From the sequence record SRR31156797_15625: DNA of 39,068 bases, one strand, 5' to 3'. Below, one piece after another: positions 1 through 39,068 of this stretch (positions are counted from its first letter, which is position 1; every line of letters starts with the position of its first letter). The notes under the pieces were generated by a model. The model had not been told where the DNA came from. It was given only the letters and a program-made list of their open reading frames with translations, and did not search any database. The translations under genes and the position numbers were made by a program.

Positions 1-211
1 TTTAACCTCAAAAGGTCAACAGACCCTAGGCCAGCGAAGCTTTCGAGAGTGATTTCCATTATGGTTTGAAAAAAAATATTATTTAAATGAATGCATATAA
101 TAGAGTATGCAAACTATTCACACGAACTTCACATTCTGCCTATTTACATTTGCGGTCAGAGTTAGCGTAATGGTGTAGTGTAATGTCTTCGAATAAAGGA
201 TTAAGAGTTTT

Positions 212-2155
212 ATGGCGCACCTGCATTGTATTAAGCCGTCTCGTATTTTGTTATCACTGGTAGCTTTTAGCTCATTGATTAGCGGCACTGCGTTTTCAAG
301 CTCTTTGGATCTTAACGCTCAGCGTGATTTGTACGACCAGGCCCAGGATTGGCTGGATGATAAACAAGTCGCTAAATTTGAAAAAATTCGCTCCAAGATC
401 AGCGACTACCCCTTAACCCCTTACCTTGATTACCGATCTTTTCTTATTGATATCGGGAACAAACCACCGATTGCTGTTCGAGTTTTTATTGATGGCCATA
501 AAGCGTTTCCTTTCTCTAATCGTATTAGTGCGCCATATCTGGATGCGCTAGCTAGGAAAAAAGAGTGGAGCACTTTACTACAGTTTCAAACAACCGAGCC
601 TAACGGTGAAACTTATCAGTGTTATTACTACAACGCGATGTATCAAACAGGGAAAGCTAAGCAGGCTTTCGAGGGGGCAAAAAAACTGTGGTTGAATGGC
701 GCTAGCGTTGCTGATGCGTGTGATCCCTTGTTTAGTGGGTTAGACAAAGCAGGCAAGTTGACGGATGAGCTGATCTTCGAGCGAATGATTTTGGCTTTTG
801 ATGGACGCAATCGTAGCCTGATTCGCTATTTGTCTAAGAAACTAAAAAGCAGCAACTATCAGGCAAGAGCAAAAGCGATGCTTACTCTTTTTGATAAGCC
901 CGAAACGGTTGCTTCATTTTTAAAACAGTACAGTGACCCACTATCGATCAAACAAGCGCAGTTGGCATTGGAAAAAATGGCTCGAATTGATAGTGAAAAA
1001 GCCAAACAGCTATCTGACAAAGTGGTAAAAAGCCCCAAATGGAGTGCGGCACAGAAAGCGGATATAGAGCAATATATCGCTTTTCGCCTGATGAATGCGG
1101 AAGATGACGATTTGATTCGTTGGCGAGATAAAGTTATCGCTGGTGGACATAATCGCACTCTCGTTGAAACAAGAGTTCGGGCGGCATTGCGCAATGCGGA
1201 TTGGGATGATGTTCTATTCTGGATTAACCGCCTGCCAGAGGAGGATAAAAAATCTCAGCGTTGGCAATACTGGTTAGGCCGAAGTGAAATTGAAAATGGT
1301 CATTCCGAGCAAGGGATGCAGCGGTTGTTTGCTCTTGTTGGTCAACGTAATTTTTATAGCGTCGCTGCAGCAAAGATTGTTAAGCAATCCATCGTTTATC
1401 CTAAGAGTCGTGTCGAGCTAGATTTCTCCCAGATTAAAGCTTATCAAACCAGTTTAGACCGAATTCAGGAACTGATTGACCGAGACAAAATCGCTGCGGC
1501 GAAAAGTGAGTGGTATTGGTTACTGTCAAGAGTGAATCAAGCGCAAAAAGAGATGTTAGCGGCTTATGCTTCTGATCAGCATTGGTATCATCTCACGGTC
1601 ACCGCATCTATTTCCGCGCGAATGTGGGATAACATACAACTGAGGTTCCCTCTTGCCCATCAGTGGTGGTTTAACTTCTACGGCAATAAACATGGCATCG
1701 ACCCTATTATGTTGATGTCATTGGCCCGCCAAGAGAGCGCTATGGATTCTGAGGCTCGCTCTCCAGTCGGAGCCCGCGGTATCATGCAAATTATGCCTGC
1801 GACAGCGAAATATACCGCCAAAAAATACCAGCTGACATACAGTGGTGCGGATGATTTGTATGAAGTCGGCAAGAACATTGAAATAGGCAGTCACTACTTA
1901 AATGGTTTGCTGGAAAGGTACGATAACAACCGTATTTTTGCTTTTGCGGCTTATAATGCGGGCCCACATCGTGTAGACCGGTGGCGTAAACAGACTCAGG
2001 GTAAGCTCGATGCTTATGCGTTTATCGAAGCAATACCTTTTCGGGAGACCCGTGGTTACGTACAAAACATTTTGATGTTTGAAACATATTATCGAGATCT
2101 GATGGGACTTGATGGTGAGTTCTTAAATGAAAATGAGTTAGCGACAAAATATTGA
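212..2155 (+). CDS. slt: Soluble lytic murein transglycosylase Slt70
   Basis: 647 aa; signal peptide; C-terminal SLT domain motifs ARQES, GARGIMQIMP, AAYNAGP, ETRGYVQ; directly upstream of trpR. Confidence 0.95.
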   Translation: MAHLHCIKPSRILLSLVAFSSLISGTAFSSSLDLNAQRDLYDQAQDWLDDKQVAKFEKIRSKISDYPLTPYLDYRSFLIDIGNKPPIAVRVFIDGHKAFPFSNRISAPYLDALARKKEWSTLLQFQTTEPNGETYQCYYYNAMYQTGKAKQAFEGAKKLWLNGASVADACDPLFSGLDKAGKLTDELIFERMILAFDGRNRSLIRYLSKKLKSSNYQARAKAMLTLFDKPETVASFLKQYSDPLSIKQAQLALEKMARIDSEKAKQLSDKVVKSPKWSAAQKADIEQYIAFRLMNAEDDDLIRWRDKVIAGGHNRTLVETRVRAALRNADWDDVLFWINRLPEEDKKSQRWQYWLGRSEIENGHSEQGMQRLFALVGQRNFYSVAAAKIVKQSIVYPKSRVELDFSQIKAYQTSLDRIQELIDRDKIAAAKSEWYWLLSRVNQAQKEMLAAYASDQHWYHLTVTASISARMWDNIQLRFPLAHQWWFNFYGNKHGIDPIMLMSLARQESAMDSEARSPVGARGIMQIMPATAKYTAKKYQLTYSGADDLYEVGKNIEIGSHYLNGLLERYDNNRIFAFAAYNAGPHRVDRWRKQTQGKLDAYAFIEAIPFRETRGYVQNILMFETYYRDLMGLDGEFLNENELATKY

Positions 2156-2188
2156 TTCTCGTTGAGCTATCTCTACAATAGGCAGGGT

Positions 2189-2206
2189 GTATCACTCAAC
2201 GAGTAC
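2189..2206 (+). promoter_or_regulatory. Probable TrpR operator (autoregulation)
   Basis: 18-bp GTATCACTCAACGAGTAC resembles GTACTAGTTAACTAGTAC; lies between a TACAAT -10-like box (2174-2179) and the trpR ATG. Confidence 0.55.
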
Positions 2207-2210
2207 AGTT

Positions 2211-2504
2211 ATGTCGCAACAACCTGAGTATAGCGATTGGAAACAATTAGTCGATTTAGTTAAGCAAGCCGCTGATCACGACCAACATGAAATGTTGTTA
2301 ACTATGTTGATGACGCCCGATGAGAGAGAGGCCTTGGTGGCTCGAGTCAATATTTTCTGCGAGTTGTTAAAAGGTGAGATGTCTCAACGTCAGGTAAGCC
2401 AAATGCTGGGCGTGGGTATTGCGACGATTACTCGAGGTTCGAATGAGCTGAAGTCGCGTTCTGAGCAAGAAAAACAGATGCTCAGCAAGCTGATTCTTAA
2501 ATAA
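2211..2504 (+). CDS. trpR: Trp operon repressor
   Basis: LMTPDEREAL and SQR..GVGIATITRGSNELK helix-turn-helix; ATG 2211 preferred over GTG 2187. Confidence 0.95.
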   Translation: MSQQPEYSDWKQLVDLVKQAADHDQHEMLLTMLMTPDEREALVARVNIFCELLKGEMSQRQVSQMLGVGIATITRGSNELKSRSEQEKQMLSKLILK

Positions 2505-2520
2505 CTCAATGATGTTAAAT

Positions 2521-2554
2521 AAAAACGCTAGCTAATAGTCGCTAGCGTTTTTTT
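2521..2554. terminator. Bidirectional intrinsic terminator between trpR and yjjX
   Basis: AAAAACGCTAGC-8 nt-GCTAGCGTTTTTTT between convergent genes. Confidence 0.85.
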
Positions 2555-2561
2555 ATAGGAA

Positions 2562-3092
2562 TTAACTTAAGTTATCAGGGAAGTGTTCTGGATTGCTAAA
2601 CGGGATTAGGGCAAGAATCAAAGCCTGATGGTAAACTGAACTGCGAGTTAATAAATGCTGAGTCAATAACCCGATGGCCCCGCCTTTTTGTTTGATATTT
2701 TCGGTACCAAACACTTCATCCATCACATCGCCTAATTCATTGGCGTGTTGCAGTTTTTCAATGACGTCTGGGGGGAGCATCAAACTTGCAGAGCGAGACT
2801 CACCTCGTTGCGTGTGAGATTCGATGATCATCCATGCGAAGGTGACATTTTCCTCTATTCCGGCTTCTAAACCGACATAGTAGTCACCATCTTGAATTGC
2901 ATGTTTCGCGTTACGTACTCGGTTTAACGCACCTAATTTAGTTTCCTTGTTGCTCATAGGTTGATCAGCGACTTCACTTGGTACGCTAACACCTTCAAAG
3001 GTAAGAAGTTGATTCGGAAACACGGCCTCAAAGGCACTTTTTACCGCGTTGATTTTTGCGGGATTAAGTGAGGCAATGATGACTTTTTTCAT
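2562..3092 (-). CDS. yjjX: Inosine/xanthosine triphosphatase
   Basis: ASLNPAKI, QPMS..ET..GA.NR, GLEAGIE, KQKGGAIG motifs; convergent with trpR. Confidence 0.93.
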   Translation of the reverse strand: MKKVIIASLNPAKINAVKSAFEAVFPNQLLTFEGVSVPSEVADQPMSNKETKLGALNRVRNAKHAIQDGDYYVGLEAGIEENVTFAWMIIESHTQRGESRSASLMLPPDVIEKLQHANELGDVMDEVFGTENIKQKGGAIGLLTQHLLTRSSVYHQALILALIPFSNPEHFPDNLS

Positions 3093-5403
3093 AACGGATT
3101 TCGCTTATGTTCCATTCTTGGATTTGCTCAACAGACATCGGTGCACCAAAGAAATGGCCCTGAATATAGTTACAGTGGTATTCGTTTAGCCATTGGCGCA
3201 TGTCTTGGTTATCAACGCCTTCTGCGGTGACTTTAATGGCCTGAGAATGACAGAGTTGAATCAGAGGTTCAAGCAATCTTCGTTTGCCTTTAGATAGCAG
3301 CACTTGAATGAAATCTTGGTCAAACTTAATTTTTTTAATCGGATATTGGATTAACTGAACAATCGAAGTGTATCCAGAACCAAAGTCATCAATGGTTAAC
3401 CCGTAACCTTGCTTCACCAGCTCATCAAGCAGTGGAACCGTATTTCTATCCGCGGCAAAGGTTTCTGTAATTTCGAACTCAACCCAGCACGGCAGTACCT
3501 GGTATTTTTTTGATTGTTGTTTAATGAAATCGGCCAGACAGATGGAATCGAGCTCTGCGGACGATAAATTAATAGAGATATGCACCGGCTGCTCAAATGA
3601 TTCCCATAGCGATGAAAACTCAGAAAACGCGCGTTTAATGACCCAACGGTCGATGTTGCCAAACAATCCTGTTTGCTCAGCAATTGGAATAAATTCATTG
3701 GGGGAGACTTCACCTAAAGCTTTGGAGTGCCAACGCAGCAACACTTCAAATCCGGCGATGTTGAGATTATTGCAATCAAAATAGGGCTGATAAACCAGAG
3801 AGAACTCTTGGTCATAGTTCTCTAGACGAAGTTCACGTTCGATAGCATTTCTTCGTTGAACCAACTGATCAAGCTGTTTTGAGTAATGAGCGACCTGATT
3901 TTTCCCCGCATTTTTGGCCTGATACATGGCGGTATCAGCATTAAGAAGTAGGGTTTCAATGTCATAACCATCTTCAGGATAGGTGGCTATGCCAATACTT
4001 GCGGTAATGGGAAGTTGCCCTAAAGGCGAGTCGTCGTGCAGCTGTATTGGTTGCAGTAACCGCTGCGAAAAGTTATCGCCACAATCTGATAGTCGATTTG
4101 GAGAGCAGAGCAAGATGGCAAACTCGTCACCCGCGAGTCGAGCCGGAATACTAAAAACGTGGTGGGTCTTATTAAACTCATCACAAAGTGACTGAGCATG
4201 TGTTGCGAAGTTAACAAGCAATGAGTCACCAATCTGATGCCCATACTTATCGTTGACAAATTTGAAGTTATCCAAGTCGATATAGAGCACTTCTAAATGA
4301 CTATTGATTGGCGCTTCTCTTAAAGTGCGATTGGCCTCAATTTGAAACTGATACCGGTTGGCCAATTTGGTGAGATGGTCATATTCCGCCAGTGTTTTCG
4401 TTTGCTGATAGGTATTGTTTAACTCGTTGTACATCTCATAGAAACGCTCGGATAATCGGCCGATTTCATCATTAGAATCCAGTTTCTCTATGTTACAACG
4501 CTGTTTACCTTCAACTTCCTGAAGTTGTCTGTCTAAGCGTGATATAGGATTAATGACATGGCGATAAAGCAAGAACAATAGCAGTGCTACGGTCACAATG
4601 GTCGAACTGCCAAAAGCAGCTAACAGGTTCTGCTTGATATTGTTGAGCTGATTTCTTATCAGCATGGGAGCAGGTGCCAAAGTAGCAAACATGCCACTTT
4701 GTAATTCCACCGATTGCGTTAAATCGTTGTGGTAGTCCTGAGGACGTTTGCTAAAGAAAATTTGGCTACGATTGTCGTATTCGATCTGTTGTCGAAGCGC
4801 ATTAAATTCATCTAAAACAACGTACACAACCACGAAAAAAATGTCATCACGCTTATAACTCAGTGGGGTTTTCAATGTTCGTATATCTAAAACGTCATAG
4901 CGAACTAAGATTCCTTCGCCATTTGAGTTCTCTGTGTAACTGATATCTGAAGTTCTGAGGGTTTGGTTAAACCTGTACTTTATGTACTTAAAAACGGTCG
5001 GATCCATTTCAGCAAACGGATCTTCTTTGTTGTCAGCGAAGAACAGAATGTTTTTATCACCATCAAGAATTGATAAGGCTACGGAATCGCGCTCATTGGA
5101 TTTCAATACGTGAAAGGTTTCATCAATACTTTCGGCGAGTTCCAGCTCTCTATATGGATTGTTTCGGTGATCAAAGTAGTCTCTGATTGTTTCACTTTTA
5201 GCTAAAGTGAAAGCATAGCTGCTAACCATAGCTTGGGTTTGACGAAAGTGACTGGCGAGCTTCTCCATATCAAGTTGGAGATAACTGTCTACGCGCTTCA
5301 TCAATGCTTCTTTTTGACTGTCATAGATGATGTAGCTTGATGCCGCAGCACTGAGCATAATAACAGGGGCGATCAGTAAAAGGATTCTATTGTTTAGCTT
5401 CAT
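3064..5403 (-). CDS. mbaA: Membrane-bound HAMP-GGDEF-EAL c-di-GMP phosphodiesterase MbaA
   Basis: Two TM segments flank a periplasmic domain; HAMP (DEIGRL); GGDEF domain with AGDEF; EAL domain with EVLLRW and DDFGSGYTS; lies between nspS and yjjX. Confidence 0.85.
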   Translation of the reverse strand: MKLNNRILLLIAPVIMLSAAASSYIIYDSQKEALMKRVDSYLQLDMEKLASHFRQTQAMVSSYAFTLAKSETIRDYFDHRNNPYRELELAESIDETFHVLKSNERDSVALSILDGDKNILFFADNKEDPFAEMDPTVFKYIKYRFNQTLRTSDISYTENSNGEGILVRYDVLDIRTLKTPLSYKRDDIFFVVVYVVLDEFNALRQQIEYDNRSQIFFSKRPQDYHNDLTQSVELQSGMFATLAPAPMLIRNQLNNIKQNLLAAFGSSTIVTVALLLFLLYRHVINPISRLDRQLQEVEGKQRCNIEKLDSNDEIGRLSERFYEMYNELNNTYQQTKTLAEYDHLTKLANRYQFQIEANRTLREAPINSHLEVLYIDLDNFKFVNDKYGHQIGDSLLVNFATHAQSLCDEFNKTHHVFSIPARLAGDEFAILLCSPNRLSDCGDNFSQRLLQPIQLHDDSPLGQLPITASIGIATYPEDGYDIETLLLNADTAMYQAKNAGKNQVAHYSKQLDQLVQRRNAIERELRLENYDQEFSLVYQPYFDCNNLNIAGFEVLLRWHSKALGEVSPNEFIPIAEQTGLFGNIDRWVIKRAFSEFSSLWESFEQPVHISINLSSAELDSICLADFIKQQSKKYQVLPCWVEFEITETFAADRNTVPLLDELVKQGYGLTIDDFGSGYTSIVQLIQYPIKKIKFDQDFIQVLLSKGKRRLLEPLIQLCHSQAIKVTAEGVDNQDMRQWLNEYHCNYIQGHFFGAPMSVEQIQEWNISEIRYEKSHHCLT

Positions 5404-6433
5404 GTTGTTCGATCACGCTGTTGATGATTTTAGCTCTTAAACTCAGGTTCGAAGCAGAAAGCTCACTGTCAACAATGCTTTGGGAGAGCATGTTGTCAGG
5501 TAAAAAAATTGCTTGGTCCTGTATATAACTGTCGGGCAGCAGTTTCACTGCTTGTTGGTTTGGCGTTGCGCCTTTGATGTCCAAGGCATTCATAGCGGCT
5601 ATTTCTGGTTTCATTAAATACTCCAAAAATAACTGCGCTTGCTTTTTATTGTTGGAATGACTGTTTATCGCTAAACAATCGACCCACACATAAGGTCTCC
5701 CTTCGGGTAAGGCAAAGTTCCAGTCATCATCGTCGAAAAATCGGTTTAGTGAAAATTGGTCACCGCTGTAACTGAGAGCCATGTATAAATCGTTATTGTC
5801 TGCATGGCTGCGGATGTAACTCAATGCATACTCAAAAGTTAATACATCAGGTACGGATTTCTTAAGTTTGTTGTAGGCCGCTTTGAGTTCACTGACGGAA
5901 GCTGTCAGTGGGGATTTGTTCATACTATATAGAGCTGGAAGCAGAGTTTCGACACTATCATCCAATAGCCCTACATGCCCTTTGAGGTTGTCATCAATAT
6001 CGATCAAATCTTTCCACCGAGAGGGCGGAGGAGATACTTTACTCTTTCGGTAGGCAATGCCAACGTATCCCCAGAAGTAGGGAACAGCTTGTGTTCCACA
6101 AGCTTTTATCCAGCGAGTATCGTTGTTTTCCCTTCCTTTGAGATGCGTTAAATCTTCGAATAAACTTTGTGAGGAAAAGAGTTGGGCGGAGACATTATCT
6201 AAAACGATGATATCAAATGGGAGCGTAGCTCCATCTAACAGCAGTAAGCTTCGTTCGTCATCATTATCGAAGTGATAAGTATTGATCTTGGTGTCGTGGG
6301 TTTTGTTCCACGCCTGAATAACACGAGGAGAAAGCGTATCTTCCCATAGATAAATATTGAGTTCTGAAGATATCGTTGGCGAGCTGAACATTGCAGTCAT
6401 CGCCATGAGGGAGATGATACGTCCTTTCATCAT
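5387..6433 (-). CDS. nspS: PotD-like periplasmic polyamine (norspermidine/spermidine) sensor NspS
   Basis: Signal peptide; PotD/PotF-type motifs LWEDT, PYFWG, YSGD, WVDCLAI; no ABC permease nearby; overlaps mbaA start. Confidence 0.85.
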   Translation of the reverse strand: MMKGRIISLMAMTAMFSSPTISSELNIYLWEDTLSPRVIQAWNKTHDTKINTYHFDNDDERSLLLLDGATLPFDIIVLDNVSAQLFSSQSLFEDLTHLKGRENNDTRWIKACGTQAVPYFWGYVGIAYRKSKVSPPPSRWKDLIDIDDNLKGHVGLLDDSVETLLPALYSMNKSPLTASVSELKAAYNKLKKSVPDVLTFEYALSYIRSHADNNDLYMALSYSGDQFSLNRFFDDDDWNFALPEGRPYVWVDCLAINSHSNNKKQAQLFLEYLMKPEIAAMNALDIKGATPNQQAVKLLPDSYIQDQAIFLPDNMLSQSIVDSELSASNLSLRAKIINSVIEQHEAKQ

Positions 6434-6630
6434 CGTTTAAATGCGCCTTGTGTTTAATCTTGCATCTATCGCAAGCTATGAAAGTAATCACTGTGCTTAC
6501 TTATGCAACAGTCACACCACCCTAATAGATTTGCATTAGATTGTATATTTCTTTTTATTTCATCACTTCACATTATGAAACTTAGGCTGTACATCGGCGC
6601 ATTTTTATTAATTTTTTAACACGTTCAGCA

Positions 6631-7806
6631 CTAACTGAGCCTAACTTGAGTCGGTTTTATGTTCTCACTTGGGTAGCAACCTAGCACTTTTAGATGTTTG
6701 GTCAGTTTTGTGAGTTCATTGAGCGCTTGCTGCATGTTTTCAGAATCAAGATGCGCTTCTAAGTCTACATAAAACATCTCTTCCCAAGGGTTCCCCATAA
6801 TAGGACGAGATTCTAACTTGGTCATATTAATGCCCAGACGTTGCAGCACTAAAAGGGTTGAAACCAGTGATCCCGCCTCTTGAGAGGTGGACATTATCAG
6901 CGTCGTTTTTGCGGGGATTTGTGTTGACACTTCAACCGGTTTACGCGCCACAAGAATAAAGCGGGTATGGTTTTCGGTTTGGTTAGCAATGTTGCCCTGA
7001 ATGGCTTGTAAACCGTACAACTTTCCACTTGATGCATTACCGATGGCCGCGACATCATCGCGATTCATTTGCTGAACTTTTTTCATCGCATCAGCAGTAC
7101 TTGCGCAACTTTCCAGCTTTACGCCCTCTAAACGACTTAAGAACTCGCTACACTGTTGGTGTGGTTGTGGGTGTGAATAGAGTACTTTTAAGTTTTCTAA
7201 TCGAATGTCTTTAGTTGCAACGAGGCAGTGTTCAATTGGCTGGGTGATTTCACCAACGATGTATAACGTTGTGTGCTGTAACAGGTCGTAAACTTCATTG
7301 ATTGAACCTGAGCTGGTATTTTCAATCGGTAAAACACCATAATCAGCGTGACCTGATTCAACGGTTTTGGTGACTTCTTTGAACTGATCGCAATTGAGTT
7401 CCACAAGCTCTGTATTGCGACGGCTAAAGTATTCGCGCGTGGCTAAGTGAGAATAAGAGCCTTTAGAACCTAAGAACGCAACACGGGCTAGAGGTTTACG
7501 ACTCTGTGGGTTCGCGAGATTTTGTAGGTATGCTTGTTGCAGCAATACTGAATCTTCAATGATAGTGTGGAAGATTTTTGTGATGTATTGAGCATCCAGC
7601 TCATATTTGTCTTTACCAGAGTTGATCAGTTTTACCAGCAGTTGTTGTTCGCGAACGGCATCACGAACGGGTTTGGATGTTTCAACTTTGCTTTTGGCGA
7701 CTTCAATACTGAGCTGGCGACGCTCGGAAAGTAGGCTTAGCAATTGGTCATCAAGTTCATTGAGTCTCAAGCGAATCTCATCAAGAGAGTACTGTCTGTC
7801 TGTCAT
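6631..7806 (-). CDS. pheA: Chorismate mutase/prephenate dehydratase (P-protein)
   Basis: N-terminal CM domain, GVLPIENTSSGSI, NHTRF, ACT domain with LESRP; ATG 7806 preceded by TAAGGA. Confidence 0.96.
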   Translation of the reverse strand: MTDRQYSLDEIRLRLNELDDQLLSLLSERRQLSIEVAKSKVETSKPVRDAVREQQLLVKLINSGKDKYELDAQYITKIFHTIIEDSVLLQQAYLQNLANPQSRKPLARVAFLGSKGSYSHLATREYFSRRNTELVELNCDQFKEVTKTVESGHADYGVLPIENTSSGSINEVYDLLQHTTLYIVGEITQPIEHCLVATKDIRLENLKVLYSHPQPHQQCSEFLSRLEGVKLESCASTADAMKKVQQMNRDDVAAIGNASSGKLYGLQAIQGNIANQTENHTRFILVARKPVEVSTQIPAKTTLIMSTSQEAGSLVSTLLVLQRLGINMTKLESRPIMGNPWEEMFYVDLEAHLDSENMQQALNELTKLTKHLKVLGCYPSENIKPTQVRLS

Positions 7807-7821
7807 TAGAATTATCCTTAT

Positions 7822-7844
7822 AAAAAAACCTCCCATTGGGAGGC
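7822..7844 (-). terminator. pheA attenuator terminator
   Basis: GCCTCCC-AAT-GGGAGG-TTTTTTT on the minus strand between leader peptide and pheA. Confidence 0.88.
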
Positions 7845-7893
7845 TTTCTGTTCGTTTTTGACTTTTCTTTCTTAAACGACTGAGCCTCCAAAA

Positions 7894-7941
7894 TTATTGG
7901 AGAAAAAAGAAGTCAAAAAAGAACATTTGTGTATTGGTCAT
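7894..7941 (-). CDS. pheL: pheA leader peptide MTNTQMFFFDFFFLQ
   Basis: 15-codon ORF with six Phe codons, followed by the attenuator hairpin. Confidence 0.9.
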   Translation of the reverse strand: MTNTQMFFFDFFFLQ

Positions 7942-8002
7942 TGTTTATAGCTAATTTATTAGTGTATCTCCACAATAAGCAAGGCAGCACAGAGCGTCAA
8001 GC

Positions 8003-8029
8003 AAAAAAATAGCGCCCTAAGGCGCTATT
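8003..8029 (-). terminator. raiA intrinsic terminator
   Basis: AATAGCGCC-TTAG-GGCGCTATTTTTTT on the minus strand. Confidence 0.85.
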
Positions 8030-8044
8030 CTTGAAACCTATTTA

Positions 8045-8371
8045 TTATTCTGTCTCTTCTTCCACTTCTGGTTTGTCTGAGCGTCTTGCTTCTGGTTTAT
8101 GACGAAGTTTGTTTAGTTGACGTTCAAGTTTTTGTTCAACTTCGTTAATGGCAGCGTAGAGATCTTCATGCATTGCGGAAGCAACAAGTTGGCCTTTTGG
8201 AATCGTTACGGTTGCTTCAAATTTTTTCTGTTTGTTTGGCTCTTCACTAAAGCTGCACTGACATCCTGTGATGTCTACTTGCCATTTCTCTAGCTTTTTA
8301 AGTTTGCTCTCAATGTGATCGCGGATTGCAGAGGTAATTTCGATATTTTTACCAGTAATGTTCATATTCAT
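8045..8371 (-). CDS. raiA: Ribosome-associated translation inhibitor RaiA (YfiA/Vrp)
   Basis: NITGKNIEITSAIR..KLEKWQ..HEDLYAAINEVEQKLERQLNKL; upstream of pheLA. Confidence 0.93.
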   Translation of the reverse strand: MNMNITGKNIEITSAIRDHIESKLKKLEKWQVDITGCQCSFSEEPNKQKKFEATVTIPKGQLVASAMHEDLYAAINEVEQKLERQLNKLRHKPEARRSDKPEVEEETE

Positions 8372-8437
8372 AATGCTTTTTCCTCTGTTTCATCCCTCAT
8401 GGGTTAACTCCAGATTACCTATTCACAGATAAAAGAA

Positions 8438-8453
8438 TGTGATCACGATCACT
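8438..8453. promoter_or_regulatory. CRP-like site upstream of raiA
   Basis: TGTGA-TCACGA-TCACT, 9/10 match to TGTGA-N6-TCACA. Confidence 0.6.
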
Positions 8454-8660
8454 TTTGTGGGTAGGTAAATTCTGATCAATTTTAAACGTGATCTCACGCA
8501 AAGTGTTGTCACTTAAAGGGTAGAAAAAGCTTGTTATTTCTAACCACATGTCTAAATTTAGAAGGATAGCTTACTGAAAATTCATCCATTTTTAGGGAGC
8601 GAATTCGGCTCATCAAACCTGCCTGTTTAATTCCTAACCAAGATTAAAATGTTAACTCAG

Positions 8661-10118
8661 TCACTCTATGGGTGTGGAAGGTGTATCTACGCCATTTATC
8701 TCATTCAATGTTGCAGTTTTACTCTGCTCTTTTTGAGCTTTAATTAACGCGAGTTGCTTGTAGACCACATAGTAGCGACTGATATTGGCCACGTAATTTA
8801 CCGGCTCCTTGCCTATATTCCTGCGTGCAATCACCTCGACATTCTTAAACCATATATTTGGATTAAAACCGTGTTTTTTCGCTAATCGCCGCATTCTGTT
8901 TATATTTGCAGGACCTGCATTATATGCTGCCAGTGCAAAGTAAACCTGATTGTCTTCACTGATTTCCGGATCAGAAAAATAGTGGTCTTTAATAAAACGC
9001 ATGTACTTGATGCCAGCGTGGATATTGTTTTCGACTTTCTCTATGTTAGCGATATTGACGTTGCGGTCTTTCGCGGTACTGGGTAATACTTGCATGATAC
9101 CAATAGCGCCCTTGTGGGAGACTTTACTCTGATCGAGGCCGGATTCCTGGAACCCCTGGGCAGCCATCATTAAGTACTCAAATTGGTACAGGTCTGAATA
9201 TTGAGTGAAGAGTTTAGTCAGTTGATTTAAACGTTTTAGCTTGTTTGGGTTCAAAGCGCGGGTTAGCCAGCGTGTATCATCAATATACTTGCCGTAAATA
9301 ACATTACCGAGCAAGGTTCCTTCCTTGGCTGTTTTTAGATAGCTGTTGACGATTTTCGTCAGCTCTGGCGTCTGCTTTCTTATCGCCCAAGCAATTTTAC
9401 CTCCCTCTCTCAGTGGGAAGTCAGTGTGAACTTGAAGCCCTTTCATTACATGCAGCCACATATCGGCTTTATGATCATCAAGCACAATTGCAGGAATATG
9501 TCCTGAGTTGACCATTTCGAGTAACTCGTAATCTTGCAGTGCTTCTTCGATGAAGTGGATATTGATCGGTTTAAGTTCTTTTAAAACTAAAGATGCATTG
9601 AGTTTATTGAGGCTCTCATAGTAACTTGAGCTTTCTCTGACCCAGATGTCTTTTCCGCTTAATTGAGTTACATCGGTAATTGGCGGGGTAGTTTTATTGG
9701 TAATGATGAACTCTCGAACTTCTTTCATTAGGGGATTACTGAAGTCCACATCTTTAAGACGCTCTGGTGTTATCGTGAGATTTGCTACAGCTAAATCCGC
9801 ATACCCAGCTTGAAGTGACGGCAAAAGGTCATCTCTGAGTACAGGAATGACTTGTACATGGACGTAAGGTGCTTGCTTCTTAAGGCTTTTCTCAAAGTGA
9901 TATAGCATTTCAGCCCCTATTCCTTTAGGGCGTCCGCGATCAATGTAGTAAAAACCTAAATCTGCAGAAACAACAACCCGTATAACTCCTTTTTCTTTGA
10001 GTACAGGCCAGTCACCCTGATAGGGTTTATCACTTAATGGGGTTAACTCTATACTATTTGCCGATAAGCTCAGGAACCAGACGAGCAGAAGGCAAAGACG
10101 GTTTAGTGACACACGCAA
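8661..10118 (-). CDS. MltF-like protein: SBP family-3 domain plus lytic transglycosylase
   Basis: ADLAVANLTIT..R..DFS SBP domain; C-terminal FQES, GAIGIMQV, AAYNAGP; TTG 10118 follows AGGAG (ORF open to GTG 10136). Confidence 0.85.
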   Translation of the reverse strand: MRVSLNRLCLLLVWFLSLSANSIELTPLSDKPYQGDWPVLKEKGVIRVVVSADLGFYYIDRGRPKGIGAEMLYHFEKSLKKQAPYVHVQVIPVLRDDLLPSLQAGYADLAVANLTITPERLKDVDFSNPLMKEVREFIITNKTTPPITDVTQLSGKDIWVRESSSYYESLNKLNASLVLKELKPINIHFIEEALQDYELLEMVNSGHIPAIVLDDHKADMWLHVMKGLQVHTDFPLREGGKIAWAIRKQTPELTKIVNSYLKTAKEGTLLGNVIYGKYIDDTRWLTRALNPNKLKRLNQLTKLFTQYSDLYQFEYLMMAAQGFQESGLDQSKVSHKGAIGIMQVLPSTAKDRNVNIANIEKVENNIHAGIKYMRFIKDHYFSDPEISEDNQVYFALAAYNAGPANINRMRRLAKKHGFNPNIWFKNVEVIARRNIGKEPVNYVANISRYYVVYKQLALIKAQKEQSKTATLNEINGVDTPSTPIE

Positions 10119-10274
10119 AATGCCGCTCCTTTGCACTTTTTACGATATCGATACCCAACTGAACTTATTAGAGCTTGCTCTATAAGCTCAGTTCAAGATG
10201 TATAATTTCAGGAATGATGATTCCTTTTTTAATATTTATAAGTGTATGAACAAAAGGCGATTTCAGCAAATTAG

Positions 10275-10313
10275 AAATAAATAAGCCACTGTAAATACAG
10301 TGGCTTATTTATT
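10275..10313 (-). terminator. srmB terminator
   Basis: 18-bp inverted repeat AATAAATAAGCCACTGTA/TACAGTGGCTTATTTATT just after the srmB stop. Confidence 0.75.
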
Positions 10314-10326
10314 GGAAGGTGAGGTG

Positions 10327-11562
10327 TTACTTTTTCTTCTTAGCTGTGGTTTTCTTTTTCACTGCGTCTTTTTTCTTTTTAGTCGCAGAAGGTTTTTTCT
10401 TCTTAAATACCGCTTTCTTATGCTTAGGTCGCATGCCGTCGATATAACGCTCTTTAATATCTTCTTTGATGTAACGAGAGACACGTTCAATCATTGGCTG
10501 GTCGTGTGCTTCTACCAGAGAAATAGCATTACCTTTCTTACCCGCACGAGCCGTACGACCTATACGGTGCAGATAAACATCCGCTGTACGTGGCATATCA
10601 AAGTTAATCACGTGGCTGACATCAGGGATATCAATGCCGCGAGCCGCAACGTCTGTGGCAAGAAGAATGCTTACGGTACCATCACGGAAACGTGAAATCG
10701 CATTGTTGCGGCGATCCTGTGGCATTTCACCTTGGATCCAAACACATGGAATTTGTGCTCGTTCCAGTTCGGTACGAAGTTCGGCCAAACGTTCGCGAGT
10801 TTTTAAGAATACGATCGCGCGTTCTGATTGCTCAGTTAAGATCGTCTTCAACAGTTCAAGCTTGTGCGTCATGTCGTCTGCACGGTGGTACCATTGAGTG
10901 ATCTTCTTACGTTCACGACGTGGTGGCTCAGCATTAACAATCGCAGGCTCATTCAGTAGATCAGCAGTGAAACCTTCAACACCTTTGCCTTCTAATGTTG
11001 CAGAGAACAAAAGGGTTTGTTTACGCCAGCGACACTCAGCAGACAGACGGTCAACCACAGGACCAAAGCCCATATCCAGCATTCGGTCTGCTTCATCAAG
11101 AATTAGCCATTCAATTGCGCGGCAGTCAAAGCGTTCTGCATCAATGTATTCCAGTAAGCGACCCGGCGTTGCAACCACGATGTCTTGAGTCGTTGCCAAA
11201 ACATCGGCGTGCTCTTGGTATTGAACGCCACCAGTAATACTGAAAATGTTCATATGCGTGTATTTTGCTAGTGCTTTTGCTTGTTCTGTAATTTGCAGCG
11301 CTAACTCACGAGTTGGGGTCAGGATGAGAACACGAGCAGGACCTGCTTTCTTACGAGGGAAATCTTGTAAGTATTGCAATGCCGGGATGACGAACGCTGC
11401 TGTTTTACCTGTACCTGTCGGAGCGGATGCATAGACATCTTTTCCATCAAGAGCTTGAGGGATTGCTTCAGCCTGAACCTGAGTCGGGCGTTCGAAGCCC
11501 ATCTCTTCAATAGCCTCAACGAGGTTAGGATCCAGTTCTAAGTCAGCAAAAGATTTGATCAC
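10327..11562 (-). CDS. srmB: DEAD-box RNA helicase SrmB
   Basis: APTGTGKT, PTRELA, DEADRMLDMGF, SAT, HRIGRTARAG; Lys-rich tail; GTG start after GGAG. Confidence 0.95.
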   Translation of the reverse strand: MIKSFADLELDPNLVEAIEEMGFERPTQVQAEAIPQALDGKDVYASAPTGTGKTAAFVIPALQYLQDFPRKKAGPARVLILTPTRELALQITEQAKALAKYTHMNIFSITGGVQYQEHADVLATTQDIVVATPGRLLEYIDAERFDCRAIEWLILDEADRMLDMGFGPVVDRLSAECRWRKQTLLFSATLEGKGVEGFTADLLNEPAIVNAEPPRRERKKITQWYHRADDMTHKLELLKTILTEQSERAIVFLKTRERLAELRTELERAQIPCVWIQGEMPQDRRNNAISRFRDGTVSILLATDVAARGIDIPDVSHVINFDMPRTADVYLHRIGRTARAGKKGNAISLVEAHDQPMIERVSRYIKEDIKERYIDGMRPKHKKAVFKKKKPSATKKKKDAVKKKTTAKKKK

Positions 11563-11676
11563 TGTAAATACTCCGCAAGCGCTCGGCTGAGCAGTTAAAC
11601 CTGATCAGACACTCTGATCAGTCAAATAAAGGGCGCACATTATAGATGGATCGCCGTTCAGATCACATCTTTAATT

Positions 11677-12396
11677 CTACATCTTCAAATAAAAAGATCG
11701 TGTTAGTGCTATGAAGGCTTCAGTGTAGCCCATTTCATCTCTTACGATCAGCTCTGTTTTTTGGCAATCGCTCTTTTGTTTTTTCAGCTCAAACAGCACT
11801 CGATTGGCTGGTTTCGTTAAAGTGGGCTTTACCGAGCACAAGCGAGACAGAAACAAACCATTTTTCTCCGCGATATCAATAAACTGTTCACCTTCAGTGA
11901 CAGGAAGAACAAAGCTTGCTGTTCCCTGAGGGGCCAATATCGCGAAAATGACCTGAATTAAACTTTCATGGCTTAAAGTATCAGTGTGTCGCGCTGTTGC
12001 TCTTTGGATGTGTTGTGAATGCTCGCCGCTATTGAAATAGGGTGGGTTACAGATTATGCCTTCAAAGCATTGTTGAAATTTGCTTTCGAGAATATCGAGT
12101 TGATGAACAGCAATCTGATCTTGCCAAGGTGAAGCCTTAACATTGGCTGAGGCTGCCATATACGCATGTTCGTCAATATCAATGGCTTCTATTTGACTGT
12201 GTGGATATCTTTGAGCGCACATCAGAGCAAGCAATCCTGTTCCAGTTCCAATATCTAGAATATTGGCTGGACGATGCTCGAATGACCAAGCCCCCAGTAG
12301 CACACCATCGGTACTGACTGGCATGCCACTTTGTCCACCTTCAATAGAAAATTGCTTAAATTTAAAGCCCTTAGTTTTTAATGTGCTACTTTTCAT
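11677..12396 (-). CDS. yfiC: tRNA1(Val) adenine(37)-N6 methyltransferase
   Basis: FKFKQF, TDGVLLGAW, LDIGTGTG, NPPYF, ARHT motifs; adjacent to srmB. Confidence 0.92.
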   Translation of the reverse strand: MKSSTLKTKGFKFKQFSIEGGQSGMPVSTDGVLLGAWSFEHRPANILDIGTGTGLLALMCAQRYPHSQIEAIDIDEHAYMAASANVKASPWQDQIAVHQLDILESKFQQCFEGIICNPPYFNSGEHSQHIQRATARHTDTLSHESLIQVIFAILAPQGTASFVLPVTEGEQFIDIAEKNGLFLSRLCSVKPTLTKPANRVLFELKKQKSDCQKTELIVRDEMGYTEAFIALTRSFYLKM

Positions 12397-12591
12397 GAAT
12401 ATATCGATTTTTGTTAATTATTAAGAGACTAAAACTACTTTGCTTTGTTTGTATAACATATTGTTCTTTATTGGTGGTTGTTTATAACTCTTATTTATTG
12501 GTTTTTTATGCTGGTTATTTTTTAAAAACCAGTGTTAATCGCTGGTTGTTTGTTAAAAATATAAATTAATGTGGCGTTTTTTTCTCTTAGC

Positions 12592-12620
12592 TTGCCAATT
12601 GAATTTTGATTCGTCATTAT
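12592..12620 (+). promoter_or_regulatory. Candidate sigma70 promoter for brnQ
   Basis: TTGCCA-N17-CATTAT followed by GC-rich TCGCCCC. Confidence 0.5.
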
Positions 12621-12758
12621 TCGCCCCTATTTTTTGCTTGGGAAAGCCGTTTCCGATGTAAAAAATAGCCCCAAAAACTTTTAGGAGCAGGATTTTCTGT
12701 TTCGCTTTTAGGTTACTGGGCATACACAACATTAACGAATAATTATTAAGGATTATCT

Positions 12759-14063
12759 GTGAAACAGACGTTAAAATTAACAGATATTATAGCCTTGGGC
12801 TTTATGCTTTTTGCCTTCTTTTTAGGCGCTGGTAACATTATCTTTCCTCCTTTGGCTGGACAATTAGCAGGTGAAAACCTACTTCCAGCGATGAGTGGCT
12901 TTCTTTTTACTGCTGTGGGTTTACCGCTAGCGACCATTATTGCGGTTGCTATTGCAGGTGGTAGCTGGGAGCACTTAACTAAGCATTTACCAGCTAAAGC
13001 GGCTTTGGTAATGGCTGCTCTTATCTTTATTATCATTGGTCCTGCATTCGCGGCACCTCGTACTGGCCTTGTGGCTTACGAAATGGCGGTTAAACCACTA
13101 TTTGCAGACCTGAATCTGACTCTGTTTTCTATTTTGTTCTTTGCAGTCGCTATGTTCTTCTCATGGTCACAAGGCAAACTCATTGATGTGATTGGTAAAG
13201 TTCTTACTCCAGCTCTTTTCATTGGTTTGATTGTGTTAGCTGTTGGTGTATTTCTTTTCCCACAAGGTGAAATGTTGGCAGCTCAAGGTGAGTACGCAAC
13301 TCAACCTTTAACTAAAGGTTTCCTTGAAGGCTACAACACCATGGATACGTTCGGTGCGTTGATGTTCGGCATCCTGATTGTTGATGCTCTAAAAGGCAAA
13401 GGTATCACTGAAAGTGGCGCAACAACGAAATACCTAATCAGTGCAGCAGTAATTGCAGCTGTTGGTCTTGCATTCGTATACATTTCTTTATTCTATTTAG
13501 GTGCAACCAGCTCTTCTGTGGCCGCTGGTGCAGACAATGGTGGTGTGGTTCTTAGCCAATACGTAATGTCACTGTTTGGCGCAAAAGGTCAGCTTGTTCT
13601 TTCTGTGATTGTTCTGCTTGCATGTTTAACAACAGCAATTGGTTTGATTTCGGCATGTTCTGATTTCTTCAGTGCTCATACTCCTATTTCATACAAAGTT
13701 TGGGTACTAATTAACGGTGTTGCGTGCGCTGTTGTAGCAAATGTTGGTTTGGCTCAGCTGATTGCTCTGTCTGTACCTGTTCTATTCGCATTGTACCCAG
13801 TAGCGATTGCTTTAGTTGCGCTGACTTTTGCTCGTAATAAGTTAGCTAATCCACAATTGGCTTACCGTGTCGTTATCCTGGTATCGCTATTGTTTGCTCT
13901 GATTGACGCAGCAAAAGTGTCAGGTTTAGATGTTTCGTTGTTCAATTTCCTACCACTGTTTGAAATTGGTATGGGGTGGTTACTGCCGACATTTGCAACA
14001 ATGTTTGTAATGATGTTTGTTGGTGGTTCTGAAAAAACTCAACTAGAGCAAGAAACAGCATAA
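12759..14063 (+). CDS. brnQ: Branched-chain amino acid:cation symporter BrnQ
   Basis: FMLFAFFLGAGNIIFPP, GPAFAAPRT, GYNTMD, LACLTTAIGL; polytopic membrane protein. Confidence 0.95.
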   Translation: MKQTLKLTDIIALGFMLFAFFLGAGNIIFPPLAGQLAGENLLPAMSGFLFTAVGLPLATIIAVAIAGGSWEHLTKHLPAKAALVMAALIFIIIGPAFAAPRTGLVAYEMAVKPLFADLNLTLFSILFFAVAMFFSWSQGKLIDVIGKVLTPALFIGLIVLAVGVFLFPQGEMLAAQGEYATQPLTKGFLEGYNTMDTFGALMFGILIVDALKGKGITESGATTKYLISAAVIAAVGLAFVYISLFYLGATSSSVAAGADNGGVVLSQYVMSLFGAKGQLVLSVIVLLACLTTAIGLISACSDFFSAHTPISYKVWVLINGVACAVVANVGLAQLIALSVPVLFALYPVAIALVALTFARNKLANPQLAYRVVILVSLLFALIDAAKVSGLDVSLFNFLPLFEIGMGWLLPTFATMFVMMFVGGSEKTQLEQETA

Positions 14064-14080
14064 TTAAGTATTACTTTTAG

Positions 14081-14128
14081 AAGAGGCGCCTGAGACTGTA
14101 TTTATACTGAACTCGGCGCCTCTTTTTT
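14081..14128 (+). terminator. brnQ terminator
   Basis: AAGAGGCGCC...GGCGCCTCTT followed by a T run. Confidence 0.75.
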
Positions 14129-14265
14129 ATTGAGAGCAAAACCTAGACAGCACTTAGATTTTCTGTACAACTACCCATCAAAATATCCCTAATTTTTCCT
14201 GTATCTTCGTCACATTTTTCAGTAGAATTCTTCGGTTAAATTCTACTCATAAAGCTTAAGCGAAA

Positions 14266-15364
14266 ATGTTTGAAATCAATCCAATTAAAAACCGCATGCA
14301 GGATGTGTCAGAGCGCACAAATATCCTGAGGGGGTACCTTTGACTATGACGCTAAGAAAGAGCGTCTAGAAGAAGTTAACGCAGAATTAGAACAACCCGA
14401 TGTATGGAACGAACCTGAGCGTGCACAAGCGCTGGGTAAAGAGCGTTCATCATTAGAAGCGGTTGTTGAAACTATCGATCAGCTAGATCAAGGTGTTGAA
14501 GACGTTGAAGGTCTTCTTGAACTGGCTGTAGAAGAAGAAGATCAAGAAACATTTGATGAAATCGAACCTGAATTAGCGGAATTAGAAGCTAAGTTAGAGA
14601 AACTTGAATTCCGTCGAATGTTTGCTGGTGATCACGACTCATCGGATTGCTACATCGACCTTCAGTCTGGCTCTGGTGGTACAGAAGCACAAGATTGGAC
14701 TTCAATGATGTTACGCATGTACTTGCGCTGGGCTGAAGCTAAGGGCTTCAAAACAGAAGTGATTGAAGTTTCTGAAGGTGAAGTCGCAGGCCTTAAGTCT
14801 GCAACTGTTCGTATTGTGGGTGACTACGCTTACGGTTGGCTACGCACTGAAACAGGCGTTCACCGTTTGGTTCGTAAGTCTCCGTTCGATTCGGGTGGCC
14901 GTCGTCATACTTCTTTTGCCTCTGCGTTTATCTACCCAGAAGTGGATGACAATATTGCGATTGATATCAACCCAGCGGATCTGCGTATTGACGTATATCG
15001 TGCATCGGGTGCGGGTGGTCAGCACGTGAACACCACCGAATCTGCGGTACGTATTACTCACTTACCAACCAACACAGTGGTACAGTGTCAGAATGACCGC
15101 TCTCAGCACAAGAACAAAGATCAGGCCATGAAACAGCTTCGTGCGAAATTGTTTGAGCTTGAACTACAAAAGCAAAATGCTGAGAAGCAAGCGAATGAAG
15201 ACGCGAAATCTGACATCGGTTGGGGTAGCCAAATTCGCTCATACGTACTAGATGATTCTAGAATTAAAGATTTACGCACCGGCGTAGAAAACCGTAACAC
15301 TCAAGCGGTTCTTGACGGTGACTTAGACAAATTTATTGAAGCTAGCCTGAAATCAGGCCTGTAA
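14266..15364 (+). CDS. prfB: Peptide chain release factor 2 with programmed +1 frameshift (join 14266..14340,14342..15364; 365 aa)
   Basis: [14 protein letters not shown], then CTT-TGA-C at 14338-14344 preceded by internal SD AGGGGG; the +1 frame carries SPF and GGQ motifs. Confidence 0.97.
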
Positions 15365-15396
15365 GCTTTTTACCGACAATACAGGGTACATGCAAA

Positions 15397-16929
15397 ATGA
15401 CTGATGCTGTTCAAAACGAAATGAATCAAGAACAAATCGCGCAAGAAGAAAACAAACTGATTGCAGAACGTCGTAGCAAGTTAGAACACATCCGTAAGAG
15501 CTGTAAATCGAATGGTCATCCAAATGATTTCCGTCGTGACAGCCTGGCTGGTGATCTACAAGCCGAGTTCGGTGAAAAGACTAAAGAAGAACTAGAAGAG
15601 CTAAACCATATCGTTGCTATTGCTGGTCGTGTAATGGCAAAACGTGGTCCATTCCTTGTTATTCAAGAAACTTCTGGCCGTATTCAAGCTTACGCTGCAA
15701 AAGACGTACAGAAAGAACTAAAAGAGAAATACCAAGGTTTAGATATCGGTGACATCATCGGCGTTAAAGGTGCACTGCATAAATCAGGTAAAGGCGATCT
15801 TTACGTGAATATGGAAGAGTATGAGTTGCTAACTAAAGCACTTCGCCCACTTCCAGAGAAGTTCCACGGTTTGACTGACCAAGAGATGCGTTACCGTCAA
15901 CGTTACGTTGACCTAATCGTGAATGAAGATTCTCGTAAGACTTTCATTATCCGCTCTAAGCTGGTTAGCGCAATCCGTAGCTTCATGACTTCAAAAGGTT
16001 ACTTAGAAGTTGAAACTCCAATGATGCACGTTATCCCTGGTGGTGCAACGGCTCGTCCATTCGTTACACACCACAATGCGTTAGACATCGATATGTACCT
16101 ACGTGTTGCACCAGAGCTATACCTGAAGCGTCTGGTTGTGGGTGGTTTTGATCGCGTATTCGAAATCAACCGTAACTTCCGTAACGAAGGCTTGTCTCCA
16201 CGTCACAACCCAGAATTCACAATGATGGAATTCTACCAAGCATACTCTGACTACAAAGATTTAATGGATCTTACAGAAGAGATGCTAAGCACGGTTGCGA
16301 TGAACGTTCTAGGTTCAACTTCAATGCCTTACGGTGATGAAATGGTTGAGTTTGGCGGTACTTACGCGCGCATGAGCATGTTTGAAGCGATCAAACAGTA
16401 CAACCCAGATCACGCTCAAATTCAGGCGCTAACGGAAGCCGATCTGCAAGATCGTGACCTAATGGTTTCTATCGCGAAATCTGTTCACGTTGATGTAGAA
16501 GAGTTCTGGACATGTGGTCAACTGCTGGAAGAGATCTTTGGTGAAACTGCTGAGCCTAAATTGATTCAGCCGACATTCATCACTGGCTACCCAGCGGACA
16601 TCTCTCCATTGGCACGTCGTAGCGATAACAACCCGTTTTTCACTGACCGTTTTGAGTTCTTCATTGGTGGCCGTGAAGTGGCAAATGGCTTCTCGGAGCT
16701 GAATGACGCTGAAGATCAAGATGCACGTTTTAAAGCGCAGGTTGCTGCTAAAGAATCGGGTGATGACGAAGCAATGTACTACGATGCAGATTACATCACT
16801 GCTCTAGAGCACGGCTTGCCGCCAACAGCGGGTCAAGGTATCGGTATTGACCGTCTGTCTATGCTATTTGCTAACGCACATACTATTCGCGACGTTATTC
16901 TGTTCCCAGCGATGCGTCCGCAGCAGTAA
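15397..16929 (+). CDS. lysS: Lysine-tRNA ligase
   Basis: [35 protein letters not shown]; follows prfB. Confidence 0.97.
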
Positions 16930-16946
16930 TTTTATACTGATTATAT

Positions 16947-16969
16947 AAACCGCCTTCGGGCGGTTTTTT
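16947..16969 (+). terminator. prfB-lysS terminator
   Basis: AAACCGCC-TTCG-GGCGGTTTTTT. Confidence 0.9.
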
Positions 16970-17154
16970 ATTACTCAAAACTTTTGGTGTGATCTTCGAC
17001 CCATTTCAAGATCTTTTATAGAAAAAATCCCATTTCCTTTCTAGTCTTATATATGAGACAGATTCTCGTCTTAAGTCTCGCTACTGTAACAGTTGGTTGG
17101 CTAAGTGCAGCGCAGATGCACTTATAAATAATTTGAATAACTAAGGATAAGTTC

Positions 17155-18486
17155 ATGGGTAATCAGTTCCGGATGGACTCTGTACCAGGTTCATTGATTG
17201 TCGTTGGTGGTACATACGAACCCTGGCTATCTGTTTTAGAGCAAGTCGGATGGAGATGCACTCAGTGTGCGGACTTACGTCAGGCAGATACATTGTTCGC
17301 AGAAACAGGGCCTTGTATTGGTATTGTCGATCTTTGTCATGATGAGTTTAGTTTAAATGGTATTGCGAACTTGGTGAGTAATCACAAGCAAGTTCGTTGG
17401 CTAGCATTTATTCGTGAATCTCAACTAAGCTCAGATACTATCTGCCAGTTTATTGTGAACTTCTGTATCGACTTTTTTACCGCGCCAATTCCAGATGCAC
17501 AGTTACTTAGCACCATTGGCCACCAGTTGGGCATGTTGAAGTTAGAGAAAAAGGTTTGGCCGCATTATGGGTCAAACAGTGATATGGGACTTATCGGTGA
17601 ATCAATTCCAATCAAGCGACTGCGCGATCAGATAAAACGTATTGGCCCAACGGACGTGAGTATTCTGATTTACGGAGAAAACGGTACAGGTAAAGAAACT
17701 GTAGCGAAAGCCATTCATAAAACGTCAGCTCGTGCACAAAAACCGTTTTTCTCAGTTAACTGTCGTGCACTGTCTGAAAACCGTCTCGAGTGTGAGCTGT
17801 TTGGTATTGGCTCAGATTGCGATGATAAACCCATTTTATTGCAAGCGGACGGTGGTACGGTTCTACTCAATGATATTTTGACGCTTCCAAAGAGTCAGCA
17901 GCTTAACCTGCTGCGTTTTCTCCAAGAAGGTACGGTTGAAACTAAGAATGGCATTCAGGAAGTGGATGTGCGAATTCTGGCAGCAAACTCATCCGATATA
18001 GAGAAAGCTTTGATTGATGGAAACTTCAACGAAGAGCTATACCACTATATCAATGTGCTGCGTATTAACGTACCAAGCTTGAAAGAAAGGGCTGGTGATA
18101 TTTTGATATTGGCTCGTCATTTCTTGCAAGAATATTCGAAAGAGTACAATGCACAGGCTCGTAGCTTTTCTGAAGAAGCGGCTCGTTCGTTAACCCGTTA
18201 TCATTGGCCAGGTAATGTTCGCGAGTTAATGAATCAGATAAAACGCATTGTACTTATGTCTGATAGCGTTGTGATTGAAGAAGAGCGCTTAGAGCTACCA
18301 AAACGCAGTGATGGAAAACGTAGCTTGAAGAGTATCCGTGAGCGTTCAGAGCGTGATGCGTTGTTACTGGTTTTAGAATCTTATTCTGGGCAGGTTTCTG
18401 TAGCGGCAAAAGAACTTGGAGTGTCACGCGCAACCATGTATCGGCTGCTGAATAAGCATAACTTAATTACGGACACGACGTACTAA
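17155..18486 (+). CDS. vpsR: c-di-GMP-responsive atypical enhancer-binding regulator VpsR/CpsR
   Basis: N-terminus QFRMDSVPGSLIVVGGTYEPWL; AAA+ with GENGTGKE but no GAFTGA; Fis-type HTH; downstream of lysS. Confidence 0.92.
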   Translation: MGNQFRMDSVPGSLIVVGGTYEPWLSVLEQVGWRCTQCADLRQADTLFAETGPCIGIVDLCHDEFSLNGIANLVSNHKQVRWLAFIRESQLSSDTICQFIVNFCIDFFTAPIPDAQLLSTIGHQLGMLKLEKKVWPHYGSNSDMGLIGESIPIKRLRDQIKRIGPTDVSILIYGENGTGKETVAKAIHKTSARAQKPFFSVNCRALSENRLECELFGIGSDCDDKPILLQADGGTVLLNDILTLPKSQQLNLLRFLQEGTVETKNGIQEVDVRILAANSSDIEKALIDGNFNEELYHYINVLRINVPSLKERAGDILILARHFLQEYSKEYNAQARSFSEEAARSLTRYHWPGNVRELMNQIKRIVLMSDSVVIEEERLELPKRSDGKRSLKSIRERSERDALLLVLESYSGQVSVAAKELGVSRATMYRLLNKHNLITDTTY

Positions 18487-18499
18487 ATCGTTATTCGCT

Positions 18500-18529
18500 A
18501 AAATAGCCACTGTAGAGTGGCTATTTTTT
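18500..18529 (+). terminator. vpsR terminator
   Basis: AAAATAGCCACT-GTAG-AGTGGCTATTTTTT. Confidence 0.85.
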
Positions 18530-18738
18530 GGTTAATAGTTCTTCATTTGTAACAACTTGCAACTGAATATGTTGTAGTTTCTTTGTTATTCACTGTGTAA
18601 ATGGATGGATCCATTTAATTGCTCTGTTTTTAATGTTTTGGGGTTGAACTATTCTTATAATTGCATATTATTTAACCGTAAGCCTAGCTTACTGAAATTA
18701 CTAATTTTTTGGATTAACTATTTGCTTGGAGGCGCAAC

Positions 18739-18864
18739 ATGAAACATTTTCTATCTGTTCAAACTGTTAGCGCCTTTGATATGTGTGATCGTTCCGATTT
18801 TGCATCGACCATCGCCATGTCTATGGCTGCGCGTAACGCCAGCAAACAAGATAAAGATATCTAG
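18739..18864 (+). CDS. Putative 41-aa small protein MKHFLSVQTVSAFDMCDRSDFASTIAMSMAARNASKQDKDI
   Basis: ATG 6 nt after a GGAGG SD (18728-18732); 41 open codons in an otherwise empty intergenic region; followed by a long hairpin. Confidence 0.6.
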   Translation: MKHFLSVQTVSAFDMCDRSDFASTIAMSMAARNASKQDKDI

Positions 18865-18999
18865 TTAATCCGTAACCTCTAAATCAGGCTGCGGAAAATG
18901 GCAGCTAAGTTTAGAGGTAAACCTACCTTATATAGCATCCTTGCTGACAAACTTAGTCGCTATTTTCCCCAGTTAACTTAACCAAACTGGAGAAAGACT

Positions 19000-19251
19000 A
19001 TGAGTCATTCAATTTATATCAAACTAGCAACAGTATTAGTTCGTGCCGATCTACGCAGAGAAGAAAGAGAGTGGAAGCGAAAAGTTCGTCGTAGCAGCTA
19101 CGACTTGCCTTGGCATAATGTTCACCTTCTGAAAGATATTGGCTTACAAGCTGATGGTCGCCCAATTGGCGCGAGTGTTCCAAATACTGTCAAAGCTGAA
19201 CGTCAAGTGCGTCATATTCGTCGTGTTTTAAGGTTGAGAATACCGACGTGA
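19000..19251 (+). CDS. DUF1127-family small protein
   Basis: 83 aa, Arg-rich, with HLLKDIGL motif; GGAG SD. Confidence 0.8.
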   Translation: MSHSIYIKLATVLVRADLRREEREWKRKVRRSSYDLPWHNVHLLKDIGLQADGRPIGASVPNTVKAERQVRHIRRVLRLRIPT

Positions 19252-19254
19252 CAG

Positions 19255-19287
19255 AAAGGCCTGTTAACATGACGCTGACAGGCCTTT
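19255..19287. terminator. Bidirectional terminator between the DUF1127 gene and tas
   Basis: AAAGGCCTGTTA...TGACAGGCCTTT between convergent stops. Confidence 0.75.
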
Positions 19288-19297
19288 ATAAACGTAA

Positions 19298-20332
19298 TTA
19301 AGGACAAGGGTTGGAGTAGGTAGTCCCAATCTCTTGAATTTTCGTTAAGAGTTCGTCACTTAACTCAACATCTAAACTATCAATATTTGATTTCAACTGT
19401 TCCAAGTTTGTCGCTCCGAGAATCGTCGAAGCGACAAATGGACGTTGATTGACAAAGGCCAAAGCCATCTGAGCTGGGTCTAGACCAAACTCATGGGCTA
19501 AGTTGACATAAGCTTCTGTGGCTTTTAGTCCCTGAGGAGTGAAGTAGCGTTGGAAACGTTCAAACAAACTACAACGAGCACCTTCTGGGCGTGCCCCTCC
19601 CAAATATTTTCCACTCAAAGCACCAAAGGCTAACGGCGAGTATGCAAGTAGTTTGACGCCTTCGTGATGGCTGATTTCGGATAACCCAACTTCGAAGCTG
19701 CGGTTAAGTAAGCTGTATGGGTTTTGAATCGTAACCATACGAGGCAAATCGTGCTTTTCTGCTAGACGCAGGTAAGTCATTAAGCCCCATGATGTTTCAT
19801 TCGAGACACCGATATAACGGACTTTGCCCATTCTAACCAGATCGTTAAGGGCTTCTAATGTTTCAATCAGAGTCACTTCTTCTTGAGCATCCGGATAAGG
19901 GTAGTTCAATTGACCAAACATGTTGGTCTGTCTTTGTGGCCAGTGCAGCTGGTATAAATCGAGATAATCGGTTTTTAGTCGGGATAGACTGTCATCAATA
20001 GCTTGATGAATATTACGATGGTCAAGGGCCATATTCTCTCGAATCGGCGTATTTCTGTTCGGGCCGGAAACTTTACTGGCGAGAATGATCTTCTCTCGCT
20101 TGCCTGATTTCTCAATCCAATTACCGATGAACTCTTCTGTTCTTCCCTGAGTTTCCATTGTCGCTGGCACTGGATACATTTCAGCCGTATCAATGAAGTT
20201 TATTCCGCGTTCTAATGCGTAGTCTAACTGGCTAAAAGCTTCTGCTTGGTTGTTCTGCTCGCCAAACGTCATTGTTCCTAAACACAGTTTGCTGACTTCT
20301 AAAGTTGAGTGAGGCAGTTTGTTGTATTGCAT
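19298..20332 (-). CDS. tas: NADP(H)-dependent aldo-keto reductase Tas
   Basis: LGTMTFGEQN, IDTAEMYPVP, DLYQLHWP, IQNPYSLLNR. Confidence 0.92.
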   Translation of the reverse strand: MQYNKLPHSTLEVSKLCLGTMTFGEQNNQAEAFSQLDYALERGINFIDTAEMYPVPATMETQGRTEEFIGNWIEKSGKREKIILASKVSGPNRNTPIRENMALDHRNIHQAIDDSLSRLKTDYLDLYQLHWPQRQTNMFGQLNYPYPDAQEEVTLIETLEALNDLVRMGKVRYIGVSNETSWGLMTYLRLAEKHDLPRMVTIQNPYSLLNRSFEVGLSEISHHEGVKLLAYSPLAFGALSGKYLGGARPEGARCSLFERFQRYFTPQGLKATEAYVNLAHEFGLDPAQMALAFVNQRPFVASTILGATNLEQLKSNIDSLDVELSDELLTKIQEIGTTYSNPCP

Positions 20333-20494
20333 AGCACTTCCTTGTCTTACTCGAAATTACGCTGCTTACTCATTTGAGGCTTGATATCACTCTGAATTTA
20401 AAACAGCTTTTTATAAGGTAATTTTCACTATAAGCGAAGATTAGGGGAAAACGGAAATGAAATTTGTTTTTAAGGGACTGGGTTCATTTGAAGC

Positions 20495-20527
20495 AAAGCT
20501 GCTGTCGTACTCTGATCAGCAGCTTTT
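20495..20527 (-). terminator. Hairpin/terminator after mutH
   Basis: AAAGCTGCTG...CAGCAGCTTT about 10 nt past the mutH stop. Confidence 0.65.
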
Positions 20528-20537
20528 AAATATTGGG

Positions 20538-21203
20538 TTAAGCGTAGTAGTTTTGCAAAATATTGGCTGTAAACTGAGTTCTCAGATAGAAACCTCGGGG
20601 TAAAGTACGTATCGGTTTTCCATTTGATCCGTATGCCTCCGTTAATACTCGTCCATTTGCTGCTTTGGGCCTGAGTTGCAGTACTTCACCATGCTTGGCT
20701 GTAATTTGCGAAACATTACCCAAAACGATGAACTCCATCAGTTCCTCCCAATCCGCCTTTAGCTGATTTTCCTCTTCAATAGAAGGACTCCAAATCAGCG
20801 GTGAGCCAACTCGGCGTTCTGCTAAGGGAATTTCACGTTCACCTTCTACCGGAACCCAAAGTACACGTGACAGTTTGTTTCTTACATGGCTGTTTTCCCA
20901 CGTTAAACCGTGGACACCTGTCAATGGGGCGACACAGACAAAGGTTGTCTCTAGTGGCTTACCAGTATAGCTGATAGGGATGCTTTTCAGTTCAATCCCC
21001 AACTGTTCGAAATCTTGTTGTGGTTTACTGCCAGCTGTTGCGCCTAAATGCCATTCTAGTAATTGACCCACCCAACCTTTGTCTCTTTTAAGATCGGGAG
21101 GGACTGTCATATTTGCTTCTTGAGCAAGCTGCTGATAGCTTATTCCGGCGATTTGCCGCGCTCTTTCAAGCAGTTCCTGTTCACTCTTTGGTTCTGGCTT
21201 CAT
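20538..21203 (-). CDS. mutH: Mismatch repair endonuclease MutH
   Basis: [37 protein letters not shown]. Confidence 0.96.
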
Positions 21204-21296
21204 AACATCGTAGGTGAGTGCAAAACCGCGATTGTAGCAAATTCAGACGAACAATGGATCTTGCTTCAAGTTTCATCAAACTTGTCTTTATTGGAG

Positions 21297-21776
21297 TTAT
21301 CCACAAAAAATACAGTTAAATAGTTAAAATAAACGACCCATGTATGGATAAACAGGCCTTTGATTAGTCTATTATCGATTTGTTGATGTTTTTTTAATCG
21401 TTATTTTTTTACTTGTGTGGATAACAAGGTTATTGATGGATCTTTGAGCGTTTTAAGTGATCACTGATTTTAATCCATCTCTTTGTTGTTTTATGTAATG
21501 ATTTGTTAGTTTAACTTTCTGATTTTTATTGCTATTTTATAGGTTCGCTTTTTTGGGGAAAGAGCGTGTTTTAATTTGGATATTTGAGTTTTTTCACCGT
21601 TTAAAGGCTTCTTCACATGGTTATTCACAGAAAACGTGAATAAATGTGGGCTAGCTCCCACTCTTGTGTTGATAACTTATTTGTTGGTTAAAAAAGACTC
21701 TACCTTGGAGTTATCAACAATAAATATCGTGTGAATCACATTAGTAAGTTTGCTCATATTGGGGATATGTGGAAAA
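21297..21776. promoter_or_regulatory. DnaA-box cluster, DARS2-like element
   Basis: TTATCCACA 21297, TGTGGATAA 21416, TTCTTCACA 21609, TTATTCACA 21621, CGTGAATAA 21635, TGTGGAAAA 21768, plus near-matches at 21343, 21667 and 21711; mutH-rppH interval as for E. coli DARS2. Confidence 0.75.
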
Positions 21777-21812
21777 ATCAGAACAATTAAAGATTTTATT
21801 AGAGGTTTGCCA

Positions 21813-22331
21813 GTGATAGATGGCGATGGTTACCGACTCAATGTAGGTATTGTGATTTGTAACAACCATGGTCAGGCATTCTGGGCGAAACGATACGGAC
21901 AACATTCATGGCAGTTCCCTCAAGGGGGAATTGATGAAGGTGAAACCCCTGAACAAGCAATGTACAGGGAGCTTTACGAAGAGGTTGGGTTAACAAAACA
22001 GGATGTGAAAATCATTGCAACAAGTCGTCATTGGTTAAGATACAAACTACCAAAACGCTTAGTTCGATGGGATTCTCAACCTGTCTGTATTGGACAGAAA
22101 CAGAAATGGTTCTTGCTGCGTTTGGAAAGTGATGAGTCTAAGATCAACATGCAACGTGGCAGTTCCCCTGAGTTTGATGGTTGGCGCTGGGTAAGTTATT
22201 GGTATCCAGTGAGACAAGTGGTGTCTTTTAAGCGTGACGTTTACCGTCGGGCAATGAAGGAGTTTGCGTCTATAGCTATGCCGTTTAAAGAACGCAAAGT
22301 GAAGGGTAAACGTAAGAATCGAAGAGGATAG
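21813..22331 (+). CDS. rppH: RNA pyrophosphohydrolase RppH
   Basis: GTG start after GAGG gives [13 protein letters not shown]; Nudix box [22 protein letters not shown]. Confidence 0.96.
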
Positions 22332-22333
22332 AC

Positions 22334-24580
22334 ATGCTTTCTCAGCTAAGGGAGATAGTTGAACAGGTTTCAAAGGTGGAAAACGTTAACCAAGCGTTGG
22401 ATATCTTTGTAAAGCAAACGTGCAGCGCTATGGCAACAGAGTGTTGTACTGTCTATCTCGCTAATGAGGAAATGCAGCGTTTAGAACTCATGGCAACCCA
22501 GGGCCTCAAATTTAAAGGCGATAAGATCCATATCGGTTTTGAAGAGGGCTTGGTGGGGCTAGTTAAACGTTCAGCAGAACCCATTAACTTAGCCGAAGCA
22601 TCTAAGCATCCTAATTTCAAATATTTTAAACAACTGGGGGAAGAGGTTTACCACTCTTTCCTTGGCACTCCTATTATCTATCGTAAGCAAGTGCTTGGTG
22701 TTTTGGTCGTTCAGCAAAAGTCTCCTCGTTCTTTCAGTGAAATGGAGATTTCTTTTTTAGTCACGCTTGCGGCTCAGCTTGCTGTGATCATTGCGCATGC
22801 ACAAACTCAAGGGCAGTGGCTGTTATCCAAAAAACAGCAGGCAATCAGCGGTGTTGCTGCTTCATCGGGTGTCGCGATTGGTCAGTTTTGGTGGGATGAT
22901 ACTCAACCTCAGCTGTCGGAAGTGTATCCAGCATCTACATTAGATATTGATAGAGAACAAGAATGGCTTGCTCTCGCCATTGAAAATGCATTGGCGGATT
23001 TTCGTCGCATGCGTAAAAAGCTTGATGGCGATATTAACAAAGAAGCATTAGCGATTTTTGATCTGTTTACTCACTTGTTGAATGACCCGATGCTGCGCAA
23101 AGATTTGAAAGCGCAAATTCAGAAAGGTGATCGCGCCGACTGGGCGTTAAGACAGGTGGTTGAAAGTTATTCCAACCGTTTTGCTCGTATGTCAGATGTT
23201 TATTTGCGTGAGCGAGCACAAGATATCAGAGAGCTAGGTCAACGCTTACTGTTCTTTTTACATAATTCTGAAAACGAGCAGCAACAACTTGATAAGCCAA
23301 TCATACTCGTTGTCCGAGAGCTTACAGCCACGATTCTGGCTGCTCTTCCTAAAGATAAGCTACTTGCGGTTGTTTCTCTTGAAGGGGCTGCGAATTCTCA
23401 TGCTGCTATTCTATCTCGTGCGCTAGGTATCCCTGCTGTAATGGGAGTATCGGTTAACTTTAAAGATATCAATGGTAAGCAAGGTATCGTTGATGGCTAT
23501 AGTGGAAAACTGTTCGTTTCTCCAGCGAAGTCGATACTCGCTGAATATAAAGCGCTAGCGAATGAAGAAACAGAACTGTCTGAAATGGTTAACCAAGCCG
23601 TAGGTAAACCGGCGGTGACTCAAGATGGTAAGCGTATTGAACTGTTACTCAACTCTGGATTAAGTGCTGACAGCAACATCGCGATCAATCAAGGGGTCGA
23701 CGGAGTAGGCTTGTATCGCACGGAGTTTTCTTTTTTGTTGCAACACCGCTTTCCGTCTGAAGAGGAACAAATTCAGCAGTATCGCGGTGTGCTAAATGCG
23801 TATCCAGATAAACGAGTGGTGATGCGAACGCTGGATATTGGTGGAGATAAGCCGCTACCCTATTTACCGATAGAAGAAGACAATCCATTCCTCGGATGGC
23901 GAGGTATTCGTTTTACTCTTGATCATCCCGATATTTTTCTGATTCAGCTTCGAGCAATGATGAGGGCTAGTAGTGATCATCAGAATTTAAGCATCCTTTT
24001 ACCTATGCTTTCTGGTGCGAAAGAATTAGATGACGCCTTAAGTCTGATCCATCAAGCCTACCAAGAAGCGATTAAGCTAGATAATCGTATAGTGATGCCG
24101 CCGATCGGTATCATGATAGAAGTCCCTTCAATGCTTTACTTGTTACCATTAATTGCAAACAAAATTGATTTTGTTTCGGTTGGTACCAACGATTTAACCC
24201 AATATTTATTAGCCGTCGACCGGAATAATTCACGAGTTGCTGATGTCTATGAATCGATGCACCCTTCGGTTGTGATGGCTCTTAAACAGATACATCAAAC
24301 CTGTACTCAGTTTGATATACCGGTTTGTGTATGTGGTGAATTAGCAGGCGATCCTATTGGTGCACTATTGCTGTTAGGTTTAGGCTATGACACGTTAAGC
24401 ATGAACACGTCGAACGTGGCTAAGGTTAAGTATCTGGTTAGACACTCAAAAATGTCCGAATTAAAAGAACTTGCTGACAAAGCTCTGATGCAGCCCTATG
24501 GCAAAGATATTTATAATATGGTGCTAAATTATATTGAACATCAAGGTTTTGCAGGCTTTGTGCGCGCTGGTAAGAAATAG
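22334..24580 (+). CDS. ptsP: Nitrogen-related PTS enzyme I (GAF-EI)
   Basis: N-terminal GAF, SHAAILSR phospho-His, GLYRTEF, RTLDIGGDK, SVGTNDL. Confidence 0.96.
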   Translation: MLSQLREIVEQVSKVENVNQALDIFVKQTCSAMATECCTVYLANEEMQRLELMATQGLKFKGDKIHIGFEEGLVGLVKRSAEPINLAEASKHPNFKYFKQLGEEVYHSFLGTPIIYRKQVLGVLVVQQKSPRSFSEMEISFLVTLAAQLAVIIAHAQTQGQWLLSKKQQAISGVAASSGVAIGQFWWDDTQPQLSEVYPASTLDIDREQEWLALAIENALADFRRMRKKLDGDINKEALAIFDLFTHLLNDPMLRKDLKAQIQKGDRADWALRQVVESYSNRFARMSDVYLRERAQDIRELGQRLLFFLHNSENEQQQLDKPIILVVRELTATILAALPKDKLLAVVSLEGAANSHAAILSRALGIPAVMGVSVNFKDINGKQGIVDGYSGKLFVSPAKSILAEYKALANEETELSEMVNQAVGKPAVTQDGKRIELLLNSGLSADSNIAINQGVDGVGLYRTEFSFLLQHRFPSEEEQIQQYRGVLNAYPDKRVVMRTLDIGGDKPLPYLPIEEDNPFLGWRGIRFTLDHPDIFLIQLRAMMRASSDHQNLSILLPMLSGAKELDDALSLIHQAYQEAIKLDNRIVMPPIGIMIEVPSMLYLLPLIANKIDFVSVGTNDLTQYLLAVDRNNSRVADVYESMHPSVVMALKQIHQTCTQFDIPVCVCGELAGDPIGALLLLGLGYDTLSMNTSNVAKVKYLVRHSKMSELKELADKALMQPYGKDIYNMVLNYIEHQGFAGFVRAGKK

Positions 24581-24589
24581 GACAACAAA

Positions 24590-25384
24590 GTGAATTTAGA
24601 ATTACTGGCTCTATTGTTGTTGCTAGGGTCGGCTGTTGGCGTACTTGCCGGTTTGTTAGGTATTGGTGGCGGCTTAGTGGTTGTTCCTGCGCTGGTTTTT
24701 CTTCTCCCTTATGCGGGAATCTCTTCCGAAATATTGATGCATATGGCTCTGGCGACGTCGCTAGCAACCATCATTATGACTTCATTTTCTTCTGCGTTAA
24801 GCCATCTTAGGCTGGGTAACGTGGACATGTTTGCAGTGAAATGGTTGATGCCTGGTGTGTTAGTCGGAGGGTACTTTGGTGCTACCGTCGCAGATTGGAT
24901 CCCTCACCAGTATTTACCGAAAGTGTTCAGCATCATTGTTATGATGTTGGCTTTGCAAATGTTTCGTTCAATTCGTACCGTATCAGATCATCCAATGCCT
25001 AATCCGTTGGTGACGATTTTGTGTGGTGGCGCAATCGGTATTGTGTCTAGCTTGGTTGGTGTCGGTGGTGGATCATTGTCAGTCCCATTCTTGAATCGCC
25101 ATGGCGTCGAGATGAGAAAAGCGGTCGGATCATCCGCTGTTTGTGGCTTTGTTATAGCGATCTCGGGTATGCTTGGCTTTGTGGTTAGTGGTTATCAAGT
25201 GGTTGATTTACCGCAGTATAGTTGGGGGTATGTTTATCTCCCCGCTTTGTTTGCTATCGCGGCAACATCTATGTTGACAACAAGGATTGGCGCTAAGCTA
25301 TCTATTCAATTACCGACAGCGACATTGAAACGAATATTTGCTGTTTTTCTTATGTTTGTTGCTGTAACTATGTTGCTGCAATAG
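24590..25384 (+). CDS. TauE/SafE (TSUP) family membrane protein
   Basis: Repeated GLLGIGGG / SLVGVGGG motifs; polytopic hydrophobic protein. Confidence 0.88.
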   Translation: MNLELLALLLLLGSAVGVLAGLLGIGGGLVVVPALVFLLPYAGISSEILMHMALATSLATIIMTSFSSALSHLRLGNVDMFAVKWLMPGVLVGGYFGATVADWIPHQYLPKVFSIIVMMLALQMFRSIRTVSDHPMPNPLVTILCGGAIGIVSSLVGVGGGSLSVPFLNRHGVEMRKAVGSSAVCGFVIAISGMLGFVVSGYQVVDLPQYSWGYVYLPALFAIAATSMLTTRIGAKLSIQLPTATLKRIFAVFLMFVAVTMLLQ

Positions 25385-25419
25385 CTTCCTTTAAATTTTA
25401 GTAGAAGAGAACGTAATTT

Positions 25420-26238
25420 ATGTCTCAGGGCTATCTTCAGTTTCCCAATATAGACCCAGTATTGATTGCCATTGGTCCTATCTCTATCCGTTGGTATGGG
25501 ATGATGTATCTGGTGGGCTTTCTGTTCGCGATGTGGTTGGCGAATCGTAGAGCGGATAAATCCGATGGAGTATGGAACCGTGAACAGGTTTCGGACCTAT
25601 TGTTCGCCGGTTTTTTAGGTGTCGTCATTGGTGGGCGTGTTGGTTATGTGCTCTTCTACAACTTCGATATGTTCCTCGCTGACCCACTGTACTTATTTAA
25701 AGTGTGGACTGGCGGAATGTCTTTCCACGGCGGGTTGCTGGGTGTCATTACCGCGATGTTCTGGTATGCAAAAAAGAATGGGCGTACCTTTTTCGGTGTT
25801 GCCGATTTTGTGGCACCGCTAGTACCATTTGGACTCGGTATGGGGCGCTTCGGTAACTTTATGAATAGTGAGCTATGGGGCCGTGTCACCGATGTGCCAT
25901 GGGCGTTTGTGTTTCCAAATGGCGGACCATTACCTCGCCACCCGTCGCAGCTTTATGAGATGGCGCTTGAAGGGGTTGTTCTGTTCTTTATCCTCAACTG
26001 GTACATCAAGAAACCTCGTCCATTAGGAGCGGTATCAGGGCTATTCTTGGCTGGTTATGGTACATTCCGCTTCCTCGTTGAATATGTTCGTGAACCTGAT
26101 GCTCAGTTAGGGCTGTTATTAGGCGGATACATTTCTATGGGACAAATACTGTCATCACCAATGATTATTATCGGTGTTCTCATGATGGTTTGGGCATACA
26201 AACGTGGTTTATACAAAGACAGCGTAGTAACAAAGTAA
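25420..26238 (+). CDS. lgt: Prolipoprotein diacylglyceryl transferase
   Basis: [35 protein letters not shown]. Confidence 0.97.
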
Positions 26239-26248
26239 GGGTAATTAA

Positions 26249-27100
26249 GTGAAACAGTATTTAGATCTTTGCCAAAGAATTGTTGATGATGGCGTATGGA
26301 TTGAAAATGAACGGACCGGAAAGCGCTGCTTAACGGTTATCAACGCTGATTTAACTTACGATGTTGCTAGCAACCAATTTCCTTTGGTGACAACTCGTAA
26401 GAGTTTTTGGAAAGCTGCTGTAGCAGAATTGCTGGGCTATATCCGAGGTTATGACAACGCAGAAGACTTTCGTAAGTTGGGCACCAAAACATGGGATGCC
26501 AACGCGAACCTAAACGAAGCCTGGCTAAGTAATCCTTTCCGTAAAGGAGAGGATGATATGGGCCGAGTGTATGGTGTTCAAGGTCGTTCTTGGGCTAAGC
26601 CAGATGGCGGCCATATCGATCAACTTAAGAAGATTGTTGATGACCTCACTCGCGGTGTCGATGATCGTGGTGAAATCCTTAATTTCTATAACCCGGGTGA
26701 GTTCCATATGGGCTGCTTACGCCCATGCATGTATAGCCATCACTTCTCTTTGCTTGGCGATACTCTGTATCTGAACAGCACCCAGCGCTCTTGTGATGTC
26801 CCGTTAGGGCTGAACTTTAATATGGTTCAGGTTTATGCGTTCTTAGCCATCATGGCGCAAATTACCGGCAAGAAACCAGGACAGGCTTTCCATAAAATCG
26901 TTAATGCTCATATTTATGAAGATCAACTTGAATTGATGCGTGATGTGCAGCTTAAACGTGAACCGCTATCTGCACCAAAATTCACGATTAACCCAGATAT
27001 TAAGTCGTTAGAAGACTTGGAAACGTGGGTGACACTGGATGATTTTGAAGTAACGGGATATGAGTTCCACGAGCCTATTCAGTATCCATTCTCGGTATAG
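26249..27100 (+). CDS. thyA: Thymidylate synthase
   Basis: [34 protein letters not shown]. Confidence 0.97.
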
Positions 27101-27161
27101 AAGTATGGAAAGCTTGCGATGAGATTGATCTTTTCGGAGCAATGAAAATTGGAAATAAACG

Positions 27162-27195
27162 AAAAGGACCAAGCAAAATGCTTGGTCCTTTTTTT
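27162..27195 (+). terminator. thyA operon terminator
   Basis: AAAAGGACCAAGCA-AAA-TGCTTGGTCCTTTTTTT. Confidence 0.88.
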
Positions 27196-27237
27196 GATCC
27201 ATATCGGTGAGTAAATAGATTCATGTTCTATAGGCAT

Positions 27238-27269
27238 AAAAAATCCCTGCTAACCTTGTCAGCAGGGAT
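27238..27269 (-). terminator. bamD terminator
   Basis: ATCCCTGCT...AGCAGGGAT followed by a T run on the minus strand. Confidence 0.8.
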
Positions 27270-27286
27270 ACAAATAACGTTAACTG

Positions 27287-28012
27287 TTACTGAGGGTTTA
27301 GCTCAATTACCTTTTGTGTACGAGCGATGGACTCTTCCAAACCGAGCTGTTGATATGCCTCAAGCTGAATCTCTAGAGACTTTCTTGCGGCTTCCGTATC
27401 TGGATAGGTCTTTTGCAGTTCCTGACAACGTTTAATCGCAGCGATCCAAGCTTCACGACGTAAGTAGAAATCTGCAGTTGCTAAGTCATAGTCTGCCAAG
27501 CGGTTTTTCAGTGCGAACATACGTTTCTGTGAATCTTCCGCATATGGGCTATTCGGGTAGCGTTGCAGAAGAGTTTTGAAATCACTGAATGCGGATTTTA
27601 CTGGTTCAGGATCACGGTCACTACGGTCAATATTGAATAGATCGTGCATAAAGTTACGGTCTTGAGCCATATGGGTCAAACCGCGCATGTACAGTACCCA
27701 GTCCATTTTTTCGTGAGTTGGGTTTAAACGACGGAAACGCTCAATGGTAGCTAAGCCAAGTGCTAAATCGTCGTTTTTGTAATAGACGTAAATAAGATCA
27801 AGCTGAACCTGTTCTGAATACGCACCAAATGGGTAACGAGAATCCAAAGCTTCAAGCTTTTCGATTGCAGATAGCCAGTTACCGCTCTGTAGTGAAGATT
27901 GAGCGTCGGAATACAGCTCTGAAGGTGGCACGTCTGGGACGATATTGTCGTTGTTTGAACAGCCAAATAGCAGCGATAGCGCGAGTAAGCCTGATAAAGT
28001 TTGGTATTTCAT
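27287..28012 (-). CDS. bamD: Outer membrane protein assembly lipoprotein BamD
   Basis: ATG 28012 gives a lipobox signal (LLFGC); YPFGAYSEQVQLDL, DRSDRDP, TPR repeats; divergent from rluD. Confidence 0.95.
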   Translation of the reverse strand: MKYQTLSGLLALSLLFGCSNNDNIVPDVPPSELYSDAQSSLQSGNWLSAIEKLEALDSRYPFGAYSEQVQLDLIYVYYKNDDLALGLATIERFRRLNPTHEKMDWVLYMRGLTHMAQDRNFMHDLFNIDRSDRDPEPVKSAFSDFKTLLQRYPNSPYAEDSQKRMFALKNRLADYDLATADFYLRREAWIAAIKRCQELQKTYPDTEAARKSLEIQLEAYQQLGLEESIARTQKVIELNPQ

Positions 28013-28192
28013 GTCAGGAGTTGGTTCCTTGAAAATAGAGCTTCTATAACTTGTAGTATTGTGTTGAATCACAGTAACAAACTGTGCTCTTCAAATCGTT
28101 TGGTTACTTTCTCTTTCGTAACAGATACAATGGCGGACATTATTTTATCCATACTGTGGGTATTAGTCCCACAGTTTTAAAAAAAGTTCGAT

Positions 28193-29167
28193 ATGGCTCA
28201 GCAGATTGAATTAACTCAAACAGTAAAAGATAGCCAGCTTGGTCAACGTTTAGATCAAGCTGTTGCTGAATTATTCGCCGATTTTTCTCGTTCACGCCTG
28301 AAAGAGTGGTTACTTGACGGCAAAATAACAGTAGATGGGCAGGTTGTCACGAAACCACGCACGAAAGTGATGGGTGGAGAAGTGATTACCGTACAAGCAG
28401 AACTCGAAGATGAAGTTCGTTGGGAGCCGCAAGACATCCCTTTGAACATCGTTTTTGAAGATGATGACATTATCGTTATCAACAAACCACGTGACTTTGT
28501 TGTGCACCCGGGTGCGGGTACTCCGGATGGGACGGTATTGAATGCTTTGCTATTCCATTACCCACCAATTGCGGAAGTGCCACGTGCAGGTATAGTGCAC
28601 CGTCTGGATAAAGATACAACTGGCCTTATGGTTGTTGCTAAAAATGTTCCAGTACAAACACGTCTGGTTCGCGAACTGCAAAAACGTAACATTACCCGTG
28701 AGTATGAAGCGATCGCAATTGGTAAAATGACTGCTGGTGGCATGATTGATAAACCAATTGGCCGTCACTCTACTAAGCGTACGCTAATGGCTGTATCACC
28801 AATGGGTAAACCAGCGGTTACTCACTACCGTGTCGCTGAACATTTCCGCGAGCATACTCGTATTCGTCTGCGTCTGGAAACCGGTCGTACTCACCAGATC
28901 CGTGTTCACATGTCTTATCTGCAGCATCCTCTATTGGGGGATACAGCATACGGTGGTCGTGCACGTATTCCGAAAGGCGCAACGCAAGAGTTAACGGACA
29001 TGATTCGTAACTTTGATCGTCAGGCGCTCCATGCGGTAATGCTGAAATTCAAACACCCGGCAACAGGTGAAGAAGTTGAATTCCACGCTCCAGTGCCAGA
29101 CGATATGGTCGCGATGACAGAAGCGTTGCGTGAAGACGCACAACAGAATAAAACGGAAGAGTATTAA
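28193..29167 (+). CDS. rluD: 23S rRNA pseudouridine synthase RluD
   Basis: S4 domain; GIVHRLDKDTTGL, LETGRTHQIRVH, RQALHA. Confidence 0.97.
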   Translation: MAQQIELTQTVKDSQLGQRLDQAVAELFADFSRSRLKEWLLDGKITVDGQVVTKPRTKVMGGEVITVQAELEDEVRWEPQDIPLNIVFEDDDIIVINKPRDFVVHPGAGTPDGTVLNALLFHYPPIAEVPRAGIVHRLDKDTTGLMVVAKNVPVQTRLVRELQKRNITREYEAIAIGKMTAGGMIDKPIGRHSTKRTLMAVSPMGKPAVTHYRVAEHFREHTRIRLRLETGRTHQIRVHMSYLQHPLLGDTAYGGRARIPKGATQELTDMIRNFDRQALHAVMLKFKHPATGEEVEFHAPVPDDMVAMTEALREDAQQNKTEEY

Positions 29168-29898
29168 TGGATTGGATCACTCCTATCTGGAATGCACCGA
29201 AACAGGTTAAAGCGTTAGCTTCAACGCGTGTTGGTGGTTGTTCAGAAGTGCCTTATCAAGGCTTAAACCTTGGAATGCATGTTGGGGATGATCCAAAACG
29301 AGTTCAGCGTAATAGAGAGCTATTGCAGCAGCAGACTGGAATGCCTTCGGCTCCTGTTTGGCTTAATCAAACTCATTCTACTGTTGTCGCTCAAATCGAG
29401 AATCCTACTTCTGAAGTGCTTGATGCGGATGGTGTGATTACCTCTGCATCAAATGTTGTGTGTTCTGCAATGACGGCGGATTGCTTACCAGTATTAATTA
29501 CTAATACCCAAGGTTCGCAAGTGGCTGCTGTGCATGCTGGCTGGCGAGGGCTTGCTGGCGGCATTGTAGAAAACGCATTAGAGAAGTTTTCTAATGACGT
29601 CATGTTGTGGCTTGGTCCTGCGATTGGTCCACAAGTTTTTGAAGTTGGCGAAGATGTTCTACAGGCATTTTTAGATTATGACTCTAAAGCCGAAAAGGCA
29701 TTTGTTGCTACTGGTCAACAAGGTAAATGGTTGGCCAATATGGCTATGTTGACGCGTCTACGCATGGCTAAGCTCGGCATTGAGCAAGTTTTTGACAGTG
29801 GCTTATGCACTTATCAGGATACTGAACGTTTTTATTCGTACCGCCGTGATGGTGTGACAGGTCGACAAGCAACGTTCATCTGGATCGATGAAAATTAG
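29167..29898 (+). CDS. pgeF: Peptidoglycan editing factor/purine nucleoside phosphorylase PgeF (YfiH)
   Basis: NLGMHVGDD, LNQTHS, TADCLPV, HAGWRGL, FYSYRR. Confidence 0.95.
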   Translation: MDWITPIWNAPKQVKALASTRVGGCSEVPYQGLNLGMHVGDDPKRVQRNRELLQQQTGMPSAPVWLNQTHSTVVAQIENPTSEVLDADGVITSASNVVCSAMTADCLPVLITNTQGSQVAAVHAGWRGLAGGIVENALEKFSNDVMLWLGPAIGPQVFEVGEDVLQAFLDYDSKAEKAFVATGQQGKWLANMAMLTRLRMAKLGIEQVFDSGLCTYQDTERFYSYRRDGVTGRQATFIWIDEN

Positions 29899-29925
29899 CA
29901 TTTTCTAAAAACTTCACGTTCTCGC

Positions 29926-29954
29926 CTTGAAAAGTGGCGTATATGTAACCATCT
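29926..29954 (+). promoter_or_regulatory. Sigma32 heat-shock promoter of clpB
   Basis: CTTGAAA-N14-AACCATCT vs consensus CTTGAAA-N13/14-CCCCATNT. Confidence 0.75.
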
Positions 29955-29999
29955 TACTTAACGTTAATGTTTATCTCAGTTGAGGTTAGGAAGGTTGTT

Positions 30000-32573
30000 A
30001 TGCGTCTCGACAGATTTACCAGTAAATTCCAGATAGCAATTTCTGACGCCCAGTCACTCGCACTCGGGCGAGATCATCAATATATTGAACCTGTGCACTT
30101 GATGGTTGCGCTGCTTGATCAAAACGGCAGCCCAATTCGTCCACTGCTAACCATGCTTGACGTAGATGTCATGCAGCTTCGTTCCAAATTGGGCGAGACG
30201 CTTGATCGTCTACCAAAAGTGAGCGGGATTGGTGGTGATGTACAGCTTTCCAGTGCTTTAGGTACTTTGTTCAACCTGTGTGACAAAGTGGCTCAAAAGC
30301 GTCAAGACTCTTATATATCTTCTGAAATTTATCTTTTAGCGGCGATTGAAGATCGTGGTCCGCTAGGTCAAATCCTTAAAGAGTTTGGTCTGAATGAAAA
30401 GAAAGTCTCAGACGCTATTGAGAAGATCCGTGGTGGTCAGAAAGTCAATAACCCGAACGCGGAAGAACTTCGTCAGGCTTTAGAAAAATTTACTATCGAT
30501 CTTACTGAACGAGCAGAGCAGGGGAAGCTTGATCCTGTTATCGGTCGTGATGATGAGATCCGTAGAACGATCCAGGTATTGCAACGTCGTACTAAAAACA
30601 ATCCGGTGATCATTGGAGAACCGGGCGTAGGTAAAACGGCGATTGTTGAAGGTTTAGCACAGCGTATTATCAATAACGAAGTGCCAGAAGGACTTCGTGG
30701 ACGTCGCGTACTCTCTTTAGATATGGGTGCGTTAGTTGCGGGAGCGAAATACCGTGGTGAGTTTGAAGAACGTTTGAAATCGGTACTGAATGAGTTGGCC
30801 AAAGAAGAAGGTAACATCATTCTGTTTATCGATGAGCTTCATACTATGGTGGGTGCAGGTAAAGGCGAAGGCTCAATGGATGCCGGTAACATGCTGAAAC
30901 CTGCTCTTGCTCGTGGTGAGCTTCACTGTGTCGGTGCGACCACGCTCGACGAATACCGTCAGTACATTGAGAAAGATCCGGCCCTTGAACGCCGCTTCCA
31001 AAAAGTACTGGTGGATGAGCCAAGCGTTGAAGATACCATTGCGATTCTGCGTGGGTTGAAAGAGCGTTACGAACTTCACCACCATGTGGAAATTACTGAC
31101 CCTGCGATTGTATCGGCGGCGACTTTGTCTCACCGATATGTTTCGGATCGCCAGTTACCCGATAAAGCGATCGATCTGATAGATGAAGCAGCATCCAGTA
31201 TTCGTATCCAAATCGATTCCAAACCAGAAGAGTTGGATCGACTAGAACGTCGCATTATTCAGCTGAAGATCGAACAGCAAGCATTATCTAAAGAGCACGA
31301 TGAAGCGAGTGAAAAGCGCTTAAAAATTCTCAACGAAGATCTTGGTGAGAAAGAGCGCGAATATGCAGAGCTGGAAGAGGTTTGGAAAACGGAAAAAGCA
31401 GCGTTGTCTGGTACACAACATATTAAAGCCGAGCTTGATCAAGCTCGGATGGATATGGATGTTGCACGACGTGCTGGCGACTTAAACCGTATGTCAGAAC
31501 TGCAATATGGTCGAATTCCTGAGTTGGAGAAACAACTCGATTTGGCTGCACAGGCAGAAATGCAGGAAATGACACTGCTACGTAATAAAGTGACGGATAC
31601 TGAAATTGCCGAAGTTCTTTCTAAGCAAACCGGTATTCCTGTCTCTAAAATGCTTGAAGCAGAGAAAGAGAAGCTGCTTCGCATGGAAGATGTGCTGCAT
31701 AAACGCGTTATCGGTCAGGTAGAAGCGGTTGAAGTGGTATCCAATGCAATTCGCCGTAGCCGTGCCGGATTATCTGATCCAAACAAACCGATTGGCTCAT
31801 TCCTATTCTTAGGTCCAACTGGTGTCGGTAAAACCGAACTTTGTAAAACACTGGCGCACTTTATGTTTGATAGTGAAGATGCCATGGTGCGTATCGATAT
31901 GTCAGAGTTTATGGAGAAACACTCTGTGGCCCGTCTGGTCGGTGCGCCTCCAGGTTATGTCGGTTATGAAGAAGGCGGTTATTTAACAGAAGCGGTTCGT
32001 CGTAAACCTTATTCCGTAATCTTGCTTGATGAGGTTGAGAAAGCGCATCCGGATGTGTTCAACATCTTGCTCCAAGTTCTGGATGATGGTCGTTTAACGG
32101 ATGGTCAGGGTCGTACTGTTGATTTCCGTAATACGGTAGTCATCATGACGTCGAACTTAGGTTCAGCCAGTATTCAGGAAAACTTCGCGTCTTTGGATTA
32201 TCAAGGTATCAAAGAGCGAGTGATGGAAACGGTAAGTAAGCACTTCCGTCCAGAGTTCCTGAACCGTGTTGATGAAAGTGTCGTCTTCCATCCGCTTGGC
32301 AGAGAACACATCAAGTCGATTGCTTCTATTCAGCTGGAACGTCTACATAAACGTCTGGCTGATAAAGAGTACGACCTTGAAGTGAGCGAGGATGCACTGG
32401 ACTTGATAGCTCAGGTTGGTTTTGATCCGGTTTATGGTGCTCGTCCGTTGAAACGTGCTATTCAGCAAAATATTGAGAACCCTTTGGCGAAGTCAATTTT
32501 GTCAGGTCAGTTCTTACCCGGAAAACCTATAAGTCTGGGTGTTCGGGACGGCAATATCATCGCCAGCCAATAA
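30000..32573 (+). CDS. clpB: ATP-dependent disaggregase ClpB (857 aa)
   Basis: MRLDRFT start; two AAA+ modules ([16 protein letters not shown]) with a coiled-coil middle domain. Confidence 0.97.
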
Positions 32574-32577
32574 TAAG

Positions 32578-32604
32578 AAAAGCCATGCGAAAGCATGGCT
32601 TTTT
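32578..32604. terminator. clpB terminator (probably bidirectional)
   Basis: AAAAGCCATGC-GAAA-GCATGGCTTTTT; a second hairpin at 32617-32650 follows the oxygenase stop. Confidence 0.88.
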
Positions 32605-32660
32605 AGTCTCCGGTGAGTTGTCATTACTGGGCTCGATCTGCAATGACAATTTGGGAGATG

Positions 32661-33644
32661 TTAAGAGAAGTTCGCGTTTATACGCATTTTCAAATAATCC
32701 TGCGCAGTAATTGGTTCGTAAACTTTCTTTGGTCCTTGGATAATCTGATCACGGTTAGCCTGACAGAAGAACGCCATGCTGTAGCGTGAATCTTGATTTT
32801 CCTCTGGAGTAGGCATACGTACACGGTGCAGCGTTGATTTCAATAAATCATCACTCCAACGCATTAACATATCACCGATATTACAACTGATAACGCCAGC
32901 TTTCGGTTCTACTGCGCTCCAAACCAAATTTTCTTTCGCATCTTTACCGGCTGCCGCTTGCAAGCCACCTTGGTTTTCCTGCTGGAATACCATGGTCAGA
33001 CAGTCAAAGTCTGTATGAGCGCCAGCACGCCAGAATTTACCTTCAGCCGGCACCTCTTTCATCGGCAAGTAGTGCAGCATACGTAAAGTGCTCAGATAGT
33101 TTTCTGATTCTCTGTCGTGCGCTTTAGTAAAGAAGTCGCGTTCAAAGCCAAGTTTGTCAGCAAAGCATGACAGGATTTTCATGCCTAGCTTCCAAGCCTG
33201 ATGTTCGAATGAGCGTAGATGGGATTCATAGTCTTCAACCTGTTCATTACTTGGCCATAAATCTTCCATGTGTGGCAAGGTAATTTGGTAAGACTCTTTT
33301 TGATCTGCGGTACCTGTGGAAGGACGAACTTGTTGTTTAAACTCCCAACCAGCATTTAAGCCTTCTTTTAAAGGAAACTGCTCTTTTACTTCTTTTGGTA
33401 GAGAAAAGAATTCTTCGCTCAGCTTAAAGGATTTTTCAATATCAGCTAAAGAAATACCGTGGTCAACTAACTGGAAAAAGCCTACTTGAGTTGCTGCTTC
33501 CCACAGTTGTTCAGTGATTTCTTCGCGTCGGTTATCGAAATCGTTCAAGTTGATCATTGGGATCACGGTATCGTTGGCTTCTAAACCTTGTCCACCAATG
33601 GTTGTTTCAAAGTTAAGTTCGTCTAAAAGGTATGATTGAGTCAT
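32661..33644 (-). CDS. Isopenicillin-N-synthase-family 2OG-Fe(II) oxygenase
   Basis: IPMINL..GFFQLVDHGI N-domain; HTD...H triad (AHTDFD, STLHRV); RYS motif; ATG 33644 follows GGAG. Confidence 0.9.
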   Translation of the reverse strand: MTQSYLLDELNFETTIGGQGLEANDTVIPMINLNDFDNRREEITEQLWEAATQVGFFQLVDHGISLADIEKSFKLSEEFFSLPKEVKEQFPLKEGLNAGWEFKQQVRPSTGTADQKESYQITLPHMEDLWPSNEQVEDYESHLRSFEHQAWKLGMKILSCFADKLGFERDFFTKAHDRESENYLSTLRMLHYLPMKEVPAEGKFWRAGAHTDFDCLTMVFQQENQGGLQAAAGKDAKENLVWSAVEPKAGVISCNIGDMLMRWSDDLLKSTLHRVRMPTPEENQDSRYSMAFFCQANRDQIIQGPKKVYEPITAQDYLKMRINANFS

Positions 33645-33677
33645 TGTTTTTCTCCAATTAAGCAATTGCTTGTTATT

Positions 33678-33739
33678 GGAGCAATGTCCAGCAATAGCTC
33701 AAGAATCCAATCCTTGGTATTACAGACCGCTTCTACTCC
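33678..33739 (-). ncRNA. Xanthine-I (NMT1 motif) riboswitch aptamer, copy 1, before the oxygenase
   Basis: GGAGUAGAAGCGGUC-[extended hairpin]-GGACAUUGCUCC; P1 GGAGUA/UGCUCC. Confidence 0.85.
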
Positions 33740-33788
33740 GTGCTTTTACTCTTTATTTGAGTAAATCTAAACTTTTAAGATGAAGTTG

Positions 33789-34265
33789 CTACCACACTCC
33801 GTGTTGTACTTTCTCTGCCTCGTCTTCAAGTAAGGGGCCGATGACTTCAACGTCGCGCTGGCCTGATTCAAAAACTGTGCGGCATGGCAGTGCAAGAGTG
33901 GGGTTCTCTGGGTGATTACCGGTTAGCTCTTTAAGTTTCGCTTCGCTTAGTCCGTAAACTATTCGTCCTACGCCCGCCCAGTAGATGGCGCCGGCACACA
34001 TTGCACAAGGTTCTGCTGAAATGTACAAGGTGCATCGATTAAGAAAGTCGGGGCGAAACATCTTACTCGCGCGTGTCATAATTAGGCGTTCAGCATGCCC
34101 CGTCATATCGAGATCCGGCAAGTATCCGTTAATTTGTTCCAGTAACACTTCACCGTGTTCATCAACCAGTACAGCTGAGAAAGGGTGAATACCGTTGGTT
34201 TTGGCCTCTTCCGCTAGGGCAAATGTGTAGCGCAACAGTTTAAAATCAGTTTGTTCATTCAGCAT
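33789..34265 (-). CDS. Cytidine-deaminase-fold nucleoside/nucleobase deaminase (guanine deaminase-like)
   Basis: HAE and EPCAMC zinc motifs; AIYWAG. Confidence 0.85.
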   Translation of the reverse strand: MLNEQTDFKLLRYTFALAEEAKTNGIHPFSAVLVDEHGEVLLEQINGYLPDLDMTGHAERLIMTRASKMFRPDFLNRCTLYISAEPCAMCAGAIYWAGVGRIVYGLSEAKLKELTGNHPENPTLALPCRTVFESGQRDVEVIGPLLEDEAEKVQHGVW

Positions 34266-34274
34266 TGAGCGTTC

Positions 34275-35057
34275 CTACCTTTGTTTTTCTTCTTCTGTCA
34301 GGCTCCAAGAGAAGAACCCTTTTTGTACCCAGTTCACCGATTTAAATAGCAACATACTGACTAACGATAAGAAAACCAGTGCTGCAAAGGCTTGTGGAAT
34401 TTTGAAATAGGACGTTGAGAACTGAACTAAGTATCCAAGGCCTTTTTCTGCCGCGACGAACTCAGCAATAACCGAGCCGATAACCGCTAAAGTAATCGCC
34501 ACTTTTACGCCACTGAAAATATGAGGGATCGCATACGGAAGGCGTATTTGCCAAATTGTTTTACTGTTTTTCACACTCAGTGAGCGTGATAGTTCAATCA
34601 GCTCTGGTGGTGTCGCTAACATCCCCGTTGTTGCAGAAACCACAAGTGGAAAGAAGGTAATTAGGCACGTGATAGTGAGGCGTGGTGCATCACCGGTCCC
34701 CAAAATCACAATAAGTAGAGGAGCGATCGCTACAACGGGAGTGGACTGGATAATCACAAGAATCGGGAACAAGGCTTTAGTCAAAAATTTTGAGTTAACC
34801 ATCATGATTGCTAAAGGAATACTGATCATAAAAGAGATAGCAAACCCAAGTAGCGCGATTCGTAATGTTGCCCATAGATTATCTAACCAACGTTCCATTG
34901 AAACCTGACTGAATGCTAAAGCAATATCACTCGGTGCTGGCAGGATAAATGTTGGAACAGAAAAGGCACGGCAAATTGCTTCCCAAATAGGGATGATGGC
35001 TAATATCGCTAGCAAAGGTAGCCAATTCTGTGAAAGTTTAGAAAAATACTGTTTCAT
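34275..35057 (-). CDS. NitT/TauT-family ABC transporter permease
   Basis: ILPAPSDI, TPVVAIAPL, IAEFVAAEKGLG; ATG 35057 follows AAGGA (ORF open to 35075). Confidence 0.9.
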   Translation of the reverse strand: MKQYFSKLSQNWLPLLAILAIIPIWEAICRAFSVPTFILPAPSDIALAFSQVSMERWLDNLWATLRIALLGFAISFMISIPLAIMMVNSKFLTKALFPILVIIQSTPVVAIAPLLIVILGTGDAPRLTITCLITFFPLVVSATTGMLATPPELIELSRSLSVKNSKTIWQIRLPYAIPHIFSGVKVAITLAVIGSVIAEFVAAEKGLGYLVQFSTSYFKIPQAFAALVFLSLVSMLLFKSVNWVQKGFFSWSLTEEEKQR

Positions 35058-35081
35058 ATCTATTCCTTTAGACACTTTTCA

Positions 35082-35909
35082 TTAAGCGACCGTTTTACGG
35101 ATAGGCTCAACGTTGTCCTGATCTTTGCTTTCTGGATCACTACTTTTTTCTGAACGATAGAAGTATTCGCGAATCTTATTGGTGTAAGAACCGAACTTAG
35201 GATCCTGCAATGTATGAATATCTCTTGGACGAGGTAAATCCACTTTGATTTCCTCCAGTACCGTACTTGGGCGTGGGCCCATAACCAGTACTTTGTCTGC
35301 AAGTAACACCGCTTCTGAGATTGAGTGAGTAATGAATAGAACCGTCTTAGGCTTTTCCATCCAGATTTTCTGCAGCTCAAACCCCATTTCTTCACGGGTT
35401 AATGCGTCTAATGCTGAGAAAGGTTCATCCATGATCAAAATATCTGGATTCAGTAACAGAGCGCGAGCGATACCCACCCGTTGCTGCATACCGCCAGATA
35501 GCAGATCCGGCATACTGCTTTCAAAGCCCGCTAAACCGACCATATCAAGCAGCTTTCTTGCGTTATTTTGTTCTTTCTTACTTACATAGTTGAACTTGTG
35601 TTTAAGAGGGAACAGCACATTGTCCAGGATATTTTTCCAGGGAAGCAGTGTTGGTTTTTGAAAAACAATGCCGATATCTTCACGTGGACCAGTAACTGGG
35701 TGACCAAAAACCGAAATCTCACCCTGAGTCGGTGTAATTAACCCTGACAGTAGGCGCAGCAAGGTAGACTTGCCGCAACCTGAAGGACCAACGATGGCGA
35801 CGAACTCATGCTTTTCAACATTGAAGTCGACATCGTTGAGAACCGTAACCGAATGTTTGTCAGAGTTATAGGTATGACCTATACGCTTGAACGAAACAAA
35901 TGGTTGCAT
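35082..35909 (-). CDS. NitT/TauT-family ABC transporter ATPase
   Basis: GPSGCGKS, LLPW, LSGGMQQR, MDEPFSALD, ITHS. Confidence 0.93.
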   Translation of the reverse strand: MQPFVSFKRIGHTYNSDKHSVTVLNDVDFNVEKHEFVAIVGPSGCGKSTLLRLLSGLITPTQGEISVFGHPVTGPREDIGIVFQKPTLLPWKNILDNVLFPLKHKFNYVSKKEQNNARKLLDMVGLAGFESSMPDLLSGGMQQRVGIARALLLNPDILIMDEPFSALDALTREEMGFELQKIWMEKPKTVLFITHSISEAVLLADKVLVMGPRPSTVLEEIKVDLPRPRDIHTLQDPKFGSYTNKIREYFYRSEKSSDPESKDQDNVEPIRKTVA

Positions 35910-36910
35910 TAGTTCACTCCCTGGAAGAACTGACGATCAACCGCAGTTTCTGGGTCGAGTTTGTTGATATCTAGACCTTGAGCTTCTGCTGTCCATTTCC
36001 ACGTTTCGTTTAGACGAGATGGAGTGAAGCTACCCACACCGTCGCGTTTAGACACTTCGTTTAGAACTAAGCCGTGAATAGATTTAATTGTGTCGCTTGC
36101 TTGAGCTGAATCCACTTCTGGAACCATTTTTGTTACATCTGCGCCACTTTCTTCTGGGTGAGCCCAAGTGTATTCAACCGCTTTTGCGTAAGCTTTTACA
36201 AAGCGCTTAACGATATCTGGATTTTCAGACATGAACTTATCGCTTGCGATAATCGATGATGAATAGAACTCTAGGCCAGCATCGTACCAAGGTAGAACGT
36301 TAAGTTTTTTACCCGCTTGCGCAGCTTGCTGTTCGTTCTTAACGCGGTCTGTCATCCATGAGATCATGACATCAGACTGACCGGTAATTAGCATAGGGTT
36401 TAGAGCACCTGGATCTGCTTTAAGAACCTTTACGTCTTTCTCATCAACGCCGTTTTTCTTAAGCATCAGAGGAAGGAATACGTTTGCTGAAGTAAACGGA
36501 GAGGTAACAACTGTTTTGCCTGATACGTCTTCTACAGAATCGATACCTGAATCGTTTAATACATAAAAAGCATAAGGTGCTTTACTGAAAAGAGAGTAGA
36601 TAGCCTTTACAGGCACATTGTCATTTGCTTTTGCGACTAATAGTGCAACGATATCTGCAGAGCCAATATCCGCTGTACCAGTGGCGATTTTTGTAATAGC
36701 GTCTGTCGAACCTTTACCGCCAAGAATAGTGACATCTAAGTCTTCATCAGCGAAAAATCCTTGTTGTACGCCGACATAAACAGGAGCTTTATCACCGCCT
36801 GGTAACCAGTCAAGCTGGAAAGTGACTTTATCAGCGGCAAAGCTACTTGCAGATGCACAAAGCATAGATAGTGCTAGGCTGAGTTTGTTGAATTTAGAAA
36901 TAGTTTTCAT
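35909..36910 (-). CDS. NMT1/THI5-like ABC substrate-binding protein
   Basis: Signal peptide, VTFQLDWLP..APVYVG..GFFADEDLDV, YSSSII; ATG 36910 follows GGAG (ORF open to GTG 36934). Confidence 0.88.
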   Translation of the reverse strand: MKTISKFNKLSLALSMLCASASSFAADKVTFQLDWLPGGDKAPVYVGVQQGFFADEDLDVTILGGKGSTDAITKIATGTADIGSADIVALLVAKANDNVPVKAIYSLFSKAPYAFYVLNDSGIDSVEDVSGKTVVTSPFTSANVFLPLMLKKNGVDEKDVKVLKADPGALNPMLITGQSDVMISWMTDRVKNEQQAAQAGKKLNVLPWYDAGLEFYSSSIIASDKFMSENPDIVKRFVKAYAKAVEYTWAHPEESGADVTKMVPEVDSAQASDTIKSIHGLVLNEVSKRDGVGSFTPSRLNETWKWTAEAQGLDINKLDPETAVDRQFFQGVN

Positions 36911-36977
36911 AGTTACTCCGTGTCTTCCTTTCACTGAAAAGTGCTGTCTATGTTGACGGCATCTTTTACGCTAACTA

Positions 36978-37024
36978 TGAGCAATGTCCCGATACCTGAC
37001 TTAGTACCTAACCGCTTCTACTCA
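36978..37024 (-). ncRNA. Xanthine-I (NMT1 motif) riboswitch aptamer, copy 2, before the ABC operon
   Basis: UGAGUAGAAGCGGUUA-GGUAC/GUAUC hairpin-GGGACAUUGCUCA. Confidence 0.85.
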
Positions 37025-37044
37025 CATTTCCTGATTATGAGTAG

Positions 37045-37060
37045 AGCAAAGCTTGTGCCA
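37045..37060 (-). promoter_or_regulatory. Sigma54 -24/-12 promoter for the ABC operon
   Basis: TGGCAC-AAGCT-TTGCT on the minus strand; predicted start about 37034, just before aptamer copy 2. Confidence 0.8.
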
Positions 37061-37148
37061 TAAAATTAAAATTGTTGAAACTATCATTAACTACTGACTA
37101 ACGAACTGTTAACACAAAAGGGTTCGCTTAAATAATGAAACCGATCTT

Positions 37149-37160
37149 TTTGTATACAAA
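37149..37160. promoter_or_regulatory. GntR/FadR-type operator palindrome
   Basis: Perfect palindrome TTTGTATACAAA; second copy at 37300. Confidence 0.5.
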
Positions 37161-37195
37161 TAAAAGCGGAATATTGACTGGGTGTCGTATGTAAA

Positions 37196-37232
37196 TGCAC
37201 CTTTGTAATGCATTTCACACCAAATTGGTTCA
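37196..37232. promoter_or_regulatory. Tandem NtrC-like enhancer sites
   Basis: TGCACCTTTGTAATGCA (37196-37212) and CACACCAAATTGGTTCA (37216-37232) vs TGCACCA-N3-TGGTGCA. Confidence 0.65.
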
Positions 37233-37283
37233 ATCTAGTTCGATTAGTAGTGAGGGTAAGCTATAGGAGTAAGGGGTTTCTGA

Positions 37284-37299
37284 TGGTCTGTAATTTGCA
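37284..37299 (+). promoter_or_regulatory. Sigma54 -24/-12 promoter for the amidohydrolase
   Basis: TGGTCT-GTAAT-TTGCA with exact GG-N10-GC spacing; predicted start about 37310. Confidence 0.6.
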
Positions 37300-37309
37300 T
37301 TGTATACAG
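37300..37309. promoter_or_regulatory. Second GntR/FadR-type operator abutting the -12 element
   Basis: TTGTATACAG, 9/10 identical to the 37150 site. Confidence 0.45.
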
Positions 37310-37342
37310 AAATGATCATCAAACTGTTTGATGATATGTAAG

Positions 37343-37387
37343 TGAGTAGAAGCGGTTAGGAGTAAAGGGACTCTGGGACATTGCTCA
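37343..37387 (+). ncRNA. Xanthine-I (NMT1 motif) riboswitch aptamer, copy 3, before the amidohydrolase
   Basis: UGAGUAGAAGCGGUUA-GGAGU/ACUCU hairpin-GGGACAUUGCUCA. Confidence 0.85.
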
Positions 37388-37435
37388 ATGGTTAGCAGAT
37401 CGGCTGTAAGGCTGTTGATGTAAAGGGAAGTCTCA

Positions 37436-38803
37436 ATGAATTATATAATAAAAAATGCCAACGGAATTTTCTGTGCACAGCAAGATGCAAAAGATATTCG
37501 AGTACACAATGGCGTTATTAAAGAGCTAGGGAAAGAGCTAGTTCCTTTTCAGGGGGAAGAAGTCATTGATGCCAGCAACTGCGTTGTCTACCCCGGCTTT
37601 GTGAATACACATCATCATATTGCACAATCCATCTTGAAAGGTATTCCAGCAGGCATTAATGATGGACTCGGAGATTGGTTGGCAAGTGTACCTTATCGCT
37701 ACTGGCCTCAAATCACGCCTGAAATTATGTATTCAGCTGCAAAACTCGGTTTCTACGAGCTGTTGCGTTCCGGCGCAACGACTTGCGCAGATCATCATTA
37801 TTTGTATCACGCTAACTCAACACAAGAGTTAGAGGATGCGGTATGGCAAGCTGCTGATGAGATGGGTATACGTATAGTCCTTTGTCGGGGCGGCGCAACG
37901 GTAAAAGGAACGCATAAAGGTTTAGCGAAAGCAGGCGTAGAACCTGAATCGGCAGAGATGATGATTGAGCGTTTGGAAAGTACCCGTAGTCGTTATCATC
38001 AAGAAGGTGCGATGGCGATGCGTAAGCTGGTGGTCGCTCCTACAACTATTGCTCACTCATCGACGCCAAGTGACCTGCGACTGTTATCTGAATACGCAAG
38101 AAGTCAAAAGCTAAGAATGCATTCACATATGCTGGAAGTTGATTTCGATAATGAACAGTCTTTAGCAAAATATGGAAAAGGGATTGTTGAGTTCGCAGAA
38201 AGTTGTGGCTGGCTAGGTGAAGACGTTTGGTTTGCACATTTGGTTAAAGCGACAGAACAAGACGTTAAGCTACTAGCGGAAACAAAAACCGGTATTGCTC
38301 ACTGTCCAACATCCAATTGTCGATTGGGTAGTGGTATTGCACCTGTCATTAACATGGCTAAAGCTGGAATGCCGATATCTATCGGTGTAGACGGTTCCGC
38401 TTCTGCTGAATCAGGTTCAATGCTTCAAGAGCTGAATCTGACTTGGTTATTACACAGAACTCAACATGGGCCTAAAGCTACGACGTTAGAACAAGTATTA
38501 GAGTGGGGGACTAAAGGTGGTGCTGAGATGTTAGGTCTTGAAAGTGTCGGAACAATAAAAGAAGGTTTCGCGGCAGACTTCGTTTTATACGATATTAATC
38601 AGCCACGCTTATCCGGTTGCCATGATACTTTGATGTCACCGCTAATGGCCGGAGAGCCTTCTTATATTAAGGCGAGTTTTGTTAACGGTAAAATTGTGTA
38701 TCGACATAGTGAAGAAGACCAATATCAGTATTTAGTCTCTGAAGTGCGTGAAGCAATCACAAAACTGAATAAGCGAGTTTCAGCTTTAGAAGCTAGAAGC
38801 TAG
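37436..38803 (+). CDS. Metal-dependent amidohydrolase, isoxanthopterin/8-oxoguanine-deaminase-like
   Basis: VNTHHHIAQSILKG, RGGAT, VVAPTT, RMHSH..E, VWFAHLVK, HCPTSNCRLGSG, GVDGSAS. Confidence 0.85.
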   Translation: MNYIIKNANGIFCAQQDAKDIRVHNGVIKELGKELVPFQGEEVIDASNCVVYPGFVNTHHHIAQSILKGIPAGINDGLGDWLASVPYRYWPQITPEIMYSAAKLGFYELLRSGATTCADHHYLYHANSTQELEDAVWQAADEMGIRIVLCRGGATVKGTHKGLAKAGVEPESAEMMIERLESTRSRYHQEGAMAMRKLVVAPTTIAHSSTPSDLRLLSEYARSQKLRMHSHMLEVDFDNEQSLAKYGKGIVEFAESCGWLGEDVWFAHLVKATEQDVKLLAETKTGIAHCPTSNCRLGSGIAPVINMAKAGMPISIGVDGSASAESGSMLQELNLTWLLHRTQHGPKATTLEQVLEWGTKGGAEMLGLESVGTIKEGFAADFVLYDINQPRLSGCHDTLMSPLMAGEPSYIKASFVNGKIVYRHSEEDQYQYLVSEVREAITKLNKRVSALEARS

Positions 38804-38883
38804 CTATTTCGTATAGATAACCCTCAATTTGTTTCTTATTTAATCGTTCAGTCTAAAAAGTTCGTTTTTAGGCTGAATTCCCC

Positions 38884-38919
38884 TTGCCAACTCTTTTTTC
38901 CTCCCTATAATGCGCCTCC
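38884..38919 (+). promoter_or_regulatory. rRNA operon P1-type promoter
   Basis: TTGCCA-N16-TATAAT-GCGCCTCC, including the CTCCCTATAATGCGCC signature of rrn P1. Confidence 0.88.
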
Positions 38920-39008
38920 GTTGTCCAGCAAAACTTCTAGAAAGAATGTTGGAAAACATGACGGAAAGTTAAAATTCTTAACCTAAAGAAAATTAACTAA
39001 AAAAGTGG

Positions 39009-39036
39009 TTGACTATGAATGTTTACTCGCTAAAAT
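39009..39036 (+). promoter_or_regulatory. rRNA operon P2-type promoter
   Basis: TTGACT-N16-TAAAAT with A-tract UP element, 125 bp downstream of P1; the RNA gene itself is outside the window. Confidence 0.75.
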
Positions 39037-39068
39037 GACCGTCCGTTTTGAGAGGAATGCCTAACAAA

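Follow-up and report, generated by a model that had tools for sequence, protein, structure and literature searches.

A Vibrio gene cluster of the xanthine-I (NMT1) riboswitch regulon as a candidate accessory branch of purine catabolism for nitrogen scavenging

What does a cluster that joins an NMT1/THI5-type importer to two deaminases and a 2OG-Fe(II) oxygenase do, and which signals would switch it on? The cluster lies at positions 32661–38803 of a 39,068-nt stretch of Vibrio DNA (the window), between clpB (29967–32573) and an rrn-type promoter. It consists of two divergent units: one is ordered SBP–ATPase–permease–CDA deaminase–[aptamer]–2OG oxygenase, and the other is a PRK12393 amidohydrolase gene alone on the opposite strand.

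32578–32603, minus strand: terminator hairpin 3′ of the oxygenase gene, common to the convergent clpB (11-bp stem, 5 GC pairs, T tail)
32661–33644, minus strand: PcbC/IPNS-like 2OG-Fe(II)/DIOX_N oxygenase, 327 aa (Pfam PF14226 and PF03171)
33789–34265, minus strand: CDA-fold zinc deaminase, 158 aa (PF00383; HAE and PCxxC motifs)
34275–35075, minus strand: ABC permease (PF00528)
35082–35909, minus strand: ABC ATPase (PF00005)
35909–36910, minus strand: periplasmic NMT1/THI5-type SBP (PF09084, 161.7 bits)
37436–38803, plus strand: PRK12393 amidohydrolase, subtype III deaminase fold, 455 aa (NF009059, 595 bits vs. a cut-off of 543)

These Pfam and NCBIfam matches bear out the gene content given in a preliminary description of the locus. 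As it had also stated, genes for xanthine dehydrogenase (XDH), uricase, or a regulator were not found inside the cluster; the lack of a regulator holds in cis but not beyond the cluster, as that of the GntR/FCD regulon considered below probably sits elsewhere. The oxygenase starts at the ATG at 33644, which has a GGAGA SD, and the SBP at the ATG at 36910, preceded by a GGAG SD. The TTG at 33665, the oxygenase start in the list of open reading frames, was rejected as too near the third aptamer.

How might these parts work together? On balance, we lean toward placing the cluster in the xanthine-I (NMT1) riboswitch regulon, as a Vibrio representative that serves as an accessory purine-catabolism branch for nitrogen scavenging; most likely, NtrC drives this branch, and non-canonical aminopurines pass through it into the catabolism of xanthine and urate. 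When nitrogen is limiting, an NtrC-type activator would bind two sites in the divergent spacer and fire two sigma54 promoters, one for the amidohydrolase gene and one for the SBP–ATPase–permease–CDA deaminase–oxygenase operon. In this Vibrio clade, two TTGTATACA boxes would provide a second level of control, as targets of a GntR/FCD repressor that governs the purine/allantoin regulon and has its gene elsewhere; at the amidohydrolase promoter, one box covers the −12/+1 region. Pairing with the P1 3′ strand of the aptamers would mask each of the three translation starts, and binding of xanthine or urate would lock P1 and free the SD or AUG, which would make these ON switches. The ABC system would take up an aminated, non-canonical base that resembles a purine, with 8-oxoguanine, isoguanine, N-methylguanines, and isoxanthopterin-type compounds as candidates; both deaminases would release ammonium, and the oxygenase would hydroxylate or oxidatively demethylate the base or its deaminated product. 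The xanthine or urate so formed would enter the XDH/urate/allantoin pathway encoded elsewhere and also reinforce translation.

How much of this is already known? The available parts of two papers (Weinberg 2017, PMC5737381; Yu and Breaker 2020, PMC7373994) already give xanthine/urate as the riboswitch ligand and report precisely this association of genes, and the earlier label of an undescribed system does not survive. As presented there, the xanthine-I regulon has the same aptamer family (RF03054), paired divergent aptamers, translational control, and the same gene classes (pcbC-type dioxygenase, NMT1/tauA SBP, PRK12393 amidohydrolase, and tadA-like deaminase); the class was published as OFF, whereas the leaders in the window look ON-type. 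The portions of the published xanthine-I work at hand make no mention of sigma54/NtrC or GntR control, “sigma” occurring only as a supplier's name. The earlier interpretation as a whole holds in part: it stands for nitrogen control, the GntR-type operator, the substrate class of the deaminases, and, in silico, the need for ligand; it falls for novelty and for a molybdenum-independent replacement of XDH.

Is the cluster under nitrogen control? Motifs were scored against strings that we take to be the sigma54 and NtrC consensus sequences.

37045–37060, minus strand: sigma54 −24/−12 promoter of the ABC–cda–oxygenase operon (TGGCACaagctTTGCT; 0 mismatches; conserved in 5/5 related loci)
37284–37299, plus strand: sigma54 −24/−12 promoter of the amidohydrolase gene (TGGTCTgtaatTTGCA; 3 mismatches; TGG-N9-TGC conserved in 5/5 related loci)
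37196–37232, no strand assigned: two adjacent NtrC-like 17-mers, putative shared upstream activating sites (consensus matches 11/13 and 10/13)

The element TGGCACaagctTTGCT, at 37060–37045 on the minus strand, is the sole 0-mismatch sigma54 consensus match within 39 kb. Alone, TGGTCTgtaatTTGCA is not significant (165 matches with three or fewer mismatches observed vs. 179.5 expected); TGG-N9-TGC has its place and orientation in all five related Vibrio loci, each of which carries sigma54 elements on both strands. Both promoters of the preliminary description are thus upheld, one by its perfect match and the other by conserved position. Each outer aptamer has a sigma54 −24/−12 element upstream, with the NtrC-like sites between the two elements. 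Across 80 oxygenase loci, such an element lies 5–90 nt upstream of 80/133 aptamers (background 0.04 per 70 nt), distributed by aptamer position as 20/24 at sbp, 32/37 at amh, and 13/52 at operon-internal oxy; a second set, chosen by aptamer alone, has it at 55/124 aptamers. The NtrC-like 17-mers span 37196–37212 (11/13) and 37216–37232 (10/13, degenerate). Ten NtrC-like matches occur in 39 kb on both strands, and four of them (2 sites × both strands) fall in the 500-bp spacer, where 0.13 are expected. Like the sigma54 elements, the sites recur in all five of the related Vibrio loci and are widespread among other Proteobacteria; elsewhere, 30 of 33 divergent spacers contain them (73 sites vs. 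5.9 expected), and sites of equal quality lie upstream of glnA in three relatives. Purine catabolic genes of Burkholderia and Ralstonia depend on NtrC/sigma54, according to the part of the literature available. From these motifs we infer that NtrC would activate both promoters, and the conservation of sigma54 elements and NtrC-like sites supports the nitrogen control proposed earlier. A sigma54-type activator-like gene 19 kb away within the window may be an alternative activator.

The divergent spacer also contains two TTGTATACA boxes, at 37150 and 37300.

37150–37159, no strand assigned: TTGTATACAA box 1, putative GntR/FCD operator (in relatives, the palindrome also occurs at purine/allantoin loci and the regulator's own promoter)
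37300–37309, no strand assigned: TTGTATACAG box 2, abutting the −12 element of the amidohydrolase promoter and covering the expected transcription start

In four genomes, ATTGTATACAAT is enriched over its reversed control (13 vs. 4, 14 vs. 6, 18 vs. 4, and 6 vs. 2). In relatives G001 and G018, exact copies separate a GntR/FCD gene from an NCS1 permease; relative G019 has exact copies at hiuH/puuE-uraD-puuD, at a xanthine/uracil permease, and at gcl/malate synthase; a one-mismatch copy precedes BMP-SBP-xdhABC-uraD in G001. A GntR/FCD regulator of purine/allantoin genes, itself encoded elsewhere, probably uses the TTGTATACA box as its operator, and the recurrence of the box across that regulon agrees with the GntR-type operators first described. 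For the organism of the window, the presence of XDH, NtrC, and the GntR/FCD regulator is taken from the genomes of relatives.

In which direction would the riboswitches act? Three matches exceed the Rfam RF03054 gathering score of 36 bits, our aptamer threshold, in agreement with the three aptamers claimed before.

37339–37391, plus strand: xanthine-I aptamer 1, leader of the amidohydrolase gene (RF03054, 47.8 bits)
36974–37028, minus strand: xanthine-I aptamer 2, leader of the ABC operon (RF03054, 45.2 bits)
33674–33743, minus strand: xanthine-I aptamer 3, operon-internal, directly 5′ of the oxygenase gene (RF03054, 42.4 bits)

At aptamer 3, the SD AUUGGAG pairs with CUCCAAU, formed by the end of the P1 3′ strand and its flank; at aptamer 2, the start-codon region UAACUAUGA pairs with UCAUAGUUA. 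Explicit UGCUCU:AGGAGCA pairings are visible in leaders. With the P1 3′ strand acting as an anti-SD, all three switches are predicted to be ON-type, in conflict with a single published OFF assay. The call comes from thermodynamic folding with enforced pairs: SD/AUG accessibility rose by more than 0.1 with the aptamer enforced in 12/14 Vibrio leaders, although in 3 of these 12 the SD opened while the AUG became less open. Over a wider set, in which related sequences are not independent, accessibility was gained in 62/104 leaders and lost in 2/104, compared with 28/208 and 7/208 chimeric controls, respectively; the result was the same whether the 5′ flank measured 20 or 40 nt. In the aptamer-selected set, 28/92 leaders rise and 6/92 fall, so the majority are neutral. 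The ON-type architecture thus supports, in silico, the earlier claim that expression needs ligand, while the one published reporter assay says OFF.

What might the proteins act on? The HxD...H and RxS residues of the oxygenase are invariant across 18 orthologues, and its best PDB match in both sequence and fold is Neurospora thymine-7-hydroxylase (PDB 5C3P–5C3S; E 4e-25; Foldseek E 4e-23, TM 0.75), a nucleobase-oxidising 2OG enzyme that is, however, eukaryotic, targets a pyrimidine methyl group, and shares 27–28% identity; other IPNS-type enzymes score nearly as well. The CDA deaminase best matches Msd of Mycobacterium smegmatis (PDB 8WLW/5XKO; E 5e-21 over about 128 residues) and has the same HAE and PCxxC zinc site, but the match is moderate and the gene, present in the window and G019, is dispensable in the close relatives G001 and G018, which lack it. 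In the available part of its description, Msd deaminates isoguanine and 5-azacytosine, not guanine or cytosine (PMC11963756); chemically, isoguanine deamination would yield xanthine. The amidohydrolase matches 2PAJ (E 4e-105), 3HPA (8e-81), and the 8-oxoguanine deaminase 7WW2 (6e-77), and scores below the NCBIfam cut-offs for 8-oxoguanine deaminase (383.7 vs. 532) and guanine deaminase (121 vs. 375). With kin of Msd and of 8-oxoguanine/isoxanthopterin deaminases as nearest relatives, the two enzymes probably act on purine- or pterin-like bases that are aminated or oxidised, as first proposed. The SBP is closest in the PDB to 4NMY and ThiY (3IX1).

Could the same module follow the published logic, its enzymes making xanthine/urate and three OFF switches giving negative feedback on an NtrC-induced pathway? 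We consider this possible, though the less likely arrangement. In the available parts of the report (Yu and Breaker 2020, PMC7373994), a Hydrogenophaga reporter in Escherichia coli was lower as wild type than as the aptamer-core mutant M4, the authors give a rationale, and the associated genes all act upstream of xanthine or urate; later papers repeat the OFF assignment for the class. That assay nevertheless covers one representative in a heterologous host, and those parts describe no added ligand or titration. A stable P1 should expose the SD wherever its 3′ strand serves as the anti-SD, as it does in the window and in most orthologous leaders; only 2–3 of 104–109 leaders are predicted to close. 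A sanitation role, clearing the pool of oxidised purines that are mutagenic (8-oxoguanine, isoguanine) by analogy with the Paenibacillus 8-oxoguanine riboswitch/deaminase pair, has that precedent and the substrates of the deaminases' nearest characterised relatives in its favor. It seems improbable for a module with a periplasmic ABC importer of the high-affinity type and sigma54/NtrC-type promoters rather than oxidative-stress control, which belongs to a purine/allantoin catabolic regulon and in other genera lies physically within catabolic loci.

Alternatively, the oxygenase might be a 2OG-dependent hydroxylase of xanthine (or hypoxanthine), either in place of the molybdenum enzyme or as a backup to it. 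Fungi have such a hydroxylase alongside XDH, Rieske HpxDE-type oxygenases have the same riboswitch class, and substrate induction would suit a xanthine-sensing ON switch directly 5′ of the oxygenase gene. We think it unlikely, as the 16/25 genomes of the genus that have XdhB are also those with OHCU decarboxylase, all four carrier relatives among them, and XDH adjoins the oxygenase in 21/80 loci, together with PuuD or HpxO. Of 80 orthologous loci, 28 have canonical xdh, puuD, hpxO, uraD, and hiuH genes within 9 kb and 18 have canonical guaD there; in other genera, the module has genes for XDH, urate oxidase, and canonical guanine deaminase as neighbours, all of which weighs against the proposed XDH replacement. 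A deaminase partner, superfluous for xanthine, accompanies the oxygenase in 66/80 loci, and a Pfam search placed the enzyme in the IPNS/DIOX_N type with no TauD-family match. Uptake of the thiamine pyrimidine (HMP) or of a sulfonate, suggested by the Pfam NMT1 match and weak SsuA/TauA/ThiY similarity, is scarcely credible: all NCBIfam transport equivalogs are far under cut-off, the module's neighbours are purine genes, and the available parts of PMC7373994 state that the riboswitch rejects thiamine-related compounds and judge the annotation misleading.

How does the proposed nitrogen-scavenging branch compare with other known systems? The 8-oxoguanine riboswitch of Paenibacillaceae (PMC10556655) likewise lies 5′ of an amidohydrolase of the 8-oxoguanine deaminase group, has ON logic, and leads to urate, as the cluster would. 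It differs in its aptamer fold (a guanine-I variant), in sensing substrate rather than product, in lacking an importer, oxygenase, and nitrogen control, and in its proposed role of damage disposal. Klebsiella hpx (Riva et al. 2008, via the available parts of PMC7373994) is similarly nitrogen-regulated, uses purine bases as nitrogen source, and oxidises purine with a non-molybdenum oxygenase. HpxDE is, however, a Rieske two-component oxygenase rather than a 2OG enzyme and is without a riboswitch, and, unlike in Klebsiella, XDH is also present in the relatives of the cluster.

The cluster at 32661-38803 comprises six genes in two divergent units, listed here by position.

Genes of the cluster, with coordinates in the window and strand.
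32661-33644, minus strand: PcbC/IPNS-like 2OG-Fe(II) oxygenase, start ATG 33644
33789-34265, minus strand: CDA-fold zinc deaminase, 158 aa
34275-35075, minus strand: ABC permease
35082-35909, minus strand: ABC ATPase
35909-36910, minus strand: NMT1/THI5-type periplasmic substrate-binding protein (SBP), start ATG 36910, GGAG SD
37436-38803, plus strand: amidohydrolase, 455 aa

The minus-strand unit is transcribed in the order SBP, ATPase, permease, CDA deaminase, and oxygenase, with a hairpin terminator 3' of the oxygenase gene. The predicted SBP reading frame reaches further, to a GTG at 36934; we took the ATG at 36910 as its start. An NMT1 SBP gene with neighboring permease and ATPase genes makes up an NMT1/THI5-type ABC importer, and profile, Rfam, and motif scans confirmed the gene classes, aptamers, promoters, and operators that the preliminary description had listed. 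The cluster is flanked by clpB on one side and an rrn-type promoter on the other, and the names of homologues assign the DNA to Vibrio. Among 25 genomes of the same genus, the aptamers are present in 4 (G001, G018, G019, and G022), with the same gene order in all 4, and the cluster lies beside clpB in 3 of them, G022 being the exception. The CDA deaminase gene is found in the window and in G019, whereas G001 and G018 lack it in clusters that are otherwise collinear; in G022, the oxygenase gene is directly followed by a distant second paralogue, with 30% identity (contig L016, 11568-12509). Just past the cluster, at 38884-38911(+), is a near-consensus sigma70 promoter (11/12) with an rrn P1-like discriminator, and related contigs stop at this position, as at an rRNA operon.

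Does the cluster represent an undescribed system, as had been proposed? It holds three Rfam RF03054 xanthine-I (NMT1) aptamers, scoring 47.8, 45.2, and 42.4 bits against a gathering score of 36 and all matching the full length of the model (positions 1-56). One heads each divergent unit, and the third is operon-internal, directly before the oxygenase gene. RF03054 is defined by conserved junction nucleotides (GAAGCGG; GG-GA-CAU) and by P1 and P2 helices that vary in sequence; over 14 Vibrio aptamers, AGTAGAAGCG and GACATTGCTC were invariant at the junction and P2b was variable. The cluster belongs to the published xanthine-I riboswitch regulon (Weinberg 2017; Yu and Breaker), and the claim that it is undescribed is not supported. 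The NMT1 motif binds xanthine and urate, according to Yu and Breaker (PMC7373994). Because a class-wide search at E ≤1e-70 found the oxygenase in 1 of 301 genomes, too sparse for a co-occurrence test, we used instead 80 orthologous oxygenase loci from contigs, 73 of which contained aptamers (133 in total, by a fuzzy pattern). Two Thalassolituus-type loci (L047, 8791-8970, and L049, 8756-8954) have two same-strand tandem aptamers upstream of the oxygenase gene, pairs that may be tandem riboswitches.

How is transcription of the two units likely to be controlled? We scanned for sigma54 elements with the consensus TGGCAC-N5-TTGCW, with GG and GC doublets 10 nt apart, and for NtrC sites with TGCACC-N4-TGGTGCA. 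The sole perfect sigma54 match in the 39 kb lies at 37060-37045(-), 17 nt upstream of the ABC-side aptamer. The amidohydrolase-side element, TGGTCTgtaatTTGCA (TGGTCT..TTGCA; 37284-37299, plus strand), has three mismatches and carries no weight alone, because 179.5 matches at ≤3 mismatches would be expected in the window and 165 were counted. Nevertheless, TGG-N9-TGC occurs in the right orientation upstream of each outer aptamer in 5/5 loci (the window and the four relatives). These spacer elements were placed by pattern scan; a MAFFT alignment put the amidohydrolase-side element out of register in two genomes (G019 and G022) and, in G022, failed to show the ABC-side element. Across the 80 oxygenase loci, a sigma54-type element lies 5-90 nt upstream of 80 of the 133 aptamers, over a background of 0.04 per 70 nt. 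Sorted by downstream gene, the counts are 20/24 for the SBP gene, 32/37 for the amidohydrolase gene, 13/52 for the oxygenase gene (whose aptamers are mostly operon-internal), 9/14 for other genes, and 6/6 where no gene follows. In a second set, of stretches picked by the aptamer alone, 55 of 124 non-overlapping aptamers have such an element.

NtrC-like 17-mers matching at ≥10/13 positions lie between the promoters in 5/5 Vibrio loci. Of 10 such hits over the whole 39 kb, 4 fall within the window's spacer (0.13 expected), whose sites at 37196-37232 match at 11/13 and 10/13; in the oxygenase-locus set, 30 of 33 divergent spacers carry them (73 sites against 5.9 expected). For calibration, sites of equal quality were found upstream of glnA in three relatives. 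A scan for sigma70 promoters found 11 against 11.4 expected and so gave no support for such promoters in the spacer. The two sigma54 promoters and NtrC-like sites of the preliminary description are thus predicted elements that recur in all five Vibrio loci of this comparison. Purine catabolic genes are reported to be under NtrC/sigma54 control in Burkholderia and Ralstonia, so nitrogen control of such genes is ordinary; in the literature searched, including the available text of Yu and Breaker, we found no statement coupling sigma54/NtrC to the xanthine-I riboswitch class. Beside prfB-lysS, 19 kb from the cluster, 17155-18486(+) encodes a response regulator resembling sigma54-type enhancer-binding proteins, which scores under every NCBIfam cut-off. 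Its product, rather than NtrC, may be the activator of both predicted promoters.

A further layer of control is suggested by two TTGTATACA boxes in the spacer, at 37150 and 37300, the latter adjoining the -12 element and spanning the expected transcription start. Of the 33 divergent spacers, the 6 with boxes at the same positions are all from Vibrio, and the other 27 have none; the background is 0.022 per kb. In the genomes of four relatives, ATTGTATACAAT with ≤1 mismatch was more frequent than its reversed control (13 against 4, 14 against 6, 18 against 4, and 6 against 2). G001 and G018 have exact copies (two in G018) in the gap separating an NCS1 permease gene from a GntR/FCD regulator gene, and G001 also has a one-mismatch copy upstream of BMP-SBP-xdhABC-uraD. 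G019 has exact copies between hiuH and puuE-uraD-ureidoglycolate lyase-puuD, at a xanthine/uracil permease, and at gcl/malate synthase. The cluster shares this palindromic operator with the regulator's own promoter and with purine/allantoin genes, which places it in a putative GntR/FCD regulon whose other sites were read in the genomes of relatives. The putative box-binding regulator is encoded in trans. The GntR-type operators proposed earlier are well supported by these genome-wide copies; the GntR/FCD regulator itself reached no NCBIfam equivalog. We had considered a TetR/RutR-like gene beside the G001 xdh genes as the box binder and dropped it, as the GntR/FCD promoter has exact boxes in two genomes. 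The G019 site flanked by a glyoxylate carboligase-like gene and a malate synthase gene (L034, ~4174) would widen the putative regulon to glyoxylate metabolism. Neighbors of the G001 xdh locus (L027, 3008-9079) are the RutR-like TetR regulator, a DUF5718 gene, and a set of genes associated with urea carboxylase along with their ABC transporter.

Do these riboswitches turn expression on or off? Yu and Breaker (PMC7373994) concluded that the class is an OFF switch after testing a single Hydrogenophaga leader in E. coli, where an aptamer-core mutant gave higher expression than the wild type; the available text describes no added ligand. Each gene led by an aptamer in the window has an SD or start region that can pair with the 3' strand of P1: AUUGGAG with CUCCAAU in the oxygenase leader, and UAACUAUGA with UCAUAGUUA in the SBP leader. 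P1 and the helix masking the SD or start are mutually exclusive. We enforced the aptamer pairs in folding models and counted changes in SD or AUG accessibility of >0.1. Accessibility rose in 12 of 14 Vibrio leaders (in 3 of these 12 the SD opens while the AUG closes) and did not rise in 2. In the oxygenase-locus set, 62 of 104 leaders rose and 2 fell, the 104 being the 133 aptamers minus 6 without a gene and 23 with leaders too long to fold; chimeric controls with unrelated SD-bearing starts from the same loci gave 28/208 and 7/208. With a 5' flank of 20 or 40 nt, 62 or 55 of 109 rose and 3 fell. Short leaders show an explicit UGCUCU:AGGAGCA pairing. The signal was weaker in the aptamer-selected set (28/92 rising and 6/92 falling; controls 9 and 6). 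The tested Hydrogenophaga leader, which we sought as a check on the folding method, was absent among the best 80 of 120 aptamer-selected stretches. On balance, we lean toward reading the leaders here as ON switches, a prediction drawn from thermodynamics on related sequences. This predicted ON-type architecture conflicts with the only published assay, which was run on another representative.

What might the enzymes act on? The amidohydrolase passes only NF009059 (PRK12393), at 595.1 bits against a cut-off of 543, a family with no assigned function. It falls below the cut-offs for 8-oxoguanine deaminase (NF006055; 383.7 against 532 bits) and guanine deaminase (TIGR02967; 121 against 375.4 bits). 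By overall similarity, its best solved relatives are 2PAJ (E 4e-105), which we take to be isoxanthopterin deaminase, 3HPA, and the 8-oxoguanine deaminase 7WW2. Weinberg 2017 (PMC5737381) placed NMT1-linked amidohydrolases in an "ambiguous" group near these deaminases, and related amidohydrolases are reported to hydrolyse N2,N2-dimethylguanine. Judged by its neighborhood, the amidohydrolase is not GuaD, because a true guanine deaminase already lies beside the module in 18/80 loci. The CDA deaminase scores below the TadA cut-off (NF008113; 60.3 against 150 bits), and its closest relative is Msd, which is described as deaminating isoguanine and 5-azacytosine, not guanine or cytosine (PMC11963756).

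The oxygenase is of the IPNS/DIOX_N type, with DIOX_N and 2OG-FeII_Oxy domains, an HxD...H iron triad, and an RxS 2OG site; all 18 orthologues compared retain H210, D212, H273, R287, and S289. By sequence and fold (model pLDDT 87) it is nearest to thymine-7-hydroxylase (27-28% identity, TM 0.75), and other IPNS-type enzymes match nearly as well. Fungal XanA, a xanthine dioxygenase, is of the TauD type; at E ≤0.001 the oxygenase has just PF14226 and PF03171 and no TauD/TfdA domain. A role as Mo-independent substitute for xanthine dehydrogenase, as first suggested, is at odds with the gene content: XdhB is found in all 4 carriers and xdhB within 9 kb in 21/80 loci. Of the 25 genus genomes, 16 have XdhB, and these 16, the carriers among them, are also those with OHCU decarboxylase. 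Canonical purine catabolic genes (xdh, puuD, uraD, or hiuH) lie within 9 kb in 28/80 oxygenase loci (xdhB 21, xdhA 19, xdhC 13, PuuD 10, UraD 9, and HIUase 9), a tally outside which stand HpxO (9/80) and the true guanine deaminase. As annotated, neighboring genes already cover the oxidation of xanthine and of urate and the deamination of guanine, which argues against the substitute role. Of the original interpretation, the nitrogen-control elements and GntR operators stand, whereas the undescribed status and the Mo-independent oxygenase do not.

The oxygenase is accompanied by the amidohydrolase in 50 of the 80 loci, the CDA deaminase in 28, either in 66, and both in 12, so that the conserved core pairs an oxygenase with one or more special deaminases; ABC importer parts accompany it in 46-51. 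Taken together, the nearest relatives of the deaminases and the oxygenase point to non-canonical aminated purine-like bases as candidate substrates for conversion to xanthine or urate, with the oxygenase as a putative hydroxylase or oxidative demethylase acting on a nucleobase. It is possible, though we hold the view tentatively, that the cluster represents an uncharacterised, widespread branch of catabolism handling purines that are modified or damaged, with a new nucleobase 2OG oxygenase and an AND gate combining nitrogen limitation (sigma54/NtrC) with an ON xanthine-I riboswitch. Examples of its substrates would be methylated or oxidised guanines and adenines from nucleic-acid turnover. If this modified-purine reading is true, the published OFF assignment fails for most of the xanthine-I class.

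A literature search for a characterised pathway for the xanthine-I-linked genes found nothing relevant; these genes are 58-92% identical across marine Gamma- and Alphaproteobacteria and have been without an assigned reaction since the motif's description in 2017. The present locus is a compact, genetically tractable case in which the oxygenase and importer occur together with both deaminases, and its regulatory anatomy suggests assay conditions: nitrogen limitation plus a purine catabolite. What our comparisons add is the putative conserved sigma54/NtrC coupling, the GntR/FCD link to purine and allantoin genes, and the predicted ON-type architecture. If confirmed, the very frequent association of sigma54/NtrC-type promoters with a riboswitch class, and leaders built as ON switches against a single published assay, would be of specialist interest; the coupling and the ON architecture leave the kind of system one already known.

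The remaining DNA of the window is housekeeping. A Phe leader (RF01859, 83.5 bits) lies at 7820-7939(-), upstream of pheA (6631-7836). The match to prfB (RF2) at 14618-15364(+) begins at profile position 108, so the N-terminal part must be in another frame, which fits the programmed frameshift known for prfB.

Follow-up and report, generated by a model that had tools for sequence, protein, structure and literature searches.

Three xanthine-I riboswitch aptamers in a purine uptake and modification gene cluster: predicted translational control and putative ON polarity

Gene organization of the locus

The window analysed here is a stretch of 39,068 nucleotides from sequence record SRR31156797_15625. 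Its host is a Vibrio, and the cluster combines purine-uptake with purine-modifying genes; the products are an ABC importer, an oxygenase, and two deaminases, the latter a small CDA-fold enzyme and a PRK12393 amidohydrolase. A 455-aa amidohydrolase of the PRK12393 family is encoded at 37436-38803 (+; NCBIfam NF009059, 595 bits against a cut-off of 543), and its best solved relatives are, in order, 2paj (4e-105), 3hpa, and 7ww2 (8-oxoguanine deaminase). Divergent from it runs the gene for an NMT1/THI5-like periplasmic binding protein (35909-36910, -; Pfam PF09084, 3e-47), with ATG at 36910-36908 and GGAG at 36919-36916; this start was set by an MKTISK N-terminus conserved in relatives. The ABC ATPase gene (35082-35909, -; PF00005) has a start codon that overlaps the preceding stop by 1 nt, the ABC permease gene (34275-35075, -; PF00528) follows the ATPase stop after 6 nt, and 9 nt past the permease stop lies the gene for a small zinc deaminase of the CDA/TadA/guanine-deaminase fold (33789-34265, -; PF00383, 3e-19), whose PDB relatives include 8wlw and 5xko (~1e-20) and guanine deaminase 1wkq (4e-13). 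With this overlap and these short gaps, the transporter and small deaminase genes are packed for translational coupling. The last gene encodes a 327-aa 2-oxoglutarate/Fe(II) oxygenase (32661-33644, -; PF14226, DIOX_N, and PF03171, 2OG-FeII_Oxy), closest among solved structures to thymine dioxygenase 5c3p (4e-25). This gene starts 144 nt beyond the deaminase stop, with a separate Shine-Dalgarno sequence and a separate aptamer.

Identification of three xanthine-I aptamers

A search of the window with all 4227 Rfam families gave three full-length matches (model positions 1-56) to the Rfam Xanthine model RF03054, at 47.8, 45.2, and 42.4 bits (E 1e-7 to 3e-6 against 4227 families) and a gathering score of 36 bits. 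Aptamer A (37339-37391, +; 47.8 bits, E 1e-7) lies 5' of the amidohydrolase gene, with P1 formed by 37343-37348 and 37382-37387. Aptamer S (37028-36974, -; 45.2 bits; P1 37024-37019 with 36983-36978) lies 5' of the ABC operon. Aptamer O, which has a long P2b (33743-33674, -; 42.4 bits; P1 33739-33734 with 33683-33678), lies between the deaminase and oxygenase genes, 45 nt past the deaminase stop. From the end of the match to the start codon there are 44 nt for the amidohydrolase, 63 nt for the binding protein, and 29 nt for the oxygenase. All three contain the exact core pattern GAGTAGAAGCGGT-N15-45-GGACATTGCTC, which occurs exactly three times in the window, at 33679-33738(-), 36979-37023(-), and 37344-37386(+), and 0 times in 100 dinucleotide-preserving shuffles of the window; the intervals assigned by the sequence-only reading add the P1 closing pair on either side of this core. 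That reading had placed three copies of the motif here, each sense to and 5' of a gene, one of them intercistronic, and had named an Infernal search with the Rfam NMT1 model as the check. The pattern count and the RF03054 matches bear out the three copies, all of which exceed the gathering score, and their orientation and the intercistronic position are as it described.

Junction letters GAGUAGAAGCGG ... GGACAUUGCUC are common to the three copies, and the central hairpins, as had been noticed, differ in sequence while all being paired in the RF03054 alignments. In an alignment of 31 Vibrio aptamers, 95.0% of 423 cells paired, versus 81.1% in shuffles, and the covariation score was 0.399 versus 0.162 in shuffles, a value reached by 0 of 500. 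Both sides changed in 7 of the 14 pairs, and helix partners slid out of register paired in only 27-50%, so that the rod-like P1/P2a/P2b hairpin has covariation support in this set. The ligand pocket described in the accessible part of Xu et al. (2021) comprises G7-A8-A9-G10 in J1, the long-range C11:G35 pair, A39, U40, A6-U41, and the U5-G42 wobble in P1. These nucleotides, as far as that source gives them, were found in all three window copies, and the pocket columns are invariant among the 31 Vibrio aptamers.

The covariation claimed for the P1 closing pair is present: the oxygenase copy has G-C where the remaining copies have U-A, and the 31 Vibrio aptamers have U-A in 17, G-C in 10, G-U in 1, and no pair in 3. 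The related claim of a compensatory U-A to G-C change holds against the crystallised Ideonella construct (Xu et al., 2021, as available) and fails as a peculiarity of this locus; G-C matches the RF03054 consensus letters and is therefore the common form. Because model score, helix covariation, ligand-contacting nucleotides, and gene context agree, membership in the xanthine-I (NMT1) class, as first proposed, is upheld, and judged by their sequences we are nearly certain that the three elements are xanthine-I riboswitch aptamers.

Conservation of the layout in related loci

The nearest genome available for comparison contains the same three copies. Within the genus, 10 of 61 sampled genomes had a match, and 9 of these 10 had three. 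We also scanned 80 oxygenase-encoding loci with a model (R1) built in this analysis. Each of the 166 matches preceded a gene in sense orientation, and that gene was a homologue of the oxygenase (68), the binding-protein (55), or the amidohydrolase gene (43). Three aptamers were found in 35 of the 80 loci, two in 23, one in 15, and none in 7, and a transporter aptamer stood upstream of an oxygenase aptamer on one strand in 46. For this gene cluster, several aptamers per locus are the norm, and the arrangement in the window is not unusual. The rule in the cluster is clear: one aptamer per independent translation start, with one copy internal to the operon. The transporter and deaminase genes are coupled, the oxygenase gene has a separate Shine-Dalgarno sequence, and the amidohydrolase gene is divergent; thus, there is a sensor for every independent site of ribosome entry.

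Transcription signals

A scan of the window found no terminator-like site 3' of any aptamer. Since the leaders lack terminators, translation is the indicated level of control, as in the xanthine-I class, and we hold it very probable that the window copies act there. A consensus scan found a promoter-like site, ATGGCA-16 nt-CATAAT (37034-37061, -; 9 of 12 matches), in a scan whose number of sites was not above shuffle expectation; transcription of the operon from this site would begin roughly at the first nucleotide of aptamer S. Between the deaminase gene and aptamer O, no terminator-like or promoter-like consensus site was found, and from this and the spacing we infer that aptamer O would be co-transcribed with the upstream operon. 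A single mRNA carrying aptamers S and O is plausible, because the operon is tight, consensus signals are absent before aptamer O, and the same layout occurs in 46 of 80 related loci.

Predicted pairing of the aptamers with the ribosome-binding sites

Each window leader shows complementarity between the 3' half of its aptamer and the Shine-Dalgarno or start region, and the minimum-energy folds lack P1 and pair these two segments instead. In the leader of aptamer A, GGGAC (37375-37379, +) pairs with GUCUC (37430-37434), which lies between the Shine-Dalgarno sequence and the AUG; this pairing is kept in the closest relatives only. In the leader of aptamer S, UCAUAGUUA (36972-36980, -), overlapping the last 3 nt of P1, forms a 9-bp helix in the minimum-energy fold with the complementary UAACUAUGA (36915-36907, -), which contains the start codon of the binding-protein gene. 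Both 9-mers are identical in the 7 listed main-clade relatives, and the spacer between them varies. In the leader of aptamer O, an anti-Shine-Dalgarno CUCCAAU (33675-33681, -), which begins with the four nucleotides that end the P1 3' strand, pairs with AUUGGAG (33658-33652) in both the minimum-energy and the centroid fold. Because the aptamer 3' half is the only strong partner of the Shine-Dalgarno/start region, P1 and sequestration of the ribosome site are mutually exclusive in these models.

Forcing P1 to form cost 1.2-1.5 kcal/mol of ensemble energy in the window leaders and raised the mean unpaired probability from Shine-Dalgarno to AUG from 0.31-0.46 to 0.59-0.67. Among 153 distinct leaders treated alike, the site opened by at least 0.10 in 78, closed in 8, and stayed within 0.10 in 67. 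Shuffling the linker alone reduced the effect from 0.175 to 0.042 in oxygenase leaders (real larger in 48 of 56), from 0.111 to 0.021 in binding-protein leaders (20 of 23), and from 0.132 to 0.070 in amidohydrolase leaders (21 of 38). These comparisons, like those below, involve related, not independent, sequences, and the nearest-neighbour folding behind them ignores tertiary stabilisation of the ligand-free aptamer.

The oxygenase leaders gave a further comparison. The CUCC:GGAG core forms a standard pair at each position in 56 of 56, with three pairs invariant and the fourth C-G in 54 and U-G in 2, and the flanking pairs change on both sides (the sixth is A-U in 25 and U-A in 10). Over this helix, 83.3% of cells pair, versus 77.1% in shuffles, a level reached by 0 of 500. 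Cognate anti-Shine-Dalgarno/Shine-Dalgarno duplexes were more stable than permuted ones: for the oxygenase the values were -9.23 versus -7.91 kcal/mol, and 0 of 5000 permutations were as good; 36 of 5000 were as good for the binding protein and 20 of 5000 for the amidohydrolase. The window amidohydrolase copy has a poor simple duplex of this kind (-3.7 kcal/mol; rank 32 of 38), and z-scores of the leader folds are weak (-0.88 for the binding-protein and -0.60 for the amidohydrolase leader).

We propose that each aptamer governs translation initiation of the adjoining downstream reading frame. When ligand is absent, the aptamer 3' half would mask the Shine-Dalgarno or start-codon region by pairing with it; once xanthine or urate bound, P1 would be stabilised, the masking strand withdrawn, and the ribosome site opened. 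The operon-internal copy would exist because uncoupled sites of ribosome entry each require a dedicated sensor. Because formation of P1 would free the ribosome site, the design is that of an ON switch, and on these modelled folds we lean modestly toward ON for the window copies, our confidence being held at that level because the only published reporter assay, on a representative from another species, read OFF.

Discussion

The window contains a described riboswitch class in a typical gene context and no new kind of system. The accessible accounts of xanthine-I (NMT1 motif, RF03054; Weinberg, 2017; Yu & Breaker, 2020; Xu et al., 2021) give the same P1, J1, P2a, J2, P2b, and junction letters; compared with them, the window aptamers show no difference, and the associated gene classes and the proteobacterial host are alike. 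All four gene classes of the window cluster are on the association list in the available text of Yu & Breaker (2020), which has NMT1/tauA, pcbC/DIOX_N dioxygenase, PRK12393, and tadA-like genes. For a Serratia representative, dissociation constants of ~3.7 uM (xanthine) and ~25 uM (urate) have been published. Adjoining divergent copies in Hydrogenophaga intermedia are also, from what is available of the literature, already published. Class, ligand, structure, and every gene association found here are thus on record. An operon-internal aptamer, as in the window, is not mentioned in the accessible text of Yu & Breaker (2020). The complementarity between the aptamer 3' half and the ribosome site is the one point beyond published work.

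Like the window, the loci described as tandem riboswitches have several same-class aptamers per gene cluster (Sherlock et al., 2022). The starts of the same-strand window aptamers are separated by 3285 nt and four genes, and these aptamers, each before its own frame, do not form such a tandem. Table 3 of that paper places xanthine-I with the classes for which no tandem was found; true tandem aptamers occur in four related loci outside the window.

The repeats could instead be sites in double-stranded DNA for a regulator protein, or copies of a dispersed repeat; two of them do share a divergent intergenic region, a usual location for operators. We consider this reading extremely improbable. The three window copies and all 166 matches in related loci are sense to a downstream gene, and the stems vary by compensatory changes around fixed loop and junction letters, which is the signature of an RNA structure. 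A better operator candidate is the separate pair of TGTATACA palindromes at 37151-37158 and 37301-37308, which lie in the divergent intergenic region at a spacing of 150 bp; the pair recurs at spacings of 138-151 bp in 12 of 29 related divergent regions, all 12 from Vibrio. That the fold is genuine and yet responds in the cell to another oxidised heterocycle, either urate or a product of the amidohydrolase (an oxidised pteridine or lumazine), is improbable to our mind. The class also binds urate and 8-azaxanthine, its cellular ligand was left open by the authors in the text available, the amidohydrolase is closer to 2paj than to 8-oxoguanine deaminase, and its gene class is related to isoxanthopterin deaminases (Weinberg et al., 2017). 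However, every pocket nucleotide matches the xanthine-bound crystal construct (Xu et al., 2021, accessible part), the published structure-activity series, as available, excludes methylated or bulkier analogues, and pteridine data for the class were not found in the accessible part of the published account.

The polarity of the window leaders, read here as ON, differs from the OFF reported by Yu & Breaker (2020). On that model, high xanthine or urate would shut off translation of the importer, both deaminases, and the oxygenase, preventing over-accumulation of oxidised purines. In the accessible text, an H. intermedia leader-lacZ fusion in E. coli, the sole experimental datum on polarity, was expressed below its binding-dead point mutant in both rich and minimal medium; the class was called a genetic OFF switch, and the regulated enzymes were argued to act upstream of xanthine and urate. 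The 8 modelled leaders whose site closes on forced P1 also fit. However, that reporter test, as described there, relied on a single representative of a different order in a heterologous host and included no ligand titration. The strong pairing partner lies in the aptamer itself in 3 of 3 window leaders, the linkers show no second anti-Shine-Dalgarno element such as an OFF design would require, and at ~20-60 nt the aptamers lie too far from the Shine-Dalgarno sequence to block it by simple steric hindrance. Xanthine-II riboswitches, guanine-I variants that also sense xanthine, are described as ON, with similar gene associations (dioxygenase, allantoinase, and xanthine dehydrogenase are named); they differ from the window copies in an entirely different fold, other bacteria, and terminator-based platforms (Hamal Dhakal et al., 2022). 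We therefore treat OFF polarity as a real but rather doubtful possibility.

Polarity belongs to the expression platform and not to the aptamer, and therefore has no bearing on class membership. For the putative ON switches proposed here, the resemblance lies in mechanism. The add adenine riboswitch of Vibrio vulnificus is a translational ON switch with a three-way junction purine aptamer. In it, the P1 3' strand and the following nucleotides form a repressor helix with the Shine-Dalgarno/start region, and ligand-stabilised P1 releases that helix, like the proposal for the window; its aptamer fold is unrelated and its ligand different, so that the likeness implies no membership.

Taken as a whole, the explanation by three functional xanthine-I copies, each governing translation of the next reading frame as a putative ON switch, is one in which we place good confidence. 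The main value of the finding is one of annotation, a described riboswitch class having been recognised correctly from raw sequence. Across the cluster, more than 100 gamma- and alpha-proteobacterial leaders look like ON designs, whereas the lone published reporter assay says OFF. That the xanthine-I riboswitches act as translational ON switches in this widespread importer/deaminase/oxygenase cluster, so that xanthine or urate would induce uptake and oxidation, is to us an evenly balanced proposition. Polarity decides between a xanthine-induced catabolic or scavenging route and a product-repressed cluster. If true, cluster-wide ON control would reverse both the OFF polarity currently assigned to the class and its 'avoid over-production' rationale.

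Three xanthine-I aptamers in a predicted purine-uptake gene cluster

The conserved core pattern GAGTAGAAGCGGT-N15-45-GGACATTGCTC matched the window at three sites [33679-33738(-), 36979-37023(-), and 37344-37386(+)] and matched none of 100 dinucleotide-preserving shuffles. When the whole window was scanned against all 4227 Rfam families, four matches exceeded gathering scores, and three of these were full-length matches to RF03054, 'Xanthine riboswitch aptamer (NMT1 RNA)' (cut-off 36 bits). These are aptamer A, 5' of an amidohydrolase gene (37339-37391, plus strand; 47.8 bits); aptamer S, 5' of the binding-protein ABC operon (37028-36974, minus strand; 45.2 bits); and aptamer O, between the deaminase and oxygenase genes (33743-33674, minus strand; 42.4 bits). 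The fourth match was a phenylalanine leader peptide attenuator (RF01859) at 7820-7939(-), which scored 83.5 bits. In the RF03054 alignments, the P2b hairpins differ in all three copies, yet each pairs, and P2b of aptamer O carries a long insertion. The P1 closing pair is G-C in aptamer O and U-A in aptamers A and S, and both pairs are common among 31 distinct Vibrio aptamers (U-A 17, G-C 10, G-U 1, unpaired 3).

The sequence-only reading had taken a repeated core, central hairpins that differ but pair, and a G-C versus U-A exchange at the P1 closing pair as signs of three NMT1/xanthine-I aptamers. Each of these observations was borne out, the observation as a whole was confirmed by the covariance-model scores, and the interpretation is supported. 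The reference sequence given in that reading agrees with the crystallised Ideonella construct in the available text of Xu et al. (2021). The U-A to G-C change that it noted at the first P2a pair is a real difference from this construct, but is not peculiar to the locus; G and C are the Rfam consensus letters at this pair, and the window copies therefore have the common form. All testable defining features of the xanthine-I class were found in the three elements, which are members of this class and ordinary in kind.

Aptamer S precedes five genes on the minus strand. The first encodes an NMT1/THI5-like periplasmic binding protein (Pfam PF09084), whose ATG at 36910 was fixed by an N-terminus conserved in relatives. 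It is followed by genes for an ABC ATPase, the start of which shares 1 base with the binding-protein stop; a permease, 6 nt after the ATPase (ORF list and Pfam); and, 9 nt beyond the permease, a zinc deaminase (158 aa) with the CDA/TadA/guanine-deaminase fold. Aptamer O begins 45 nt after the deaminase gene and ends 29 nt before the start of a gene for a 327-aa 2OG/Fe(II) oxygenase with DIOX_N and 2OG-FeII_Oxy domains (best solved relative, thymine dioxygenase, 4e-25), which bears out the intercistronic position claimed for this copy. On the plus strand, aptamer A precedes a gene for a 455-aa amidohydrolase (NCBIfam PRK12393, 595 bits against a cut-off of 543), whose best solved relatives are 2paj (4e-105), 3hpa, and the 8-oxoguanine deaminase 7ww2. 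These gene classes are exactly those associated with the NMT1 motif in the available text of Yu and Breaker (2020): NMT1, tauA, pcbC/DIOX_N dioxygenases, PRK12393 amidohydrolases, and tadA. That text also describes adjacent representatives in opposing orientations in H. intermedia, and the amidohydrolase class was already tied to isoxanthopterin deaminases in the corresponding part of Weinberg et al. (2017).

Two further features adjoin the oxygenase gene. The RNA just 5' of aptamer O [33744-33760(-); AGAGUAAAAGCAC] resembles the P1 5' strand and J1 of the aptamer (GGAGUAGAAGCGG) and looks like a partial duplicate of it. A ClpB chaperone gene at 29967-32573(+) is convergent with the oxygenase gene, with 87 nt between the stop codons.

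The three-aptamer arrangement in related genomes

The nearest genome compared, from which we read the genome-wide copy number in place of the window's own assembly, contains the same three aptamers within one 3.3-kb stretch and no others. Eleven of 101 relatives had a match; 10 of the 11 belong to the same genus (61 sampled), and nine of these 10 had three matches. An oxygenase-alignment search, limited to one genome per species, gave 80 named loci, including those of Vibrio sp. EA2 (protein 92% identical), V. plantisponsor, V. mytili, V. xiamenensis, and V. furnissii, and, outside Vibrio, those of Photobacterium, Thalassolituus, Marinobacter, Marinobacterium, Rhizobium, Inquilinus, and others. 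Searched with a covariance model of the 31 Vibrio aptamers, these loci gave 166 matches (E <= 0.01), with three in 35 loci, two in 23, one in 15, and none in 7. The sense, 5'-of-gene orientation noted for the window copies held for all three and for 166/166 matches, each lying 5' of an oxygenase (68), binding-protein (55), or amidohydrolase (43) homologue. All three types occurred together in 32 of the 80 loci, the amidohydrolase gene was divergent in 36, and the binding-protein aptamer lay upstream of the oxygenase aptamer on the same strand in 46, at a median spacing of 2.8 kb. The 35 loci with three aptamers and the conserved layout indicate that three aptamers are the norm for this gene cluster, which is conserved and has a patchy distribution.

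Two xanthine-I aptamers in series, within one leader before the oxygenase gene, were present in four of the related loci (numbered, with coordinates internal to each): L095:471-752 from a Tardiphaga MAG (57.2 and 50.8 bits), L049:5785-5975 from Thalassolituus sp. (44.7 and 36.9 bits), and L051 and L053:5750-5959 (46.3 bits and 34.1 or 34.8 bits, the second copy falling just under 36). In L049, a weak hairpin and six consecutive T lie 3' of the first aptamer. The tandem copies in L095 and L049, and those with a sub-threshold second copy in L051 and L053, differ from a 2022 review whose Table 3 counts xanthine-I with the classes for which no tandems were found (Sherlock et al., 2022).

Predicted helices between the P1 3' strand and ribosome-binding regions

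A consensus-type scan found no terminator-like site 3' of any window aptamer, which agrees with the translation-level action described for the class in the available text of Yu and Breaker (2020). In the oxygenase leader, CUCCAAU (33681-33675), which comprises the last four letters of P1 and three more, is exactly complementary to AUUGGAG (33658-33652), which contains the Shine-Dalgarno (SD) sequence. The resulting 7-bp helix, with a small hairpin inside it, appears in both the minimum-energy and centroid folds (z = -2.24), and P1 appears in neither. In the binding-protein leader, UCAUAGUUA (36980-36972), which has three letters in common with P1, pairs with a segment that includes the start codon, UAACUAUGA (36915-36907). 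The amidohydrolase leader is the weakest case in the window: the aptamer 3' half, from GGGAC onwards, pairs with GUCUC and with purine-rich sequence just before the AUG, with a duplex energy of -3.7 kcal/mol (rank 32 of 38) and a fold z of -0.60, and this pairing is kept in the closest relatives only.

The CUCC:GGAG core forms standard pairs in all 56 distinct oxygenase leaders, and of its four pairs only the fourth varies (C-G in 54, U-G in 2). Pairs beyond the core vary on both sides, giving helices such as CUCCAAU:AUUGGAG, CUCCAUUA:UAAUGGAG, CUCCAAAGAC:GUCUUGGAG, and CUCUGAUUA:UAAUCAGGAG. In the ungapped register, 83.3% of 432 cells pair compared to 77.1% after shuffling, none of 500 shuffles reached the observed pairing figure or covariation score, and pairing fell to 35-54% when the partners were slid out of register. 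We also compared the duplex of each leader's own P1-3'-plus-flank segment and own SD/start segment with permuted pairs (5000 permutations). Cognate duplexes were more stable for the oxygenase (-9.23 versus -7.91 kcal/mol; 0/5000 as good), binding-protein (-7.01 versus -6.40 kcal/mol; 36/5000), and amidohydrolase leaders (-7.26 versus -6.61 kcal/mol; 20/5000); the leaders are related sequences, and all of these statistics overstate their independence. A shortened oxygenase-type aptamer (GGAGUAGAAGCGGCAAAUC...GAUUGGCAUUGCUCC), with a reduced P2a/J2 region and the anti-SD/SD helix kept, occurs at L022:1502-1546 and L030:1502-1546 (31.2 and 30.5 bits in Rfam, against the cut-off of 36), L097/L099:5930-5974, and L076:5932-5976.

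Predicted effect of P1 on ribosome-site opening and polarity

We took the ribosome site as the AUG together with the 13 nt 5' of it and scored it by mean unpaired probability. Forcing the six P1 pairs, compared to blocking them, cost 1.2, 1.2, and 1.5 kcal/mol of ensemble free energy in the three window leaders. Forced P1 raised the unpaired probability from 0.31 to 0.59 for the binding protein, 0.45 to 0.63 for the oxygenase, and 0.46 to 0.67 for the amidohydrolase. With the published Kd for xanthine of ~3.7 uM (available text of Yu and Breaker, 2020), a few tens of micromolar xanthine would suffice for RT ln(1+[L]/Kd) to equal 1.2-1.5 kcal/mol, so that, in a rough model that ignores tertiary energy, the two leader states would be poised in a switchable range.

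Among 153 distinct leaders (of 166), forced P1 opened the site by at least 0.10 in 78, closed it in 8, and changed it by <0.10 in 67. When the linker alone was shuffled and the SD-to-AUG window was kept, opening fell from 0.175 to 0.042 for oxygenase leaders (real larger in 48 of 56), from 0.111 to 0.021 for binding-protein leaders (20 of 23), and from 0.132 to 0.070 for amidohydrolase leaders (21 of 38). Joining each core to the tail of another locus gave the same P1-dependent opening as cognate pairs; such a swap moves the covarying extension together with the tail and leaves an invariant UGCUC as the sole contribution of the core, so the control carries no information.

In these leaders, the P1 3' strand itself would be the anti-SD element. 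Ligand-stabilised P1 and the sequestering helix would then be mutually exclusive, and ligand would raise expression (ON). From these folding models, we lean towards ON control of the oxygenase and binding-protein copies, and somewhat less so for the amidohydrolase copy. This reading contradicts the published OFF label. In the available text of Yu and Breaker (2020), one H. intermedia leader-lacZ fusion was expressed in E. coli at a lower level in the wild type than in a mutant with one change in the conserved core, and the authors concluded that the riboswitch is OFF, 'likely by regulating translation initiation'; the lacZ-fusion section as available describes no ligand titration. Repression through an 'extended P1' or steric occlusion was set aside for the window copies, whose purine-rich 5' flanks lack complementarity to the SD regions and whose spacers are ~20-60 nt. 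In the literature, ON designs are reported for xanthine-II riboswitches, said to accompany similar genes, and for 8-oxoguanine riboswitches before 8-oxoguanine deaminase genes.

Aptamer number, transcription, and a candidate operator pair

Sequestration of an SD sequence would govern the adjacent reading frame only, and one aptamer per independent ribosome entry site would explain both the number and placement of the three copies. A gap of 144 nt separates the oxygenase start from the stop before it, and the opposite strand carries the amidohydrolase gene; the binding-protein, ATPase, permease, and deaminase genes appear to be spaced for translational coupling. This gene spacing, together with the 46 loci of the same layout, suggests that each independent entry site has its own aptamer.

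Aptamer O may lie on the operon mRNA. In a weak consensus scan, the stretch from the deaminase gene to aptamer O showed neither promoter-like nor terminator-like sites. Counts in the window did not stand above those in shuffles (promoter-like, 10 versus 8.0; terminator-like, 2 versus 4.2), so promoter assignments are weak. Two seawater RNA libraries, a run that may also be an RNA library, and another of unknown kind yielded contigs with scattered cover of the locus, including 37144-37404 (the amidohydrolase leader and aptamer) and the surroundings of 33743. These contigs are short and mostly 90-99% alike; since no starts, strand, or single transcript can be read from them and DNA may be present, they decide neither transcription nor co-transcription of aptamer O.

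The divergent intergenic region contains two TGTATACA palindromes (37151-37158 and 37301-37308), 150 bp apart, the first of which can be lengthened to TTTGTATACAAA. Of 29 divergent intergenic regions compared from related loci, 12, all from Vibrio, share this pair at a spacing of 138-151 bp. It is a candidate operator pair, through which a transcription factor could add to riboswitch control. A search for a regulator gene beside the amidohydrolase gene found no ORF of at least 80 aa in the 1.2 kb beyond it in one related locus (L035); the window's final 265 nt hold short ORFs only.

The ligand, structure, gene associations, and divergent pairs of this aptamer class are in print. An operon-internal copy as a rule and an ON-type platform are absent from the available text of Yu and Breaker (2020), whose figures and supplement may show either. 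The residual interest is the question of polarity. We speculate that ON and OFF action could both be true of this class, if short-spacer representatives occlude and long-spacer ones compete by strand.
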